A program made the position numbers and the translations under genes. Positions 1 to 64,000 of a DNA stretch of 64,000 nt are shown in pieces. How positions within the stretch are numbered: the first letter of the stretch is position 1; each line of letters opens with the position of its first letter. The DNA comes from a virus, in the IMG/VR virus record IMGVR_UViG_3300017963_000257, positions 1 through 64,000 of that record. The stretch is one strand, 5' to 3'. The notes below the pieces were generated by a model. The model was not told the origin of the DNA. It worked only from the letters and a program-made list of their open reading frames with translations, and ran no database searches.

Positions 1-205
1 CCCAGCACACCCACAGCACACCACACCCCTGAGCCTATACCATGCCATAGGATATCAACAGGATACATCGTCATGGCCTTGTGACACACCCAGGGTATGG
101 GATAACCGACTGATAAGCTGGACAATAGGACAATGCAAGAGAGAGATATCTATAGAGGGGAGGGGGAGGGGACAGGAATTGATGACGGCCACTATCATGC
201 AATCA

Positions 206-253
206 TAATGGGTATATGACCATACCCACTAATGGGTATATCGACATACCCAC
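206..253. repeat. Tandem 24-bp repeat, each copy a TGGGTAT-N6-ATACCCA palindrome
   Basis: taatgggtatatgaccatacccac followed directly by taatgggtatatcgacatacccac. Confidence 0.85.
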
Positions 254-484
254 TTTGACACGATCAGCGAGCCTACTTTATACCCTATAAAGTCATCGGC
301 TTGGTTTATTTATGTTGTGATATCAATAGCTTGACCCCCCCCTCCGCTTGTTTGGGAAGCCCGGGGGGGCCTTGCCGTCGCCGGGTACTAACCACAATTT
401 TTTATCCTGAAATTCCGATATCTAGGGAGCCGAAATCGAGGAAACCGATAGGCGAAAAAAGTTAAAATAGGGCAGATTTTTTTC

Positions 485-514
485 TTGACGTTTTATTTCT
501 GCTGTGCCTATAAT
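485..514 (+). promoter_or_regulatory. sigma70-type promoter
   Basis: TTGACG-N18-TATAAT upstream of the first small ORFs. Confidence 0.65.
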
Positions 515-567
515 GCACATAAAAAACCTGTTTTGTGTTTGGTAAGGCCAGAAAGATGTGACGAGAT

Positions 568-1424
568 ATGGGTATTATCCTGGATTTTTTGATGAGCTGG
601 TGGGGGCTTGTGATTTTGGTTTTAATTTGTGTTTTCGGGGTGATTTACTGTGAGTGGTACAGCTGGAAACATTATGGAGATACCTGGAGGATGTGAATAA
701 ATATGGATACTGCGTACACATATGGGAAGAGTGTTGTTGGGTTCTGGAATAGAGATACTGACAGTCAGCTTTGGCTTTCTATTGTATCACTGCGATTAGC
801 CAGGCTGATTTATCGAAAGGGAAAAAATTGGAGGAATCCTGTTGCTTTTTATCAACCGCCCATAAGGGTTGACGGGTATTTATTGATCGGGTTTGCCCCA
901 AGCATAAACCGGCACATTGCGATTAAGGAGGATCGATATGGACACAGGTGAAGGAAGGTTTGAGCGGTTTGAGGCTCTTGATGGTGGAGATTTTGCAGAC
1001 AGAGTAAATCAATTAAGGCGGCAATACCCGAAGTCAAGGGGTATCTTCCAGGTGGGTGAAGTTGTGATGGTTAAAGGGAGCAGGCTTCAGGTGGAACGGA
1101 TCAATAATGACCGAATCATTTTTAAGCTGCTTCCGGTAGAGTGATTTATTTTCTCTCGTGACGCCGGAAGGCGGCACAGGGCAGGAGGAAAATATGGCCA
1201 AAAAGAAAGCTGCTGTTACAACATGGAAGCCCTGGGATGATTTCAAGGAAGAACCAGAGAGGCTTCCGATAGAAGCGCCCCCATGTCCAGAATGCAGGTA
1301 CTGGAATCCCGTCAGGATATACATGGGTGCCCAGTATGAAGGGGTCAGGTTGTGCCATTGTCGTTCCCATTCTTTAGAGATGGAAAGTGACTTCTCCTGT
1401 TTTAGGGAGAAATGGACCGGGTGA
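568..1424 (+). other. Run of small hypothetical phage genes (568-696, 703-951, ~938-1144, ~1194-1424)
   Basis: Tightly packed short + strand ORFs with GGAG-type RBS. Confidence 0.55.
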
Positions 1425-1441
1425 TAAGGAGGTGAAGAAGC

Positions 1442-1726
1442 ATGAAGAAGGTTTTTGGGGTAATTATCCTGGCCGTTCTTTTCTGCAGCTCTGTATGTAT
1501 CGCAGGGGAAGTTGGTTTTTATAATTTCAAAACCAGGAGTTATGAGTTTGTAGACATTGATGTTATCAATGATTTTTCCCCATATATACCCCAATGGGAT
1601 TCGGCACAGGCTATATACCAGATTTATCTTTACATGGGGAAGAAACCGATGGAGGCAGCACTGAAGACGTTATTGGATGTTGAAGAGGCGTATGAAGTTT
1701 GGAGGTACCAAATCTTAGAACCATGA
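1442..1726 (+). CDS. Small exported protein
   Basis: Signal peptide MKKVFGVIILAVLFCSSVCIA; RBS AAGGAGGTG. Confidence 0.65.
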   Translation: MKKVFGVIILAVLFCSSVCIAGEVGFYNFKTRSYEFVDIDVINDFSPYIPQWDSAQAIYQIYLYMGKKPMEAALKTLLDVEEAYEVWRYQILEP

Positions 1727-1739
1727 AGAGGGGGTTGTG

Positions 1740-2054
1740 ATGAGATTGATAATTACAGCTTTTTTAGTGTTTCTTTTCTGTTTTACTGGAGCGAGTGCGG
1801 TTGCGGATGAACAGGATGAACAGAAGACGCCTATGTATCGGGTGACGATCTCCGTCACGTACAATGCGGTGAGCGGGGACGATGCTGTGAGGATTGCCCG
1901 GGAGGCCGTAAAGACTCACGAGGGCGCGTGTGATGTGGATGTCCGGATTAAGAAGGGGCAAGAACCTGGAGGCATCACTTTCAGTGATAGTGATTATGAT
2001 ACTGGTGGGCGCAGCATCTTGTTAGGCCGACCGGCCACCCTTGAAGCTCGGTGA
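1740..2054 (+). CDS. Small exported protein
   Basis: Signal peptide MRLIITAFLVFLFCFTGASAVA. Confidence 0.65.
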   Translation: MRLIITAFLVFLFCFTGASAVADEQDEQKTPMYRVTISVTYNAVSGDDAVRIAREAVKTHEGACDVDVRIKKGQEPGGITFSDSDYDTGGRSILLGRPATLEAR

Positions 2055-2163
2055 TAAAGCCAAATGGGATACGAGCGAGGGCAGAGTGACCGTTTCCCCA
2101 GGGCTTAAGGCCACAGGCAAAATGTGCGAAAAATGGTCCTTAGTATATATGTATATAGAAAAT

Positions 2164-2280
2164 GAAATATAGGTAAAGAAATTTTACCTATTTCGACGAT
2201 TGCCCGGAAATATAGGTAAAAAAACTTTACCTATTGAGAAATATAGGTAAAAAAACTTTACGTAAAGAAATTTTACCTAT
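2164..2280. repeat. Intergenic iteron-like palindrome array GTAAA-N5-TTTAC x4
   Basis: gaaatataggtaaa.aaa.tttac(ctat) at 2164, 2207 and 2238 plus gtaaagaaattttacctat at 2262; AT-rich flanks. Confidence 0.85.
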
Positions 2281-2493
2281 ATTGCGGATCGTGAGTTAAA
2301 TCAATAAGTTATGTCATGTAAAAATACTTGGTAATACTTGGTCTTAAGCAGTTTTAAAGAGCTAAAGCAAAGTGACTAATGTATGACATTTAACTAGGAT
2401 GGGTAGAGGGAGTTAGATAAACCCAAAGTAAGGCTTAATTCATTTTTCTACAGGGTAACTTACAGTAAAACCCTCCAGAAAGGCTGAAAATCC

Positions 2494-5257
2494 ATGAAAG
2501 ACAAAGACGGAAACCAGCTTTCTATAGAAAATCTTCACCAGATGGTCGTTGGGGAAGGCGATCTCGCCATAATGCCTGAGGGATGTATGGGAGGGGGAGA
2601 TGGCAGGCCGAAAAAGCCGGGAAGGTCGTTTTGTTATGTCTGCTATAAGTCATTGCCGCGTGAGATGCAGAGCGATCTGTACCGTCATGTGGGGGATGGA
2701 TATGGTGAGGCTTACGATAAGGCCGTTGAATGGCTGGAGGGATAATGGCATGAAAGGATGAGGTCGCGGGATGAAACTTTTTCTTATTATCTCAATTCTG
2801 ATTTTATACCTAATACTGATAGCGTGTTTATTCCAGCTGTTTTGGTTACTGTTTATTGCGATTGGCATGGCGTTTATTGGAGCCCCGATATGGGCTATTT
2901 GGGAATATCGATTTAATCCAGATCAACCTACGCACAGTTGGATGGATTTTTAAGGCAATGACGGTCCTCCTAAAATGAGCGGCGATACTCCCCCCGCACC
3001 GCCTGGGGGTAAGGGCCTGCCCCTGTAGCGCAAAATAGGGGGAGTTTTTAATCATCAATGTGGAGATGTGTGTATGGAAACGACACTGGAGGTTCTAACC
3101 ACTTTATGTTTTGCGAACACGGTTCTTGTGGGGGTCACCATTTGGTCGAGGACATTGCTGAAGGACGGTGTTAGCTCATTTTTACTTTTTGCGTTTGCCC
3201 TCAATGCGGCCGCCTTCGCTTCCTTGATGGGATGGTTGAAATGAACGAAATACGAGTTCAAGGAGAGAGATGGAAACTTGCATGAATTGGTTATGGTTTT
3301 TTGGTGGCATGGGGATAGCTTTACTTATCATTTTAGTCATACATTTGGCCAGTATGGATGACAATAGCGGATGTTAAAACTTCCCAAACCTGTATGGACA
3401 TTACTGTGGAGCCTCTTCAGCCTGTGCGTTGTCGTTATTTTCGTTTTATGGTTCATCCCAAAGGTTATTGTATTTCGATTTTACAGGAAAAAGGCACGAC
3501 GTAAACAGTTTGAAAGATCGATTCGCAAACTGGTATCGCTTAACTGAGGGGAAGATATGATCCGTGAACTCGGATCCATAATCGCAAGCGCGGCCATGTT
3601 GGTTGTGGCCATAATGGCCTGGGTGATTATTCGGCTAAGCCAATTTCTTTTTTCAGGAGACTTCCGTGAACCATCAAAGCGCAACTCCATACGAGATATT
3701 TCGTAAAAACTTCGTAAGGGCAAAGTAAATAGTCCGCATTATGGAGCAGGCCACTTGCTATATCGGGATCGAGTCTACACAGGAAGAAATTGACCGCGAG
3801 ATAGCACGGCAATGGGCCAAGGAAAATAAAAAGGGGGTGAATAATCTGTGGCAGAAACAGACTTGAAGACCGCTATTCAAAAAATCTGGAAGGCGATAAA
3901 CGATCTGGATAAAGCCGACGTTCAAACAACGGCTTTGGCGCATACAATCATCACGCTGTTGATCGAGAAAGGGTTCACTACCCAAAAGCAGATCGTGGAA
4001 TTCCTTCCTTCCAGTTTTGAAAAGGCAAAAGAAATGAGGAAGGATATTTCCCAAGAGACAGTTTCCGTATTGGACGCCGATTCTGCCTGGGAATTCTTTA
4101 AAACGGTGCAATAATGACTGAAATAGATAAGATTCAAACTGCCCTGGACAACCTCGATCGCCAGGACCTGAACAATCTTGCCCTTCTCCACGATATCGCG
4201 GCCGTTATGGTTATCACAAAAATGGTGACCCTGGAAGAAATGACCACACAAATTGCGGAGAGCCTTGCTTTTGTTATGGACAAGAGAAAGAAGGTTCATG
4301 ATGCCATGGGGAATAAACCGGCAGGGGTGGTGCAGTAGTGGAGGACGAAGATCTATCCATCTTGGAACGCTTCAGGCTTGAATCCATGCCGAACCAGGAC
4401 GAGGTGGATCGGGAGTTCTGCAGAAAACGCTGTTGTGCATGGCTGGGCGCCGAGCATGGATGCAGCACCGTATGGAACCCGGGGTTGAGGAAGGGGAAAT
4501 GCCTTTGGACTTACGAGGAGTTGAAAGGGAAAGCCTGATGGCGAATAATTCGTTACTCGAAGGCCAAGATCTTGGGAGTATTATAAAGAGAATCCTAAAA
4601 CATTTCTATGATGAACTCTGTATGTACTCGGTTTCCTATTGGCAAGCTTGGGATCCAGCTGATAGACGATAAACTCGATGGAAATCGCTATTCAAGCGAT
4701 GGAACCGTGAAACGGATTATCAGGAAGGCAACTGAATGATCGCCTATAGTAGCGACACCACTTATACCGGAACATACAGCAGTGGTCCTTACGATAATGA
4801 TGTTGCCGTTTTTTATTCCGCTGCCGATGCATTCCACGACTTCGCAGAAGAAATGAAAAAGCTTTTGGCCCTCAGGTATCAGTCATGGTACAGATTTACT
4901 TTTTGGTTTGATATTAGACTGGGGAGGGAACCCATTTCCCCGCCCAAGTTCTTTCTGGCTTTTGCGAAACCATTTCTGGTCTATCGCATGATGCGATGCA
5001 ACCGACATGGTATCGGTTTGAGAACTCGAATCAAATAGGAGATAAAGATTATGCCAAGACAGCAACCACCACCTTTTGATCCATCCCAGGCAACTCCGGC
5101 AATTTGCCTCGATTGCAACGGGGAATTCTTTGATAAGGCCTACCGGGTCGCAATAGTGAGCGTTTTAGCCCCCGGCAACGCAACGGGGAAGAACATCGTC
5201 CTCGAATATCCCGTTTATCTATGCCATAAATGCGGGAAAGAACTCCAAAAACCATGA
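2494..5257 (+). other. Cluster of small hypothetical genes (2494-2745, 2771-2953, 3848-4114, 4114-4338, 4338-4538, 4736-5038, 5051-5257 Zn-ribbon)
   Basis: Abutting short ORFs, several with CxxC pairs or TM segments. Confidence 0.55.
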
Positions 5258-5278
5258 TAAAACCTGTGGGCATCCAGT

Positions 5279-5638
5279 GTGGCGATAAAACGCTTTTCGG
5301 ATACGCAACATATTCAGATTGATTATGGTCTTCTTCACAGCGAAGCCTGGCAAAGCCTTTCGAGGTCTGCCAGAGACTTTTACGTTCAGCTCAAGGCGCG
5401 GCGGAACCTGAAGGACTCCCGCGGAAAGATTATCAACCGTGATGATGATTACATTAAATTCAGCCATACAGATTCATACGGAATGTCAAAGCCGACATTC
5501 AGGAAGGCCGCGGACGAATTGATTAAGAAAGGGTTTATCGAAATAGTGGAGTGCGGCCATTTCCCAGCGATAAGGCCTAAGTACGCATTGAGTGAAATGT
5601 GGAGATGGGATGATGAGGACGATTTCGTGATGGATTGA
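5279..5638 (+). CDS. Winged-helix DNA-binding protein (initiator-like N-terminal HTH)
   Basis: SEAWQSLSRSARDFY...GMSKPTFRKAADELIKKGFIEIV pattern. Confidence 0.6.
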   Translation: MAIKRFSDTQHIQIDYGLLHSEAWQSLSRSARDFYVQLKARRNLKDSRGKIINRDDDYIKFSHTDSYGMSKPTFRKAADELIKKGFIEIVECGHFPAIRPKYALSEMWRWDDEDDFVMD

Positions 5639-5639
5639 G

Positions 5640-5672
5640 AAAGCCCACCAGCTATTTGCCAGTGGGCTTTTG
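5640..5672 (+). terminator. Intrinsic terminator
   Basis: aaagcccac...gtgggcttt+t directly after the stop codon. Confidence 0.55.
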
Positions 5673-5765
5673 AAAAGGAAAACAGTAAGGTTACAGGATG
5701 ACTCTAATTTAAACCATTGGTATCGGAATGTCAAGAAGAAAATTACATGAGGGGGTTTTAATATT

Positions 5766-6320
5766 ATGGCTGTTGACCAGTCAAAGGTCGGTCGAGATCT
5801 GAAAACGCAAGTCGGGACCGTTATGGGTATGCAGGCGCGGTACATCGCCCATGTCCAGGAATGCAAAGGTGAAAAGTGCCCCCTTTATGATCAGTGTACT
5901 TACAAGAAAAAAATGGGGCCCTGCAAGGTTATTCACAACTTCTTATCCTCTCTCTATCGTGATTGGGTGGATCCAGATAACGGCATAGGCGATATCATTG
6001 TCCAGTCTCAACTGGACAGACTTGGCCTTCTGGTCATTCCTCTGTATCATATGTATATCCGAATGCTTTTGGAAACTTTTTCAGTTGACAGCACAGACTA
6101 TGAGGACAGCAAGGGAAGGATTCACACGCGACCGCAATTTATAGAAATGCCCAAACTGATTCGAGAGATCAGGGCCGAGCTTAAGGATATTGGCTTGGAC
6201 AAGCTCTGGAACCAGAAATTCGGAAGGAAAAAGCCACTGCCTGCAGGAAAAAGCATGGATGATCTCATGCGAGACGGGCAGGGCTATGAGGCGGCCCAGG
6301 GCTGGGATGAAAATTCCTAA
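5766..6320 (+). CDS. Putative terminase small subunit
   Basis: Position before TerL; helical C-terminus KGRIHTRPQFIEM...IRAELKDIGL resembles TerS. Confidence 0.5.
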   Translation: MAVDQSKVGRDLKTQVGTVMGMQARYIAHVQECKGEKCPLYDQCTYKKKMGPCKVIHNFLSSLYRDWVDPDNGIGDIIVQSQLDRLGLLVIPLYHMYIRMLLETFSVDSTDYEDSKGRIHTRPQFIEMPKLIREIRAELKDIGLDKLWNQKFGRKKPLPAGKSMDDLMRDGQGYEAAQGWDENS

Positions 6321-6324
6321 TGCT

Positions 6325-6522
6325 TTTGTTGTGCGATAGAAGGAGGATGCATTCAGGCGAGTAACTAAGGTGAAAGCCCCTCCGGTTGGACCTCAATGAG
6401 AGGTACGCTTCATGGAAATAGCATAGATCCATGCAGGGCAAGGCTACCCAATAATAGCCGCTTGTAGAAGCCGCTTAGGGAGCGGGAGTGGTGTGGGGGA
6501 AAACCACGTATCGCACAACAAA
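6325..6522 (+). ncRNA. Candidate multibranch structured RNA between terS and terL
   Basis: Perfect 14-bp closing stem tttgttgtgcgata/tatcgcacaacaaa enclosing about 7 short helices. Confidence 0.5.
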
Positions 6523-6540
6523 TCAATTTGAAGGGAATGT

Positions 6541-8394
6541 ATGAATAGCAACGACTACATCTACAAGCATAAGCCGGAATATACAAACGGTGCCGAAGGG
6601 TTTATCTTATGGGCTGAAGATAACGCCTATATTGAGGTCGTCCCCTTTGATTCCACGGCAAAGAAGTGGGTGTCACTTAGGGACCTGCCGGACGACCTTC
6701 ACCCTGAAACAGGCAAGTCGTACAAGCAAATGTGGGAGGCCCAGAAAGAAATTATCCGTGAAGCCCTTAGAATGGAAAAAGGCCAATTTGTTTACCGCCT
6801 GTTAGTTTTTTGCTGGCCTCGCGGAGAGGGTAAGTCGCTCCTGGTATGCCTGATAAAGCTTTGGAGGTTTTGCGTTTTTCAGAGGCAGAAGATACTTTGT
6901 GGCGCCAACAGTAAAGACCAGGTTACTTTTGTCCACTATGATATCATGAAAGATATCATAAAAAACTCGCCAAAGCTCATAAATCTGATAGGGCTGAAGA
7001 ATGTGAAGAAACAGGCTATTACCCTAACAGACAGATACGATAGCATCCAGTCGGAAATCAAGCCTATATCATCCCACACCGGACTTCTCTCCAATATCAA
7101 TGCCTACACCTTCAGCGATCTGTTTAAAATGGTCAAGTCAACGTTTTTTACAGAGCTGGATGGATCGACGCGGTGGATCCCGAATGCCATGGGAGCGATC
7201 GATTCAACCGTGTCGCCAAAGAATCATATCCTCCACAACCTATACGAGTCGTATATTAAAGGCGAAGACCCAACTCTTTTCTTTTCGTACCGATTTAGCA
7301 AAGAAGGGGACCCGGCAGATTATTGGAACCCAAATGCGACAGTTGCCCAACTCAATGGGTTTAGAGTCAAATTTCCGTTCGGTGATTTTGAGAAGTTCTT
7401 TCTTAATCTATGGGAGTCCGCCGAAGAAAAGTTCTTTAAACCCGAGACAATCGAGGCGATGCATTATCTGGGGGTTGACAGGGCCATCAACGTTCACAAT
7501 ACCCTTATTGAGCTAATCAATGAAAAGACGAAACTGGAAGAGACGAAAGCTGAATTCGCAGAGCGGGGTATCGAGGCTAATGTCGAAAACCAGATTCAGG
7601 TGATCAAGAAGAAGCTTTGGCATATCGAGGACATTTTTCGGTTGCGAACGGATCAGAACAGGCCAAGGATTCCGGAGCCTACTGACGTTGAAACGTTGAG
7701 CAATATTTATGATACCGATTGGGCGATCATGGGCTCCATAGACCGTGCTGATCCAACGGAAGGAAAAAGAACGTCTGCAAGGACTATCGTATCGGCCATT
7801 ATGAAAGGGCTGATTGGAAGCAGGAGAAATCCGCTGATAGCAGCAGAGGGAGAAATCCCGGCGTACCTGTATATTCTTCTGTATCTTGATGATGTGGAAG
7901 ATCACAGCTTAGAGGGGATTAAAAATAGATTTCAAGTGATCCATGACACTTTTGGTGGGTTGGATATCCTTGGGGGAGAACGATGGGGCGTTTGGGATCT
8001 CGCGCCATGGTGCGAAGAACGAGGAATAAAGCTCCAAATATGGAGCCCAAATTATTCTCAGCAGAAGGCGATGTTTTCGGAGCTTTTCAACGCTGCGAAA
8101 TTTGGGCAATTCAAGGCCCCACCATTGGCAGTACCAGGTTACAAGAAGGATGATATCCTCATAGAAGAAGCGACGGAATTCATTCATCAGCCCCCAGCGC
8201 CTGGAAAGAAGGCGGGATGGTTCGGAAGTCCGGAGAAGAACATAAAGGGTGGCGTACAGGACGATTCCATTTTTACAATAGGCGGCGGAATGTACGCCGG
8301 CCGCGAGTTAACGGTGGTCGATTTCCGAGAGAGAAAGGGTAAAATGGATTTCGGAACATTTTTCCCGGCAGAGGGGTTATTGGGGAAATATTGA
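6541..8394 (+). CDS. terL: Terminase large subunit
   Basis: Walker A WPRGEGKS, ANSKDQ motif, F..FFLN.W linker, nuclease acidic residues GSIDRAD and QDDSIF. Confidence 0.85.
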   Translation: MNSNDYIYKHKPEYTNGAEGFILWAEDNAYIEVVPFDSTAKKWVSLRDLPDDLHPETGKSYKQMWEAQKEIIREALRMEKGQFVYRLLVFCWPRGEGKSLLVCLIKLWRFCVFQRQKILCGANSKDQVTFVHYDIMKDIIKNSPKLINLIGLKNVKKQAITLTDRYDSIQSEIKPISSHTGLLSNINAYTFSDLFKMVKSTFFTELDGSTRWIPNAMGAIDSTVSPKNHILHNLYESYIKGEDPTLFFSYRFSKEGDPADYWNPNATVAQLNGFRVKFPFGDFEKFFLNLWESAEEKFFKPETIEAMHYLGVDRAINVHNTLIELINEKTKLEETKAEFAERGIEANVENQIQVIKKKLWHIEDIFRLRTDQNRPRIPEPTDVETLSNIYDTDWAIMGSIDRADPTEGKRTSARTIVSAIMKGLIGSRRNPLIAAEGEIPAYLYILLYLDDVEDHSLEGIKNRFQVIHDTFGGLDILGGERWGVWDLAPWCEERGIKLQIWSPNYSQQKAMFSELFNAAKFGQFKAPPLAVPGYKKDDILIEEATEFIHQPPAPGKKAGWFGSPEKNIKGGVQDDSIFTIGGGMYAGRELTVVDFRERKGKMDFGTFFPAEGLLGKY

Positions 8395-8430
8395 CCTGTA
8401 TTGTGCATCTCAGGAACAAAATGACATCAA

Positions 8431-8455
8431 AGTGGCCTTTTAGGTCACTTTTTTA
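8431..8455 (+). terminator. Intrinsic terminator after terL
   Basis: aaagtggcct-loop-aggtcacttt followed by a T run. Confidence 0.55.
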
Positions 8456-8558
8456 TTGACAAACCAATTTTTTTAGCATTTCATGATACATATATGTCTC
8501 ATTGAGGCACTTTTGTACCGTTGATACAGATGTGTTTCACAAGAGGATGTCCCATGAA

Positions 8559-10142
8559 ATGCCGGAAAATTCAAAGATACAGCTAACGGAAGAGAATTGG
8601 GCTGAAGCTCAGTTCGCCCATCCGTGGCAATACGCACCTCCTTCAGCAATTGAGGGGGCTCGGGATACTGACGGCTTTCCGGTAGTTGGATCCACATCAA
8701 AAGACGGCTCTGTAATCAGCAGGGAATACCTCCACGCACATATCTGGAACAAATTCCATTCAAATCCTCATGTCAACACCTCCACTCGCGGCCTTGTGGG
8801 CCGCCTTACCGGCCAAGGTTTCGCAACCGTATCGGACATCCCGGAAATAGACGCAGTCATTGACGAAACCGAAACGGACTATCGCAACAGGCTGTACGAT
8901 TATTGGCCAAAATATGTGACCCGGACATTTATCAGCGGCGAGCTACATCTTTGTTTTACCTGCCATAAGGACGGGTTTATTGAGATTGATTTCATAGACC
9001 CCGATGTAATCGACGGGGAGAACGAGTATGGGATTCTCTTCCATCCACGCAAAACCAGGATGCCCCTTGTTTATTGCATTAAGGACACGGAGAACGACAT
9101 TGAGGAACATGTCCCGTCCATTTATATGGCGCGATATCCTGAACTATACCGGGTAGCCAAGACTCTTAACGGTTTCAGTTCCAAAATGCTGGATCCCTGC
9201 AGGACCAGGGCGAAGGCCTTTAAGTCCGTAGGGGGATTCAATCGATTCATCGTGTCATGGGATCTGGGTCTTATCACAAAGCGCAGCACGTCACACCTGC
9301 AAACCATCCTCCAATGGCTGAACCACTGGGAAAACCTCAAGATGTATGAGATTGATCACAAGAAATCAAGTGGCGCATACGTCTGGGTAATCCGATTTAC
9401 CGATGTTAAAAGCTGGCTTACCTGGCTGACCCTTACAGACGAGCAGAAACAGAAAACCGGGATAGGCGCAGTGAAAACGCCGGGGTCAACCTTGGTCGTT
9501 GGCCCGAATATGGAAGTGAAGGCCGAGTTTCCGAATCTTCCAAGGATCAGCGACGGCGATACGGACATCATGCAGATGATCTCTTCAGGTTTGAATGAGC
9601 CCCAGGACATTACGACCGGAAGGGCGTCGGGGCCATTTGCAAGCGTAAAGGCGTCCCGGGGCCCCCTTAGCGATCGGGTATCAGACGAGATTGTTGCCTT
9701 TGAAAGATGGCTCAGGTGGGACTTCTGGGGAAACATCTTCTTTCTGAAATCAGAAATTGCGGGGTTTCCGAAGACCTTTACCGTTGAAGAGGCGATTGAT
9801 TTTGACAAGAACCAGGAACCGATTTTCAAGGAAATTCAAAAAAAGCCGGAGAGATGTATCGAGACAACCTTCCCGGTGTCCCAGATAGAAAACATTGAGA
9901 GTATGGCGAAGGCGATGTTGGGCGTTAAGCATGGCAGTTTGAACGATACGGCAGGCATTCCGAACGAAGACATCCTGAAGAGGTTAGGATTCAGAGGATA
10001 CAAGCGGCTGAGGCTTAAAAAAGCGACGGAAGACAAACGGTTCCCCAAGACGATTTTGGCGGTGGACCAGGAAGCACACCAAGAATCAACCGAAGCCGAA
10101 CCCCCGAAAAAAGGGAAGAAGGCTTCACAACAGGATCAATAA
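8559..10142 (+). CDS. Portal protein (start uncertain)
   Basis: ~530 aa between TerL and protease; FISGEL and IDFIDPDVI portal-like motifs. Confidence 0.8.
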   Translation: MPENSKIQLTEENWAEAQFAHPWQYAPPSAIEGARDTDGFPVVGSTSKDGSVISREYLHAHIWNKFHSNPHVNTSTRGLVGRLTGQGFATVSDIPEIDAVIDETETDYRNRLYDYWPKYVTRTFISGELHLCFTCHKDGFIEIDFIDPDVIDGENEYGILFHPRKTRMPLVYCIKDTENDIEEHVPSIYMARYPELYRVAKTLNGFSSKMLDPCRTRAKAFKSVGGFNRFIVSWDLGLITKRSTSHLQTILQWLNHWENLKMYEIDHKKSSGAYVWVIRFTDVKSWLTWLTLTDEQKQKTGIGAVKTPGSTLVVGPNMEVKAEFPNLPRISDGDTDIMQMISSGLNEPQDITTGRASGPFASVKASRGPLSDRVSDEIVAFERWLRWDFWGNIFFLKSEIAGFPKTFTVEEAIDFDKNQEPIFKEIQKKPERCIETTFPVSQIENIESMAKAMLGVKHGSLNDTAGIPNEDILKRLGFRGYKRLRLKKATEDKRFPKTILAVDQEAHQESTEAEPPKKGKKASQQDQ

Positions 10143-10211
10143 CGCCAGGGTGATCCTCCCAACAACCGGACCCTGTTTCGACGGTAGGCCAGCCTGAAAA
10201 AACGGGGAGTG

Positions 10212-10266
10212 AGCGAAAGGGCAGAATAGTGGGCCGCCCACACCTACTACTCTGCCCTTCGCTTTT
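10212..10266 (+). other. Long intergenic hairpin (terminator, attenuator or processing site)
   Basis: agcgaaagggcaga...tctgcccttcgct followed by T residues. Confidence 0.5.
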
Positions 10267-10286
10267 CCGGGACAGGGGAATAAGCG

Positions 10287-11807
10287 ATGAGCACAAATTT
10301 TGATATTGCGGCCCACGATGAGTTCTTTGGGGTTACACCAGAAGAACGCGAATCTTTCGCTACGAAAGATGATCGCAAAAAGCCGGGCGGATCCAATGCT
10401 GGCACTTACAAAAAGGGACCGTTCTGCGGACCAAGCGGCGGGGCCCCAAAAGGCACATACCCGGTGGATACCCGAAAAAGGGCCATTGCCGCCATTGCTT
10501 ATGCGCGTCACGCACCTAACCCTGCGGGAATTAAAAAGTGTGTTTGCAGACATTGGCCGGACTTGCCGGCCTGCAAGACCAGCAAGAAAAAGGAGAAGCA
10601 GTCCATGGAAGTTGAAATGAAGGTCCCGAAGTCAGCCCTTCATTTTATGGATCATGAGGGGTTCGCAAGAGCTGTAAGCCGTGGCGACGAGGAAGGGTTC
10701 CAGATGGTTGCGTACAGCGGAGGGATAATCCCAAAGCATTGGTATTGGGGTGATCTCCTGATTGACCTGTCTGGAATGAAGTTTCCGAAATCAACCTATC
10801 CCATTCTCGAATCCCACGATACCAACCGTAAAATCGCATTTGCAAAAAAGCCAGACATTTCCATGGGGGCGATTGAGTTCAATTCGGCGCAATTTGTTGA
10901 CACTCCTGTCAGCGAAGAATTCCGAAAGCTATCGAAATTAGGCTTCCCCTATGAGGCAAGTATATACGCAATGCCAACAGCAGTCGAAAGAATTGAGGCC
11001 GGTGAATCCGGAGAGGCTAACGGCCTTACCGTGAAGGGCCCGGCGTCAATATGGCGGAAATCAGTATTCAAGGAAGCCTCTGTTTGTGTCTTTGGGTACG
11101 ACTCGAATACTCGGTCAACCGCTTTTGCGGATGAAGACGTTGATCTTACCGTCGAATCGGTCGGCGGTTTCCACAAAGAACAGGCCCAGAAGGGGGCCAC
11201 CAAAAAGGAGGTGAAGGTAATGCCGAACACCATTGAGGAACTCAAAGCCGAAAGCCCGGATTTGTATCAGGAAATCAGGGATGAGGCCGAGCGGGATCTT
11301 AAAGCCTCCTTCGAAGCCGTTAAGAAAGGCCTCGAAGACCAGGTTGCGGATCTCAAGGACCAACTTCAGCAAAAGGACGTGGAGAAGGAACAGTTGGAGG
11401 AGCGGATTCTGAAGTTGGAAAAGTCGGATTACATCCGCACGGAACAGGAGAAGCGCAACCGGATTGACAGTGCGGCCGACCGTATCTGGACCAGGGCACT
11501 TTCTGCGTGTGACATTCCTGAACACATGCACGAGAAGGTTCAGAAGATGGTCAAGGCCGATGCGTTTGTCAAGGACGGAGCACTGGATGAGGAAGTCTTC
11601 AGCCAAGCCGTCCAGGCGGAAATTGAGGAATGGGAAGGCAAGGGCATGACCGTATCCGTTCTGGGTACGGGCTTCAGTGGAGACAAGGACGGTCACGAAA
11701 CTGATCCTGACGCCAAAACTGCCAAGCAAATGGAAGAGGAAGACGACGCCTGGGTCAAGGAGATGCAAGCTCTCGGTGGCCAGGCAGAGGAAGGAGGTGA
11801 AGCGTAA
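10287..11807 (+). CDS. Prohead protease-scaffold fusion with extra N-terminal domain
   Basis: AYSGG..IDLSG..PILESHD, FPYEASI and KEASVCVFGYDSNT protease motifs; coiled-coil C-terminus. Confidence 0.8.
   Translation: MSTNFDIAAHDEFFGVTPEERESFATKDDRKKPGGSNAGTYKKGPFCGPSGGAPKGTYPVDTRKRAIAAIAYARHAPNPAGIKKCVCRHWPDLPACKTSKKKEKQSMEVEMKVPKSALHFMDHEGFARAVSRGDEEGFQMVAYSGGIIPKHWYWGDLLIDLSGMKFPKSTYPILESHDTNRKIAFAKKPDISMGAIEFNSAQFVDTPVSEEFRKLSKLGFPYEASIYAMPTAVERIEAGESGEANGLTVKGPASIWRKSVFKEASVCVFGYDSNTRSTAFADEDVDLTVESVGGFHKEQAQKGATKKEVKVMPNTIEELKAESPDLYQEIRDEAERDLKASFEAVKKGLEDQVADLKDQLQQKDVEKEQLEERILKLEKSDYIRTEQEKRNRIDSAADRIWTRALSACDIPEHMHEKVQKMVKADAFVKDGALDEEVFSQAVQAEIEEWEGKGMTVSVLGTGFSGDKDGHETDPDAKTAKQMEEEDDAWVKEMQALGGQAEEGGEA
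11220..11807 (+). CDS. Nested in-frame scaffold protein (internal start)
   Basis: AAGGAGGTG RBS at 11205-11213 before an in-frame ATG at 11220. Confidence 0.55.
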   Translation: MPNTIEELKAESPDLYQEIRDEAERDLKASFEAVKKGLEDQVADLKDQLQQKDVEKEQLEERILKLEKSDYIRTEQEKRNRIDSAADRIWTRALSACDIPEHMHEKVQKMVKADAFVKDGALDEEVFSQAVQAEIEEWEGKGMTVSVLGTGFSGDKDGHETDPDAKTAKQMEEEDDAWVKEMQALGGQAEEGGEA

Positions 11808-12502
11808 TGTACGGATCTCAGCCTTATGGAACTGTGTTGACGGGCGCAACTGATCTTCGCGCCCTGTTTAAAAGCCCCCCGGAGCAGGCAAGGATCAAGG
11901 ACATCTCCATCCCTGCCGGGTATGGTGTGATCCCTGCCGGTACCGCAATGGGGATCATTACGGAGTCCACGAATCGGGCAGGAATGTACGTCCCGTATGT
12001 GTGTGCCGATAACGGCCTGTCCGCTGGGTTGACCACCTACCCTGGACTTGCATACCTGACAGCAGACGTTTCTGCAAGCACAACGATCTATATGACCATG
12101 GATGACAGCTACAAGTTCGCGGTGGGGGACCATCTGGGTGGTGGTGACAGCACCTATGATGGCGCTTCAGGTATTGACTGCGGGGCCATTTCGTCCATTG
12201 ATCGAACCACGTATTCGCACATTGCGGCGATTGTGGTTGCGAATACGATTACAGCCTTGACCATGACCCTTGGTGCGTGCGTGTGGATCCAAACCAAAAC
12301 GGCAGCCCCATTTGTTCAAGCGAAGGGATTCCTTGCTGGCGCGGTTGATACCGGAACGGGCGAGAATGCAAAAGGCGGTCAGGGCAACTTGGTATTTGGA
12401 AACGCTGAACTTTATGAGGGAGCCTTGTACGGCTATGACGCTGAGGTTTTAGCTGACCTCAGTGGCGCAGCTGACATGGGCACGACCATCTATCTGCCGT
12501 AA
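11807..12502 (+). CDS. Head decoration protein (gpD-like) with insertion
   Basis: Between protease and MCP; AGYGVIPAGTAMG...YVPY motif. Confidence 0.65.
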   Translation: MYGSQPYGTVLTGATDLRALFKSPPEQARIKDISIPAGYGVIPAGTAMGIITESTNRAGMYVPYVCADNGLSAGLTTYPGLAYLTADVSASTTIYMTMDDSYKFAVGDHLGGGDSTYDGASGIDCGAISSIDRTTYSHIAAIVVANTITALTMTLGACVWIQTKTAAPFVQAKGFLAGAVDTGTGENAKGGQGNLVFGNAELYEGALYGYDAEVLADLSGAADMGTTIYLP

Positions 12503-12523
12503 ACTGGAAGGAGGTGAAGCAGA

Positions 12524-13747
12524 ATGACCATTCGAGCAAGTGATTTTCCTGATCTTCGACTTTCAAGACTTCAGAAACTCATCGAAACGTGGCAAACGCC
12601 TCCTTCGCTGTTTCTCTTGAAGTTGTTCGGTCAGGACAACTGGGAGTCTGACAACATCAAATGGGAAACCCAGATCGGAAACCGGGGTTTGACGCCTTTC
12701 GTAGCGCCCGGGTCTCCGTCCCCGACCACAGCCCCTATGGGCGTTGGCGCCGGGGCGGCCTTTGCGGCTTTCTGGAAGGAAAAGATTCCGTTCGGTGAGG
12801 AGTTTTTGAACAACCTTCGTGAGCCTGGAACGACCGCCAAGTACATGACGGCCAAGAAACGTATTGCCAAGGAAACCCAATCCCTGAAGAACCGTTCGGA
12901 GCGGCGCAGGGAATGGATGTTCGCAAAGATGATGTGCGGGGCCTCATTCACCTATTCGGTGATGAACGGCTTGAAATACACCATCGATTACAATGTCCCA
13001 TCTGACAACGTGGTCACCCTTGCGGCGGCCGATCAATGGGATGACGGTGCGAACGCGAACATCGTTGAGGACATCTTTGATGCCCGAAATGCGATGCGGA
13101 AGGCGAACGGCGGGATCATCGATTACGCCATCTTCACGACCGACGTTTTGAAGTACATGATTCTGGACACATCGATCCAGAACCTTCTCACGAAATCGGC
13201 CTTTGGAGACGGTGACCTTTTTACAAGGTCCGCACAAACCCTCGGCGCCCTCCTGAACATCAAGAACATGGTCGTTTACGATGAAACGTACCAGATAAGG
13301 TCATGGTTGACTGCGGTGGTGACTGCCGATTCGACCACCACGATCAGCGTGGACGATGCGACGGACTTCGAGGCCGGAGATACACTGTCCTTCTATGATG
13401 TGTCCGCTCGCACCAAGGAAGCGGAGACCATCTCAAGCGTAGACGTGCAGGCCGGTACCGTCACGGTTTCATCGGCGCCATCGACTTCCTACAAGTCGCA
13501 GGAAGATTACGTTTACACGAACAAAAACTACATTCCAACGGACAAATTCGTGATGTTCTGCTCTACCGTTGAGGACAACAAAATCGCTGAATTTGCCAAT
13601 GCACCGTTCGACCTGGATAGGCATTACGGCCTGAAGGTGGATAGCCATGTGGAATGGGATCCGGACGCTATTGTCGTTCGAGTCCAGAACAAGGGAATCC
13701 CGGTACTTTATCAGGAAGACGCCCTCTACATCCTGGATGTGGCTTAA
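12524..13747 (+). CDS. Major capsid protein (lambda E-like) with inserted domain
   Basis: LTPFVAPGSPSP, ERRREWM, IDYNVP, YIPTDKFVM and WDPDAIVVRVQ motifs. Confidence 0.85.
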   Translation: MTIRASDFPDLRLSRLQKLIETWQTPPSLFLLKLFGQDNWESDNIKWETQIGNRGLTPFVAPGSPSPTTAPMGVGAGAAFAAFWKEKIPFGEEFLNNLREPGTTAKYMTAKKRIAKETQSLKNRSERRREWMFAKMMCGASFTYSVMNGLKYTIDYNVPSDNVVTLAAADQWDDGANANIVEDIFDARNAMRKANGGIIDYAIFTTDVLKYMILDTSIQNLLTKSAFGDGDLFTRSAQTLGALLNIKNMVVYDETYQIRSWLTAVVTADSTTTISVDDATDFEAGDTLSFYDVSARTKEAETISSVDVQAGTVTVSSAPSTSYKSQEDYVYTNKNYIPTDKFVMFCSTVEDNKIAEFANAPFDLDRHYGLKVDSHVEWDPDAIVVRVQNKGIPVLYQEDALYILDVA

Positions 13748-13779
13748 CGCCCCTCCGGGGAGAAAGGAGGTGATTTCCG

Positions 13780-14259
13780 ATGGCAAAATCGAGAAAGTAC
13801 AAGGGACCAAATCCAAATCCAGGGTTTGCAAAGCAGGTAAACGAAGTCGTTGAACCCACGCTGAAAGCTGTTTTCTCCGGTGAGATTACCAATACGATAC
13901 GCGGTTATCCTCTGGGTGCTGCCAAGTATGCCGGTAATGTGTCGGATGTTTGGATGTCGGCTTTGGCAAGCGGGAAAGATGATTCCAACACGCTGCAGGT
14001 GGCCCTTGATGTAAAGATCAATGGCACAACCTGCCTGACAACCCAGCCGGTCATTGCACATGTATCCGGTGAAGCGTCAACAAACAAAACAACCAAAGAA
14101 AGTGGTGATACGGGTATCACCCAGGCGGCTCTCAGTTCGTCAAAGAGTTACTCGCCGGGCGATATGTTCACCTGCGATCTGGTGCTAACCAGAACTTCTA
14201 CGCCAACGACTGAGATGTCGAATGTTGCTGTGGTTGTGGATCTGGAACCCAGCAACTAA
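13780..14259 (+). CDS. Putative head structural protein
   Basis: Strong RBS; beta-rich; follows MCP. Confidence 0.55.
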   Translation: MAKSRKYKGPNPNPGFAKQVNEVVEPTLKAVFSGEITNTIRGYPLGAAKYAGNVSDVWMSALASGKDDSNTLQVALDVKINGTTCLTTQPVIAHVSGEASTNKTTKESGDTGITQAALSSSKSYSPGDMFTCDLVLTRTSTPTTEMSNVAVVVDLEPSN

Positions 14260-14462
14260 TCCCACAATCCTCTAAATTGCGAGGAAACGAATCATGGCTA
14301 TCCGATTGAATGTCTTTTGTAATGGACAGGTTGCGCAGAACCGCAACTATTTGGATAAGTTTGACCGAGTGAAATGGAACCCGGGAGCCGTCAAACGTGA
14401 CGCTCTCGGGATTCCTATTTCTTATGGTCGGAAAGATATGCCGATGAGGGAGGTGGGAAAGG

Positions 14463-14894
14463 ATGCCGACTTACAGAAATGATTCAACGACAACTACGTA
14501 CCGTATCCGGGACATAGACGGAAACCCCCAGAATGTCATTCCAGGGCACACCGTTCAGACGTTCGCAAGAACCGTTCCGGACGATTTCACGAAAACAAGC
14601 GATTCGCCTTATTGCGAGCGCAAAATATATGCGAGTGGCGAGGATGTGTTCACTGAAGCTGTTTGCCCGAAGGGCCACTTCAACACCAGTGTGAGCGGAG
14701 AGTTTACGGGGACCGTCCGACTGGAAAGATCATTCGATGGGTTTGCCACAGCCAAGACAATGGATACGTTCACATATCCGCTTGAGGATGACTACAACGA
14801 CGAGGACCCAAACGCACAGTACAGACTGGGTGCCAGAGCCAATGAAATCACGGCCGGGTGCGTTACTGTTGTATTGAGCCTCCCAGAAAGATAG
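14463..14894 (+). CDS. Putative virion protein
   Basis: SVSGEFTGTVRLERSFDG beta-sandwich pattern. Confidence 0.55.
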   Translation: MPTYRNDSTTTTYRIRDIDGNPQNVIPGHTVQTFARTVPDDFTKTSDSPYCERKIYASGEDVFTEAVCPKGHFNTSVSGEFTGTVRLERSFDGFATAKTMDTFTYPLEDDYNDEDPNAQYRLGARANEITAGCVTVVLSLPER

Positions 14895-14906
14895 GAGGGC
14901 AAGAGG

Positions 14907-16913
14907 ATGAAAAGGCTCTTTTCGACCATCATATTTTTCACAATCCTTGCGATTGCCGGGCAGGTTTTCGCAGAACGCCCATCTTTTATCAGAAACAGGG
15001 ATACCCCGCAAACGTATGCTGGTGAAGCCGGGAAGGTCCCTGTTGTCAAGAGCACTGAGGACGGGCTTGAGTTTACGGGTGGGCCTACTTGGACATCGTT
15101 ATCTCTCGACCATAACACTGAAACACTTACCGGAGATAAAACCTTTGCGACAACCGATGTCCCAGTGCATTTTCTTGATCCAGGCGGGGCAGATAGAAAC
15201 ATAAACCTCTTTGCTGAAACAGCTGGTAAAGACAGACAGTTCATTATCATTAATACTGCTGACGGCTCTGGAGAAGATCTTACCGTCAAGGACGATACAC
15301 CATCCACCCTTGGCATTATCGGCCCCAAAATGGGGGCGCTGGTTTCCTGCGATGGAACGTATTGGAAGATGGTGTCATTCGTCACAGGCGATGGCACAAC
15401 TCTCTATATTGACGGGGTAGCCGGAACAATTACGGTCAACGGTGCAACCATAGCAGGTGGGACCAATACCTTCTCAATCACCAATGGAACCGCCTCCCTG
15501 GATGTTGCGGCGGCGGCGGTTGTGGACATCGACAAGTCCCTGACCGTGGACGGTCAGAAGACCACGATTACAGGGGTAACTCAGGCAAACACCCTTACCC
15601 TGAACGAATCTTTTGCTGTCGGGGATGGATACAGTGGAACCCTGACGTTCTCGGGGTCTGGCAAGACGTTGACGGTGGAGGATACATCTGCTGTCAATCA
15701 AGACCTGACCACAGATGCTTCCCCAACATTCGTTACCATAGACCCCACAGGCGTAACCGACAATAACATCCCCAAGGTAGCGAGTGGCGCAGCGGGGTTT
15801 GCCGACTCCCCCCTGAGCACAGACGGAACCACAGTCTCAGCGACCGGACCTATCGCTTCCGGTGCTTCCCCAACCCCTACTACCAACTTCAAAGATAACG
15901 ACTGCGAAGATGGCGATGTCAATGCCAAGATTTATGGCAATCTGTCAGATCCATCGGCTGGTGCACAATATATGGATATGTTCTGGCAAGCCCAGATCAA
16001 TGGCATACTTACTACCTTCATGGCTTTTGATGCATCCGGTTCATATTTGTATTCGGTGTACGGTATTGGAATTGGAACAACAACCCCTGACACCCTGTTA
16101 GAAGTCAGTGAGGACAGTGCTGATTCGGAAGTAACCATATCGGCGTATCATGACACAGAAGCTACATCACCAACATTGGTTACAAGAAAAGCCGAAGGTA
16201 CGGAAGCCTCTCATGCCACTCCGGTAGATGATAACGCCGTTTTGGGCACATGGAAAATGCAAGCCTACGATGGAGATTCATGGGCCAATGGCGCATACAT
16301 TCAGGCTCGTGTGGACGGTACGCCAGCCGATGGTGATATGCCGACTGAGGTTGTGATTGCGACAAGTGCCTCTGGTTCTGAAACCCCAACAGAGCGGCTT
16401 ACAATCGACCCTGCTGGTTTAGTGAAAGTCACCACTGCAAACATAACTGCCGGATCTGGCTCTGGAGTAACGGTTAACAGCACGGGAAATCTTAATTCGC
16501 ATCTCTACAAAGTTACGACCACTTATGCTGCCTACTCGGATACGGATACCACCAAGGGGATTGTTATTGCTACCCTTCCGGCCAAGACCAAGATTATCGG
16601 ATTTTATGCAGACACGACTGCGGCGTACACTGGTGGTACTGTGTCAGCGGCCACGCTGGAAGTCGGAATCACGGCAGAGGGAGCAGCAGAGATATTAGCT
16701 GCTCACGATGTCCTTTCCGGCGCTGTCACGAAAGGTTTGGCAGATGCCGACATGGGTACAGGCATGACAAGGGCTGCGGCTATACAGGGCGGTTATCTGC
16801 CAAGCTGGACAGGAACCACTGAGATTTATGCAACGATTGACACGACAGACGGGAACACCAACGCTTTAACGGCAGGATCAACGACTTTTTATGTCGAGAC
16901 TGAAAGATATTAA
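14907..16913 (+). CDS. Fibre-like Thr/Gly-rich protein with Sec signal peptide
   Basis: MKRLFSTIIFFTILAIAGQVFA; GIGTTTP and ERLTIDPAG fibre motifs. Confidence 0.7.
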   Translation: MKRLFSTIIFFTILAIAGQVFAERPSFIRNRDTPQTYAGEAGKVPVVKSTEDGLEFTGGPTWTSLSLDHNTETLTGDKTFATTDVPVHFLDPGGADRNINLFAETAGKDRQFIIINTADGSGEDLTVKDDTPSTLGIIGPKMGALVSCDGTYWKMVSFVTGDGTTLYIDGVAGTITVNGATIAGGTNTFSITNGTASLDVAAAAVVDIDKSLTVDGQKTTITGVTQANTLTLNESFAVGDGYSGTLTFSGSGKTLTVEDTSAVNQDLTTDASPTFVTIDPTGVTDNNIPKVASGAAGFADSPLSTDGTTVSATGPIASGASPTPTTNFKDNDCEDGDVNAKIYGNLSDPSAGAQYMDMFWQAQINGILTTFMAFDASGSYLYSVYGIGIGTTTPDTLLEVSEDSADSEVTISAYHDTEATSPTLVTRKAEGTEASHATPVDDNAVLGTWKMQAYDGDSWANGAYIQARVDGTPADGDMPTEVVIATSASGSETPTERLTIDPAGLVKVTTANITAGSGSGVTVNSTGNLNSHLYKVTTTYAAYSDTDTTKGIVIATLPAKTKIIGFYADTTAAYTGGTVSAATLEVGITAEGAAEILAAHDVLSGAVTKGLADADMGTGMTRAAAIQGGYLPSWTGTTEIYATIDTTDGNTNALTAGSTTFYVETERY

Positions 16914-16916
16914 GCC

Positions 16917-18371
16917 ATGAAAAAATATCTCATAGCAATAGCCGTCCTGCTCTTCTCTGCTACATGGGCATGGGCGGGTATAGAAGCACCTGTAGACCAC
17001 TGGCCGCTGACTCAAGATTGGATGGAATCGAGTACGGTTGTCTCAGACGTAGGCACAGGTGGCAATCATGGGACGCTGGTGAATGCGCCGGTTGTGGGGG
17101 CCACTTATACAACTTTTGATGGTGTAAATCAAAATGTAGTTGCTGCATCAGTTTTTGGGGATGTTGATTTCAAGGCAACGGCATTTTCCATATCGATGTG
17201 GCTCAATCAGGATTGTTCTGATGGCGATTATAGCATGTTTGTTAATTTTGGGTGTGCAACTGGTACAAACTTCAGAATAATAGCGGTTATCAATAGTAAA
17301 ACCTACATTAAGTTTATATTCCATCGGGCAGACAATAATACGCTTGGCCGTATTGCTATTGAGGGATTAAACACTTTTACCTGCGGATCGTTGCATCATG
17401 TTGTCATCACACATAACGGTGGGGCACCAAGCACCACAAACACGAAGATTTACATGGATAATGTCGATGTTACAAATACGACAGGCGTTGGGACTTTTGA
17501 TGCCTATCAGGTAAATGCCATCAAAATATCATACGGCGATGCCAATGGTTTCACCGGCTTCATCTCCGATGGTCGCATCTACCCCCACGCCCTATCCGCT
17601 GACGATGTAGCCGCCCTGTACGCTCTTGGGCGAAATTCATTACCGGCAAGCGGGGGGAATACTGTGGAGGGCGTAACCACAAGCCTCGTCCAGTTCGACG
17701 ACCAGACCGCCTACATTGACGCTGCGGGGGATGGCGGGGAGTTTTTGTGGTTGCCAGACACAGACTTGAGCCAGTACTCTTCCCACACGCCACGGTATAA
17801 AGTCGTAGTCTATGATGTGACCAACGACAAGTACCTCATTGGCTATGCCGGTGCTGCTGGGGGCGGGGAGGCTCTGGGTGGAGATTTACTTGCTGGTTGG
17901 AATTTAACGGTGGGATGGACTGAATCAGCAGCAATAATAAACGATGCTGATACTTTCACTACCTTGGGTGCAGGTGCAATTTATAAAAATGCAAACGTAC
18001 TTTCTGCGAAAGAATTATATAAAATTTCCACAGTTGGTGCGAGTACAGCATCGACAGTGAATTGGTATGCCATGTATTATGGAGTTGGAATTTATTTAAT
18101 ATCAAGCGGCGTTACTGGGTCAGATTACCATACCGGATTGGCAAATTACACAAAACTATATATTAAAAACATGTCTGCCGGAGTAACTGATATAACTTCA
18201 ATGACTCTCAAGCGTGTCACCGACTGCGCCACAACCGGACTCCACATCTATGATGCAGCCACGGGCGGCTCACGGGGTTGGGCGTCTGCCGAGTCGGGTT
18301 TTGACTACAATGCAACCAATCTGCGGGTGATGATTTACCCCGCTGGCACGGGAAACGCAGTGAGTTTTTAA
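16917..18371 (+). CDS. LamG/ConA-like jelly-roll protein with signal peptide
   Basis: MKKYLIAIAVLLFSATWAWA; FSISMW, HHVVIT and ISDGRIYPHALSADDVAALY. Confidence 0.75.
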   Translation: MKKYLIAIAVLLFSATWAWAGIEAPVDHWPLTQDWMESSTVVSDVGTGGNHGTLVNAPVVGATYTTFDGVNQNVVAASVFGDVDFKATAFSISMWLNQDCSDGDYSMFVNFGCATGTNFRIIAVINSKTYIKFIFHRADNNTLGRIAIEGLNTFTCGSLHHVVITHNGGAPSTTNTKIYMDNVDVTNTTGVGTFDAYQVNAIKISYGDANGFTGFISDGRIYPHALSADDVAALYALGRNSLPASGGNTVEGVTTSLVQFDDQTAYIDAAGDGGEFLWLPDTDLSQYSSHTPRYKVVVYDVTNDKYLIGYAGAAGGGEALGGDLLAGWNLTVGWTESAAIINDADTFTTLGAGAIYKNANVLSAKELYKISTVGASTASTVNWYAMYYGVGIYLISSGVTGSDYHTGLANYTKLYIKNMSAGVTDITSMTLKRVTDCATTGLHIYDAATGGSRGWASAESGFDYNATNLRVMIYPAGTGNAVSF

Positions 18372-18396
18372 CCCATCAAAAATAGAAAGGGGAGCT

Positions 18397-18816
18397 ATGA
18401 GAGTACAACTTTTAACGTCGATTAAGGCGAGGATATCACAAGGAGAAGGAGAGGAACGCCAACTGCTATCAAAGACGTGGCCGAGAGATAAAATATTTGA
18501 CGATGCAAATGAATCCATCCCAGAGCCCATTCTTGAGCTGGTAAATTTAAAGGATCCATCCGTAATGGTATTGGGTGATCTTGGCAGTAACTCTCCCAAT
18601 GCTGAAAATGATCGTTTGAAGGCAGAGCTTGCACAGGCCCTGAAGATCATCGATGATCTTGAGAAAAAACTGGAAGCTGATGTTGAGGCTAAACCCAAAG
18701 AGTTTCCATGCCCTGTCAGTGGTTGCGATAAGGTCCTGCGGACACAGCAAGGCCTGAACAGTCACTTGACGCAGATGCACCCTGATTTCAAGTGGGACGG
18801 GCCTGAAGGAGATTAG
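18397..18816 (+). CDS. Coiled-coil protein with C2H2 zinc finger
   Basis: FPCPVSGCDKVLRTQQGLNSHLTQMH. Confidence 0.7.
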   Translation: MRVQLLTSIKARISQGEGEERQLLSKTWPRDKIFDDANESIPEPILELVNLKDPSVMVLGDLGSNSPNAENDRLKAELAQALKIIDDLEKKLEADVEAKPKEFPCPVSGCDKVLRTQQGLNSHLTQMHPDFKWDGPEGD

Positions 18817-19275
18817 ATGACCGAAGCTGAACTCATTGCCAGGGTTACGCGGGAAATCATGGGCCTATCGGACAGCTTTGATTCCGACAACTATGCCGAT
18901 GCCGTTGATATGGCCGAAGCCGAAACAGGGTTCACGTGCCCTGTTACTTCTTCTTTCCAGATTATGTGGCTGATCCAAAGAACCAAGCGAGCACTGTTCT
19001 TTATGTTGACTTCTGGCGCTTCCAAGAAGGTCCGATTCGAAGATGTCCACCGCCAGCAAGAGTTTGAAAACCTGCGCAAGCTTATTAAGGACATGGATGA
19101 TGATTTTGAAAGGGCCAAGAAGGACAGCGTATATGAGTTTGCTGGGGTTTCGGCCGTCCATATTTTCGGGACCAAGATTGACGCTGGCTTCCAGTATGAG
19201 GACAGAACTGGCGCCGAGGCTACTTACCGGGACGATAATAAGGTAATCGTGAGTCCCAGTGATGGGGAGTCATGA
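18817..19275 (+). CDS. Putative head-tail adaptor
   Basis: Size, helical pattern and synteny. Confidence 0.5.
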   Translation: MTEAELIARVTREIMGLSDSFDSDNYADAVDMAEAETGFTCPVTSSFQIMWLIQRTKRALFFMLTSGASKKVRFEDVHRQQEFENLRKLIKDMDDDFERAKKDSVYEFAGVSAVHIFGTKIDAGFQYEDRTGAEATYRDDNKVIVSPSDGES

Positions 19276-19360
19276 CCGCCCACAACCGAGATCTTTTGTT
19301 GTGGTAACAACCGTTAACGAGCAACTAACCCTTTAGCTTCTTCCATGAGGGAAGGGCTTC

Positions 19361-19981
19361 ATGACAATCGGATCAGAGATCACGAGTATGCTGGCAGGTG
19401 TGGGGGCGGCGTACACGATTGTACGCGATGCCGGAAACATATCCGGTGAATACGCGACTTACCGCCATACTTCCCAGGCCACAAAGCCGATCACGCTGGA
19501 GCATTTCAAGAGGGCCAGGATAGCATATAACACCTCCGCTGAGGCTGGGGATGTCATCGAGTTTGACGTGAGTACCGAACGGTTTCTCGTCACAAATATG
19601 CTCCCAAAGATATTTGAAGGAAACCTGGCGTGGTACGATTCCATCCTCTATAAGTGCAATGTCAACAGCGGCGAACTCATGCGGCCAAGCGGTGAAGTGA
19701 GAGACCCCAACACTTACCTGAAGGAGACACAGTGGCAAAGCGTCAAGGATAACTGTGATGCAATGCAGGTGGCGGCCCTATACGGAAACGAGCTGGAGGA
19801 TGAACAAGAGCTGGCCCTGTTGGGCCTATCCAAAAATGAGGTCTATCTGCCTCATTCATATGGGGCTCAAGTGCTCGACCGGTGGAAACCTGCATCCGGA
19901 GAATACTACCAGGTGAGCATAGTGGAAACGCGCCGGTTTCCTAATATAGACGTGTTAACCGTGGAGGAAGATCATAGATAA
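19361..19981 (+). CDS. Putative head closure protein
   Basis: Beta-rich; synteny. Confidence 0.45.
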   Translation: MTIGSEITSMLAGVGAAYTIVRDAGNISGEYATYRHTSQATKPITLEHFKRARIAYNTSAEAGDVIEFDVSTERFLVTNMLPKIFEGNLAWYDSILYKCNVNSGELMRPSGEVRDPNTYLKETQWQSVKDNCDAMQVAALYGNELEDEQELALLGLSKNEVYLPHSYGAQVLDRWKPASGEYYQVSIVETRRFPNIDVLTVEEDHR

Positions 19982-20000
19982 ACACCCATTGGAGGTGAAA

Positions 20001-22052
20001 GTGAAAAAGAAAGTTCTATTCGTGGGCCTGCATCCACATAGCGGTATAGGGAATGGAAATATGATGTCCGCTATTACATCCCAGGTGGATACCGAAAAGT
20101 ATGAGTTCTCCTGCTTTTGTGCCGAAAACGTCGATCCAATCGGAATTGCTTTCGACCCTCTCCCCTATACCCTTATAGGCGCTACATCACGAAACGATTA
20201 CTGGGGCAAGGCACGTCTGATAAGCCTTCTCCAGCGATTGGACCTGGACATTGTGTGTTTTGTTGGGATCGATATCTGGCAGTATTATGAAATTTGGAAG
20301 AACATTATCCAATTACGTGATTCCAGAAAATTTAAGATCGTATATATCTTCCCATACGATGTGCAAATGATCAGGTTGGATTGGGTCAAGTGGATAAACG
20401 ATTGCGATATGCCGTGTGTTTACTCCCAATACGGGTTTGACACACTGAAAGATCATGTTCCGAACCTGCGGTACTTTCGGCCTCCGCTTCTGAACAGCGA
20501 GAAATTCATGAGGCTTGAAAACCGGAATGCGGTGAGAAAAACACTTTTTCCAACGGTTCCGAGTGACAACCTGGTCTTTGGATATGTTGGCGTGAACTGC
20601 GTAAGGAAGGCCCCGGAGCGATTGCTGAAGGCGTTTACCGAAGCTAAAAAGCAATATCCGAAGATGAATCTTTACATGCATACAAGGATTGACGGGTATC
20701 ACAACTTGAGGCAACTCGCCAAGGATTTTGGGGCGCGGTCTGGTGATTTGATCGTGAAGGTTCCGGGGACGTACAATATAGACAAAATGGTTGGTCTGTA
20801 TAATGCCATGGACTGCTTGGTAAACTGCTCGATGCAAGAAGGGCTATCGTGGACCCCACTGGAAGCCATGCTGTGCGAAACGCCTTGCATTCTGACGGAT
20901 ACGACAGCTCAAACGGAGTTGGGACTGGGCGTTGCCGAAATGGTGCCATGCAACGACGATGCCTTTGTCCCCATGGTAACGGAAGGGGGAGAGTCTGAAA
21001 TCGAGGCGAAGGCACCCCGCGTTGCGGATATCAGGAGGGCCATATTGAGGGTTGCCAGGGATCCTGAGTTGAGAAAGGGCATGGCCGAAAGGGGGCTTGA
21101 GAGGGCCAAAGAATGGGTTGCCGGCGTTGACGATATCAACGATGTTTTCAGCGACATTGTGAACCAAAAACCAAAGCCGAAAATACAGAAGGTGTTGTTC
21201 GCCCAGCATTCATCGGCCGGAGATGTCCTCATGACAACCCAGTGCCTTAAGGGGATTAAAGAGAGACATCCCAACATGAAGTTGACCTACATGACCCAGT
21301 CTATTTACACCGATATCGTTGAGGGAAATCCGTACATAGACGAAATCATTGACTGGGATTACCAGCTGTTGAACAGGTATCAGGTTGTTTACTCCCCTCA
21401 TGAGGATCACATTCTGCCGGGCGGTTTCAATAATCTGGATGTCAAACTTTACTCCATGTACCCGTATTTCTGCAAGGTGGAGGCGGATGAGATATTTATC
21501 AAGCCTGAAATGCCAGACCTGAAGATGTTTGGAGATTTATTCTGGAAAGCCGATCCAGACAGAGATGTTGGAGCATATGGATATAACGATTTCATCGTAG
21601 TACACACAACCGGAGGAAGCCGGATGTACCGATCGTATCCTCACATGGATATTGTCCTGAAGGGGATCGGTCTTCCAATCGTCCAGTTAGGCGGTGCCTC
21701 AGATATCAGGTGTAAATCAGATCTGGATCTGTGTGGAAAACTGACCTTTAGGGAGAGTGCATGGGTCATGAAGCACGCTAAGGCTGCCGTTGTGATTGAC
21801 AGCTTTCTGTCCCATTTGGCCGGTGCTGTTGGGACCGATGCCGTATGTCTGTATGGCCCGGCGCCTGCGAGAGTGGTTGGCCCCAGGGCGCAGTACGGAG
21901 CCAGGATCATCAATCTTCAACCGGATATGCTGGCCGTGTGCAAAACCATGAGTCACTGTTGGGGAACCAACCCGCAATGCACTTCGCCATGCATCCACTC
22001 AATCTCACCGTTGAAAGTGAGAAAAGCTTTGGAGGAACTATTAAATGGTTAA
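20001..22052 (+). CDS. Bifunctional glycosyltransferase (GT4-like plus GT9 heptosyltransferase-like)
   Basis: RKAPERL..EGLSWTPLEAM (GT4); SAGDVLMTT, NPYIDEII and IDSFLSHLAGA (GT9). Confidence 0.85.
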   Translation: MKKKVLFVGLHPHSGIGNGNMMSAITSQVDTEKYEFSCFCAENVDPIGIAFDPLPYTLIGATSRNDYWGKARLISLLQRLDLDIVCFVGIDIWQYYEIWKNIIQLRDSRKFKIVYIFPYDVQMIRLDWVKWINDCDMPCVYSQYGFDTLKDHVPNLRYFRPPLLNSEKFMRLENRNAVRKTLFPTVPSDNLVFGYVGVNCVRKAPERLLKAFTEAKKQYPKMNLYMHTRIDGYHNLRQLAKDFGARSGDLIVKVPGTYNIDKMVGLYNAMDCLVNCSMQEGLSWTPLEAMLCETPCILTDTTAQTELGLGVAEMVPCNDDAFVPMVTEGGESEIEAKAPRVADIRRAILRVARDPELRKGMAERGLERAKEWVAGVDDINDVFSDIVNQKPKPKIQKVLFAQHSSAGDVLMTTQCLKGIKERHPNMKLTYMTQSIYTDIVEGNPYIDEIIDWDYQLLNRYQVVYSPHEDHILPGGFNNLDVKLYSMYPYFCKVEADEIFIKPEMPDLKMFGDLFWKADPDRDVGAYGYNDFIVVHTTGGSRMYRSYPHMDIVLKGIGLPIVQLGGASDIRCKSDLDLCGKLTFRESAWVMKHAKAAVVIDSFLSHLAGAVGTDAVCLYGPAPARVVGPRAQYGARIINLQPDMLAVCKTMSHCWGTNPQCTSPCIHSISPLKVRKALEELLNG

Positions 22053-22247
22053 TTGGAAAGATTACAATAATATCTGGCTTGGTGACAGCGAAGTAGGCCA
22101 GGCAGAAGCCAAGAAAGCACTCTCAGAACTGATTGAGAGGTGTAAGATCGTAAGAATTTCATCCAAAGATGATTTTGCCCCAAACCCAATTGAACCCCAC
22201 ACGAAGTTTACGGGGAAACGTTACGTCTTTTTGGAGGTACTGGAACC

Positions 22248-22988
22248 ATGCTGATTGGAATGAAGGGACTCGATGAGGAAAAAATGGTCAAGCCCGTCAT
22301 TGGGGACATCCATGACGAGCCATGGGTAAGCCGGATCATTGTGATCGATGGTTGGAGTTCAGACGATACCGTCATTGAATTGAAGGAGTTCCCAAAAGTC
22401 GAGGTTTATTCCCACAAGTGGGAGAAATGGTTTCATGCCCAGGAGATCATTCAGTCGAATATCCTGCTCCAGTATATTCCTCTTGGGGAGATCTTTTTCA
22501 TCCTTGATTTTGACGAACAGTGCTCTCCTGAACTGAAGGTGTTGCTTGCCGATATCGACAAAAACGGTATGCCGGACGATGTGGACTGCGTTCATGTATC
22601 CCGGAAATCCTATGAGCTTATGAGGTTCGATGATTCACCGTTTGCTATGCCCGACCCTGATACCGGATTCTGGATCAAGTCTCACCAGATTGGCCAGTAC
22701 CCCGATTTTCAACTCAGGATTATTCGGCGGAAACTGGGGATGCAATGGGTCAACTCCCCTCATCATGTCATGTGGGGGTTTGAGGAGGGCCTATGGACCA
22801 ACAGGAACATCGAGGCTGACCTGATACACTACCATGGCAAAGAGGATGCCAGGGACAGATACGGCATTGAGCGTCAATGGCTGAGACATCAAGCCCGAAG
22901 GAAGGAATTGGGCCTGGAGGCAGATGTTTTCGAGTGCGATCCAAAACCAGAGATGGCCCGGTACGCTGATCCGGAGTATTGGAGGTAA
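22248..22988 (+). CDS. GT2-family glycosyltransferase
   Basis: IIVIDGWSSDDT, ILDFDE and YPDFQLRI. Confidence 0.8.
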   Translation: MLIGMKGLDEEKMVKPVIGDIHDEPWVSRIIVIDGWSSDDTVIELKEFPKVEVYSHKWEKWFHAQEIIQSNILLQYIPLGEIFFILDFDEQCSPELKVLLADIDKNGMPDDVDCVHVSRKSYELMRFDDSPFAMPDPDTGFWIKSHQIGQYPDFQLRIIRRKLGMQWVNSPHHVMWGFEEGLWTNRNIEADLIHYHGKEDARDRYGIERQWLRHQARRKELGLEADVFECDPKPEMARYADPEYWR

Positions 22989-23180
22989 TCCTATGAAATT
23001 TGCAACCGGAGGTGTTGTCCCTGAAGTTGATAAGGCCGAAATACTCCAATCCATCATATTGGAACGAGGGACTGTTTTTGTTCCAAGGTCTACCCTGTCT
23101 AAATATGGGGAGGTGTTCCTCAAGAAACTCAATGGTGGAGACCCTGAAATTGTTGTGATTGATGAGGAAGGAAACGCTAA

Positions 23181-24035
23181 ATGAAGCCCATTTATGAAAT
23201 GTATATCTGCAACATCGACATTACGAACTACTGCAATATCGGGTGTATCTATTGTTCGAGGCATATCCGACACGTCCGGAAAGATCAGCGGTATCACATG
23301 AGCCTTGGGGATTTCAGGAAGGCCCTCGAATCCCTGGTGGATTGGCCCGGGCAGATCGGAATCAGCGGCGGGGAACCGACCCTGCACCCTGAATTCGATG
23401 GAATCTGCGAGATCATACGGCAATTCCCGCGGCCTGCAGGAAAGCAATACCAGCTTTTTACCGCGTGCGGTCCCCGATATGAGAAATTCAAAGAGATGTG
23501 CAGGGGCACCTTCTGCTGTATCCACGAAAATCCGCATGATGATATGCAGAAGGAAATATGTCTACATCAGCCCTCCCTCGTATCAGTTGGGGATGTTGTC
23601 AAAAGCAAAGTCCTCCAGGAGAAGCTGATCGATGACTGCTGGGTGCAGGCGAATTGGGCACCCATTGTGAACTCGAAAGGCGCTTTCTTCTGCGAAATAG
23701 CCGGGGCGTTCGACATCATCCTCGATGGTCCAGGGGGATGGCCAGTTGAGCCCGGATGGTGGAACAAGACGCCGGATGAGTTTAGGGATCAGAGAGACCG
23801 GTATTGCCACAAATGCGGTATGCCCGTCCCGCTGAAAAGGCAACTTTTAAATGACGATATGGAGTGGATCTCGGAAGGCCTATTGAGCGAGTTCGAAGAC
23901 AAAGGATTACCCGGTACAAAGAGGATGAGGCCGTTTGCAAGAACCCTCATGAACAGGGAGATTGAAAAGAACAGGGAGACCTGGGACCCCGGCAACTATC
24001 GTCAGGATTTGAGAAAAGACAAGTGGCAAACATGA
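23181..24035 (+). CDS. Radical SAM protein
   Basis: CNIGCIYC; SGGEPTLHP. Confidence 0.85.
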   Translation: MKPIYEMYICNIDITNYCNIGCIYCSRHIRHVRKDQRYHMSLGDFRKALESLVDWPGQIGISGGEPTLHPEFDGICEIIRQFPRPAGKQYQLFTACGPRYEKFKEMCRGTFCCIHENPHDDMQKEICLHQPSLVSVGDVVKSKVLQEKLIDDCWVQANWAPIVNSKGAFFCEIAGAFDIILDGPGGWPVEPGWWNKTPDEFRDQRDRYCHKCGMPVPLKRQLLNDDMEWISEGLLSEFEDKGLPGTKRMRPFARTLMNREIEKNRETWDPGNYRQDLRKDKWQT

Positions 24036-24559
24036 GAAAGAACTTTTACGAGGTGTTCGGGTACACAAACCCCATGGAATGCATGACGCTACAAAGATTC
24101 GGCTTAAACGGATCGTGCCTTGAGATTGGGGCGTTCTACGGGAAGTCCACGGTGGCCATGGCGGAGGTGGCCATGATCGTCTATACAGTGGATACCTTTA
24201 AGTCGGATAAGATGGGAGAACGACAACTGGATGTTATAACGACCTACGACCAATTCATCCAGAACATTAAGGGTTACGACAATATCGTTATTGTGGAAGG
24301 TATGTCCTATGACGTTGTTCCAAAGATCCAATTGAAGTTTGACCTTGTGTTCTTGGATGGGCTTCACACATATGAAAACACGGCCATGGATATCAGGATA
24401 TGCTGGCCGAAACTAAAGCGCGGTGGAACAATGGCCCTTCACGACTATGGGTTCTATAAACACCCCGGGTGCAAAGAAGCGTTCAATGAGCTGCTCGGGG
24501 AACCAGAGGGAATCCAAGACACGGTAGCGTGGGTTACCAAAAGGAGAACGTCCCTGTGA
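24032..24559 (+). CDS. Class I SAM methyltransferase (Methyltransf_24-like)
   Basis: LEIGAFYGKST; FLDGLHTY; LKRGG..HDY. Confidence 0.85.
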   Translation: MRKNFYEVFGYTNPMECMTLQRFGLNGSCLEIGAFYGKSTVAMAEVAMIVYTVDTFKSDKMGERQLDVITTYDQFIQNIKGYDNIVIVEGMSYDVVPKIQLKFDLVFLDGLHTYENTAMDIRICWPKLKRGGTMALHDYGFYKHPGCKEAFNELLGEPEGIQDTVAWVTKRRTSL

Positions 24560-25296
24560 AAATCTCAGTTATAACGGCATGGGGAAGCGAACCGCAGTTA
24601 GCACCCTACTTCTGCAGGCACTATGCCTATGCCGATGAGATTCTTGTCCTAATGGGACCAGGGGAATGTGAGGAAACAATCGAGATCCTATCGAAGTTCC
24701 CGAATACGCACTATCGTCTGATCGAATATCCCGATGGTAAATGGGATATGTACCGCAAACAGAAAGAGTTGTCGTGGGCGGCGCATAACGAAGCTCAGGG
24801 GGAGTGGGTTATTCTGGTGGATGCCGATGAATTCGTGTTTCCGATGGCCGGAGATAAGATCCCCATAATTGATCCGCGAGTGTTCCTTGGGATGGTCAAT
24901 GATGGAAACGTTCTGTGCGCGTTCATGTGGCACGTTTACCGGAATGTCGAAGACACGGATTTGGATCCTGAAAGGGCGCCGCTGTTTCAACGGCGGCATG
25001 GTGATCCAGAGATAGAGCATCATTACATCAAACCGATTGTGGTTAAGCCAAATGAGAGCCATATCGAATGGCACATCGGAGCCCATAGATATTTTGATAA
25101 CGAACACCTTAAAGTGTCGAGCAAGCGATTCGCGGGAGTTCACTGGCACTGGGCCGATGCTGACATAGCCATTGCGAGACATAATATGACGGCAGGTAGG
25201 ATAATCTCTAAGCAGCAATGGTTGACCGATCCAATAGACGAAAACGTTATCCGTGCAAGGTGTGACGCACACAGGAACGATCCGAGGTTGTTCTGA
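24556..25296 (+). CDS. GT-A/GT2-like glycosyltransferase
   Basis: WVILVDADEF; WHIGAH. Confidence 0.75.
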   Translation: MKISVITAWGSEPQLAPYFCRHYAYADEILVLMGPGECEETIEILSKFPNTHYRLIEYPDGKWDMYRKQKELSWAAHNEAQGEWVILVDADEFVFPMAGDKIPIIDPRVFLGMVNDGNVLCAFMWHVYRNVEDTDLDPERAPLFQRRHGDPEIEHHYIKPIVVKPNESHIEWHIGAHRYFDNEHLKVSSKRFAGVHWHWADADIAIARHNMTAGRIISKQQWLTDPIDENVIRARCDAHRNDPRLF

Positions 25297-25297
25297 C

Positions 25298-25774
25298 ATG
25301 AAATTAGATTATAGCGTAAAATGCACAAATGACGAATGTGATTGGGATGGAAATTCGAGCGATTGTAAAGGCCTTGATAATCGTAACTGCCCAAAATGTA
25401 ATTCCATTGTTAAAGAACAGACAGAGAAAGAGGCTATACCATGGAGAAAGCAAGGCCTATGGATAGAACCAGATACGCTTTTAGAGTCCTCCTGCATCAT
25501 AATATGGGCGCAAAGAATTGATATTAAAACCGGCTCTTTCATGCCATGGACAGAAATAGCATGCATGCCAATAAGCGAAGAAGCTTTAAAGATAATCAAA
25601 AAAAGTGCTGTGGCTGGAACCTATATTACTTGCGAACGCCCCTGGAGAGATCACTGGGGAATTTGCCATCATGAATGGGTGGAGACAAAACAAGATGTGT
25701 TCAAATGCACAAAATGCGGAGTGTTTTGTGAGGATGCTATTGTTGTGAAAAAAATAAAAGAGTATTTGGAGTGA
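25298..25774 (+). CDS. Cys-rich hypothetical protein
   Basis: Several CxxC pairs. Confidence 0.5.
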   Translation: MKLDYSVKCTNDECDWDGNSSDCKGLDNRNCPKCNSIVKEQTEKEAIPWRKQGLWIEPDTLLESSCIIIWAQRIDIKTGSFMPWTEIACMPISEEALKIIKKSAVAGTYITCERPWRDHWGICHHEWVETKQDVFKCTKCGVFCEDAIVVKKIKEYLE

Positions 25775-25781
25775 AGATTGA

Positions 25782-26306
25782 ATGATCGAACAGCTTTACA
25801 AAGAACGTTGCGAAAAAGTAACGGACATTAACCAGCACCTCCCCCTTTTAAGGGAGCTGGCAGAATCCGTCAATCATGTGACGGAGTTTGGCGTCAGGTT
25901 CGGCAACTCAACCGTTGCATTAGCCGCGGCCCAGCCAATGATGCTGGTATCCTATGATATCGAACCGATTCCGAAAGACCTTGAGGCTAAGATCGTGGCG
26001 GGGATGCCAAGGTTTGGATTCCGGTTTATCCAGGCAAACGTGCTTGAGGTTGAGATTGAGCCAACAGACATGCTGTTTATCGACAGCCACCACACGTACA
26101 AACAGCTCAAAGAGGAATTGAGGCTTCATTCTGGAAAGGTGGCCAAGATCATTGCGTTGCACGACACGGAATTTTTCGCAAAGGTCGGACAGGACGGATC
26201 AACCCCAGGCCTGTGGCAGGCGGTAGAGGAATTCATGGCTGGAGGTAAATTTACCAACATGGACCATTACAGCAACAACAACGGCTTAACGGTGCTTTGG
26301 CGATGA
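25782..26306 (+). CDS. SAM methyltransferase
   Basis: TEFGVRFGNST; LFIDSHHTY; LHDT; NNNGL. Confidence 0.8.
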   Translation: MIEQLYKERCEKVTDINQHLPLLRELAESVNHVTEFGVRFGNSTVALAAAQPMMLVSYDIEPIPKDLEAKIVAGMPRFGFRFIQANVLEVEIEPTDMLFIDSHHTYKQLKEELRLHSGKVAKIIALHDTEFFAKVGQDGSTPGLWQAVEEFMAGGKFTNMDHYSNNNGLTVLWR

Positions 26307-26977
26307 AACTGATTGAAGCGGCACAACAGAGAGAGAAAGGTCAGATCCTCAGATGGACACATTATTTTGAGGCCTATGACTTCCACTTTCAAGGACTGAA
26401 GCCCAAGAGACTCCTTGAGATTGGCGTCATGGGTGGAGGGTCCCTATGGATGTGGAAACGGTACTTCCCGGGTGCGGAAATCGTTGGGGTTGATATCGAT
26501 GAGAAGTGCCGGCAATGGGAGGATGAGGTCAAGGGGGTCAAGGTTTTTGTCGGTGATCAGGGTGACGTCGGTTTCTTGAAGAATCTTAACGAAATTGTTG
26601 GCCCGTTCGACATCATTATTGACGATGGAAGTCACAAGATGGACGACCAGCAAACCTCATTGGCTTTACTATTCCCCACTATGCCGGATGGAGGAATTTA
26701 TGTAATAGAAGATCTCCATACGTCTTATTGGCCTACTTGGGGAGGGTCTGTCATTGGTGGTAACACGACTCTTTCATTCCTAAAAAACATTATTGGATTT
26801 ATCCATAACTGGGCAAAAAGATCACACGAAGCCCAAACTTCCAATGACTACCTTGTCCCGGATAATTACTGGGAAAAGAACGTATCCTCCATGCACTTTT
26901 ACGATTCCATCTGTTTCATCTACAAGACTGGCCATGGCCAGAACAAGCTGGGCGAGGGAGGGGAATGGCATGGGTAA
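26303..26977 (+). CDS. Sugar O-methyltransferase-like (MycE/TylE-like)
   Basis: LEIGVMGGGSL; FDIIIDDGSH; GGIYVIEDLHTSYW. Confidence 0.8.
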   Translation: MKLIEAAQQREKGQILRWTHYFEAYDFHFQGLKPKRLLEIGVMGGGSLWMWKRYFPGAEIVGVDIDEKCRQWEDEVKGVKVFVGDQGDVGFLKNLNEIVGPFDIIIDDGSHKMDDQQTSLALLFPTMPDGGIYVIEDLHTSYWPTWGGSVIGGNTTLSFLKNIIGFIHNWAKRSHEAQTSNDYLVPDNYWEKNVSSMHFYDSICFIYKTGHGQNKLGEGGEWHG

Positions 26978-27542
26978 TCCATTTATAGAGGTCGTTATCC
27001 CGTATGAGCCCTGCAAGAACGCTGGGAAAGCGTACAACCGGGCGATGGAACATGCATCTGACTGGGTTCTTATTTTGGATCATGACTTATTTCTGTGCAA
27101 CCCAAACTGGTACGAAGCGGCCCTTGACGCCGTAATGAAGATTGGACATAGGGCCGGGTGGATCTCTGCGGTTACAAACAGGACCCCTTGTGGAGTTCAA
27201 AAATCTTCCGGGTGCCCGGAAGGAAACGACAATCTGATTGACCATATCAGATGGGCCGAAAAAGTGTGGCGGCAGCACGGAAGTTCCACTATTCGCCATG
27301 ATGGCCTTGGGTACACCGGATTTTGGATTCTGACCCACAAAGAGGCCTGGTCAAAGGTTGGTGGGTTTCCCGAAACCAAAGGTTTTCACGTAGATGGGGA
27401 TTACTGCAAGGCCCTTTGTAATGCGGGGTACGAGTTTCATGTAATGCCAGGGGTTTACGTCTATCATTTGATGGACCGAAAGAACGAAGTCTGGAAATGG
27501 AATCACTGGAAAAACTACGGGGTTGATTGGAGTGTGCTGTAA
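26970..27542 (+). CDS. GT2-like glycosyltransferase
   Basis: AYNRAM..WVLILDHD; KVGGF; VYH. Confidence 0.75.
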   Translation: MGNPFIEVVIPYEPCKNAGKAYNRAMEHASDWVLILDHDLFLCNPNWYEAALDAVMKIGHRAGWISAVTNRTPCGVQKSSGCPEGNDNLIDHIRWAEKVWRQHGSSTIRHDGLGYTGFWILTHKEAWSKVGGFPETKGFHVDGDYCKALCNAGYEFHVMPGVYVYHLMDRKNEVWKWNHWKNYGVDWSVL

Positions 27543-27568
27543 TGCTTGTGGCATGAGGAGGCGATCTT

Positions 27569-28065
27569 ATGTTTTGGATATGTAAAATGTGCGGCCGGTC
27601 AGTACGGCAGGAGAAAAAACCGAAATGCTGTTATGCGGATTGCATGGATAGCATTGAGAATATCAGCGATGAGGACGCCGGGAAGATGGGGCTCTTTATC
27701 CCTGAGGGTGAGAGGTTCGAGTTTCCGGGTGATGTCCGATGGGATCCGGATACCGGCAAGAGAATCGAGGCCCCGCTGGATTATGCGCAGGGGCAGTTCT
27801 ACACCCAGCGGGAGTTCCAAGAATCCATAATGGAAAGGGTGAGGGCATGATCTCTGATGTTTTACAAGAACTTTTCGAAATGAAGGCTGGAAACAAAGAG
27901 ATGGCCTTTTTCTACGATCCAGAGAGTGAAGACTGGGAGTGCCATTTTGGAAATACAAGCGAATTTGTAATGCTTGGTGAGGCATCGGGTGAATTTATAA
28001 CTTCAGGCAAAAGTTTGCTGGAAGCTGCCGTCAATATGAAGTTTCTTTTGAAAGGATCAGCATGA
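27569..28065 (+). other. Two small hypothetical genes (27569-27850, 27847-28065)
   Basis: RBS and ATGA overlaps. Confidence 0.55.
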
Positions 28066-28901
28066 TCTCAATCGCCATAAACCTCGATACTCGCCCCGGT
28101 TTCCTTGAGCAAAAGACCGAGCAGGGGACCATGCTCAACGGGACCCGATCTCTCGATTTCTTCACCGATGGGATCTTGAATAAGGTACGGTTCTTTGAGG
28201 GTCACGACATTGAGGTGACCGTGTTCATTGATGTCCATGACCCATTGCCAACTGAAACAGAAGAATGGCTTTTGACGCAGCATTTCAGAGGACTGATCAA
28301 TAACTTGGTATTCAACAAGCACACAGAACAGTATCTTGGAGAATTTTTTCCAAAATTCAATGACCTCAATTTTCTGAATGCCATGATCCTAACAAGAGGT
28401 GACTACCTCGTGCATTTCGATGGAGATATGGCGGCCTTCATTAAGGACAGGAATGTCATCAAAGAGTGGCTATCCTGGCTTGACAGTGGCCGATTCGATT
28501 TCATCTGCTATCCAAGCCAGTATTCCCCGGCGCCTGCAGTGGATGGCCGGTACAAATCGTACTGGTGGAGCAGCACTCGTTTTTTCATCTGCAAGAGGGA
28601 ATTCATTGATTACACAGAAATCATTAAATGTTTAAGAAGTTCAGAGTACCTGTATGGAAAGTACGGCACTGAAAATGAACCACGTAACCCATGGCTTGAA
28701 CACGTGCTCGGGATGATGGCTGGAGGACAGGAAAGAGTCTTCTATCCCCCGATTCAATCAAAAAGGTACCTGATGTTTTCATGGTCGAGATACTTTTCTG
28801 GAGTTTTAGCGAAGCTGAATGAATGGCCTTACGAAAAGGTCGTTGAGTATGTTGGCGGGATTAGCTATCCATGCGATGTTTCAGCAAAGGAGATGAGATG
28901 A
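28062..28901 (+). CDS. Putative GT-A fold glycosyltransferase
   Basis: RGDYLVHFDGD DxD motif; island context. Confidence 0.55.
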   Translation: MISIAINLDTRPGFLEQKTEQGTMLNGTRSLDFFTDGILNKVRFFEGHDIEVTVFIDVHDPLPTETEEWLLTQHFRGLINNLVFNKHTEQYLGEFFPKFNDLNFLNAMILTRGDYLVHFDGDMAAFIKDRNVIKEWLSWLDSGRFDFICYPSQYSPAPAVDGRYKSYWWSSTRFFICKREFIDYTEIIKCLRSSEYLYGKYGTENEPRNPWLEHVLGMMAGGQERVFYPPIQSKRYLMFSWSRYFSGVLAKLNEWPYEKVVEYVGGISYPCDVSAKEMR

Positions 28902-29974
28902 AAATAGCACTCACAGGGAATGTCTTCCCGTTCGGAATCGGCCATGCTTATGGTGGCGAAAGAATCCTCGGGTATCTGGCCAAAGGGTTGGTCCGGTTGG
29001 GCCATGAGGTTTATCTATTCGCAAGGGAAGGAACCAATGTTCCAGAAGCGACAGATTACATCCCGGTAGGGCCCCTGACCAATGCGTATGATGTCCACTT
29101 TGAGGCGGCCAAGGAGTATTTTGAAAAAGCCGGGTTTGAACCTGATATTTATTTCTGCGGATACTTCGGGGAGGGCTGGTATCCGGAAACGCAAGAGCGA
29201 TGGCCATACTGTGAACTCACATGGAATGTCTGGTGTCATGCGGCGTGGCAGCTACAACAGGTCCCGTTTAACGTGGTGTCGTACTCCTGCGTTCTGCAGT
29301 CAGATTTCAGGGTGCAGGGGATTGAAACCACGATGATCCACTATGGGATACCGCGAGACCTGTATGCTTTTCAGCCAGACAAGGATGACTATGCCTGCTG
29401 GATCGGCAAGCTGGAGGGGGGAAAGGCTCCGCGTATCGGGATTGAACTGGCCAAGGCTGCTGGCGTTAAGCTGGCAATCATGGGACCGCCGTATAACACA
29501 GGCACATTCTGGAACGAGGTTTGCCCTTTCATCGATAACGAGAACATATTCTGGGTGCGCGGTGTTGATGACGGTATGAAGTACGAAATCATGAGCAAGG
29601 CCAAATGTTTGATCTACACGAATGACAACACATGGAAGGAGCATTTTGGGATCATTATGGCCGAGGCCCTGGCCATGGGAACCCCGGTTGTGGCTATGAA
29701 CCGGATCAATCAGGACTGTTCGGTTGTGGTAGACAAAATCATCGACCACGGAAAGCACGGATTCATCCTCAATTATGGGGACTCCACCAATCTCCAGGAG
29801 ATCCTCGACACCGGCGTACCCCTGATCAACCGGATTCACGAGATCGACCCTGCGGATTGCCGGGAACAGTTTGAGAAAAGGTTCACGGCCGAGCTGATGT
29901 CCAGGCGTTATGAATGGCTGTTTGAACGAATTGCACAGGGCGAACGATTTACCAGCGTGGAGGTGCCGTTTTGA
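28898..29974 (+). CDS. GT4 glycosyltransferase
   Basis: YGGERI, GHEV and EHFGIIMAEALAMGTPV. Confidence 0.9.
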   Translation: MKIALTGNVFPFGIGHAYGGERILGYLAKGLVRLGHEVYLFAREGTNVPEATDYIPVGPLTNAYDVHFEAAKEYFEKAGFEPDIYFCGYFGEGWYPETQERWPYCELTWNVWCHAAWQLQQVPFNVVSYSCVLQSDFRVQGIETTMIHYGIPRDLYAFQPDKDDYACWIGKLEGGKAPRIGIELAKAAGVKLAIMGPPYNTGTFWNEVCPFIDNENIFWVRGVDDGMKYEIMSKAKCLIYTNDNTWKEHFGIIMAEALAMGTPVVAMNRINQDCSVVVDKIIDHGKHGFILNYGDSTNLQEILDTGVPLINRIHEIDPADCREQFEKRFTAELMSRRYEWLFERIAQGERFTSVEVPF

Positions 29975-30185
29975 AATTGAATCATTTCATTTGTCCATCG
30001 TGTGGACACGATTTTTATGCAGAGGGGAGTTGCTCAAAATGTGATGCGTGCCAACGAGTATTTTATTTGTCCGAATCTGTAGCAAGCCGGAAAATAAACT
30101 TATCCATAGAGCGCGGATGTCAAGTTGACCCATGCTTACTGATCGATCCAGACTTCTTTAGGGAAGGGACAACGGGGGGAACACC

Positions 30186-30899
30186 TTGATCTACGATGCC
30201 CAAATAGAAACCCGGCCGGACGGTGACATGAGGGTACTCAAGTACCTTGAGGGTAACGGGTATTACAACTGCATTGACTTTGGAGGCGTCCAGAGGCCTT
30301 GGGCGGCCAGGCACGTGACAACCTATGTTGACCTGACAAAGCCAGAGGACTGGGAAAAACGGTTTCCGGATATGTACGATAACTATCCTGAGATATGGAA
30401 ATCGAAGGTCGTCAATGCAGACATTGACCGTAGCGATACCTGGAGCCAGCTTGGAGAATACGATTTTGCCATCAGCACCCACACACTGGAACATCTTGCG
30501 AATCCCAGTGAGTTCCTACGGAGACTGCCGAGGGTGGCCAGCCGGGGATACATCGCCATCCCCAATAAGGTGTTTGAACTTGGCCGTGGACGCGAGATGA
30601 CGGAGGAAGGCCTTACCCGTTGTGGGCTGATCGGGTTTTACAGGGGGGCCATGCCCCACAGGTGGATCTTTACGATCAAAGAAAATGTCCTATGGATATT
30701 CCCGAAGCTCGGATCCCTTGATCTGGTTGAGTTTCCATTCGAGGATGAGCTGCGGCACTACAAGCCGATAAAAGACGGGCAGCTGGGATTTATGTGGGAG
30801 AAGGATATCCCGTTCAGGTATGTGACGGACAAAGACATTGTTCCGAATCCCCAACGTGCAATCGAATTCTACAAGGAGCATTTAAATGAGGGTTTATAA
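30186..30899 (+). CDS. SAM methyltransferase-like protein
   Basis: IDFGG; YDFAISTHTLEHLANP. Confidence 0.75.
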   Translation: MIYDAQIETRPDGDMRVLKYLEGNGYYNCIDFGGVQRPWAARHVTTYVDLTKPEDWEKRFPDMYDNYPEIWKSKVVNADIDRSDTWSQLGEYDFAISTHTLEHLANPSEFLRRLPRVASRGYIAIPNKVFELGRGREMTEEGLTRCGLIGFYRGAMPHRWIFTIKENVLWIFPKLGSLDLVEFPFEDELRHYKPIKDGQLGFMWEKDIPFRYVTDKDIVPNPQRAIEFYKEHLNEGL

Positions 30900-31668
30900 C
30901 ATCGTATTGACGTCCCAACCGAATGTTGGCGACAAGATGGCCAGCCCACTTGATTATTTCAAGTTCCCAGTGCCTGCTGAAAAAATCGATACGTCCAGTG
31001 GCATGAGCTTCTTGAATGATCAGTTCATCATATACGGAGGCGGGGGCCTCATTCACCTTCCAGCGGCAGATTACAACGGAGGGGTGATGGAATACCTTGA
31101 GGACATTTGCACACTATCGCGCTGGATGGTGTCGTGGGGAGTTGGTCATAATATTCACCACATCCGGGAGATAGAGTACCCGAAATCATTTGTAACGAAG
31201 TTCGCACTTCATGGCGTGAGGGATATGTATCAGGCCCTGCCCTGGGTTCCCTGTGCCAGTTGCATGAGCCATTTATTTGATTGGGAGTATCCCATAACCA
31301 GGAAAATCATGGCTGCAGGCCACCATCTTGATTCCTATGAAAGCCTGGATGGCTTGCCAAAAATGGAGCATACCCAAGTAACGCCAGCCGAGGCCGTGAA
31401 GGAACTTGCGTCGGCAGAAACAGTCATAACCAACTCGTATCATGGCGCCTACTGGGCGGCCCTGCTTGGCAGAAAGGTGATTGTTTTCGATCCGATGTCG
31501 TCAAAGTTTTTTGCCATGCCATCCAGTATCGTCATTGCGTCACCGACTACGTGGATGACGAAGATTCCCCACGAAAACAAGATTTTGCTTGATCTATGCA
31601 GGAGAGTAAACACTGAATATTACAACAAGGTTTTAGGCTTTTTAGAGGAGGTAAAAAATGAAAGATAA
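30886..31668 (+). CDS. Polysaccharide pyruvyl-transferase-like protein
   Basis: NVGD, IYGGGG, GVRD and ITNSYHG motifs. Confidence 0.7.
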   Translation: MRVYNIVLTSQPNVGDKMASPLDYFKFPVPAEKIDTSSGMSFLNDQFIIYGGGGLIHLPAADYNGGVMEYLEDICTLSRWMVSWGVGHNIHHIREIEYPKSFVTKFALHGVRDMYQALPWVPCASCMSHLFDWEYPITRKIMAAGHHLDSYESLDGLPKMEHTQVTPAEAVKELASAETVITNSYHGAYWAALLGRKVIVFDPMSSKFFAMPSSIVIASPTTWMTKIPHENKILLDLCRRVNTEYYNKVLGFLEEVKNER

Positions 31669-32416
31669 ACTGATACTTGGATGCGGGATTGGAAGATGCG
31701 GGACTAGCTTTTTGTCCTACTTCATGTTTCTGAATCCACGTATTGCCGTATGGGACGGCCCCGGTATGGGGGAATTGTTCGAACGGATAAACAGGTCTCA
31801 GGGGAAGCTACTCCTTTCGGACCTTCATTCCGTGTGGGGCGATGAATATCAAGAGTCCACTCATGGCAACACATGGTACGGTGCCAGCCAGTTCGAAGCG
31901 TACTACAATAAACGGATCAAGGAGCGACGGGACGGGGATACATATTTCATATCCCACGTCATGGGGGAAAGATGGTATTCGGTTTATAGGGACAGCTTCG
32001 ACTGCGACCTCTTCGTGATCTATTGCGGCCGGGATATGGTCGAGCATTACCGGTCTTTCAAGAAATGGTACTACGTTGAGGGATGGAATGCGGAGGCCTA
32101 CCTGGATCGAATCAGGGGATCCCTGATTGAAATGGACAAAATCCTCAGTGCCGGCATCCCCGTAACGGCCATTAATGTGGCCGACTACACGTTGCCGGAT
32201 CTAAGGAAGAGAATGGGCAACGTCATGAAAAAGGTCGGCCTGTCTCTCAGTGCGGAGCAGACAAACTTCATGAGGTACAGAAGGAAGCTTGGTCCCTCGA
32301 AACCTGATGTCAATCACCAGGCCGACGATGAGCTTTTTTCCGAGTTGAAAAAGGTTAAGGACTTTGAGGTATTGAAGGCAAAATACGATGCTCTGAGGAC
32401 CAAATATGAAGCCTGA
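31658..32416 (+). CDS. Sulfotransferase-like protein
   Basis: GIGRCGTSFL resembles the PAPS-binding GxxRSGT loop; RD..S 3'-PB-like motif. Confidence 0.55.
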   Translation: MKDKLILGCGIGRCGTSFLSYFMFLNPRIAVWDGPGMGELFERINRSQGKLLLSDLHSVWGDEYQESTHGNTWYGASQFEAYYNKRIKERRDGDTYFISHVMGERWYSVYRDSFDCDLFVIYCGRDMVEHYRSFKKWYYVEGWNAEAYLDRIRGSLIEMDKILSAGIPVTAINVADYTLPDLRKRMGNVMKKVGLSLSAEQTNFMRYRRKLGPSKPDVNHQADDELFSELKKVKDFEVLKAKYDALRTKYEA

Positions 32417-33581
32417 CATTACATTGATCTTTCCGTCGAGCCCGTTTCTCTTGAATCAGGCGGTGTTCCCTCCGCTGGGAATACTGTACCTGTCGGCCTA
32501 TCTCAAGGCGCACGGCCTGTCCGTCCAGTGTCTTGATATGGGCCTTGGACATACACCAGACATGGCCGAGTCTGAAACAATAGGAATTTCGCTGACAACC
32601 CCGCAGAGATTCGAGGCGTTTAGGTTGGCGAAGCATTTCAAGAGTCAAGGGAAGAGAACTATTGCTGGTGGCCCTCACGCAACCCATATGGCATGGGAGT
32701 GTCATGAGAATGGGTTTGATTACGTCATTCCGGGCTACGCTGAAAGGCTGCTGACGGAGTTTCTTTCGGTTGATAGCACACCGATCGATGTTTACCCTGA
32801 CCGCTATGCGCTGCCCATAGGCGATTACCGCTACGAGATTGACGGTAAACCGGCTACACCGATCATGACGTCACGCGGATGTCCCTACCATTGCAGTTAT
32901 TGCGGGAAGATTAATAGCGAATTTTACCTTCAGAGCGCCGAAAGAACCGTTGCTGAGATCAACCAGATCTATGACAAATTCGGGTTTGAGGCCTTCATGA
33001 TTTATGACGACGTGTTCATTGCCAGCAAAAAGCGGTTGGCCAAGATGGTCAACATGATCGGGGATAGAAGATACACGTTCCGGTCGTTTGCCAGGAGCAA
33101 CCTTCTGGATGACAAGACGTGTTCGATGCTCAAAAAGCTGGGGATGGTAGAGGTCGGCATTGGGATTGAGAGTGGATCCGACGAGGTGCTGCAGCTTAAC
33201 ATGAAGGGAACGACGCGCAAGATGAATACGAGGGCCGTGGAGAGGCTCCACAGGCACGGAATCAGGGCCAAAGCCTTTCTGATTGTGGGTCTCCCAGGGG
33301 AAACCACGGAAACGATCACCGAAACCGCGGACTGGATCGAAGAGGCTCAACCCGATGATATTGACATTTCAGTATTTCAGCCGATGCCGGGCTCACGGAT
33401 ATTCGCAGAACCCGAGAAGTGGGGGATCCATTTTACGTACAATGGAAAACCAGGATGGTACAAGGGGACCCCCGGGATGTACGAAGCGAATGTGTATGTA
33501 GGCGATCTGACCGGAGAAGAGATTGTCCAGTGGAGGGACCTGCTGGAAAAAGAATTCAAGAAACCGGAGTTATTGAGATGA
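32406..33581 (+). CDS. B12-binding radical SAM protein (class B methylase-like)
   Basis: PPLGILYLSAYL, GGPHAT, SRGCPYHCSYC and GIESGS. Confidence 0.9.
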   Translation: MKPDITLIFPSSPFLLNQAVFPPLGILYLSAYLKAHGLSVQCLDMGLGHTPDMAESETIGISLTTPQRFEAFRLAKHFKSQGKRTIAGGPHATHMAWECHENGFDYVIPGYAERLLTEFLSVDSTPIDVYPDRYALPIGDYRYEIDGKPATPIMTSRGCPYHCSYCGKINSEFYLQSAERTVAEINQIYDKFGFEAFMIYDDVFIASKKRLAKMVNMIGDRRYTFRSFARSNLLDDKTCSMLKKLGMVEVGIGIESGSDEVLQLNMKGTTRKMNTRAVERLHRHGIRAKAFLIVGLPGETTETITETADWIEEAQPDDIDISVFQPMPGSRIFAEPEKWGIHFTYNGKPGWYKGTPGMYEANVYVGDLTGEEIVQWRDLLEKEFKKPELLR

Positions 33582-33770
33582 TAAGGTGGTTTTGTAATCA
33601 TTGTGGTCATGAAAATATCGAAAAGGGTGAAAGCCCTGCCAAAGATGCCGAGTGCAAGAATTGCCATCAACCGATAGGCGACGTAATGCGCGTGTTTTGG
33701 TGGTACAGGCCGAACGAACCTGATCCAAGGTTTACGACGGGTAACGTAAGTTATTTTCAGGAACGACAAA

Positions 33771-34163
33771 ATGCTGACCCTTTTTGTTGTTAAAAGTTGC
33801 GCTGACGAGAAAGATCCAGGTCCGACAGTGAGTTCATTCGATGGTCTGGTGAATGAAATCTATTTCGTTCCCAACATCCAGGCAATCAATGAACATACCG
33901 TGAAGAACGAATGGTACGCCGTGATTCATGACGATGAGCATATTGACGAACCGCTCATGGAAGGCCTCAAGGTCTTTATCAAAGAGAGCCCGGCCGATGC
34001 CTTGGTACTGCTGAAGAAGGACGGCGACGGTAAATATTCCAGGTGTCCGAGGTTGTTCAGGCGAAACGTAATAATCAGGAAGGATACCCTGTTGCCGGAT
34101 CAGGTAGGAGTAACTTTCGATACCGTATTGAATGGGTTTGTCCATGATAACAGTCACGTTTGA
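33771..34163 (+). CDS. Short or degenerate GT2-like protein
   Basis: WYAVIHDDE..PRLFRR. Confidence 0.4.
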   Translation: MLTLFVVKSCADEKDPGPTVSSFDGLVNEIYFVPNIQAINEHTVKNEWYAVIHDDEHIDEPLMEGLKVFIKESPADALVLLKKDGDGKYSRCPRLFRRNVIIRKDTLLPDQVGVTFDTVLNGFVHDNSHV

Positions 34164-34662
34164 CCAGAAAGATTTATCCAGGTGGCTGTCTGCTTTGATG
34201 AAAGTCGAAGCGTCTGCAAGGACCTTTGGCTTGGATGAAATGCAGAGACGGTGTGCCATAGACTATTACCAACTCGTGGTGAAGAATATTTTTAAGAGGC
34301 ACTTCCCGAGGCCGGCATATAGCAAGCGCTATCGGAGCTGGAAGTATGAGTATGGCTGGATGGGATACCCGTCCCCCTGGAGATTGAGGGGTGATTTGGT
34401 GAACAGCCTGAGGGCATTCAAGAACCCAAGGGGCGGTTGGATTGGCGGTGTACCATTTGGAGCAACTGACTCAGGCGGAAAATCGTGGTTCGGGAAAGGA
34501 CGCAAGGGCCCGGTAGCAGGTAGCAAGAAAATTGCAATGTACGGATCCGTTGAAGAGGCCAGGCGACCGATCTTTAAGCCTTCCGCCGAAGAATACGCTG
34601 GCGCTGGATGGAAAAAGAGAGGGCTGGAAGCGGTTGCCGAAATGAGAAAGGCTTGGAGGTGA
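34144..34662 (+). CDS. Neck/tail completion protein
   Basis: YSKRY..K, GDLVNSL and RPIF pattern; synteny. Confidence 0.55.
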   Translation: MITVTFDQKDLSRWLSALMKVEASARTFGLDEMQRRCAIDYYQLVVKNIFKRHFPRPAYSKRYRSWKYEYGWMGYPSPWRLRGDLVNSLRAFKNPRGGWIGGVPFGATDSGGKSWFGKGRKGPVAGSKKIAMYGSVEEARRPIFKPSAEEYAGAGWKKRGLEAVAEMRKAWR

Positions 34663-34663
34663 T

Positions 34664-34879
34664 ATGCAGGTACTTGAAATAGCCCCGAAGGACATCCACG
34701 TTACAATTGATCTGTCCGCTACTGAGGTAAGGGCATTGGAGATGGCCATAGGTAATGCCAAGATTGATTATGACGGGAAAGAGCACCCCGAAATGGTGGG
34801 GGCTGTTAAGGTCATAAAGGATTTTTTCAGCCTACTGAAAGAGGTGTCGGATGGATTACCTAAGCATCCAACAGCGTAA
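34664..34879 (+). CDS. Hypothetical protein
   Basis: RBS GGAGGTG. Confidence 0.55.
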   Translation: MQVLEIAPKDIHVTIDLSATEVRALEMAIGNAKIDYDGKEHPEMVGAVKVIKDFFSLLKEVSDGLPKHPTA

Positions 34880-35031
34880 GGCTGCCCTGGACGATCTTAT
34901 CTATCGGGAGGTCCGGCGTTTTGAAAAGGATACCGGTGAAGTCGTGTCAGAAGTTCGTGTGACCCATTTAGACAACAGGTGTACCAGCGTTTCTGTCCAC
35001 ACGCAATTATGGTCATTAGGAGAACAATATC

Positions 35032-35511
35032 GTGACAGATCTTGATGCTACTGCAAAAAAGGCGAACGTTAAGGATAGTTTGAAAAAGTATTTTGTTGAT
35101 AACCTTGAGACAACAGAAGGCCTGAACCTTACGTTCGATAAGTACCTCTCAACCCCGAAGGTGCAGGGGCATGAGGTTGATAGATGGGTGGGCTTGAGGT
35201 TTGGCAGCACAGAAATGAGTGTCATGGGGCATCAAATGCTCGATATTTATAACTGTACCAGGTCGGACGCGGAGGGATTCAAGCTGGCTCAGCAACGTGA
35301 CAAGATCTTTAAATATTTGACAGACAGTTCTCAGACAGACGGAATGGCCAGGATACCTTTTTACAGAAGCCGGGCGGATGGAAACTGGACGCTTTTGGCT
35401 GGAGGATTTGTTGTCCAGAAGCCTGTTATTGAATCTGACGAGATCGACGCGGACGATGGGACCAAATTTCAAATTTTGACAGTAACCCTAAGATTTTCAA
35501 GCAAGGTGTAA
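35032..35511 (+). CDS. Tail terminator-like protein
   Basis: Size, secondary-structure pattern, position before tail tube. Confidence 0.55.
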   Translation: MTDLDATAKKANVKDSLKKYFVDNLETTEGLNLTFDKYLSTPKVQGHEVDRWVGLRFGSTEMSVMGHQMLDIYNCTRSDAEGFKLAQQRDKIFKYLTDSSQTDGMARIPFYRSRADGNWTLLAGGFVVQKPVIESDEIDADDGTKFQILTVTLRFSSKV

Positions 35512-35514
35512 AAA

Positions 35515-35886
35515 ATGGGAGATGAAGAACAAAACTATTCAGTGATTGTTGTGAATTGCCAAAAGTGTGGACTCCCGCTTATCCAGCGGTTGCCGAACGG
35601 CTTGTGGAAATTCAAGTGGGGCATTGCCAAGCAGTTCAATTCGGACACGGGTAAGGTATCCGTAGATCCAGAGGCATGGGCCCCAATTGAGATGCTTATC
35701 AAGGGCAGTATCAGGATGAAGTGTTTTAGAAAAAAGTGTGCCCACTGGAACGATCTGTTTTTTATGCCAAACCCGAAAGACGGGATCACCGAGGGCATCG
35801 CAAAAGATGCGACTGCGATAAGTGTTTTGTCGGACAAAATTGCTAAGATAGCAAAGCAAATCGTCGATCAATCAGCGTTACGCTGA
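35515..35886 (+). CDS. Mu Com-like zinc-ribbon protein
   Basis: VNCQKCGLPL...IRMKCFRKKCAHWN. Confidence 0.55.
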   Translation: MGDEEQNYSVIVVNCQKCGLPLIQRLPNGLWKFKWGIAKQFNSDTGKVSVDPEAWAPIEMLIKGSIRMKCFRKKCAHWNDLFFMPNPKDGITEGIAKDATAISVLSDKIAKIAKQIVDQSALR

Positions 35887-35887
35887 C

Positions 35888-35940
35888 CCTTTCAATCGGT
35901 CTATCCGAAAAATAGCCTTTCAATCGGTCTATCCGAAAAA
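35888..35940. repeat. Perfect 25-bp tandem direct repeat
   Basis: cctttcaatcggtctatccgaaaaa at 35888 and 35916. Confidence 0.9.
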
Positions 35941-36004
35941 ACTCCGACAATATTTTTTCGAAGAAATCGTGTGTGGATTTTAATCCACAGAAAGGAGGTG
36001 CCAC

Positions 36005-36589
36005 ATGGCACGTTATGGACCGATTGCAACTGATACCAGCACTGTAGCCCTTGGCCTTGCCCAGGTCCGTGTTGGTAGCTCATCTGATTACATCACTTCT
36101 CCCGGGGCGGCCCTCAGCTCTACGGATTCCATTGGTTCCCTTGCGAATACCAAATTCACGGGGAATACCGACTGGTACAAGCTGGAGGGTGGATTCCCTC
36201 TGATCGAGGAATTTACGACCCCGATCCGAGAGGGCGCCATGCTTGAGTGCGCGTTCAGGGAAATCACACCTGAAAACCTGTCGATTGCCCACGGAATAGA
36301 CGTGAGCAGCGGGTCGTATGAGGTGCATTCCGGTGAAGTGGTGCTCGGTGGAAGAACCGCGCCCGAGTATGTTCGGATGGAGGCGGTTTACACGTACCCC
36401 AATGGGAGCAACACCATGACCATCATCTTCCCGAGGGCTCAGGTATCCGCGAATGTGGAGATCGACCTGCAGGCTGAAGATGCGGCCGCTGTTCCCATCA
36501 CCTTTGAATCCAAAAACGCTTCGAGCGATGTGTCTGGCGGAGACGCCGTTTGGGACGATAAACCCCTCGGTCATATCATCTGGGCGTAA
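36005..36589 (+). CDS. Major tail tube protein
   Basis: 194 aa beta-rich; EITPENL and TIIFPRAQV; RBS AAGGAGGTG; precedes chaperone and tape measure. Confidence 0.7.
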   Translation: MARYGPIATDTSTVALGLAQVRVGSSSDYITSPGAALSSTDSIGSLANTKFTGNTDWYKLEGGFPLIEEFTTPIREGAMLECAFREITPENLSIAHGIDVSSGSYEVHSGEVVLGGRTAPEYVRMEAVYTYPNGSNTMTIIFPRAQVSANVEIDLQAEDAAAVPITFESKNASSDVSGGDAVWDDKPLGHIIWA

Positions 36590-36597
36590 AACCAATC

Positions 36598-36620
36598 TGC
36601 GGGGCCTTAACCGGCCCCGC
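36598..36620 (+). terminator. GC hairpin after tail tube gene
   Basis: gcggggcc-ttaacc-ggccccgc; no U tract on the + strand. Confidence 0.4.
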
Positions 36621-36634
36621 TAGAAAAAAGGAGA

Positions 36635-37431
36635 ATGAAAATGTCGGAGCAAGAAAGATTAAATCCACAGGTTGCGGAAATCGATGTCGGTATCCGCAAC
36701 CTACGGAAAGTCAAAGTGTACCCGTTGTCCATGGCAGACGAAATGAAAATGACAAAGATGATCAGCGATTCCATAAAGGAACGGTTTGGTGGCGAAGTAG
36801 AAGCTGAAAATATCACAATGATTGAGATGGTTGACTTCATTCTCGATATGCTGAAGGAGAACTTGCCGAAAATCCTTACGCTATCAACAGATGAGGATGG
36901 CGATGACCTCATGGGCGAATTGTCCAACCTTCAGGCGGCTGAAATAGCAGAGAAAATTTATGAAACGAATTTTGAACAAGTAACAAAAAACTTCAAGAGC
37001 CTCTTCGGGAAAATCACGAGTCTATTTCTTTCGGGGAGGCCGTCACCGCCGTCTGTGAGCGATACGCCGGATACCGGCTCGACGACTTCTACAGAAAATC
37101 CTGGAGAGAAGGAGGCGCCACCCTCGGACAGCTGATTGCCATGTTTGAGCATTCGGAAAAGCGGCTTGGGGACATGATGAAATTTCAGGCGGCGATCCAT
37201 GGTGCTGAGATTAACGATGATGAGCTTTTCGACGGGGGCAGGACTACCGAATCCGAAACGGTCAAGCCAAGGAAGGACAAGGGAAGTGGCATATTCAAGT
37301 TTGGCGATCCCGCAGATTATGAGCATCTGCCGATGGAGGAGCGCGAAAGGTTAACGCAGCAGATGATGGGCCAGCACAAAAGATGGGAAAAGTATAAAAA
37401 GCCCATGGGGAGAGGGGTAGGAAATGGCTGA
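36635..37431 (+). CDS. Tail assembly chaperone G (36635-37135) and -1 frameshift product GT
   Basis: In-frame A AAA AAC at 36985-36991; -1 frame open into the 37141-37431 ORF. Confidence 0.75.
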
Positions 37432-40400
37432 TGACAGTATGTTGACTCTTGGGACGTTGTTTAAGGGTAAAATTGATTCTACCTTTATGACGGCAACTCG
37501 CCGGTTGAGCACTCTCATCACTGAGCTTAACAAATCTATGGCTGGCCTTACGAAAACGACGGGCATAACCACGTCTGCCATGAAATCCCTCGGCAGCGAA
37601 ACAACTTCCTACCAAAAAGTGATGGGCAATGCCGTTGAGGAACAGAGTAAATACCGTCAAGGGCTCGCCAGGATGACCGAGCTTTTCGGAAAACAGGGAA
37701 CGGCTCTCAAATTAGCGAAGCAAGCCACTGACAAGGCGGAAAAGAGCATCCAATCCCATGCGGCTGCAATTCGCAATAATAATGTCCTTGGCGAACGCGC
37801 CAATGTAATCGCCAACCTGTATGCCAAAAACGCGGACAGGGCTGCACTGGCCAACCTTCAAAGATTTGCTGCTGAAAATAAAGTTTCAAAGTCTGTCTCA
37901 AGCGTTTCAACTCAAACTGCCAATGCTACCATGGCAACCAAAAAAGCATCGACAGAGTACCAGGGTTTCAATAAGCAACTTTCAAGGATTCACGGTGGAC
38001 TTGAACGAGTTAAGGCCGCCTTTAAAGTCACTGCAAGTTACGGCATTGCTGCAACAGCAATTTATAGCGTGATAAGTGCTTTTAAGACCGGTGCTCAAGC
38101 CATTGTTGATTACGATCAATCACTGAAAAACCTTCAAGCAATTACTGGTGCCACTGACGCTGAAGTTCTTGCCATGGGGACCACCATAAAAAACGTAGCA
38201 AGGACAACTAAATTTTCAACATCAGAAGTTGCAGAGGGGATGGTTCTATTGGGCCAGGCAGGGTTTAACGCTGGCGAATCGATGAATGCCATGCAGGCAA
38301 CCGCCGATCTCGCAACCGGAACCTTGTCTGATATGAAACTTACCACAGACCTTCTCACGACAACCATTAGGGCGTTCAGCCTTAATACGATTGAGTCCGG
38401 GCGTGTTGCCGATGTCATGGCCAATGCCATTAATAAATCCAAGCTCACCATTGACAAGTTAAGAATATCTTTTAACTACATAGGCGCTACGGCTGCACAG
38501 GCTGGACTGGCACTTGAAGAAACGGCTGCGTCTATGATGGTATTAGCCAATAATGGCTTACGGGCAAGTACGATTGGTACTGGAATGAGGCAGGTGTTGT
38601 CACGGCTATTAAGCCCAAATAAGAAACTTCGTGAAGCATATGAATCCCATGGTATTGCATTAGATCAAATAAATCCCAAAACGGTTGGATATCAAACCGC
38701 CCTTAAAAACCTTGCCTCTATTCTCTTTAATACGGAGACAAAAAGCGTAAATATGACAAAAGCCTTTGAACTGTTCGGGCTTAGAGGCGCACAGGCCGCC
38801 GCCATTTTAGTAAAGGGGTTTATGTCAGGGGAATTCAACTCTGCCCTAAAAAATGTGTTTCAGGTTGGAACCGCCGCAAGCATGGCTGCTACACAGGCTG
38901 AAGGGTTAGGAGTTAAATTCAAGAACCTTGCAGATAGAGCCAAATTAGTCGCCGTTGAGTTTGGAGATGCAGGCGTAACTGGCATAATGAATACGTTTCT
39001 TGATGTACTCAAAGGTATCACTATTGGCTTGGAGACATTTGCGTCAAGCACGATAGGTGCTGTGATTGTAAAAGTTACATTACTGACGAGTGCTTTTGCT
39101 GCCCTTTCTGGAGTGTTTAAAATCTTAAGAAGTGCGATAGTAAGCCTTACGGTTGTTCGCATGGCTGTGTCCAATTTCGAACTTCTTACAACTGGTACGG
39201 CAGCGTTTACATCTGTTCTGACGGGGAAATTGATACCGGGAGTTGCTGGCCTTACCGGAGTAATTGGTAAATTGCGGGCGGCCCTTACTGTGCTGTGGGC
39301 TATGATAATGTCTCACCCAATTTTGGCATTAGTCGCAGGGGTTGCTACATTGCTTCTGGCCCTCAATGAGTGGATAGGCCAAAACGCAAAAATAGCCAAA
39401 CAGCTGGAGGTTCAATCTGTAGAACTTGGAAAAGCGTCAGAGAGTATAGGCCTTTATGCAAAGTCCTTGGCTGCGTTAGAAAAAGGTTCAGACGCATATA
39501 ACGCAACGCTTCAACGATTTATAAACGCTCATCCGGAAGCTACGAAAGAAATAATGCGAATGACGGGAGCTGTTGATCTTTCAACTCTATCCGTTGAGCA
39601 ACTTACGCGAGCAATGAAGGCTCTCGCAACTTCAAGGGCTTGGGATTCTTTTAAAAAAGCAGGCGAAGCTGTAGAGCAATTCAAAAAGTCGTTGGAGCGC
39701 GAAACATTTATGTGGTTTGCAAGGTGGCTTGTTGCGTCTGCCGAAACTGCATCTGAATTTGAAGCAAAACTAAGAGGCCTTAATGATGCCCAAATGCAAC
39801 AGATCCAATCCCTAAAACAACTTGTAACTCTCGGGGCAATAACCTTAGAGGATGCGCTAAAAAGGATTGATACCCTTGGATTGGAGGTGAATGCAGCAAA
39901 ACAAGCTAAAGAAGCGTTTAAGCAATATTTTGAGCAGATGAAGCTGTCATCTAAGGACGCTGCAGATGCCGTAAAAATATCATGGGAGGATCTTCCATCA
40001 AAGTTTAAGGAGCTTTACGATAAGCTTGATGCAGCAAGAAGATCGGATATGGTTAAGGCTATCGCAGGCATAAACAAGAAGATCGCAGCTCATAGAAAAA
40101 TGTGTAAGGACATGGGGCTTGGGTATGCAGATACGGAAGCTCAAATAGCTGCAATACGTGAAAAGGGTTACCAGAAATTTGTAGAAGACTTGGACAAGAA
40201 AACAAAGGAGGAAAAAAAGGCAGCCAAAGAGCGTGTAAAGAATGAAAAGTGGGTATGGGACCAGATCCATGAATTGGATGAAAAAAAGGAGGAACTCGAT
40301 AAGTCCAGGCGTCAAAGGTATATGAAGGATGACAAAAAGCTCAAAGACGATATTGTTGAAGCCGAGAAAGAGTTGAACGATGCGCTCGATGCCCTTGATA

Positions 40401-42160
40401 AGGCTCAGGGAGAAGAACAGACGCGAAGGGCCAGGGAGCGTGTTGAGAGGGCAATCAAGGAATGGGATAAGATCAGGGATGCAGCTCAATCTGCAAATGA
40501 AAGTATTAGAAAAGACTCAGCCAAGACCGCAACCGCTATTTCAAGTATGTGGAACGCTTCGTCTGAGAGCGTGCAGGAGTCTGGCAAGGTCACTATGAAA
40601 ATTACCAGCACCGTTGCAGACGATGCTACCAGAAAGCACAAGAAGGCTGCGAATGCTTATAAAGATGCTTGGGATGAGGCTTATGACAGGGTGAAGAAGA
40701 AGTTGGAGGAGTTTGCAAAGAAAATTGGAGAGACAGATGCGGCAGCAACCAAGAAAAAGGATTATAATATTAGCACGGAGAGTGCTCAACAAAGTGTTAA
40801 AGCAATAAAGGAACAAGTAGATGGGTTAACCGAAAGGGTGACGAAATCCCACCAGTTAAACCTCAATCCGTGGCCTTTCATCCAAGCGGTTTCTCTTGCG
40901 ATAGATTATGTTGATAGACTTATTAGACGAATTGCTGCAATACCCAGAAGTATCACTATTAAAGTGAATTACGAGGGTACGGGCTCAACGACAAAGCCTC
41001 TCACTGAAAAGATTAAAGAGATTAACGAGGCCATGAAATCGACCCAAGACCTGGCCGGAGAAGGCGCAGAGTTCTTGGTTGACTTTCAGGGTAAGGGGTC
41101 AACCCAAAAGCCGTTGACTGAAAAGTTCAAGGACATGGCGGCGGTTATCAAGAAATATGCTAACGATTGGAAGCTCGGTGCCCAAGAGCTTGCCGCTGCA
41201 TTGACCAATATGTCTGAAGCCTTTGGTGAGAAAACTGAATATATGGTTATTGAATACAGTCACAATCTTCAAAAATATCGCAAGATTTACAAGGCTATTC
41301 TTAATGAGTGGACCGGTGACATTGAACGGTGGGCACTTGTAACGGCCCAAAAAGTAGGCGTAATAAGTGATACGCTTAATGCCTATCTAAGGCAGTCGAG
41401 GAATGCATTTTTTGGGAACAGGAGCACTGATATTTTTGTCCCTGATTGGGCTAAAGCTCAAACCGGAGGCCAGATCTCCGGCTACGGTGGCGGGGATACC
41501 GTACCAGCCATGCTGGAGCGTGGGGAGTACGTCATAAATAAGGACGCTGTCAGAGCGTATGGGACAGGCCTATTCGACTCTCTTAACTCAATGGTCGCAA
41601 GGTTTGCAAGCGGTGGTTCGGTGCAAAAGCTGGCAACTGGTGGCATAACAGGCGTTTTGCAAGGAATAAGCACACATGAATGGAAACCTAATGGCTGGGG
41701 CATGCGGCCAAAGTCTCAAAGCGATTATGCCAAAGAATGGTGGGAGTCGTTTAAGGAGTCAACAGAGACCGCGCAAGAGAATATTTTGGCATGGCTGATA
41801 GGTAACGCTCGCCTGTCTGGCGGACCGAAAAAAGAATACACCCTCAAAAATTATAAGAAAATGCTGGAACGGATGGAGGGGCTTGGCGTTACAGAGAAGC
41901 ATCTTGAGAGTGTAATGAAGCATTGGGTGACGTATCTGGCAAAGCAAAGTCAGAATAAGTTCTTTTATTCTGGTGGAGGTCGAGTGGGACCTTCAGCCCG
42001 TAGATTTCAGTCCGGTGGACCGGTAACAGCAAGTGGCCCCACATACAACATCACGATAGCCCCACAGTTTATGACCGGAGACAAAAACAGCATAAAACAA
42101 GCCGCAGCGGCATTGAGAAGCGAGCTTGCGAATATTGACCATCGTTACGGAGCACACTAA
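37424..42160 (+). CDS. Tape measure protein (TP901-like)
   Basis: 1578 aa helical; TKFSTSEVAEGM..LGQAG core; C-terminal GGGDTVPAMLERGEYVI. Confidence 0.9.
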   Translation: MADDSMLTLGTLFKGKIDSTFMTATRRLSTLITELNKSMAGLTKTTGITTSAMKSLGSETTSYQKVMGNAVEEQSKYRQGLARMTELFGKQGTALKLAKQATDKAEKSIQSHAAAIRNNNVLGERANVIANLYAKNADRAALANLQRFAAENKVSKSVSSVSTQTANATMATKKASTEYQGFNKQLSRIHGGLERVKAAFKVTASYGIAATAIYSVISAFKTGAQAIVDYDQSLKNLQAITGATDAEVLAMGTTIKNVARTTKFSTSEVAEGMVLLGQAGFNAGESMNAMQATADLATGTLSDMKLTTDLLTTTIRAFSLNTIESGRVADVMANAINKSKLTIDKLRISFNYIGATAAQAGLALEETAASMMVLANNGLRASTIGTGMRQVLSRLLSPNKKLREAYESHGIALDQINPKTVGYQTALKNLASILFNTETKSVNMTKAFELFGLRGAQAAAILVKGFMSGEFNSALKNVFQVGTAASMAATQAEGLGVKFKNLADRAKLVAVEFGDAGVTGIMNTFLDVLKGITIGLETFASSTIGAVIVKVTLLTSAFAALSGVFKILRSAIVSLTVVRMAVSNFELLTTGTAAFTSVLTGKLIPGVAGLTGVIGKLRAALTVLWAMIMSHPILALVAGVATLLLALNEWIGQNAKIAKQLEVQSVELGKASESIGLYAKSLAALEKGSDAYNATLQRFINAHPEATKEIMRMTGAVDLSTLSVEQLTRAMKALATSRAWDSFKKAGEAVEQFKKSLERETFMWFARWLVASAETASEFEAKLRGLNDAQMQQIQSLKQLVTLGAITLEDALKRIDTLGLEVNAAKQAKEAFKQYFEQMKLSSKDAADAVKISWEDLPSKFKELYDKLDAARRSDMVKAIAGINKKIAAHRKMCKDMGLGYADTEAQIAAIREKGYQKFVEDLDKKTKEEKKAAKERVKNEKWVWDQIHELDEKKEELDKSRRQRYMKDDKKLKDDIVEAEKELNDALDALDKAQGEEQTRRARERVERAIKEWDKIRDAAQSANESIRKDSAKTATAISSMWNASSESVQESGKVTMKITSTVADDATRKHKKAANAYKDAWDEAYDRVKKKLEEFAKKIGETDAAATKKKDYNISTESAQQSVKAIKEQVDGLTERVTKSHQLNLNPWPFIQAVSLAIDYVDRLIRRIAAIPRSITIKVNYEGTGSTTKPLTEKIKEINEAMKSTQDLAGEGAEFLVDFQGKGSTQKPLTEKFKDMAAVIKKYANDWKLGAQELAAALTNMSEAFGEKTEYMVIEYSHNLQKYRKIYKAILNEWTGDIERWALVTAQKVGVISDTLNAYLRQSRNAFFGNRSTDIFVPDWAKAQTGGQISGYGGGDTVPAMLERGEYVINKDAVRAYGTGLFDSLNSMVARFASGGSVQKLATGGITGVLQGISTHEWKPNGWGMRPKSQSDYAKEWWESFKESTETAQENILAWLIGNARLSGGPKKEYTLKNYKKMLERMEGLGVTEKHLESVMKHWVTYLAKQSQNKFFYSGGGRVGPSARRFQSGGPVTASGPTYNITIAPQFMTGDKNSIKQAAAALRSELANIDHRYGAH

Positions 42161-42900
42161 TGTCGCAAATAAAACTTTATACTCGGAACATTCTGGAAGA
42201 TGGAACGGTAACGGTAACCGGTGACGCCGATACCGGGTACCCAGAATCAAGGCTGTACGATCGTGATATTTCATTTTTCTGGAAATACACTGCTGTTGGG
42301 GCAATCGAGATCCATGTTGACCAAGGGGCTACAACCAATGAATCCGTGGATGCATTGTTTATCCCGAAGCATAATTTTAGTGGAGAGGACATGACATGGC
42401 AGTACTCGGATGATGATGCTGGATGGACTCCCGCTGTGGCAGGATGGAACCAGGGAGACAATAACGCCATAGAGAAGCTTTTGTCTTCAGCGGTAACTGC
42501 AAGGTACTGGAAAATAACCGTGTCCTCCATGAGCAACCCTCAGTGTTCCGAGATCTTCATGAGCTACGGGTATGCTTTCAACTTTACATTTACGAATACT
42601 CCAGTATTCGGCGGCCAACCCAATGTCGTATGGACCGAAACAGTAGGAGGGCTTGAAAGGTCAACCAAGCTGGGGAATGAGCGTCGAACCAGGGCATACA
42701 CGGTATTTCTGCGAGAAGCAGAGAGTGAGTTGACCAACTGGAGGGCGGCCATGGCTGATCTCGATGAATATTCCCTCCCGTTCTATTTTAAGGATCATGA
42801 GGCCAATTATTTCATGGCACGATTACTGGAACGCCCTCCAGAGCCGTACATGACCGAAGGGCATCTTGAGGTATCTATAAGCGTTATCGAGAAGCTGTAA
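42160..42900 (+). CDS. Distal tail-like protein
   Basis: Directly after tape measure; ARYWKI module. Confidence 0.55.
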   Translation: MSQIKLYTRNILEDGTVTVTGDADTGYPESRLYDRDISFFWKYTAVGAIEIHVDQGATTNESVDALFIPKHNFSGEDMTWQYSDDDAGWTPAVAGWNQGDNNAIEKLLSSAVTARYWKITVSSMSNPQCSEIFMSYGYAFNFTFTNTPVFGGQPNVVWTETVGGLERSTKLGNERRTRAYTVFLREAESELTNWRAAMADLDEYSLPFYFKDHEANYFMARLLERPPEPYMTEGHLEVSISVIEKL

Positions 42901-42913
42901 GGAGGGGGAGATA

Positions 42914-43402
42914 ATGTCCACACCATTTAGTTTCGCAACATTGTTGAAAAATTCTTACCACATTGGAATGGCCAAAACCGCTGCATTGGCCGGAAGTAGT
43001 ACTCAGGCAGACTATTACCCGCAGTGGCAAGGAGAAGATATAACGAACCCGAGTGATCAAGCCTATTTTTTCGCAGTAATTGCTCCGGGACATACAGGCG
43101 TAACCTCAGAAATAGAATATTTCTTCAATGTTCTCTGGCAAGATATCGGTAACGTTGCTTCTGAACCGGATAGTTATATATGGGAAATAAAACCTTACGG
43201 TGGTGCTTGGGCAACATTCCTTGATGTTCCAAGTCCATCATTTACCATAGCTAATACGTCTTATCATAATGGTATTTACACAACGGCCGCGGCACTTCCT
43301 GCGCTACTTAGGCTGTCTGTTACAGCGGCAGCAGGCACAGTTGCTGCACGAATAGGTGGCGATTATATCTGTTCAGTTAACTGTTTTGGAACGATATCAT
43401 GA
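42914..43402 (+). CDS. Hypothetical tail protein
   Basis: Synteny and RBS. Confidence 0.45.
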   Translation: MSTPFSFATLLKNSYHIGMAKTAALAGSSTQADYYPQWQGEDITNPSDQAYFFAVIAPGHTGVTSEIEYFFNVLWQDIGNVASEPDSYIWEIKPYGGAWATFLDVPSPSFTIANTSYHNGIYTTAAALPALLRLSVTAAAGTVAARIGGDYICSVNCFGTIS

Positions 43403-46122
43403 AAAACCTGGTAACATCTTTCAATGAAAACGCCATTGACAGATCTCGTGTTTCGCCTATCAATCTATTTAAGGTCGAATTGACGGGCCTGACCCTCTCT
43501 CTTTGTGACCGAGGGTGGGGAACTGGTGAGAGTTACTGCCGATATGACGCTCAGTTGTATGAACCCCTTGTCGTGTCCTGGGAAGATAACATGGGGGACA
43601 TCAACCCGTCAAGCTTGATCACATCCCCTGGGAGCATGACAATTGTTCTCGACAACAATATGACCGTTGGAGGCCAAGATAACATTGCAAAGCTGGCTAC
43701 GGTCTATGACTTCTATTATGCAACCGTTACACATTCGTTGATATTCGAGGAAGCTCAAACGCCAAGGCTGCTTGCGGAGGATGGTGGATTTATTCTTCTT
43801 GAGTCTGGAGAATATCTACTGCTTGAAAGTGGCCAGAAAAAGATTGATCTGTTCAAGGGCAGCATAGAGGAGGTTCAAAACCTTTTATCTTCTCAAGTCA
43901 CACTGACCTGCTCTGGATATGAACTACAGATTCTCAACAAGTTTTCTCACGAAATAATAGATGAAACCAACTTTCCTTATGCGGACCCGGATGCCATTGG
44001 CAAGATGTTACCGCTGACCTGGGGTCGCGTTAGAAAAGTTCCGTTTAGGCCCATAGACGTTGGAGGGCTATCGACGTTATCCGCAGACCTGACTGCTTCA
44101 GCCACGTCTGTCCAAATTTCAGACACAACAAAATTCTCCGATTCAGGGACGATCCTCATTGATTCAGAGGAGATCCCATACACCAATAAGAGCGAGGGTA
44201 CATTATGGGGGCTTACAAGACCGTCTGGAGCAGTAGTCCATAATAAGGGTGCCATGGTTGGAGAAGTCAAGTCAGAGTATGTTTATGCCATAGGCAACGC
44301 AATAAACGCTTTTAAAGCTGTTTACGTTGAGAACATAAAGCAAGACGAATCGTTATATACTGTGTACACAGGGCAGTCTGGGGATGAACACGGGACGTAC
44401 ACCGGAAGGGCTGTAATTGCATTCAGTGAATGGCCACAGATTAAACGAGAGGTGAACCTGACCACTGCCGCAGACTATGATATGTTCCGCGAGGCAACGA
44501 ATGTTCCAATAGGAAGGGTTAAGTCGCTAGACCACAATGGCCTTATCCTGGATTATGATGATTCCACAACGATAACATTTCAGTCTGAACCTTCCGGCAA
44601 CCACTCAAATATTTACGTAGAATACGAGTTTGAGTTCAGGCATTTTGGAACGGTATCTGAAAACTGGGATTTCTATCTTGACGGCACCCTTATCGCCAGT
44701 TGGCAGGACGAAGAGTTCACGCAGTTTGTGACATCTCCATTACGAGTTGCCAAAAGCTCATGGCCTGTTTCAGCCACAAAGACCACAACCTACCGAGGGG
44801 CCGGGATGAACGGAACGGCCTTTATGGTCACGTCTGCAAAGGTGTACGCTGATTCGGACGAAGACGATTTGCATATAAGAGGATCTGGAATTACCAAAGA
44901 TTCCAGCAATGTCCCGCTTGGTGCAATTACATCTGAGACTGCCGTTGGAACAGGAACAAGCTTGACATTCCCCGCGGCACCAGATGGAAACCTGTCTGAC
45001 GTTGAAATATCAATAAGTTGGGAACTGGAAACCTGGGGGGATTGGATCTTACCGGGTAACCAGGCATTCCATGTATCCATCGATGATATCAATGTGGCTT
45101 GTATTAACGAAGACGGAACTATCACGGCCCTCATGCCGTCCACCTTCACGGTTCTCAAAAGTTCATGGCAGACATCCATTACGAAAACAGCGTCAATACT
45201 TGATTCCTTTAGGCAGGGATTCGCCCTTACTATAACGTCGGCTACACAGTCCTGCCATACGGACGATTACTCAGAGGTTGTTAATCTATCCGGGAACTCC
45301 ATGGCTGATTCTATCATTGGAGGAGAGGTTTCCGCAGACCTTTATGGGTATCAGGATGATTCAGACGGTACCTATACGGGCACACCGGATCAGCTTATTG
45401 AAAGACCCAACAGAATCCTAAAGCATCTTCTCATGGAACATTGTTCCTCCACGTCTGGAGAGATCCATTCACCTTCGCATGGTGCTGTAGAAGCGTTCTT
45501 CGAGCAGCAGGATTATAAGTTGGGGGTAGTCATAACAGAAAGGCCAAATGTCCCAGACGTTATATCGGAGATTGCGTTTGAATCAAAATGTATCCAGTTC
45601 TGGGAGGCTGGAGAACATCATCTCGTTCATGTGCCATCGGGTGAAATACCAATAGATAAAACATTGACCAAGCAGCATGTTGACAAGGATAGCCCAAGCA
45701 TTGAGTTTACCCCGAGGATTGATCTACTGAATACATTTAACGCCAAGTATGATCTTGATTGGGCGAACAATGAGTTCTTAACATCTGTTGTCGATTTAGA
45801 CGAAATAAGCGTTGGTAAATATGGGACCCTCGAAAAAAATGTTGCAGAGTATCCTTATGTCAGTGGACAGAATATGGCAACGGATATTTTGAGATGGCAG
45901 AAAGATTGTTGTTCCGAGGTTAGACTGATTGCTGAATTTCAAGGAGGATATCCCCTTTCCGAGCTTGAGCGCGGTGATGTAATCGCTTTCGATGTTGACA
46001 ATTATCCAGAGCTTGATACTGCTTTGGGCAAGATCGTCCCATCTACCAAAAAGTTTAGAGTTTTAGGAGTTAAGAATACGAGTACAACGAAAACTATTAA
46101 AGCGTTGGAAACGATCTCATAG
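43399..46122 (+). CDS. Tail tip/hub protein
   Basis: 907 aa; GKMLPLTWG, SVGKYG and LERGDVI motifs. Confidence 0.65.
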   Translation: MKNLVTSFNENAIDRSRVSPINLFKVELTGLTLSLCDRGWGTGESYCRYDAQLYEPLVVSWEDNMGDINPSSLITSPGSMTIVLDNNMTVGGQDNIAKLATVYDFYYATVTHSLIFEEAQTPRLLAEDGGFILLESGEYLLLESGQKKIDLFKGSIEEVQNLLSSQVTLTCSGYELQILNKFSHEIIDETNFPYADPDAIGKMLPLTWGRVRKVPFRPIDVGGLSTLSADLTASATSVQISDTTKFSDSGTILIDSEEIPYTNKSEGTLWGLTRPSGAVVHNKGAMVGEVKSEYVYAIGNAINAFKAVYVENIKQDESLYTVYTGQSGDEHGTYTGRAVIAFSEWPQIKREVNLTTAADYDMFREATNVPIGRVKSLDHNGLILDYDDSTTITFQSEPSGNHSNIYVEYEFEFRHFGTVSENWDFYLDGTLIASWQDEEFTQFVTSPLRVAKSSWPVSATKTTTYRGAGMNGTAFMVTSAKVYADSDEDDLHIRGSGITKDSSNVPLGAITSETAVGTGTSLTFPAAPDGNLSDVEISISWELETWGDWILPGNQAFHVSIDDINVACINEDGTITALMPSTFTVLKSSWQTSITKTASILDSFRQGFALTITSATQSCHTDDYSEVVNLSGNSMADSIIGGEVSADLYGYQDDSDGTYTGTPDQLIERPNRILKHLLMEHCSSTSGEIHSPSHGAVEAFFEQQDYKLGVVITERPNVPDVISEIAFESKCIQFWEAGEHHLVHVPSGEIPIDKTLTKQHVDKDSPSIEFTPRIDLLNTFNAKYDLDWANNEFLTSVVDLDEISVGKYGTLEKNVAEYPYVSGQNMATDILRWQKDCCSEVRLIAEFQGGYPLSELERGDVIAFDVDNYPELDTALGKIVPSTKKFRVLGVKNTSTTKTIKALETIS

Positions 46123-46132
46123 GAGGTAAAAC

Positions 46133-47446
46133 ATGAAAAAGGTATCCTTTCTTTCAATCTTTTGGATGATTGCTTTCGTAGGGTGTGCATATGCAGACTC
46201 CACTATCAGCAATCTGGATGAACTGACCGCAGCAGATTCCGCAGACGAAATGATTATCGTTGATGATTCCGCTGGAGCCACAAAAAAGATCACCAAGGCA
46301 AACTTGTTTGCATCTCCAGATCCTATAGGGAGCACTACGCCAAGCACTGGAGCTTTTACGACAGTCGGTATCGGGACAACGACCGTCCCTCACGGTGGAG
46401 TAGGTGCTGCTAAGCTGGCAATTGATGGAGCCTCTCCTCAAAACATACAGATATCAACCACCACTGATGATTATCCAATATTCCAATTTCGGGCATCTGC
46501 TCACGACGGTGCATCAATAGGCTTGGATTGTTATTTTGATGGATCATGGAAATCATCTGATGCTGGATCGAACTTTCTTCTTTTAAAGGCAAGCGATACG
46601 TTTACCACTTATTACGATTCCGGTGTAGCGCAAGGTGGGGCGGTCACATGGAACACGGGTATTTCGCTTGATACATCAGGGAAGTTAGGCATTGGAACGT
46701 CCACGGTCCCCCACGGCGGGGTAGGTGCTGCTCAAGTTGCTATTGACGGGGCAACACCATTTCTGCAAATAACAACCACAGCGGATAATTACCCGGTCTT
46801 AGGTTTTCGTCCGGCAGCCCACGATGCCGTTGGATTATTGTTTGACTGTTATCATGATGGTGCGTGGAAATCGTCTGATGCTGGATCGAACTTTCTATTA
46901 CTGAAAAGTAGTGATTTGTTAACTTTCTACTATGATGCAGCAGTGGCCCAAGGGGGCGCAATAGGATGGAACACGGGAATTACACTGAATGCATCGGGGA
47001 TTGTATTTATGCCAGCCGTGGCGGTCCATGATTTAGCGGGTGACGATAACGAAACAGCCCTTTATATCGACCCTGACGATGGGGAGATGGGGTACAATTC
47101 CTCTATCGCTGCATCAAAAATCAATATCCAAAATCTCACAGACTCAAGTTGGATTTATGCCCTAACACCCCGTAAATATAATCGACGTGTCAAATTATCA
47201 GACGCACACTGGGACGAATCGGGCGAAGTCAGAAAGTTTGTCCCCGCAAAATACTCTAATACGGAGTTCACCCAGGCTACCGAAATGGGTCTGATTGCAG
47301 AAGAGGTCTATGGGGTCAAACCGGAATTGACGTTCTCAGTGGACGGGAAATTGATGGGTGTGAACCTTGAAAAACTCATTGTACCCATATTGGTAGAAAT
47401 GCAAAAGCTGAAGGCTGAAATCGAACAACTAAAAGCACAGAAGTAA
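46133..47446 (+). CDS. Tail fibre with signal peptide, internal duplication and S74 chaperone
   Basis: MKKVSFLSIFWMIAFVGCAYA; two ~106-aa repeats; SSIAASKINI..GLIAEEV..coiled coil. Confidence 0.8.
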   Translation: MKKVSFLSIFWMIAFVGCAYADSTISNLDELTAADSADEMIIVDDSAGATKKITKANLFASPDPIGSTTPSTGAFTTVGIGTTTVPHGGVGAAKLAIDGASPQNIQISTTTDDYPIFQFRASAHDGASIGLDCYFDGSWKSSDAGSNFLLLKASDTFTTYYDSGVAQGGAVTWNTGISLDTSGKLGIGTSTVPHGGVGAAQVAIDGATPFLQITTTADNYPVLGFRPAAHDAVGLLFDCYHDGAWKSSDAGSNFLLLKSSDLLTFYYDAAVAQGGAIGWNTGITLNASGIVFMPAVAVHDLAGDDNETALYIDPDDGEMGYNSSIAASKINIQNLTDSSWIYALTPRKYNRRVKLSDAHWDESGEVRKFVPAKYSNTEFTQATEMGLIAEEVYGVKPELTFSVDGKLMGVNLEKLIVPILVEMQKLKAEIEQLKAQK

Positions 47447-47513
47447 AAGAGAGGTAACCACGAGGTCTTTTGTATGGACGGGGTAAAATGGCGGGGAAAA
47501 GAGGAGGTCTCTC

Positions 47514-47942
47514 ATGTCTCATATCGATCCCACACTAATTGAAGCTGGATTGGTTCTCGGAAGTTTTATAGGCGGTGCCTTGGGAGGTATTTTGGGGGGG
47601 TACAAACTGTCTGCCAGAAAAAATAATGGAAGGGTTCATGCCTCTTCAGAACTCACGCTTGTACGAAATGAGATAGAGGGATTAAGGAAAGCCATTGAGA
47701 ATATCCCGGTTATTGAAAGGTCGAAAAAAACCTCCGGTGCCTTACACATATCAGAGGAAGGCCTTCAAAAGCATGACGATCTAAGAACCCTCTTGACCGA
47801 AAAGTATATAACAATAGACACGCATACCCTGCTTTGCGAAAGAACGGCTGCCAAGTTTGAAAAGGGCATTGCTGACGCCCTGAAAAATAATAATACGGAA
47901 CTGCTCAAAATTCTAAAGGATAATGGTGTTGTCCCCCAATGA
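47514..47942 (+). CDS. N-terminal TM protein (holin/antiholin-like)
   Basis: Single hydrophobic N-terminal helix; lysis position. Confidence 0.45.
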   Translation: MSHIDPTLIEAGLVLGSFIGGALGGILGGYKLSARKNNGRVHASSELTLVRNEIEGLRKAIENIPVIERSKKTSGALHISEEGLQKHDDLRTLLTEKYITIDTHTLLCERTAAKFEKGIADALKNNNTELLKILKDNGVVPQ

Positions 47943-48677
47943 GCACCAAGGAAATCGAACAAAAAGAGGCTGAGAACGGGACGCTTTCCATACAGCACAT
48001 CCTTCGTAACGGGCTTTATTCGATGCGCAAGACTCTGAATGACGCCAGGAAAGCCATTGATGAAACGGATCAACGGGTCGAGTGCATGATGGAAAGCCTT
48101 CAGCTACTGGTAGATGAGGAAAGGAGGCGCCGGGGAATTGGTACCGATCAAGAAGGCCAAGGAACCGAGGTCTGAATCGGTCAAGTGCCAATGTGGTGGT
48201 ACTTATCGCCAGGTGTATGCTGTATCCGGAACTCTTTATGAGTGTGATCAGTGCGGCGACCGGATCCAGACCCTGGCCGAAGTGCGAAAAGGAAAAACTC
48301 CGGATATGATTTGGTTTGGATGACACACGGTAACAACCCAAACTGTGCTCCCGCCAGTGAATGACGCCCACGATGACGGTGGGGGAAGGTGAGAAACGGG
48401 GAGCACAACAACGAAAGGAGAAAGAGCAATGGGATTTTCATCAATGTTTAAATATTTCGGGCTTGCGATGGAAGTGGCAGAAGAGGCCGCTGAAGTGCTG
48501 GTAAAGGTTAAGGGGGTAACCGCAGATGATTCCCCTGGTGGCGAGGAAATCACGGATGAAGAGATGAAAGCTCTCGTCGAGTCTCTTGACGAAAATTTTT
48601 CGAACGTCGTGACGACGATCTGTAGGGAATGCGGGCTTCCTGTTAAATCCGTTTCCGTAAAAGTTGACATGGAATGA
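47939..48677 (+). other. Small hypothetical genes (47939-48175, 48114-48323 Zn-ribbon, 48429-48677)
   Basis: Short ORFs; strong RBS for 48429. Confidence 0.5.
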
Positions 48678-48688
48678 CATGATTTGAC

Positions 48689-48874
48689 ATGGAATGGATC
48701 GCCCTAAATTGGTGGTGGATTTCGCCCATTGCAATACCAATCGTATTGGGTGGGCTGAAGTACACCGCCAAGAAAACAAAATGGGTGTGGGATGACAAGG
48801 TAATTACCCTACTCGCTGGTGTATGGGATATGTCCAGAGGTTTGCAGCCAAGAAATATCACAGGTAAAAAATGA
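48689..48874 (+). CDS. Holin-like small membrane protein
   Basis: MEWIALNW..TM..AKKTKWVWDDK pattern. Confidence 0.6.
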   Translation: MEWIALNWWWISPIAIPIVLGGLKYTAKKTKWVWDDKVITLLAGVWDMSRGLQPRNITGKK

Positions 48875-49278
48875 AGCTTCCCGAAATCAATGAAATCGTT
48901 ACGACCGACCATGCCCTTGAATTGTGCCGACACTTTGGTCTGGATTACCTAGTGGACCGAATCGAGGCTGATCCAGATCAATTCAAGAGCTGGAAATTTG
49001 ACGGCTGTTCGTGCCTGCCCGATAAGGTGATGGGCCTGTTTACCGGTTGCGATTGGCGGGATATCACTTATAAGTGCTGCCTACCGCATGACCTGTGCTA
49101 TGCCTATGGTGATCCGGGAAACGACGCCGAACGCGAACGGGTCGATAAGCAGTTTTGTGCCGATCTGATTGCCAAGGCAAAGATGATCCCTTGCATCGCC
49201 AATACGTTTATGATGGCTGTTCGTTATGGCGGGGCTGAAGAATTTGGCCTGTCGTTTTCCTGGGGCTTTGCAAGATAG
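48871..49278 (+). CDS. Prokaryotic phospholipase A2-like protein
   Basis: FDGCS...CCLPHDLCYAYG...RERVDKQF...AVRYGG. Confidence 0.65.
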   Translation: MKLPEINEIVTTDHALELCRHFGLDYLVDRIEADPDQFKSWKFDGCSCLPDKVMGLFTGCDWRDITYKCCLPHDLCYAYGDPGNDAERERVDKQFCADLIAKAKMIPCIANTFMMAVRYGGAEEFGLSFSWGFAR

Positions 49279-49281
49279 GGC

Positions 49282-49323
49282 GCGATCTGGGGGGATCGGT
49301 CAGTCACCGAGCCCCCCTATCGC
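49282..49323. terminator. Hairpin between convergent operons
   Basis: gcgat..ggggg..tcggt / accga.ccccc.atcgc. Confidence 0.5.
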
Positions 49324-50907
49324 CTATTGTTCGGTTAGCGCTGCGTCCATGTCCTGCAGGACGAGATCGAATTCGTCCGGGGGGACGTCATTGATTTCGG
49401 CGTACTTCCCCTTTCGTAAAACCTGGAGAAACTTTGCCTCGCCCAACTGCTCTTTGTATTGCAGCATTGCAGACTGGAACGCCGCTTTCATTCGGTTTTG
49501 CTGCTCTTTCTCTTTGAGCTTAGGGTCGTCCTCGTCTTCCCCATCATCCATGCCTTGGAACAGGTTGGATCCTATCTGTCCCTCGTTCTGGGGAGGCGGT
49601 TCTTCTTCGGTTTGAGGCGGTTCTGCCTGCCCGGTAGAGTCTTGGGGCGGTGGGGCGCTGGCACGAGGCTTATACCCGGGCTGGCCCTCGGCTCGATAAC
49701 CCGCTCCCATGACACGGCGCCACTTGTCAAAGAAGAAATCTTTGTCCTCTGGGGATAGGCCATCAATCTCACCACGATGCTTCTCTTCCCATGCTTTCAG
49801 ACCCGTTTTCTTGAGGCCTCCAATATCATCCTTCAGGGTTTTCTGCTCTTCTTGAGGCGGGGTAGATCCACCCTCCCCCTTTGGCGGATAGTTGGTTGCC
49901 TCCCATTCCTTAAACGCCTTCGTGAATGCCTGCGGATCTCCCAGCGCATCATCCATGATCTCGCTTTCCGCCCTGCCATACTCTTCCGTGCATGCAGAAA
50001 TGAACTTGTCCACATGCTCCTTCGAAAGGTTCTCGGCCTGGATCAACTTGGAAAACTCTTCGCCCATATCCGGTGGCTGTGGGGGTTCGGTAAGGTCTGC
50101 AGGACCGCCTCCCAAGGCTCCACTTAGGAACGGGTTGAAGCCGCCCCCTGTCTGCCCCATATCAGTTTCATTGTCGAAGGAAACTGCCTTCATGAACTCG
50201 ATTGATGCCGGGACCATCTTGGATGAATGCTTGAGCACGGTCTTTAGGTTCATATCCTCCGGCCATACCAGCCACGGAGAGTCCTCGTTTTTATATTTGA
50301 TTGCGTTTTGGTACGCTTGGGACCGGTCACGTCTCTTGTGAATGTCATCGATGAACATGAATTCGGGGTGCTTGGTACCGTCCTTGAGGACCCACACACA
50401 ATAAGCCCCGAATATTTCACCGCTGGCACCACTTTTTCTCTTTTCACGGTCGAGGTACCACGGCCTATGAATGATCTCCCGCTCGGTGCCATATTTAATG
50501 TCGAATTCATCGTTTTCGTAAACGTTGAACCCATACACGTCAGAAATGGTACCGGTTCGCCTGGCTAAATCGATCAGGCCCTGATAGCCTAACTGGAACT
50601 GGCATTCGAGAACCTTTTGCCATCTCCCCCCTATCTGCTTGTTGTTGTTGTACGGAATGAGATATGCCCGTCCCAGTACGGGTTCCGTTCCGAGCTGGGC
50701 CGCCTGCATTATCGCCCCAAAGATGCTCTCTCGGGTGCAATCGAGGATGCGCGGGTTTTTTAATGCCGTCGTAAACACGATCCTGAGCAACCGTTCTGCG
50801 TCCATCCATTTAGGCATGGCAGCCTCAAATTGTTTCTGTTTGGCGAACAGTTCCTCCCTCAACGAAATTGCCTTTTGCTGTACCACTGTTAGTTGCTGTG
50901 TTGCCAT
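49324..50907 (-). CDS. recT: RecT single-strand annealing protein with long C-terminal extension
   Basis: CTRESIFGAIMQAAQLG, AYLIPY, QFQLGYQGLIDLARR and MNLKTV. Confidence 0.85.
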   Translation of the reverse strand: MATQQLTVVQQKAISLREELFAKQKQFEAAMPKWMDAERLLRIVFTTALKNPRILDCTRESIFGAIMQAAQLGTEPVLGRAYLIPYNNNKQIGGRWQKVLECQFQLGYQGLIDLARRTGTISDVYGFNVYENDEFDIKYGTEREIIHRPWYLDREKRKSGASGEIFGAYCVWVLKDGTKHPEFMFIDDIHKRRDRSQAYQNAIKYKNEDSPWLVWPEDMNLKTVLKHSSKMVPASIEFMKAVSFDNETDMGQTGGGFNPFLSGALGGGPADLTEPPQPPDMGEEFSKLIQAENLSKEHVDKFISACTEEYGRAESEIMDDALGDPQAFTKAFKEWEATNYPPKGEGGSTPPQEEQKTLKDDIGGLKKTGLKAWEEKHRGEIDGLSPEDKDFFFDKWRRVMGAGYRAEGQPGYKPRASAPPPQDSTGQAEPPQTEEEPPPQNEGQIGSNLFQGMDDGEDEDDPKLKEKEQQNRMKAAFQSAMLQYKEQLGEAKFLQVLRKGKYAEINDVPPDEFDLVLQDMDAALTEQ

Positions 50908-50919
50908 AAAATCTCCTTT

Positions 50920-51630
50920 CTATGCCCTCAACTTACTTTTCGGAACTTCCTTGATATCCAACCCAGGCTGTGGGTTCCTAAGCCCAGCATCCACAGCCTC
51001 TTGGATTTTCTTTGGGTCCGGGGAACACAAAACCCTATCAACCTTGTCTGGATTAGTGATCTCTGCAACCCATACCATTTCGATGCTCAAGCTGCTTCCT
51101 GATTCCGTGCGCGTTTGGAGTTTCTCTTTTTGTTCAACGGGTACCTGTGGAAGTGTAACCTTTTCGACGCCAGCCGCTTCTGCCTGAGCGTTAAGCTCCG
51201 CCTGCCTCTTTTCCGCAAGTCTTCTTTGTTTTTTCTCTTCTTCCCGTTTCTTCAATAATTTATTGTAGGCAAACGCCTCTGTTTTTTTCCGAAAAATGTC
51301 AACCGCTTCTTCCGCAGGCTGAGAGAACGCTTTTGCGAAAGAAATCAACTTCGTCCTATAATCGTTGTGCGGCCGGAGTTTTTTGTCCTTCAGGCTCGTA
51401 ACGGCCTTCGATAGCGCCCTCGCCTGCCCCATCATCGTAACGGCTTCAGCATTGGTAGCATCGTCTACCACCTCAAAAGCTGTGGCAATTTCTTTCATGG
51501 CCAAAATCTTTTTGCGATATGGCTCAAACTCCCGCTTGGCCGCATCCACGTCAAACGGCCTGATCCTTACGGGAAGATCCTCCGGTTCCTTACTCTTGGA
51601 TTGACCTGGTGCATAATTGAACGCCATCAT
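50920..51630 (-). CDS. Coiled-coil phage protein (Gam/Gp157-like)
   Basis: Long coiled coil with C-terminal PDPKKI..PGLDI. Confidence 0.5.
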   Translation of the reverse strand: MMAFNYAPGQSKSKEPEDLPVRIRPFDVDAAKREFEPYRKKILAMKEIATAFEVVDDATNAEAVTMMGQARALSKAVTSLKDKKLRPHNDYRTKLISFAKAFSQPAEEAVDIFRKKTEAFAYNKLLKKREEEKKQRRLAEKRQAELNAQAEAAGVEKVTLPQVPVEQKEKLQTRTESGSSLSIEMVWVAEITNPDKVDRVLCSPDPKKIQEAVDAGLRNPQPGLDIKEVPKSKLRA

Positions 51631-51820
51631 ACCTCCCTTCTGTGCCCTGGGTAACCTGCTGCAATACCATCTGTTCCTGGTCTTCCGGAACGTCGTTCAT
51701 GCTTCGAAATCCAAGGGACCTCAGTTTCGTCTTATAGGACATTGGGTTTTGCCGGTACGCCTCCATCATATCATTGAGAAAGTAAAATCGTCGGTTCCAA
51801 GTCATGTCCAGTCATACCTT

Positions 51821-52399
51821 TCAGGGTTGATTGAAAAAATTATGCGCGATTAACGCCCCATAGAAAGCCGCCCAGTAGGCGATCCGGTTTTCCGTGAACT
51901 CATCGAATCTCGCTATTTTGCCCTCAGGGCTCAAGCGTAAGGCCCCTATGCGGTCAACCTTCGGGATCTTATACTTGGGGTCCTCCTTTAACAGGTTCTC
52001 GTATCCGGCCATCTGAGCGCCCCAGGGCTTGCGATGAAGGGCGGCCGGCGTCTTCCAGTCTGGAAGAATGATCCCCCCAAGTTTATTGGACCTGATGCAA
52101 AGATCGGGATGCCCACAGTAACAGAGATCGTGATCCTCCAGCTCCTGCTCGACCAGAATCACATCGTCAACGAACATCTCGATCCACAGCCTTGCGGACT
52201 CAACGTATCCGGCATATTCCGCAGGTGGAGAAGGCGCCCACTTTCCCAGTAGGATGGCCGCGTTATGGGCATGTACGATCCTTCCCCTCTCCGCGGCCTT
52301 CTCCAAATTCCATGGGGGGACCTGGTCATACCCAGAATACGGAGATAGGATCTGCGTGACCGACGGATAGTCACTATCCTTGTGGTACTTTCCTGACAT
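51821..52399 (-). CDS. PD-(D/E)xK exonuclease (RecT partner)
   Basis: YPSVTQIL, RGRIVH, GHPDL, DWKT and QMAGY. Confidence 0.8.
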   Translation of the reverse strand: MSGKYHKDSDYPSVTQILSPYSGYDQVPPWNLEKAAERGRIVHAHNAAILLGKWAPSPPAEYAGYVESARLWIEMFVDDVILVEQELEDHDLCYCGHPDLCIRSNKLGGIILPDWKTPAALHRKPWGAQMAGYENLLKEDPKYKIPKVDRIGALRLSPEGKIARFDEFTENRIAYWAAFYGALIAHNFFNQP

Positions 52400-52604
52400 T
52401 CTCTCCGTAAACCTTCTTGATGCTGCTATGGAAATGGGATCCGATCGAGGGGGCTCCCCGCAAAACCTCATATTCCTCAACCGGTACGTCCGGGTATTCA
52501 TAATCATTCGACCCTTTATGGAATCGAATCCTTAGGGTGCGAGTTTCTTGGTCGTATCCAATATGGCTGATCATACTGGACTCGACTGACTTCATGTGGA
52601 TCAT
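52374..52604 (-). CDS. KTSC domain protein
   Basis: VESSMISHIGYD..YEYPDVP..APSIGSHF. Confidence 0.85.
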   Translation of the reverse strand: MIHMKSVESSMISHIGYDQETRTLRIRFHKGSNDYEYPDVPVEEYEVLRGAPSIGSHFHSSIKKVYGENVRKVPQG

Positions 52605-52634
52605 GGTTGCCTCCTTTCTTGGTTTTTGAGGCCT

Positions 52635-52662
52635 TATTATGCACTTTTATTTGTGACTGTCA
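52635..52662 (-). promoter_or_regulatory. Leftward promoter for the recombination operon
   Basis: TTGACA-N16-CATAAT on the minus strand. Confidence 0.55.
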
Positions 52663-52789
52663 AGCACTTTTTTGTGTCGGGCACAAAAAAACCAGGAAAC
52701 CGATGGGTGCCTGGCTCTTTGTGAAAACAGGAGAATTGGTTCGGTTATTTTTTAGGGGATTGGTGGCAACGGCGGGGATTGTTCGATGT

Positions 52790-53230
52790 TTAGGAGGCGC
52801 TTTCCTGTACCATTTTTTTTCGGGGTCCCTTACCTATGCCCAATTTCAATACGGCATACTCAAGGCATCTCTGAAGAAACCCAAGGTCCTTATCGTCCCC
52901 ATCGTTTGCCACGAGATTTGCGGTTAAGATTACCTGCTCCAGATACGGAAATCGTTGCCGTGCGGCCTCTTCAAGGCCGATGGCATGATACGCCTGCCCC
53001 ATGCTCGGGCAGCCCAGCAATAGGTCAGGTAAGGTGATTTGCGGGTATGCGTTCATGATACTTTCCAGGTCCTCCAGGGTGATCGGCGTAGTCCCCACTT
53101 CCTTTTTTGTATAGCCCGTTCTCTGAAGCCCCATGGCCGCGGCAAAATCGTCTTGGTTGACCTTTAACACTTTTCGAATGCGGTACAGGTTCTTCCTTAC
53201 GCATTGCGGCAAATTTGCTTTATCTTGCAT
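52790..53230 (-). CDS. CI-like XRE repressor
   Basis: NLYRIRKVLKVNQDDFAAAMGLQRTGYTKKEVG HTH; GGAGG RBS; divergent from the cro-like gene. Confidence 0.75.
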   Translation of the reverse strand: MQDKANLPQCVRKNLYRIRKVLKVNQDDFAAAMGLQRTGYTKKEVGTTPITLEDLESIMNAYPQITLPDLLLGCPSMGQAYHAIGLEEAARQRFPYLEQVILTANLVANDGDDKDLGFLQRCLEYAVLKLGIGKGPRKKMVQESAS

Positions 53231-53286
53231 GGTTACGTCCTCCGTCAAATTATTCAACATTTTTTTACTGGGGCCACATTTTGTGC

Positions 53287-53315
53287 TTGACAGGCCCATT
53301 TTTTTAAATTATGAT
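53287..53315 (+). promoter_or_regulatory. PR-like promoter (cro-like gene probably nearly leaderless)
   Basis: TTGACA-N17-TATGAT ending 8 nt before ATG 53324; overlapped by tgggcc..cacattttgtg..ggccca dyad. Confidence 0.7.
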
Positions 53316-53323
53316 CCTTTTCC

Positions 53324-53539
53324 ATGAAACTAAGAGCCTCACGACACAAACGAGATCGACCTACCGCGGTGTGGATGCGGGATGCCCGGCGAAGACTGGG
53401 GCTTACCCAACAGGAACTCGCGGATAGGGTGGGAAAGAAACGAGATAATATTGCAAAATATGAGACGGGGGCAAGCAACGCACCGGGTGAGGTTGTTATC
53501 GCCGTCGAAAAGCTTTTAAAGCTCGATCTCCATATTTAA
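53324..53539 (+). CDS. Cro-like XRE HTH protein
   Basis: RRRLGLTQQELADRVG..IAKYETG. Confidence 0.85.
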   Translation: MKLRASRHKRDRPTAVWMRDARRRLGLTQQELADRVGKKRDNIAKYETGASNAPGEVVIAVEKLLKLDLHI

Positions 53540-53551
53540 CAAGTCCACGCA

Positions 53552-53580
53552 ATACTATCTTATCTTCGACCCTTTGTCAA
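53552..53580 (-). promoter_or_regulatory. PRE-like leftward promoter antisense to cro
   Basis: TTGACA-N17-TAGTAT on the minus strand. Confidence 0.55.
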
Positions 53581-53633
53581 CAAAATAGTGCGTTATGCGC
53601 ACAAAGTCAAGACGGAGGTGAATAGAATTCATT

Positions 53634-53825
53634 ATGTTTTACAAATTAAAAGACCACCTTACCTCTTTGTTGGCCGTCCAGAAAGATAACGTTTTCCAGA
53701 TGGCCCTCGATCATCCCGAAAGTCTTTGTCGGGATCCGCAATTCTTCGCATGCAAATCAAAAATTGAGTTTTTGGTCGATATCCTCGATGAAGCCGAAAG
53801 GATTGAGGGGACGGCTTCTCTGTAG
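53634..53825 (+). CDS. Small hypothetical protein (cII position)
   Basis: GGAGGTG upstream. Confidence 0.45.
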   Translation: MFYKLKDHLTSLLAVQKDNVFQMALDHPESLCRDPQFFACKSKIEFLVDILDEAERIEGTASL

Positions 53826-53832
53826 GTGTAGC

Positions 53833-53862
53833 TTGACAATTTCGGACAAGCGTAAATATGAT
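53833..53862 (+). promoter_or_regulatory. Integrase promoter
   Basis: TTGACA-N18-TATGAT. Confidence 0.55.
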
Positions 53863-53895
53863 AGTTCCTTTTATCAACCCGTAGGAGGAACTGTC

Positions 53896-55092
53896 ATGAG
53901 CGGAATTATTTGGACTTATCAGCGGTGTCCCAGGTGTGGCGGTAGGTACCCAACCTCAAGGGGCGGGTACCCTATTGTTTGCGATAAATGCAAAACGCAA
54001 CCAACCAAATTTATTATTAAAATTCCGTTCCAAAAAAGAAGGTTGGCAATAAGCCACGATAGGGACGGCCGAACCGTCCATGACTTTAATCGGGCGAACA
54101 ATCTTCTTGGCCAAATCAGGTCGGAAATCCAGACAGGGATATTCGACCCGGAAATCTATAAACAGCAGTCGGCCACTAAGCTTGATCGGTTCTGGGGGTA
54201 TTTCGAAAGTAAATATGAAAAAAGCCCTGGAACCTATGCCAAACTTTCTACCATCCGAGAACACCACTTGGGTTGTCTAGGAAAACATCAGATGCGAGAC
54301 GTCCGAGCATATCATCTGAACGAATGGTGGAGGTGGCTTAGAGAAAAAGAGCTATCACCACATTATTTAAATGATATCCATCAGTGGGTTAAACGATTTT
54401 TTAATGAAGCCTACGAGTTAGACATCATTGAGAAGGTCCCTCATTTTCCAAAAAGAATAGTCGATCCAGTCCAGCATATTGAATGGCTTACCGCGGAGGA
54501 ACAGGAAAGTGTTCTGGATCATTTACCAAAATACGACAGGCCTATATATGAATTTTTATTCATAACAGGGTGTCGTGTTGGAGAAGCTATAGCCCTGCAA
54601 CAAGGCGATATTGATCTCCAAAAGGGAAAAACCGTTATTTCAAAAACCATTAGAAGAGATGGTACCTTTGGGCCAACTAAGGCCAAAAAGCCAAGGCTTA
54701 TTCCGCATTGCGATGATCTCTTAGCTTGCTATGTGGCTGCCAGGAAAATCAGCGGGCTCAAGGGATTCGTTTTTACCAATTGTTGGGGGCGCCATTATTC
54801 AGACGATTATCTGCGGGATAGACTTGGGAAGGCATGTGATGCTGCCGGCATTCCTCGAATCCCCCTGAAAAACGCCACGCGGCATTCGTGGGGGATGCAA
54901 CGGATACAGGATGGATATGACATTTTTACCGTATCCCAAGGTTATGGTCATTCTGATATTAAAATGACACAAAACTACGTGGAAATGCTTACAGCCCAAA
55001 CCGCCAAGCTATATGGGTTGCGACAAAAGCGCGAAAAGCGCAAGTCGGACAAGGTTGTAAATATTGGAAATAACACTGGTAAGTCTGTATAG
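53896..55092 (+). CDS. int: Tyrosine integrase with N-terminal zinc finger
   Basis: TGCRVGE, ATRHS and GHSDIKMTQNY; AGGAGG RBS; CxxC..CxxC N-terminus. Confidence 0.9.
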   Translation: MSGIIWTYQRCPRCGGRYPTSRGGYPIVCDKCKTQPTKFIIKIPFQKRRLAISHDRDGRTVHDFNRANNLLGQIRSEIQTGIFDPEIYKQQSATKLDRFWGYFESKYEKSPGTYAKLSTIREHHLGCLGKHQMRDVRAYHLNEWWRWLREKELSPHYLNDIHQWVKRFFNEAYELDIIEKVPHFPKRIVDPVQHIEWLTAEEQESVLDHLPKYDRPIYEFLFITGCRVGEAIALQQGDIDLQKGKTVISKTIRRDGTFGPTKAKKPRLIPHCDDLLACYVAARKISGLKGFVFTNCWGRHYSDDYLRDRLGKACDAAGIPRIPLKNATRHSWGMQRIQDGYDIFTVSQGYGHSDIKMTQNYVEMLTAQTAKLYGLRQKREKRKSDKVVNIGNNTGKSV

Positions 55093-55152
55093 AGGGAGAG
55101 TGCCATCCTCACACGGTGGAAGCCGCGAGTTCAAATCTCGCACCGCCCACCA
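55091..55152 (+). other. attP core: 3' part of tRNA-Val(CAC)
   Basis: Anticodon arm ccatc-ctCACac-ggtgg, T arm gcgag-ttcaaat-ctcgc, accgccc-A-CCA; 5' acceptor strand gggcggt absent. Confidence 0.85.
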
Positions 55153-55236
55153 CGCAAGAAAAACCAATAGGTTTGGTGATAAATATGAAGTAAGAAATGA
55201 TACAGAAAACAGCGTAAAAAGCGCGACAAAAATGCG

Positions 55237-55280
55237 AAAAGGCTCGGTTCCCAATATGGGTGCCGGGCCTTTTTGTTTTT
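55237..55280 (+). terminator. Intrinsic terminator downstream of attP core
   Basis: aaaaggctcgg...ccgggccttttt. Confidence 0.65.
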
Positions 55281-55294
55281 CGTGAGGGATAGGC

Positions 55295-55726
55295 GTGCAG
55301 TTTCCGTTTAAATATCGAAAGGTGGGCCGGTGCTGGATCTGCCAAACGAACGATGTCGATAAGGATGGATACGCGAGAGGTTCTTTAAATGGATCTTATG
55401 GGCATGCACACAGGTTGGTTTACGAATGGAAACATGGCCGCATCCTATCAAAAGAATTTGTTGTTAGACATAAATGTGACAATCGAATGTGTGTAAATCC
55501 ATCACATCTAAAACTGGGGACACATGCGGATAATGTTGCCGATAGGGTTAAGAGGGGAAGGTCTGCGTTTGGAGAGAAGGCTGGTCGGGCGATACTCTCT
55601 GAGGATCAAGCGAGAAGAATTAAGTACGATCAGGGCCACTCGAAGGCATCTTTGGCAAGACTGTATGGCGTTGACAGGAAAACCATTCGGTTGATTCAGC
55701 AGGGAGTAAATTGGGCGCATATTTAA
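55295..55726 (+). CDS. HNH endonuclease with C-terminal HTH
   Basis: AHRLVY, VRHKCDNRMCVNPSHL and DN. Confidence 0.85.
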   Translation: MQFPFKYRKVGRCWICQTNDVDKDGYARGSLNGSYGHAHRLVYEWKHGRILSKEFVVRHKCDNRMCVNPSHLKLGTHADNVADRVKRGRSAFGEKAGRAILSEDQARRIKYDQGHSKASLARLYGVDRKTIRLIQQGVNWAHI

Positions 55727-55745
55727 AGGGTATGGAGGTAAATCT

Positions 55746-56471
55746 GTGGGCGTGATATATGAGCCTAAAGGACGGGCAAGAGAGTACAGTCCCCTCGCGG
55801 TAAACCTATATACCGGGTGCGTGCATGGTTGTAAATACTGCTACGTCCCCGGTGTCTTACGTCAATTCAGGCCAAAATTCCACACCAACGTTAAACCTCG
55901 TAAGAACATCCTAAAAAAACTTGAAAGCGACTGCAAAAAGATGGAGGGGGATCCCCGACAAATTCTCCTCTGCTTTACCTGTGATCCCTATCAACCTGAA
56001 GACCAAGTCGAGAGCATCACCCGAGAAGCCCTCCTGATCCTCGAAAGACACCATATGAACGTGACGGTTCTCACGAAGGGGGGCCGACGGGCAATAAGAG
56101 ATTTTGACATCCTAAGGCAAAATGAGTGGTCATTTGGGACATCCCTGTCATTCTCCAGCAATAGGTTCGTTCGGGAATGGGAACCTGAGCCGTCTGCCAA
56201 TCCACTTGAAAGGATTGAGATTATCAGGGGTGCCTATGAGTCAAATATTGCAACGTGGGTGTCCGTTGAACCGGTGATTTATATTTCTGAGGCACTTGAA
56301 GTGATGGACACCCTTAAGGACATAGTGAACCACTGGAAGATAGGAAAGTTGAACTATTTCCCAGACATAGAGAGGACAATAGACTGGACATTTTTCTTGA
56401 AATCGGCAGAGAGAATTCTGCAGGGCCGGTCCTACTACATCAAGAAAGACTTAGAGGCGTATCGGAAATGA
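55746..56471 (+). CDS. Radical SAM protein (SplB-like)
   Basis: NLYTGCVHGCKYCY; DPYQP; LTKG; SVEP. Confidence 0.8.
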   Translation: MGVIYEPKGRAREYSPLAVNLYTGCVHGCKYCYVPGVLRQFRPKFHTNVKPRKNILKKLESDCKKMEGDPRQILLCFTCDPYQPEDQVESITREALLILERHHMNVTVLTKGGRRAIRDFDILRQNEWSFGTSLSFSSNRFVREWEPEPSANPLERIEIIRGAYESNIATWVSVEPVIYISEALEVMDTLKDIVNHWKIGKLNYFPDIERTIDWTFFLKSAERILQGRSYYIKKDLEAYRK

Positions 56472-57089
56472 CCATACTGCAACCGGGCGAAATTATTATT
56501 GGGAAGAGGTTCGTGGAGGGGCTGGAAAAGGCGAGAAGAGAGATAGCAGAAAAAATGATGGCAGAGAGGATGGAACTCTACGCACGTCAGCTCATCTATG
56601 CCGATCGCCCACCGAATATTATTATTCAACTTCACGATAGCCCCCAAGAAAGGTCTTCGGAAGAACCTGTCACCATAACGACTGAAAGTGTTACCTTTTC
56701 AATCGACCCCGTTGCCCTGCGCCTTGGGGAACCTAAACCCTCGTACAAGAGGATCGTCAAGAAAAGAAAGGAAGGAGATTAGCATGGGAAAAATACCAAT
56801 CACACTACAGATCCAAGACCCTGAAGGGAATGTGGTTAAGGAAAAGAATATCACGATCTCAACGGACGACACCCTCATCTTTCGATTTACCGATTTTCAT
56901 GTGTATAACAATTTTATAAGAATGGATCCAGAAAGACGGCAAGAGATGTTTGGCACATTTAAAAAGGCCATCGATGAGGGCGGTGGAACACTGGTCTTAC
57001 CCCCTTTCTGCGAACTCCAAGTCTTACACAAGCGAATTGAAGTAGAGGTAGCAGTTTCCCCAGAAGACTGGAAATCAGATAAGAAATAG
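56468..57089 (+). other. Two hypothetical genes (56468-56782, ~56784-57089)
   Basis: Abutting ORFs with RBS. Confidence 0.5.
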
Positions 57090-57131
57090 GCCCTTGCATG
57101 CGATCTGGAAACTGGGTCCCTATAATTTAGA

Positions 57132-57902
57132 ATGGCGAATCCTCAACTCGAAAATGGTCATATTAAGATTGCCAACGATATTTGGGATGCATTGGCTAAG
57201 ATTCGTATAAGCGGTGAAGAGTGGCAGGTGCTAAATGTCATTCTTCGAAAGACATACGGTTGGAATAAAAAACAGGATCACATATCTCTGTCTCAATTTG
57301 TTTTAGCTACGGGTTTAAAGAAGCCAAATATTGTCCGAGCAAGGCAAAAGTTGTTATCAAAAAAGATAATCGTTATCAAAAAAGATAACCAGTTAAACGT
57401 AATTTACCGGTTTAATAAGGATTTTGATTCATGGAAACCTTTATCAAAAAAGATAACCGTTATCAAAAAAGATAACACATCGTTATCAAAAAAGATACCC
57501 ACAAAAGACACTGTACAAAAGACAAAAAGAAATATATGCGCAAAAACCAAGAAAAATGATGATGTAGATAACAATGAATTTCAAGTTTTCTACGAAGCCT
57601 ACCCCAAAAAGAAATCTAAGGAGGCAGCATTTAGGGCATGGCAGAAAACACGAAAGGATAGACCATCGTTACGAAATCTCTTAAAAATCCTCAAAACTCA
57701 CGTGGGAAGTGAAGATTGGAAAAAAGAAAATGGGAAATACATTCCTTACCCGGCTAGCTGGTTGAATGGGCGCCGGTGGGAGGATGAAGTCGAAACCACA
57801 ATATCGGAAACAACTGTCACCTGTTGTAAAGCCTGCGGCCGCTCAGATTGGATGGAACTGAATGATAGAGGGATTTGCGAGAAATGCCGTTCAAACCAAT
57901 AG
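57132..57902 (+). CDS. Lambda O-like replication initiator
   Basis: MANPQLENGHIKIAN..RKTYGWNKKQDHISLSQF; FYEAYPKK..YPASWLNG.RWED. Confidence 0.9.
   Translation: MANPQLENGHIKIANDIWDALAKIRISGEEWQVLNVILRKTYGWNKKQDHISLSQFVLATGLKKPNIVRARQKLLSKKIIVIKKDNQLNVIYRFNKDFDSWKPLSKKITVIKKDNTSLSKKIPTKDTVQKTKRNICAKTKKNDDVDNNEFQVFYEAYPKKKSKEAAFRAWQKTRKDRPSLRNLLKILKTHVGSEDWKKENGKYIPYPASWLNGRRWEDEVETTISETTVTCCKACGRSDWMELNDRGICEKCRSNQ
57353..57498. repeat. Origin iterons TTATC-AAAAAA-GATA(A) x5 within the initiator gene
   Basis: Copies at 57353, 57372, 57441, 57459 and 57482. Confidence 0.9.
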
Positions 57903-58044
57903 CAAAGCCTGAAGATTACCCAGAACGCACGCAAAGGCGGCCAAGTGGTTGGGTAACGAAGCATCAGGAAAATAATCTAAAAAGGGCCTTGGGGGATCCG
58001 TTGTGGGAATACCTTGAGGCCCTGGAAAGGAGGAAAAACAAGAA

Positions 58045-58400
58045 ATGCCTGGAAAGATTGTATGGATCGATACGGAAACAGGGGGGACAGATCCTAAAAA
58101 GCATGCTCTCCTTCAAACGGCTGTTGAGATTTTTATCGACGGGGATCTGAAGGAAATACGTAGACCGGTATGATCCCTTGGATAAGTTCGTGTTCGCAGG
58201 ATACAATGCCAGGTTCGACATGGACTTTGTGAGGGCTCTCTTTGAGAAAAGCGGGGATTCGTACTTTGGAAGCTGGTTTTACTCGGCTCCTTTGGATGTG
58301 ATGTCCTTCGTTGCTGAAGCGGTTCATAGCTTCCAGCCACGATGCTATGGAGGATATCCGTGCCACAAGGAAGTTGTACGGAAAACTGAAAGTTTTATGA
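58045..58400 (+). pseudogene. DnaQ/DEDDh exonuclease remnant
   Basis: ExoI WIDTETGG, ExoII GYNARFD and ExoIII HDAMEDI separated by two frame changes. Confidence 0.75.
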
Positions 58401-58414
58401 GGAAGGGGGTGCGG

Positions 58415-58879
58415 ATGTCACGATACGCTGAGAAAACATCTGTCTCGGTTGAAAAATCCAAGGCTGAAATTGACAAAATACTTCAGCGGTACGGTGCCAG
58501 CCAATTTATTTCAGGATGGGATCAGGAAATGGCTTACATCGGTTTTTATATGGCCGATAGGATGGTCAAGTTCGTTCTACCTCTACCTCCGAAGGATTCC
58601 GATGAATTCATACGCACGCCCGGGAGAAGGACTAAGCGAACTCACGAGAAGGCCTTGGCCGCATGGGAACAGGCCTGCAGGCAGAGATGGAGGGCCTTGT
58701 CATTGGTCATTAAGGCGAAACTGGAGGCGGTTGAAACCGGGATTACCAGTTTTGAAGACGAATTCCTCGCGCATATTATGTTGCCGGATGGACGGACAGC
58801 GGGTGAGTTTCTAAAACCCCAGCTGGATGTGGCATACCAACAGAAGAAAATGCCGAAACTTTTACCATGGGGGAATTAA
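58415..58879 (+). CDS. Phage hypothetical protein
   Basis: MSRYAEKTSVSVEKS..IKAKLEAV..FEDEFL. Confidence 0.7.
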   Translation: MSRYAEKTSVSVEKSKAEIDKILQRYGASQFISGWDQEMAYIGFYMADRMVKFVLPLPPKDSDEFIRTPGRRTKRTHEKALAAWEQACRQRWRALSLVIKAKLEAVETGITSFEDEFLAHIMLPDGRTAGEFLKPQLDVAYQQKKMPKLLPWGN

Positions 58880-58976
58880 AAAATATGGATTGGCCAACTG
58901 CATTTGCTATCGTTGGGGGAGCATGGGCCATTGCGTTTGTGCTGTGGGTGATAATAAAATATGAGAAATAGCGAAC

Positions 58977-59561
58977 ATGATCCTGTCCCTTGACATCGCC
59001 TTCAACAACATCGGTTGGTCGATTTTCCATGATAAGCAAGTGGTGGACCTGGGGGTGATAAGCGCTCCGAAGTCGGGCCGGAAGATCGTATCGGTCGCGG
59101 ATGAACGCGCTGATCGGTGTGCGGCCATGACCGGTATGCTGATGGACTTAATTTTTCAGTATAAAGTTCCGGCGATCATCGGGGAGCTTTCGGCGGCATC
59201 CCAGAACGCAGCGGCTGCGAACATGCTGGGCTGGGCCAATGGGCTCGTGGTTGCCACATGCAGGATCTTGGAATTGCCGGCCGAATGGGTAACTCAACAT
59301 CAGGTGAAGATTGCAACGGTAGGCAGGAAGAACGCAACGAAAGATGAGATTATGGATCGAGTGGCAGGTTATTATGGATGGGAACGGACGGAAAAGGCCG
59401 TCAATATAACGAAGGGAAAGAGGACAGGAAAAACAACGATGAAAGTAACTTATCACGTTTTAGGGAGGAAATACCCGAAGGGCACCTTTGAGGACATTGC
59501 GGATTCAATAGGTGTTTATTGGGCGTCGAAGGATAGGAATTTGGTAAGACTTTATGGTTAG
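58977..59561 (+). CDS. RuvC-like Holliday junction resolvase
   Basis: ILSLDIA, IIGE, VKIATVG..ATKDEI and DIADS. Confidence 0.75.
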   Translation: MILSLDIAFNNIGWSIFHDKQVVDLGVISAPKSGRKIVSVADERADRCAAMTGMLMDLIFQYKVPAIIGELSAASQNAAAANMLGWANGLVVATCRILELPAEWVTQHQVKIATVGRKNATKDEIMDRVAGYYGWERTEKAVNITKGKRTGKTTMKVTYHVLGRKYPKGTFEDIADSIGVYWASKDRNLVRLYG

Positions 59562-59739
59562 GAGAATACATGGAAAGAAAAACTTTTTGTCCAAACGATG
59601 GATTCGGAGTTAGCGTGGATGAAGCCAGCTATTGATGACTTAGGCATTAAATGCGAATGCCCTGGTTGCCATAGGCTAATTTCAATAACCGCATGCCCAA
59701 TTTGTGGGCAAAAAATAACCCCGCGGAAAGGAGACAAGG

Positions 59740-60429
59740 ATGGTAAGTAGCATCGCAGGAGATTTTTATCGGTTGGAAATTCGTTTTGCTGAAGACTTTT
59801 TGGGGACGGTCCCAAAGAGCAAGGAGGTCTATAAGAAATACATTGCCAGCAAGAAGCCGGACCTCACCGACGATGAGCTTGATGAAGAAGTGAACAGCGT
59901 TCAGGACACAGAAGAAAAGGGGTGGACAGGGTTTCACAAGGATGATAATGGCCTGTTTATCTTTGATTACATGCTAAAGGGATTCATTAAGGCATCCTTC
60001 GAAGTATGCCAGGAGATTGGCGCCATCGATAAGGTGAAGGCATACAGGAAATGGATCGACGAGCTGATCTTCATATGGCCGCGGAAAATCTATTGTGGGC
60101 AGTCTGATCCCGATAGCACCCTTGAGAGACCGTTGAGGGTTATGACAATGCAGGGACCTCGGGTTACGTTAAGCCGTTCAGACACGATGGCCGAGGGGAC
60201 CCGACTCAGGTTTCTCGTTGAGGTGTTGGGGAAAAAGATCAAGTGGGAATCGATTGAGCAGGTGTTCGACTATGGTAGGTATGTGGGGCTGGGACAATGG
60301 CGTGGGAGTGGTGGATTTGGTCGGTTCGAGCTTGAGGATGTAACCCCAATAAACAAAGAATTGGGCATCAAAGCCAAAGCGATGGCAAAGCAAAGCGACG
60401 AACAGTTTTGGCAGTGTTTGGAGCAGTGA
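59740..60429 (+). CDS. Solitary Cas7/RAMP-like protein (Vipr-like)
   Basis: beta1 YRLEIRFAEDFLG, IFDYMLKGFIK (RAMP ..LKG.. helix), thumb ERPLR..GPRVTL, G-rich loop GLGQWRGSGGFGRF; AAGGAG RBS. Confidence 0.75.
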   Translation: MVSSIAGDFYRLEIRFAEDFLGTVPKSKEVYKKYIASKKPDLTDDELDEEVNSVQDTEEKGWTGFHKDDNGLFIFDYMLKGFIKASFEVCQEIGAIDKVKAYRKWIDELIFIWPRKIYCGQSDPDSTLERPLRVMTMQGPRVTLSRSDTMAEGTRLRFLVEVLGKKIKWESIEQVFDYGRYVGLGQWRGSGGFGRFELEDVTPINKELGIKAKAMAKQSDEQFWQCLEQ

Positions 60430-60797
60430 TGGCAGTGTTTAGCGCCGTTCTGTGGTGGTATTGTTAAGCACAGTGAAGTAGCGGCATGGTTTGGCAGGTC
60501 CCGGCATGGGCACAGTGTAGCATGGTAAGGTTTCGGCAGGGTAGAACCTCGTACCGCGTCGGCAATGTTCCGTGAGGTGGCGTGATGGTGTGGTGAAGCG
60601 CGATAGAGTAACGTGGCGGCATAGTCTCGTTAAGTGCAGTGTCGGCAAAGCAAAGCGGGGTAGCCAAGAGCAATGGTAAAGCACGCTTATCGCATGGTGA
60701 GGTATTGTATCGGCATGGCACAGCATGGTAGGGTCGGTAATGGTAGAGTAAGGCACCGTGTCGTGATGCAGCGGCGCAGCTCAGCGGAGTTGAGCGG
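60383..60797 (+). ncRNA. Pentameric NGY-NN repeat array (candidate guide-RNA array)
   Basis: 80 pentamers in 16 units, 73 with NGY by hand count; units begin YGGYR. Confidence 0.75.
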
Positions 60798-61716
60798 AGG
60801 CAGCTTCCCAGGCTTTATACACCCTATCCCTGATCATCTTGGGGGTCGGGTGGAGATACCGTTCGCGGATTGTCTCCACCTTGTCCCCCAAGAGAAAGGC
60901 GATGTCCTCAATCCTCATGTTTCCAGTGTAGAACAGGTAGGTGGCCGTGTAATGGCGAAACGTATGAGGTCCTCTACCATCCTTCCCGTTCTTCAGGCCC
61001 AGGTCTTGCAACATCCGTGTGATTTCAGATTTGATCTTGTCGACATTTGGGAAAAGACAGCTTGTTTTATTGTTAATCACACAATGTGTCTTTTTGTATT
61101 CCGCATTTGCCAAAAGTTCGGCCAACAAAACAGCTGTTTTCCTTGAGAAAACAACAGGCCGGGGCTCAGTCTTCCCCTGGATGAAAACACACATTTCGTA
61201 AAGGTGAATATCTTCCATCCTGATCCCCGCTATCTCTCCAACCCTGGCGCCGGTTTCTACCAGTAGGCGCACGACCACTTGAAATTCTAGGGCGCGAGTG
61301 CTTGCAGTCAGGACATTCCCATTGTTAAACCGATATGCAAGACATTTCTCAATGTCTTCCTCTGTGAACCAGCGGTCCAGATGCTTCCTTTTGTTTTCCT
61401 GCCGGTCTTTGTTGGGAATCCGGTAGGTGAACTCCGTTGGATACCCCGCCCACTTCAGGAAAATCTTGGTGCAGTTTAAATACTGCTGTACGGATTTTCC
61501 AGACAGACCTTTGGATTCAAGATATGTTGCGAAGTCGCCAAGGTTGCTTGATACAACCTCAAATTTCTCATGACATATGGCGGCTGGACAGCCCAGCGCC
61601 GGAGATTCTTTCATGAAATTCTCAAGGTGTCCAAGCACATACCCATATAGTTCCCGCGTAGACTTCGCAAGGCCTTTGACTTCAGGTGATTCAAGGTATT
61701 TCTGAATTATGTTCAT
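60781..61716 (-). CDS. Second tyrosine recombinase (XerC/D-like)
   Basis: TGARVGEI, GPHTFRH and LLGD..RY. Confidence 0.85.
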   Translation of the reverse strand: MNIIQKYLESPEVKGLAKSTRELYGYVLGHLENFMKESPALGCPAAICHEKFEVVSSNLGDFATYLESKGLSGKSVQQYLNCTKIFLKWAGYPTEFTYRIPNKDRQENKRKHLDRWFTEEDIEKCLAYRFNNGNVLTASTRALEFQVVVRLLVETGARVGEIAGIRMEDIHLYEMCVFIQGKTEPRPVVFSRKTAVLLAELLANAEYKKTHCVINNKTSCLFPNVDKIKSEITRMLQDLGLKNGKDGRGPHTFRHYTATYLFYTGNMRIEDIAFLLGDKVETIRERYLHPTPKMIRDRVYKAWEAASAQLR

Positions 61717-62528
61717 GGAACTCTCCTTTTCAATTCCTCGATCTGTTTCTGCTGGGCCTGTATGGCGCCGATCGCCATAGTCAATAACTCGTAGATATCC
61801 ACACGCTTTCCGTCATTGGATAGCACCCACGTTGGCATATCCTCTGCGAGAAAACCCAGCCTCGTGGTACCGTCGCCACCAAATTCTTCTTTGTATTGAT
61901 ACAGGGAAGGAATCATCTTCATGATCATTTCCAACATGACAGGGTTGGCGGATTCATCCAGTTTCTGAATATTCTTTTTGTACTCGCTCGAAGAAGCGTT
62001 TACGAAACTGGTTGCGCCTACCTTCCCGTTGACGTGGAGCTTGTAGTCTGGAAAGCTCTCGCCTATACCGACATTGCCTTGGGTGTCAATTCTGAGGTAT
62101 TCAGTCCCGGGGAGATATCCACCCATGAGGTAAGAAATTGAGAAGTCGTACAGCCCATATGGCTGACCCACAAGCCATGCCTCAGTGCCTTGTTTAATCA
62201 GAAGTCGAGCGCCGTTGATATTCGAGATATTGGTGAATGATGCCATAATGCCGTCTATGGAATCCGGCTTTTCGACCTCTAAGTTGTTAACCGGGTTTTC
62301 AATGGTGCCCATAGGCCCCTGCGGTCCTTCCGGCCCTTCCTCCCCCTGCTCACCTTGTGGCCCCTCTGGCCCTTGGGGGCCTATCAACGTAGCCGTTGTC
62401 TGTGTCGTACCATCTGGGAACTCTATCCCCTGCGGCGTGAGCTTGGTGCTGCCGGCGAAAGCGGTTCCGTGTAACAGTACGATCCATACCACAAAAAATA
62501 ATTGGAAAAGATGGTTTTTCATGGTCAA
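61713..62528 (-). CDS. Exported collagen-repeat fibre with S74 chaperone
   Basis: Signal peptide ..LLHGTAFA; (GxY)n; GNVGIG; SSSEYKKNI..GFLAED. Confidence 0.8.
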   Translation of the reverse strand: MTMKNHLFQLFFVVWIVLLHGTAFAGSTKLTPQGIEFPDGTTQTTATLIGPQGPEGPQGEQGEEGPEGPQGPMGTIENPVNNLEVEKPDSIDGIMASFTNISNINGARLLIKQGTEAWLVGQPYGLYDFSISYLMGGYLPGTEYLRIDTQGNVGIGESFPDYKLHVNGKVGATSFVNASSSEYKKNIQKLDESANPVMLEMIMKMIPSLYQYKEEFGGDGTTRLGFLAEDMPTWVLSNDGKRVDIYELLTMAIGAIQAQQKQIEELKRRVP

Positions 62529-62534
62529 TCTCCT

Positions 62535-62807
62535 TTAAACAACTTCAAACAAGTGGAATATAAGGGTTTCATCCCTCATCTGAAAACTTCCGATGTATTC
62601 GAGTTTACTCGTAAAGCTTTCGATAATCGGATGGCCCGTTCCAGCTAATCTAAAAGCCCTCTTTTCAGGTGGCTCGATATCATCCACCAGACACCACAAT
62701 TGAGGGTTCCCGCGCTGTGTTTGCACGGTCAGACTTTTAGCACCCTTCGGAAGTTCAAGATAAAACTTGTCTATAATCGGAAAATCATACTTAAATACCC
62801 TAATCAT
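62535..62807 (-). CDS. Phage hypothetical protein
   Basis: LPKGAK..LWCLVD..GTGH..FHLFE. Confidence 0.65.
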   Translation of the reverse strand: MIRVFKYDFPIIDKFYLELPKGAKSLTVQTQRGNPQLWCLVDDIEPPEKRAFRLAGTGHPIIESFTSKLEYIGSFQMRDETLIFHLFEVV

Positions 62808-62836
62808 ATCCTTCTCCTTTTCATGATTTTTTGTGG

Positions 62837-62977
62837 TTATATTCCCGGTGATCCTGGCTCTGGCATATGGGGTCCGGGCGGTTCAGGGTTTGGTGGACTT
62901 GGACTCGGTGGACTTGGGTCCGGCGCACTCACCACAACCATCAGGAATGTTGCCAGAATAATTAAAAGTTTTTTCAT
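62837..62977 (-). CDS. 46-aa Pro-rich exported peptide
   Basis: MKKLLIILATFLMVVVSA-PDPSPPSPSPPNPEPP; GGAGG RBS; below the ORF track size cutoff. Confidence 0.5.
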   Translation of the reverse strand: MKKLLIILATFLMVVVSAPDPSPPSPSPPNPEPPGPHMPEPGSPGI

Positions 62978-63239
62978 AGTAGTAGCCTCCTTATGGCTGG
63001 GGGGTGTTAAATTCTGCGAACCCTCCCGTTTTTGATTCGGACCCTAAAAACAGATGTTTCATAACTAATGTTTCCAGCAGCATCGCTGTATGTTGTGTGA
63101 TCGAGTTTCATGTCGGTTCTATGCGGCTGAATGAGGGCCGTCCCATCGGCCTGAGTTGATGCTACATATACTCCATCGGGTAGCGTCACCTCTCCTAAAA
63201 AATTTTTATGTCCTCGGTATTTCATTTTATCTCCTCCTT

Positions 63240-63710
63240 TCAGTGGAGAACGTTTTTTCTCCCCACATTTTTCGGTACATGCTGGTCATACAATATCTTC
63301 TGCCTTTTCCTCTCGCCCATCCCCGGGAACAGGCATTGCGGATCTATCCCGAAAGCAACGAGCAGGTTTGCCACTTTCAGTTGACACTCCAGACATAGTC
63401 GTGTGGAATCCGGATAATCGAACGGTACCTCATTCCCGTCGATATCAGCATCGCAGAAGTAGCAGCCCTTCGGCTGGGCGTTCCGGTACATCCGGTCGAT
63501 CACTTCGAAGAACGGCGCCTCATCGTACCCGACCTCACCCTCCAGGCCCCGATGAACCTCCCTGACGAAAAGATCCGTGGCGTACTTTGCTATGGCATCC
63601 CGCTCTTCCTTCGTCAGCTTGGCCATGGCATTTACAGCAATCGTGACGTATGCCGGGGTGAGTTCAACGACCTTTGATTTTTGTCCCATAGGATGACCTT
63701 CCTTTCTCAT
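63240..63710 (-). CDS. Zn-binding hypothetical protein
   Basis: CYFC..CLEC. Confidence 0.55.
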   Translation of the reverse strand: MRKEGHPMGQKSKVVELTPAYVTIAVNAMAKLTKEERDAIAKYATDLFVREVHRGLEGEVGYDEAPFFEVIDRMYRNAQPKGCYFCDADIDGNEVPFDYPDSTRLCLECQLKVANLLVAFGIDPQCLFPGMGERKRQKILYDQHVPKNVGRKNVLH

Positions 63711-64000
63711 AATCCTAACATATCTAAAGTGTCTGGATTCGCAATCTTGGGGTTTTTGAAATTGAGCAGGTGGTTAAATTCATGGCCGAGGATGGCTTGA
63801 TTCACAACAATCTTGCCACCCACCCGTTTTCCAAAAATGTGTATCTCATTGTTGGTGTTGGCATAGCCAGCAATAGGGGAACCGTAAGCTGCGGCCTTCT
63901 CCCAGTTAAAGTGCTTTCGGTCTCCAACGATAAAGACCTTAACCTTCTCCAACTCGACAACCTCATATACGTCAGGCGTAGTCTCGATGGAGGCGAACCC
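63707..64000 (-). CDS. HExxH metallopeptidase-like protein (5' end probably beyond window)
   Basis: ILGHEFNH. Confidence 0.45.
   Translation of the reverse strand, partial: GFASIETTPDVYEVVELEKVKVFIVGDRKHFNWEKAAAYGSPIAGYANTNNEIHIFGKRVGGKIVVNQAILGHEFNHLLNFKNPKIANPDTLDMLGL

What the first reader, a model, noticed from the sequence alone, without database searches (positions are those of the whole stretch)
60383..60797. Two-level grammar of the array: NGY-NN pentamers grouped into 26/31-nt YGGYR units
Hand parse: t ggcaa agcaa agcga cgaac agttt | t ggcag tgttt ggagc agtga | t ggcag tgttt agcgc cgttc tgtgg | t ggtat tgtta agcac agtga agtag | c ggcat ggttt ggcag gtccc ggcat | g ggcac agtgt agcat ggtaa ggttt | c ggcag ggtag aacct cgtac cgcgt | c ggcaa tgttc cgtga ggtgg cgtga | t ggtgt ggtga agcgc gatag agtaa cgtgg | c ggcat agtct cgtta agtgc agtgt | c ggcaa agcaa agcgg ggtag ccaag agcaa | ... 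| c ggcgc agctc agcgg agttg agcgg. 73 of 80 pentamers have G at position 2 and Y at position 3 (roughly 1/8 expected per pentamer, though the register was fitted by eye). The extra phase-shifting base is a pyrimidine in 15 of 16 units, and the first pentamer is GGY in 15 of 16. Inference: the +1 base marks processing sites or guide-segment boundaries.
Basis: seen in the sequence. Interest (0 to 1): 0.85.

Follow-up and report, generated by a model that had tools for sequence, protein, structure and literature searches.

The report
Phage VIPR guide-RNA array, staggered type
The periodic stretch is real: it is the guide-RNA array of a phage VIPR system, a CRISPR-like RNA-guided DNA-binding system first described in 2026 preprints, so it is a new example of a known kind.

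Summary
Window 60384-60797 (+) is a chain of about 80 NGYNN pentamers with a +1 shift every 4-6 pentamers. The fitted-register score is 69.5 against 8.0±2.2 in shuffles. There is a spectral peak at 5.2 nt (z 25) and none at 3 nt.

The gene just upstream (59740-60429) has no Pfam or PHROG match. It folds as a minimal Cas7-type RAMP and aligns with the phage SUSP1 Vipr family (hhalign probability 94%, E 1.3e-7).

In 79 of 80 related viral loci the same grammar lies beside this gene on the same strand. Shifts fall every 5-6 pentamers, and the first pentamer after a shift is GGYA.

This is VIPR (bioRxiv 10.64898/2026.04.26.720920), which already reports YNNNG repeat variants and "staggered" arrays.

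What this report adds:
- The clade has no conserved accessory gene.
- The two residues that read G1 in SUSP1 are replaced here, which fits N at position 1.
- Units of 5-6 pentamers equal one turn of the published Vipr filament.
- In one close pair, G2 is fixed, Y3 changes only by transitions, N4 and N5 change least, and the indels are exactly 5 and 26 nt.

No targets were found, and RNA ends could not be tested.

The parts
59740..60429 (+). vipr gene: a minimal Cas7-like RAMP. The conserved core is residues ~10-198, ending near 60335. The last ~15 codons are unconserved read-through into the array.
   Evidence: 352 homologues that end just after GLGQWRGSGGYGRFE. AF2 model pLDDT 85. Foldseek and VIA top hits are all Csm3, Cmr4, Cas7-11 or type VII Cas7, with E 6e-6 and Z up to 11.7. 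hhalign against the SUSP1 Vipr family gives probability 94%, E 1.3e-7 over 173 columns.
60384..60674 (+). Regular part of the vrRNA array: 11 staggered units of GGYAN + (NGYNN)3-5 + 1 nt. Unit ranges: 60384-60409, 60410-60430, 60431-60456, 60457-60482, 60483-60508, 60509-60534, 60535-60560, 60561-60586, 60587-60617, 60618-60643, 60644-60674.
   Evidence: DP parse; lag-26 z=7.4; 5.2-nt spectral peak z=25.
60675..60797 (+). Less regular 3' part of the array: short units 60675-60690 and 60691-60711, a 12-pentamer run 60712-60772 with one off-register pentamer, and a last unit from 60773. The final 17 nt overlap the 3' end of the convergent integrase gene.
   Evidence: DP parse; ORF list.
59598..59750 (+). 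Small zinc-ribbon ORF (two CxxC motifs) that overlaps the vipr start. A weak candidate accessory gene, and not conserved in the clade.
   Evidence: Only 6 of 76 loci with an upstream ORF have a two-CxxC ORF in this position, and no neighbour cluster is shared by more than 5 loci.

Best explanation
The array is the guide-RNA (vrRNA) array of a phage-encoded VIPR system, and the upstream gene encodes its Vipr protein.

Inferred for this locus: vipr and the array are transcribed together.

Shown for phage SUSP1 in the preprints, inferred here: Vipr protomers bind the RNA one per pentamer and sequester G2 and Y3. They present N4N5, which pair with double-stranded DNA while skipping every third target base. 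Binding silences genes of competing phages or prophages.

This clade differs from SUSP1 in four ways:
- Position 1 of the pentamer is free (NGY rather than GGY).
- There is no 3' tail after each guide.
- There is no conserved accessory gene.
- The array is 'staggered': every 4-7 pentamers (mostly 5-6, i.e. 26 or 31 nt) one extra base shifts the register, and the next unit opens with GGYA.

My reading (inference) is that the shift ends one Vipr filament and GGYA nucleates the next. Each unit would then be a separate guide of about one filament turn, whether or not the RNA is cut there.
For: Protein:
- RAMP fold with a thumb hairpin (residues 126-150) and an invariant G-loop.
- Profile-profile homology to the SUSP1 Vipr family. 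The profile finds the SUSP1 vipr ORF, which is flanked by GGYNN repeats.

Array:
- 79 of 80 related loci carry the same grammar on the vipr strand. Of 73 non-redundant arrays, 61 start directly at the vipr stop and 5 lie upstream.
- Family-wide GY autocorrelation peaks at 5, 10, 16, 21, 26, 31, 36, 52 and 57, and is negative at 25, 30 and 35.
- Unit sizes are 4:166, 5:301, 6:275, 7:141. The first pentamer after a shift has G .77, G 1.0, Y .95, A .57.
- The RNA is no more structured than shuffles (z=+1.2), as expected for a protein-coated guide.

Protein-RNA fit:
- The G1 readers of SUSP1 (H17, D177) align to T23 and Q186, both invariant in this clade.
- The G2 and Y3 readers W178, R179 and M72 align to W187, R188 and M78.

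Evolution, L005 against L006 (Vipr 96.6% identical; vipr third codon positions 27% different):
- Substitution rates by pentamer position: pos1 .24, G2 .02, Y3 .33 (all transitions), N4 .08, N5 .16.
- Indels are exactly 5 and 26 nt.
- N4N5 dinucleotide usage correlates with codon positions 1-2 (r=.73). The other five frames give -.69 to .14.

Filament geometry: 6 subunits per turn without DNA and 5 with DNA, which matches the unit size.

Literature: VIPR, YNNNG variants and staggered arrays are described in 10.64898/2026.04.26.720920.
Against: - There is no expression or RNA-end data for this locus or this clade.
- No target was found under any tested rule, though the searches had low power.
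- A unit of 5 pentamers specifies only 10 nt under the N4N5 rule. Such units match the phage's own 73.7-kb genome with 0-1 mismatch as often as shuffled units do. Single units may therefore be too unspecific to act alone.
- The thumb arginine of SUSP1 (R138) could not be mapped reliably in the alignment.
- Single-sequence matches to SUSP1 Vipr are weak.
- The VIPR type (I-VII) could not be assigned, because the figures and supplements are not held.
Confidence: 0.88

Rival explanations
1. It is a VIPR array, but the whole ~415-nt transcript acts as one long RNP. The +1 bases would be flexible linkers, or would compensate for filament or DNA geometry once per turn. Neighbouring units would then read neighbouring or cooperating DNA sites, rather than being independent processed guides.
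For: The units are too short for specific recognition on their own. There are no tails, ribozymes or hairpins between units that could direct cleavage. Unit length equals one filament turn.
Against: A whole-array collinear search with boundary offsets of 0-3 nt found nothing above chance, but only in 0.6 Mb of local sequence. The preprint draws staggered arrays as separate vrRNAs. The one-unit indel shows that units are gained or lost as modules.
Confidence: 0.3
2. It is a DNA-level element. A 5.2-bp periodic motif (half a helical turn) would serve as binding sites for the adjacent tyrosine recombinase, a partition or replication protein, or as curved DNA.
For: The coherent period of 5.2 bp is half of 10.4 bp. 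The array abuts an integrase gene.
Against: Across 80 loci the array goes with vipr, not with an integrase or any other gene. It is always on the vipr strand. Unit lengths vary from 21 to 36 nt family-wide, so 5.2 is not fixed. The constraint is purine/pyrimidine-specific on one strand: G2 is fixed and Y3 changes only by transitions.
Confidence: 0.03
3. It is an RNA decoy. The phage Cas7-like protein and the repeat RNA would soak up or mis-assemble host CRISPR Cas7 complexes, acting as an anti-CRISPR.
For: The protein has a Cas7 fold. Phage RNA anti-CRISPRs are known (my own knowledge, not checked here).
Against: The pentamers do not resemble CRISPR repeats. The protein is homologous to a Vipr that has been shown to bind DNA. 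The variable positions evolve like information-bearing guide positions.
Confidence: 0.03
4. It is a chance pattern or an odd coding sequence.
For: ORFs of 85-105 aa can be drawn on the minus strand, and the vipr ORF runs into the array.
Against: z is about 28 against shuffles scored with the same fitted register. There is no period-3 signal. The grammar is conserved in 79 loci although the sequences themselves are unrelated.
Confidence: 0.005

Closest known systems
VIPR type II (Escherichia phage SUSP1, KT454805; P. fulva prophage), bioRxiv 10.64898/2026.04.26.720920 and 10.64898/2026.04.26.720927
   Same: A ~200-aa single-RRM RAMP with a G-loop (G-x-G-[DQ]-W-R...F-G-R-F) and a thumb. Pentamer-repeat RNA lies next to the gene on the same strand. 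G2 and Y3 are fixed and N4N5 vary. It is phage-encoded with no cas genes.
   Different: SUSP1 vrRNAs have 9-16 GGYNN repeats followed by a ~40-nt conserved tail with a pseudoknot, and are separate ~100-nt RNAs. Here position 1 is free, there are no tails, and units of 4-7 pentamers follow each other with a 1-nt stagger for 415 nt. SUSP1 has an accessory gene, vap1, and this clade has none that is conserved. The G1-reading residues H17 and D177 are T and Q here.
'Staggered vrRNA arrays' and YNNNG-type repeats of other VIPR types (fig. S17, fig. S18 and Methods of 10.64898/2026.04.26.720920)
   Same: A 1-nt offset between successive vrRNAs, with the end of one marking the start of the next. The repeat has only one fixed G plus Y. 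This is very probably the same architecture.
   Different: I could read only the legend, not the figure, so the match in unit length and motif is unverified. According to the text, staggered arrays were not confirmed by small-RNA sequencing. The type of this clade is unknown.
Class 1 CRISPR-Cas backbone (Cas7/Csm3/Cmr4 on crRNA)
   Same: The same fold (Z 10-11.7). One protomer binds per short RNA segment, and a thumb breaks the guide-target duplex periodically.
   Different: The period is 5 nt with three bases sequestered, not 6 nt with one flipped. There is no repeat-spacer array, no Cas1, and no Cas5, Cas6 or large subunit. The specificity bases are non-contiguous.
TIGR-Tas (tandem interspaced guide RNA arrays)
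   Same: A non-CRISPR, often phage-borne, short-period guide array next to a small effector gene.
   Different: According to 10.64898/2026.10.21.760802, TIGR arrays have an 18-nt entropy period and a TasA effector. Here the period is 5 nt and the protein is a RAMP.

Membership tests
VIPR | Vipr protein: a minimal RAMP (single RRM core, glycine-rich loop, thumb hairpin), ~20 kDa | tested here: met
   AF2 model pLDDT 85. Foldseek E 6e-6 and VIA Z up to 11.7 against Csm3, Cmr4 and type VII Cas7 over residues ~4-211. The G-loop residues G183, G185, Q186, G191 and G194 are invariant.
VIPR | Sequence homology to an experimentally characterised Vipr (SUSP1) | tested here: met
   hhalign of A3 against A2: probability 94%, E 1.3e-7, 173 columns. 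The profile finds the SUSP1 vipr ORF at E 0.002. The PDB chain 36pp_D 'SUSP1 Vipr protein' matches only weakly by sequence, E 0.23.
VIPR | Tandem pentanucleotide repeats with fixed G and Y and variable NN, beside vipr and on its strand | tested here: met
   for the window; for 79 of 80 related loci.
VIPR | Canonical GGY trinucleotide, i.e. G at position 1 of every repeat | tested here: not met
   G1 is .37 in the window and .28 family-wide in inner pentamers, and is high only in the first pentamer of a unit. The preprint lists YNNNG as an accepted variant, and the G1-reading residues are replaced here. This marks a variant, not an exclusion.
VIPR | Not part of a CRISPR-Cas locus | tested here: met
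   No Cas1 in the genome, no tandem or CRISPR-like repeats, no Rfam family. The neighbours are phage genes.
VIPR | Accessory gene (vap) next to vipr; typical but not universal | tested here: not met
   No neighbour protein cluster is shared by more than 5 of 81 loci. The small upstream ORFs are not conserved.
VIPR | Conserved structured 3' tail after each repeat tract (a type II feature) | tested here: not met
   Units abut without spacers. The array folds no better than shuffles. No hammerhead or other Rfam RNA was found in 20 related loci.
VIPR | The vrRNA is expressed and co-purifies with Vipr | not testable with these tools
   No transcript data are available.
VIPR | N4N5 read double-stranded DNA with a 1-nt skip; natural targets lie in competing mobile elements | tested here: inconclusive
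   No target was found above chance in the own genome, in 0.6 Mb of related loci, or in 3 exact IMG/VR scans. Indirect support: N4 and N5 are the slowest-changing variable positions and have codon-position-1-2-like composition.
CRISPR-Cas class 1 | Repeat-spacer array plus an adaptation module (cas1/cas2) and a multi-subunit effector | tested here: not met
   Only the Cas7-like fold is shared.

The most novel reading that the evidence does not exclude
Staggered arrays may encode one-turn mini-filaments of 5-6 Vipr protomers that each specify only 10-12 bp. Specificity would then come from many such units acting together on one unprocessed transcript, either tiled or multi-site. The extra base would act as filament punctuation and GGYA as a nucleation site. 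That is a different specificity logic from the 9-16-repeat guides of type II VIPR.
Probability: 0.25. Interest if true: 0.65.

Novelty: new member of a known kind. Interest (0 to 1): 0.4.

Why it matters
VIPR is a very recent discovery: an RNA-guided DNA-binding system proposed as an ancestor of the CRISPR RAMP proteins. All experiments so far are on type II systems with long tailed guides.

This window and its 79 relatives give a well-defined clade with no accessory gene, in which guides are only about one filament turn long and are separated by a single base. This is the architecture the preprint left unconfirmed. It poses three concrete questions:
- How are the boundaries read?
- How can 10-12 specified bases be specific enough?
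- Does replacing the G1-reading residues free a third programmable position?

For the scan itself, the result shows that a reader with no tools recovered the published grammar from sequence alone.

Tried and rejected
- Pfam, PHROGs and NCBIfam give nothing for the protein. PADLOC gives only a weak Csm3 hit, E 0.022.
- A single-protein scan of IMG/VR and blastn against phages found nothing. tblastn against phages found 5 distant records, none of them SUSP1.
- Tandem Repeats Finder and Rfam find nothing in the array.
- The promoter and terminator scan shows no clear signal between vipr and the array.
- Target searches used N4N5, N5N1 and N4N5N1 with target periods of 2-6. They covered single units against 0.5-0.6 Mb of related loci with position-preserving shuffles, units against the own genome, and the whole array with boundary offsets of 0-3. 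All gave chance-level results. An apparent excess for N4N5 with a 1-nt skip disappeared with a proper control.
- Three exact NNx patterns from the longest clean runs (window, L061, L038) gave 0 hits in IMG/VR. The tool needs exact matches and at least 14 fixed bases, so ordinary 5-6-pentamer units cannot be searched this way.
- Unrelated loci share no guides beyond chance.
- The preprint's supplements are not held, so the VIPR type is unassigned.
- The fold library predates the release of the Vipr structures, so no direct structural comparison with Vipr was possible.
- The genome collection gave only 5 small MAG contigs from different phyla, so the host is unknown.

Full report
**The observation.** Window 60383-60797 lies between an ORF on the + strand (59740-60429) and a convergent tyrosine-recombinase gene (60781-61716, -).
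- Base-identity autocorrelation against 1000 dinucleotide shuffles peaks at lag 5 (z 6.5), lag 10 (5.6) and lag 26 (7.4), with further peaks at 21, 31 and 36.
- No other 300-nt stretch of the window comes near this. A chain search of the whole 73,680-nt virus record finds no second array on either strand.
- A dynamic-programming parse allows steps of 4, 5 or 6 and scores only G at position 2 and Y at position 3.
- The parse has 79 pentamers, 71 of them with G2 and Y3, and 14 shifts of +1. The extra base is a pyrimidine in 13 of 14 shifts and is followed by GGY in 13 of 14. The score is 69.5, against 8.0±2.2 (maximum 18.5) for shuffles scored with the same fitted register.
- Spectral power is sharp at 5.2 nt (z 25.5) and absent at 3 nt (z -1.1), so the refuting condition 'codon pattern' is not met.

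**The neighbouring gene.**
- The 229-aa ORF has no Pfam, PHROG or NCBIfam match, and only a weak PADLOC Csm3 hit.
- It has 352 homologues of about 200 aa. These end just after an invariant GLGQWRGSGGYGRF motif, so the last ~30 residues in the window are unconserved and the last ~15 codons are read-through into the array.
- An AF2 model (pLDDT 85) matches only Cas7-type RAMPs at the top of the lists: Cmr4, Csm3, Cas7-11 and type VII Cas7. Foldseek gives E about 6e-6 and VIA Z up to 11.7 over residues ~4-211.
- The model has a long beta-hairpin at 126-150 (the thumb), a coil at 181-195 (the G-loop), and a helical insertion at 28-52.

**The association is conserved.** A profile scan of IMG/VR returned 80 loci with 35-65% identical proteins.
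- In nearly all of them the strongest 5-nt-periodic stretch lies next to the gene.
- With the chain search, 79 of 80 have an array on the gene's strand. Scores are 21-464, against 3.5-10 on the opposite strand, except where the motif is the self-complementary NGCNN.
- Of 73 non-redundant arrays, 61 start at the stop codon, 5 lie upstream, and 7 lie further downstream or on both sides.
- Arrays run from 22 to about 260 pentamers. L032 has about 2.5 kb of array on both sides of the gene.
- No other protein cluster is shared by more than 5 loci.

**The two-level grammar is general.**
- Among ~7,100 steps there are 1,250 shifts of +1 and only 33 of -1.
- Unit sizes are 4 (166), 5 (301), 6 (275) and 7 (141) pentamers.
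- The pentamer after a shift has G .77, G 1.0, Y .95, A .57. Inner pentamers have G1 at only .28.
- Independently of the parse, the averaged autocorrelation of 'GY' over 72 arrays peaks at 5, 10, 16, 21, 26, 31, 36, 52 and 57, and is negative at 25, 30 and 35.
- Lineages differ in whether Y is mostly C (L053) or mostly T (L045).

**What it is.** A literature search found bioRxiv 10.64898/2026.04.26.720920.
- It describes VIPR: phage-encoded Vipr proteins, proposed as an ancestral RAMP, with vrRNAs made of YNNGG pentamers. The NN bases read double-stranded DNA while skipping every third base, and the system silences competing phages or satellites.
- It defines seven types, reports variant repeats (NNNGG, YNNNG, NNNNG), and describes 'staggered arrays with overlapping vrRNAs'. 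[quoted passage not shown]
- Rotated, NGYNN is YNNNG. In that register each unit here is (YNNNG)n followed by one more G, which forms the GG that opens the next unit. That fits the legend of fig. S18.
- Staggered arrays were not among the architectures confirmed by small-RNA sequencing.
- Three further preprints exist, and the PDB sequence copy holds 36pp 'SUSP1 Vipr protein'.

**Membership tests.**
- I located the SUSP1 system in KT454805. The window family's profile hits one ORF (28474-29061, -; ALH47069.1) at E 0.002. A 146-aa gene follows it, and intergenic regions of ~450 and ~530 nt flank the pair. These contain GGYNN runs, each with a ~40-nt tail.
- A profile of 26 SUSP1-family proteins against 36 window-family proteins gives hhalign probability 94%, E 1.3e-7 over 173 columns.
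- The genome has no Cas1.
- The locus therefore meets the defining features of VIPR. It departs from type II in lacking G1, the tails and a vap gene.

**Protein-RNA consistency.**
- The cryo-EM preprint reports G1 read by H17 and D177, G2 by R138 and W178, and Y3 by R179, E71 and M72. I checked the numbering against the SUSP1 ORF.
- In the hhalign alignment, H17 and D177 correspond to T23 and Q186, both invariant in this clade. W178, R179 and M72 correspond to W187, R188 and M78.
- So the readers of the two conserved bases are kept and the readers of the relaxed base are replaced. R138 falls in a poorly aligned stretch and is not mapped.

**Evolutionary test.** L005 and L006 have 96.6% identical Vipr proteins, and 27% of their third codon positions differ.
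- Their arrays are collinear. Substitution rates by pentamer position are pos1 .24, G2 .02, Y3 .33 (16 of 16 are transitions), N4 .08, N5 .16.
- The only two indels are 5 nt (one pentamer) and 26 nt (one unit).
- Conservation therefore follows the pentamer grammar. N4 and N5 change more slowly than the near-neutral positions, as expected if they carry guide information.
- This rests on a single pair with 49 aligned pentamers.
- Over 3,627 clean inner pentamers, N4N5 dinucleotide usage correlates with codon positions 1-2 of phage genes (r .73). It does not correlate with the other five frames or orientations (-.69 to .14). That agrees with the published finding that skips fall on wobble positions, but a binding preference for a purine at N4 would explain it too.

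**Mechanism of the +1.**
- The published filament has six protomers per turn without DNA and five with DNA. The commonest units here have five or six pentamers.
- I infer that the extra base interrupts protomer-protomer stacking, and that the full GGYA motif nucleates the next filament. Each unit would then be a one-turn guide.
- Whether the RNA is also cut there is open. The array has no ribozyme, hairpin or Rfam match.
- There is a problem for independent units. Five pentamers specify 10 nt, and such units find sites with 0-1 mismatch in the phage's own genome as often as shuffled units do. Cooperative or tiled action therefore remains a serious rival.

**Targets.** None was found.
- Single units and the whole array were tested with N4N5, N5N1 and N4N5N1 at several target periods, against the own genome and 0.6 Mb of related loci. 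All results were at chance once the controls preserved position.
- Three exact NNx scans of IMG/VR returned nothing.
- Unrelated loci share no guides.
- These searches have low power and do not bear on the main identification.

**Verdict.** The element is a member of a kind described in 2026, in an architecture that has not yet been studied experimentally.

Noticed in passing
L032:2062-5250: This locus has staggered arrays on both sides of vipr: about 900 nt upstream and 1,640 nt downstream, roughly 95 units in all. The block lies between two tRNA genes (1019-1090 and 5646-5716). It is by far the largest array in the set.
   Followed up: partly
window 60781-61716 (-): The tyrosine recombinase converges on the array, and its last codons overlap the final 17 nt of the array. 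Integrases are not conserved neighbours of vipr in the other loci.
   Followed up: partly
window 59598-59750 (+): A 50-aa zinc-ribbon ORF (CECPGC...CPIC) overlaps the vipr start by 11 nt. Five other loci (L027, L035, L040, L048, L055) also have a two-CxxC ORF just upstream of vipr. This could be a sporadic accessory gene.
   Followed up: partly
window 16734 (+), 16795 (-), 55337 (-): The concatenated N4N5N1 string of the unit at 60410 matches three own-genome sites at 11 of 12 positions (TTTGGCAGAT core). Two of the sites form an inverted pair 60 nt apart. About 0.3 such sites are expected by chance for this one unit, so this is probably chance.
   Followed up: no
window 60384-60398 vs 60644-60658; 60410-60419 vs 60431-60440: Partial unit duplications occur within the array: ggcaa agcaa agcga against ggcaa agcaa agcgg, and ggcag tgttt twice. 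This suggests units arise by local duplication followed by divergence.
   Followed up: no
window 58178-58879 (+): This ORF has a DnaQ-like exonuclease start and a C-terminal 150 aa that match phrog_17260 (unknown function, E 3e-60). With the RuvC-like gene at 58977-59561 it forms a recombination module just upstream of the VIPR locus.
   Followed up: no
L085-L089: The only hits in the species-representative genome set are small contigs binned into MAGs of unrelated phyla (WOR-3, Patescibacteria, Bacillota, Desulfobacterales). They are probably phage contigs, so the host of this clade stays unknown.
   Followed up: no
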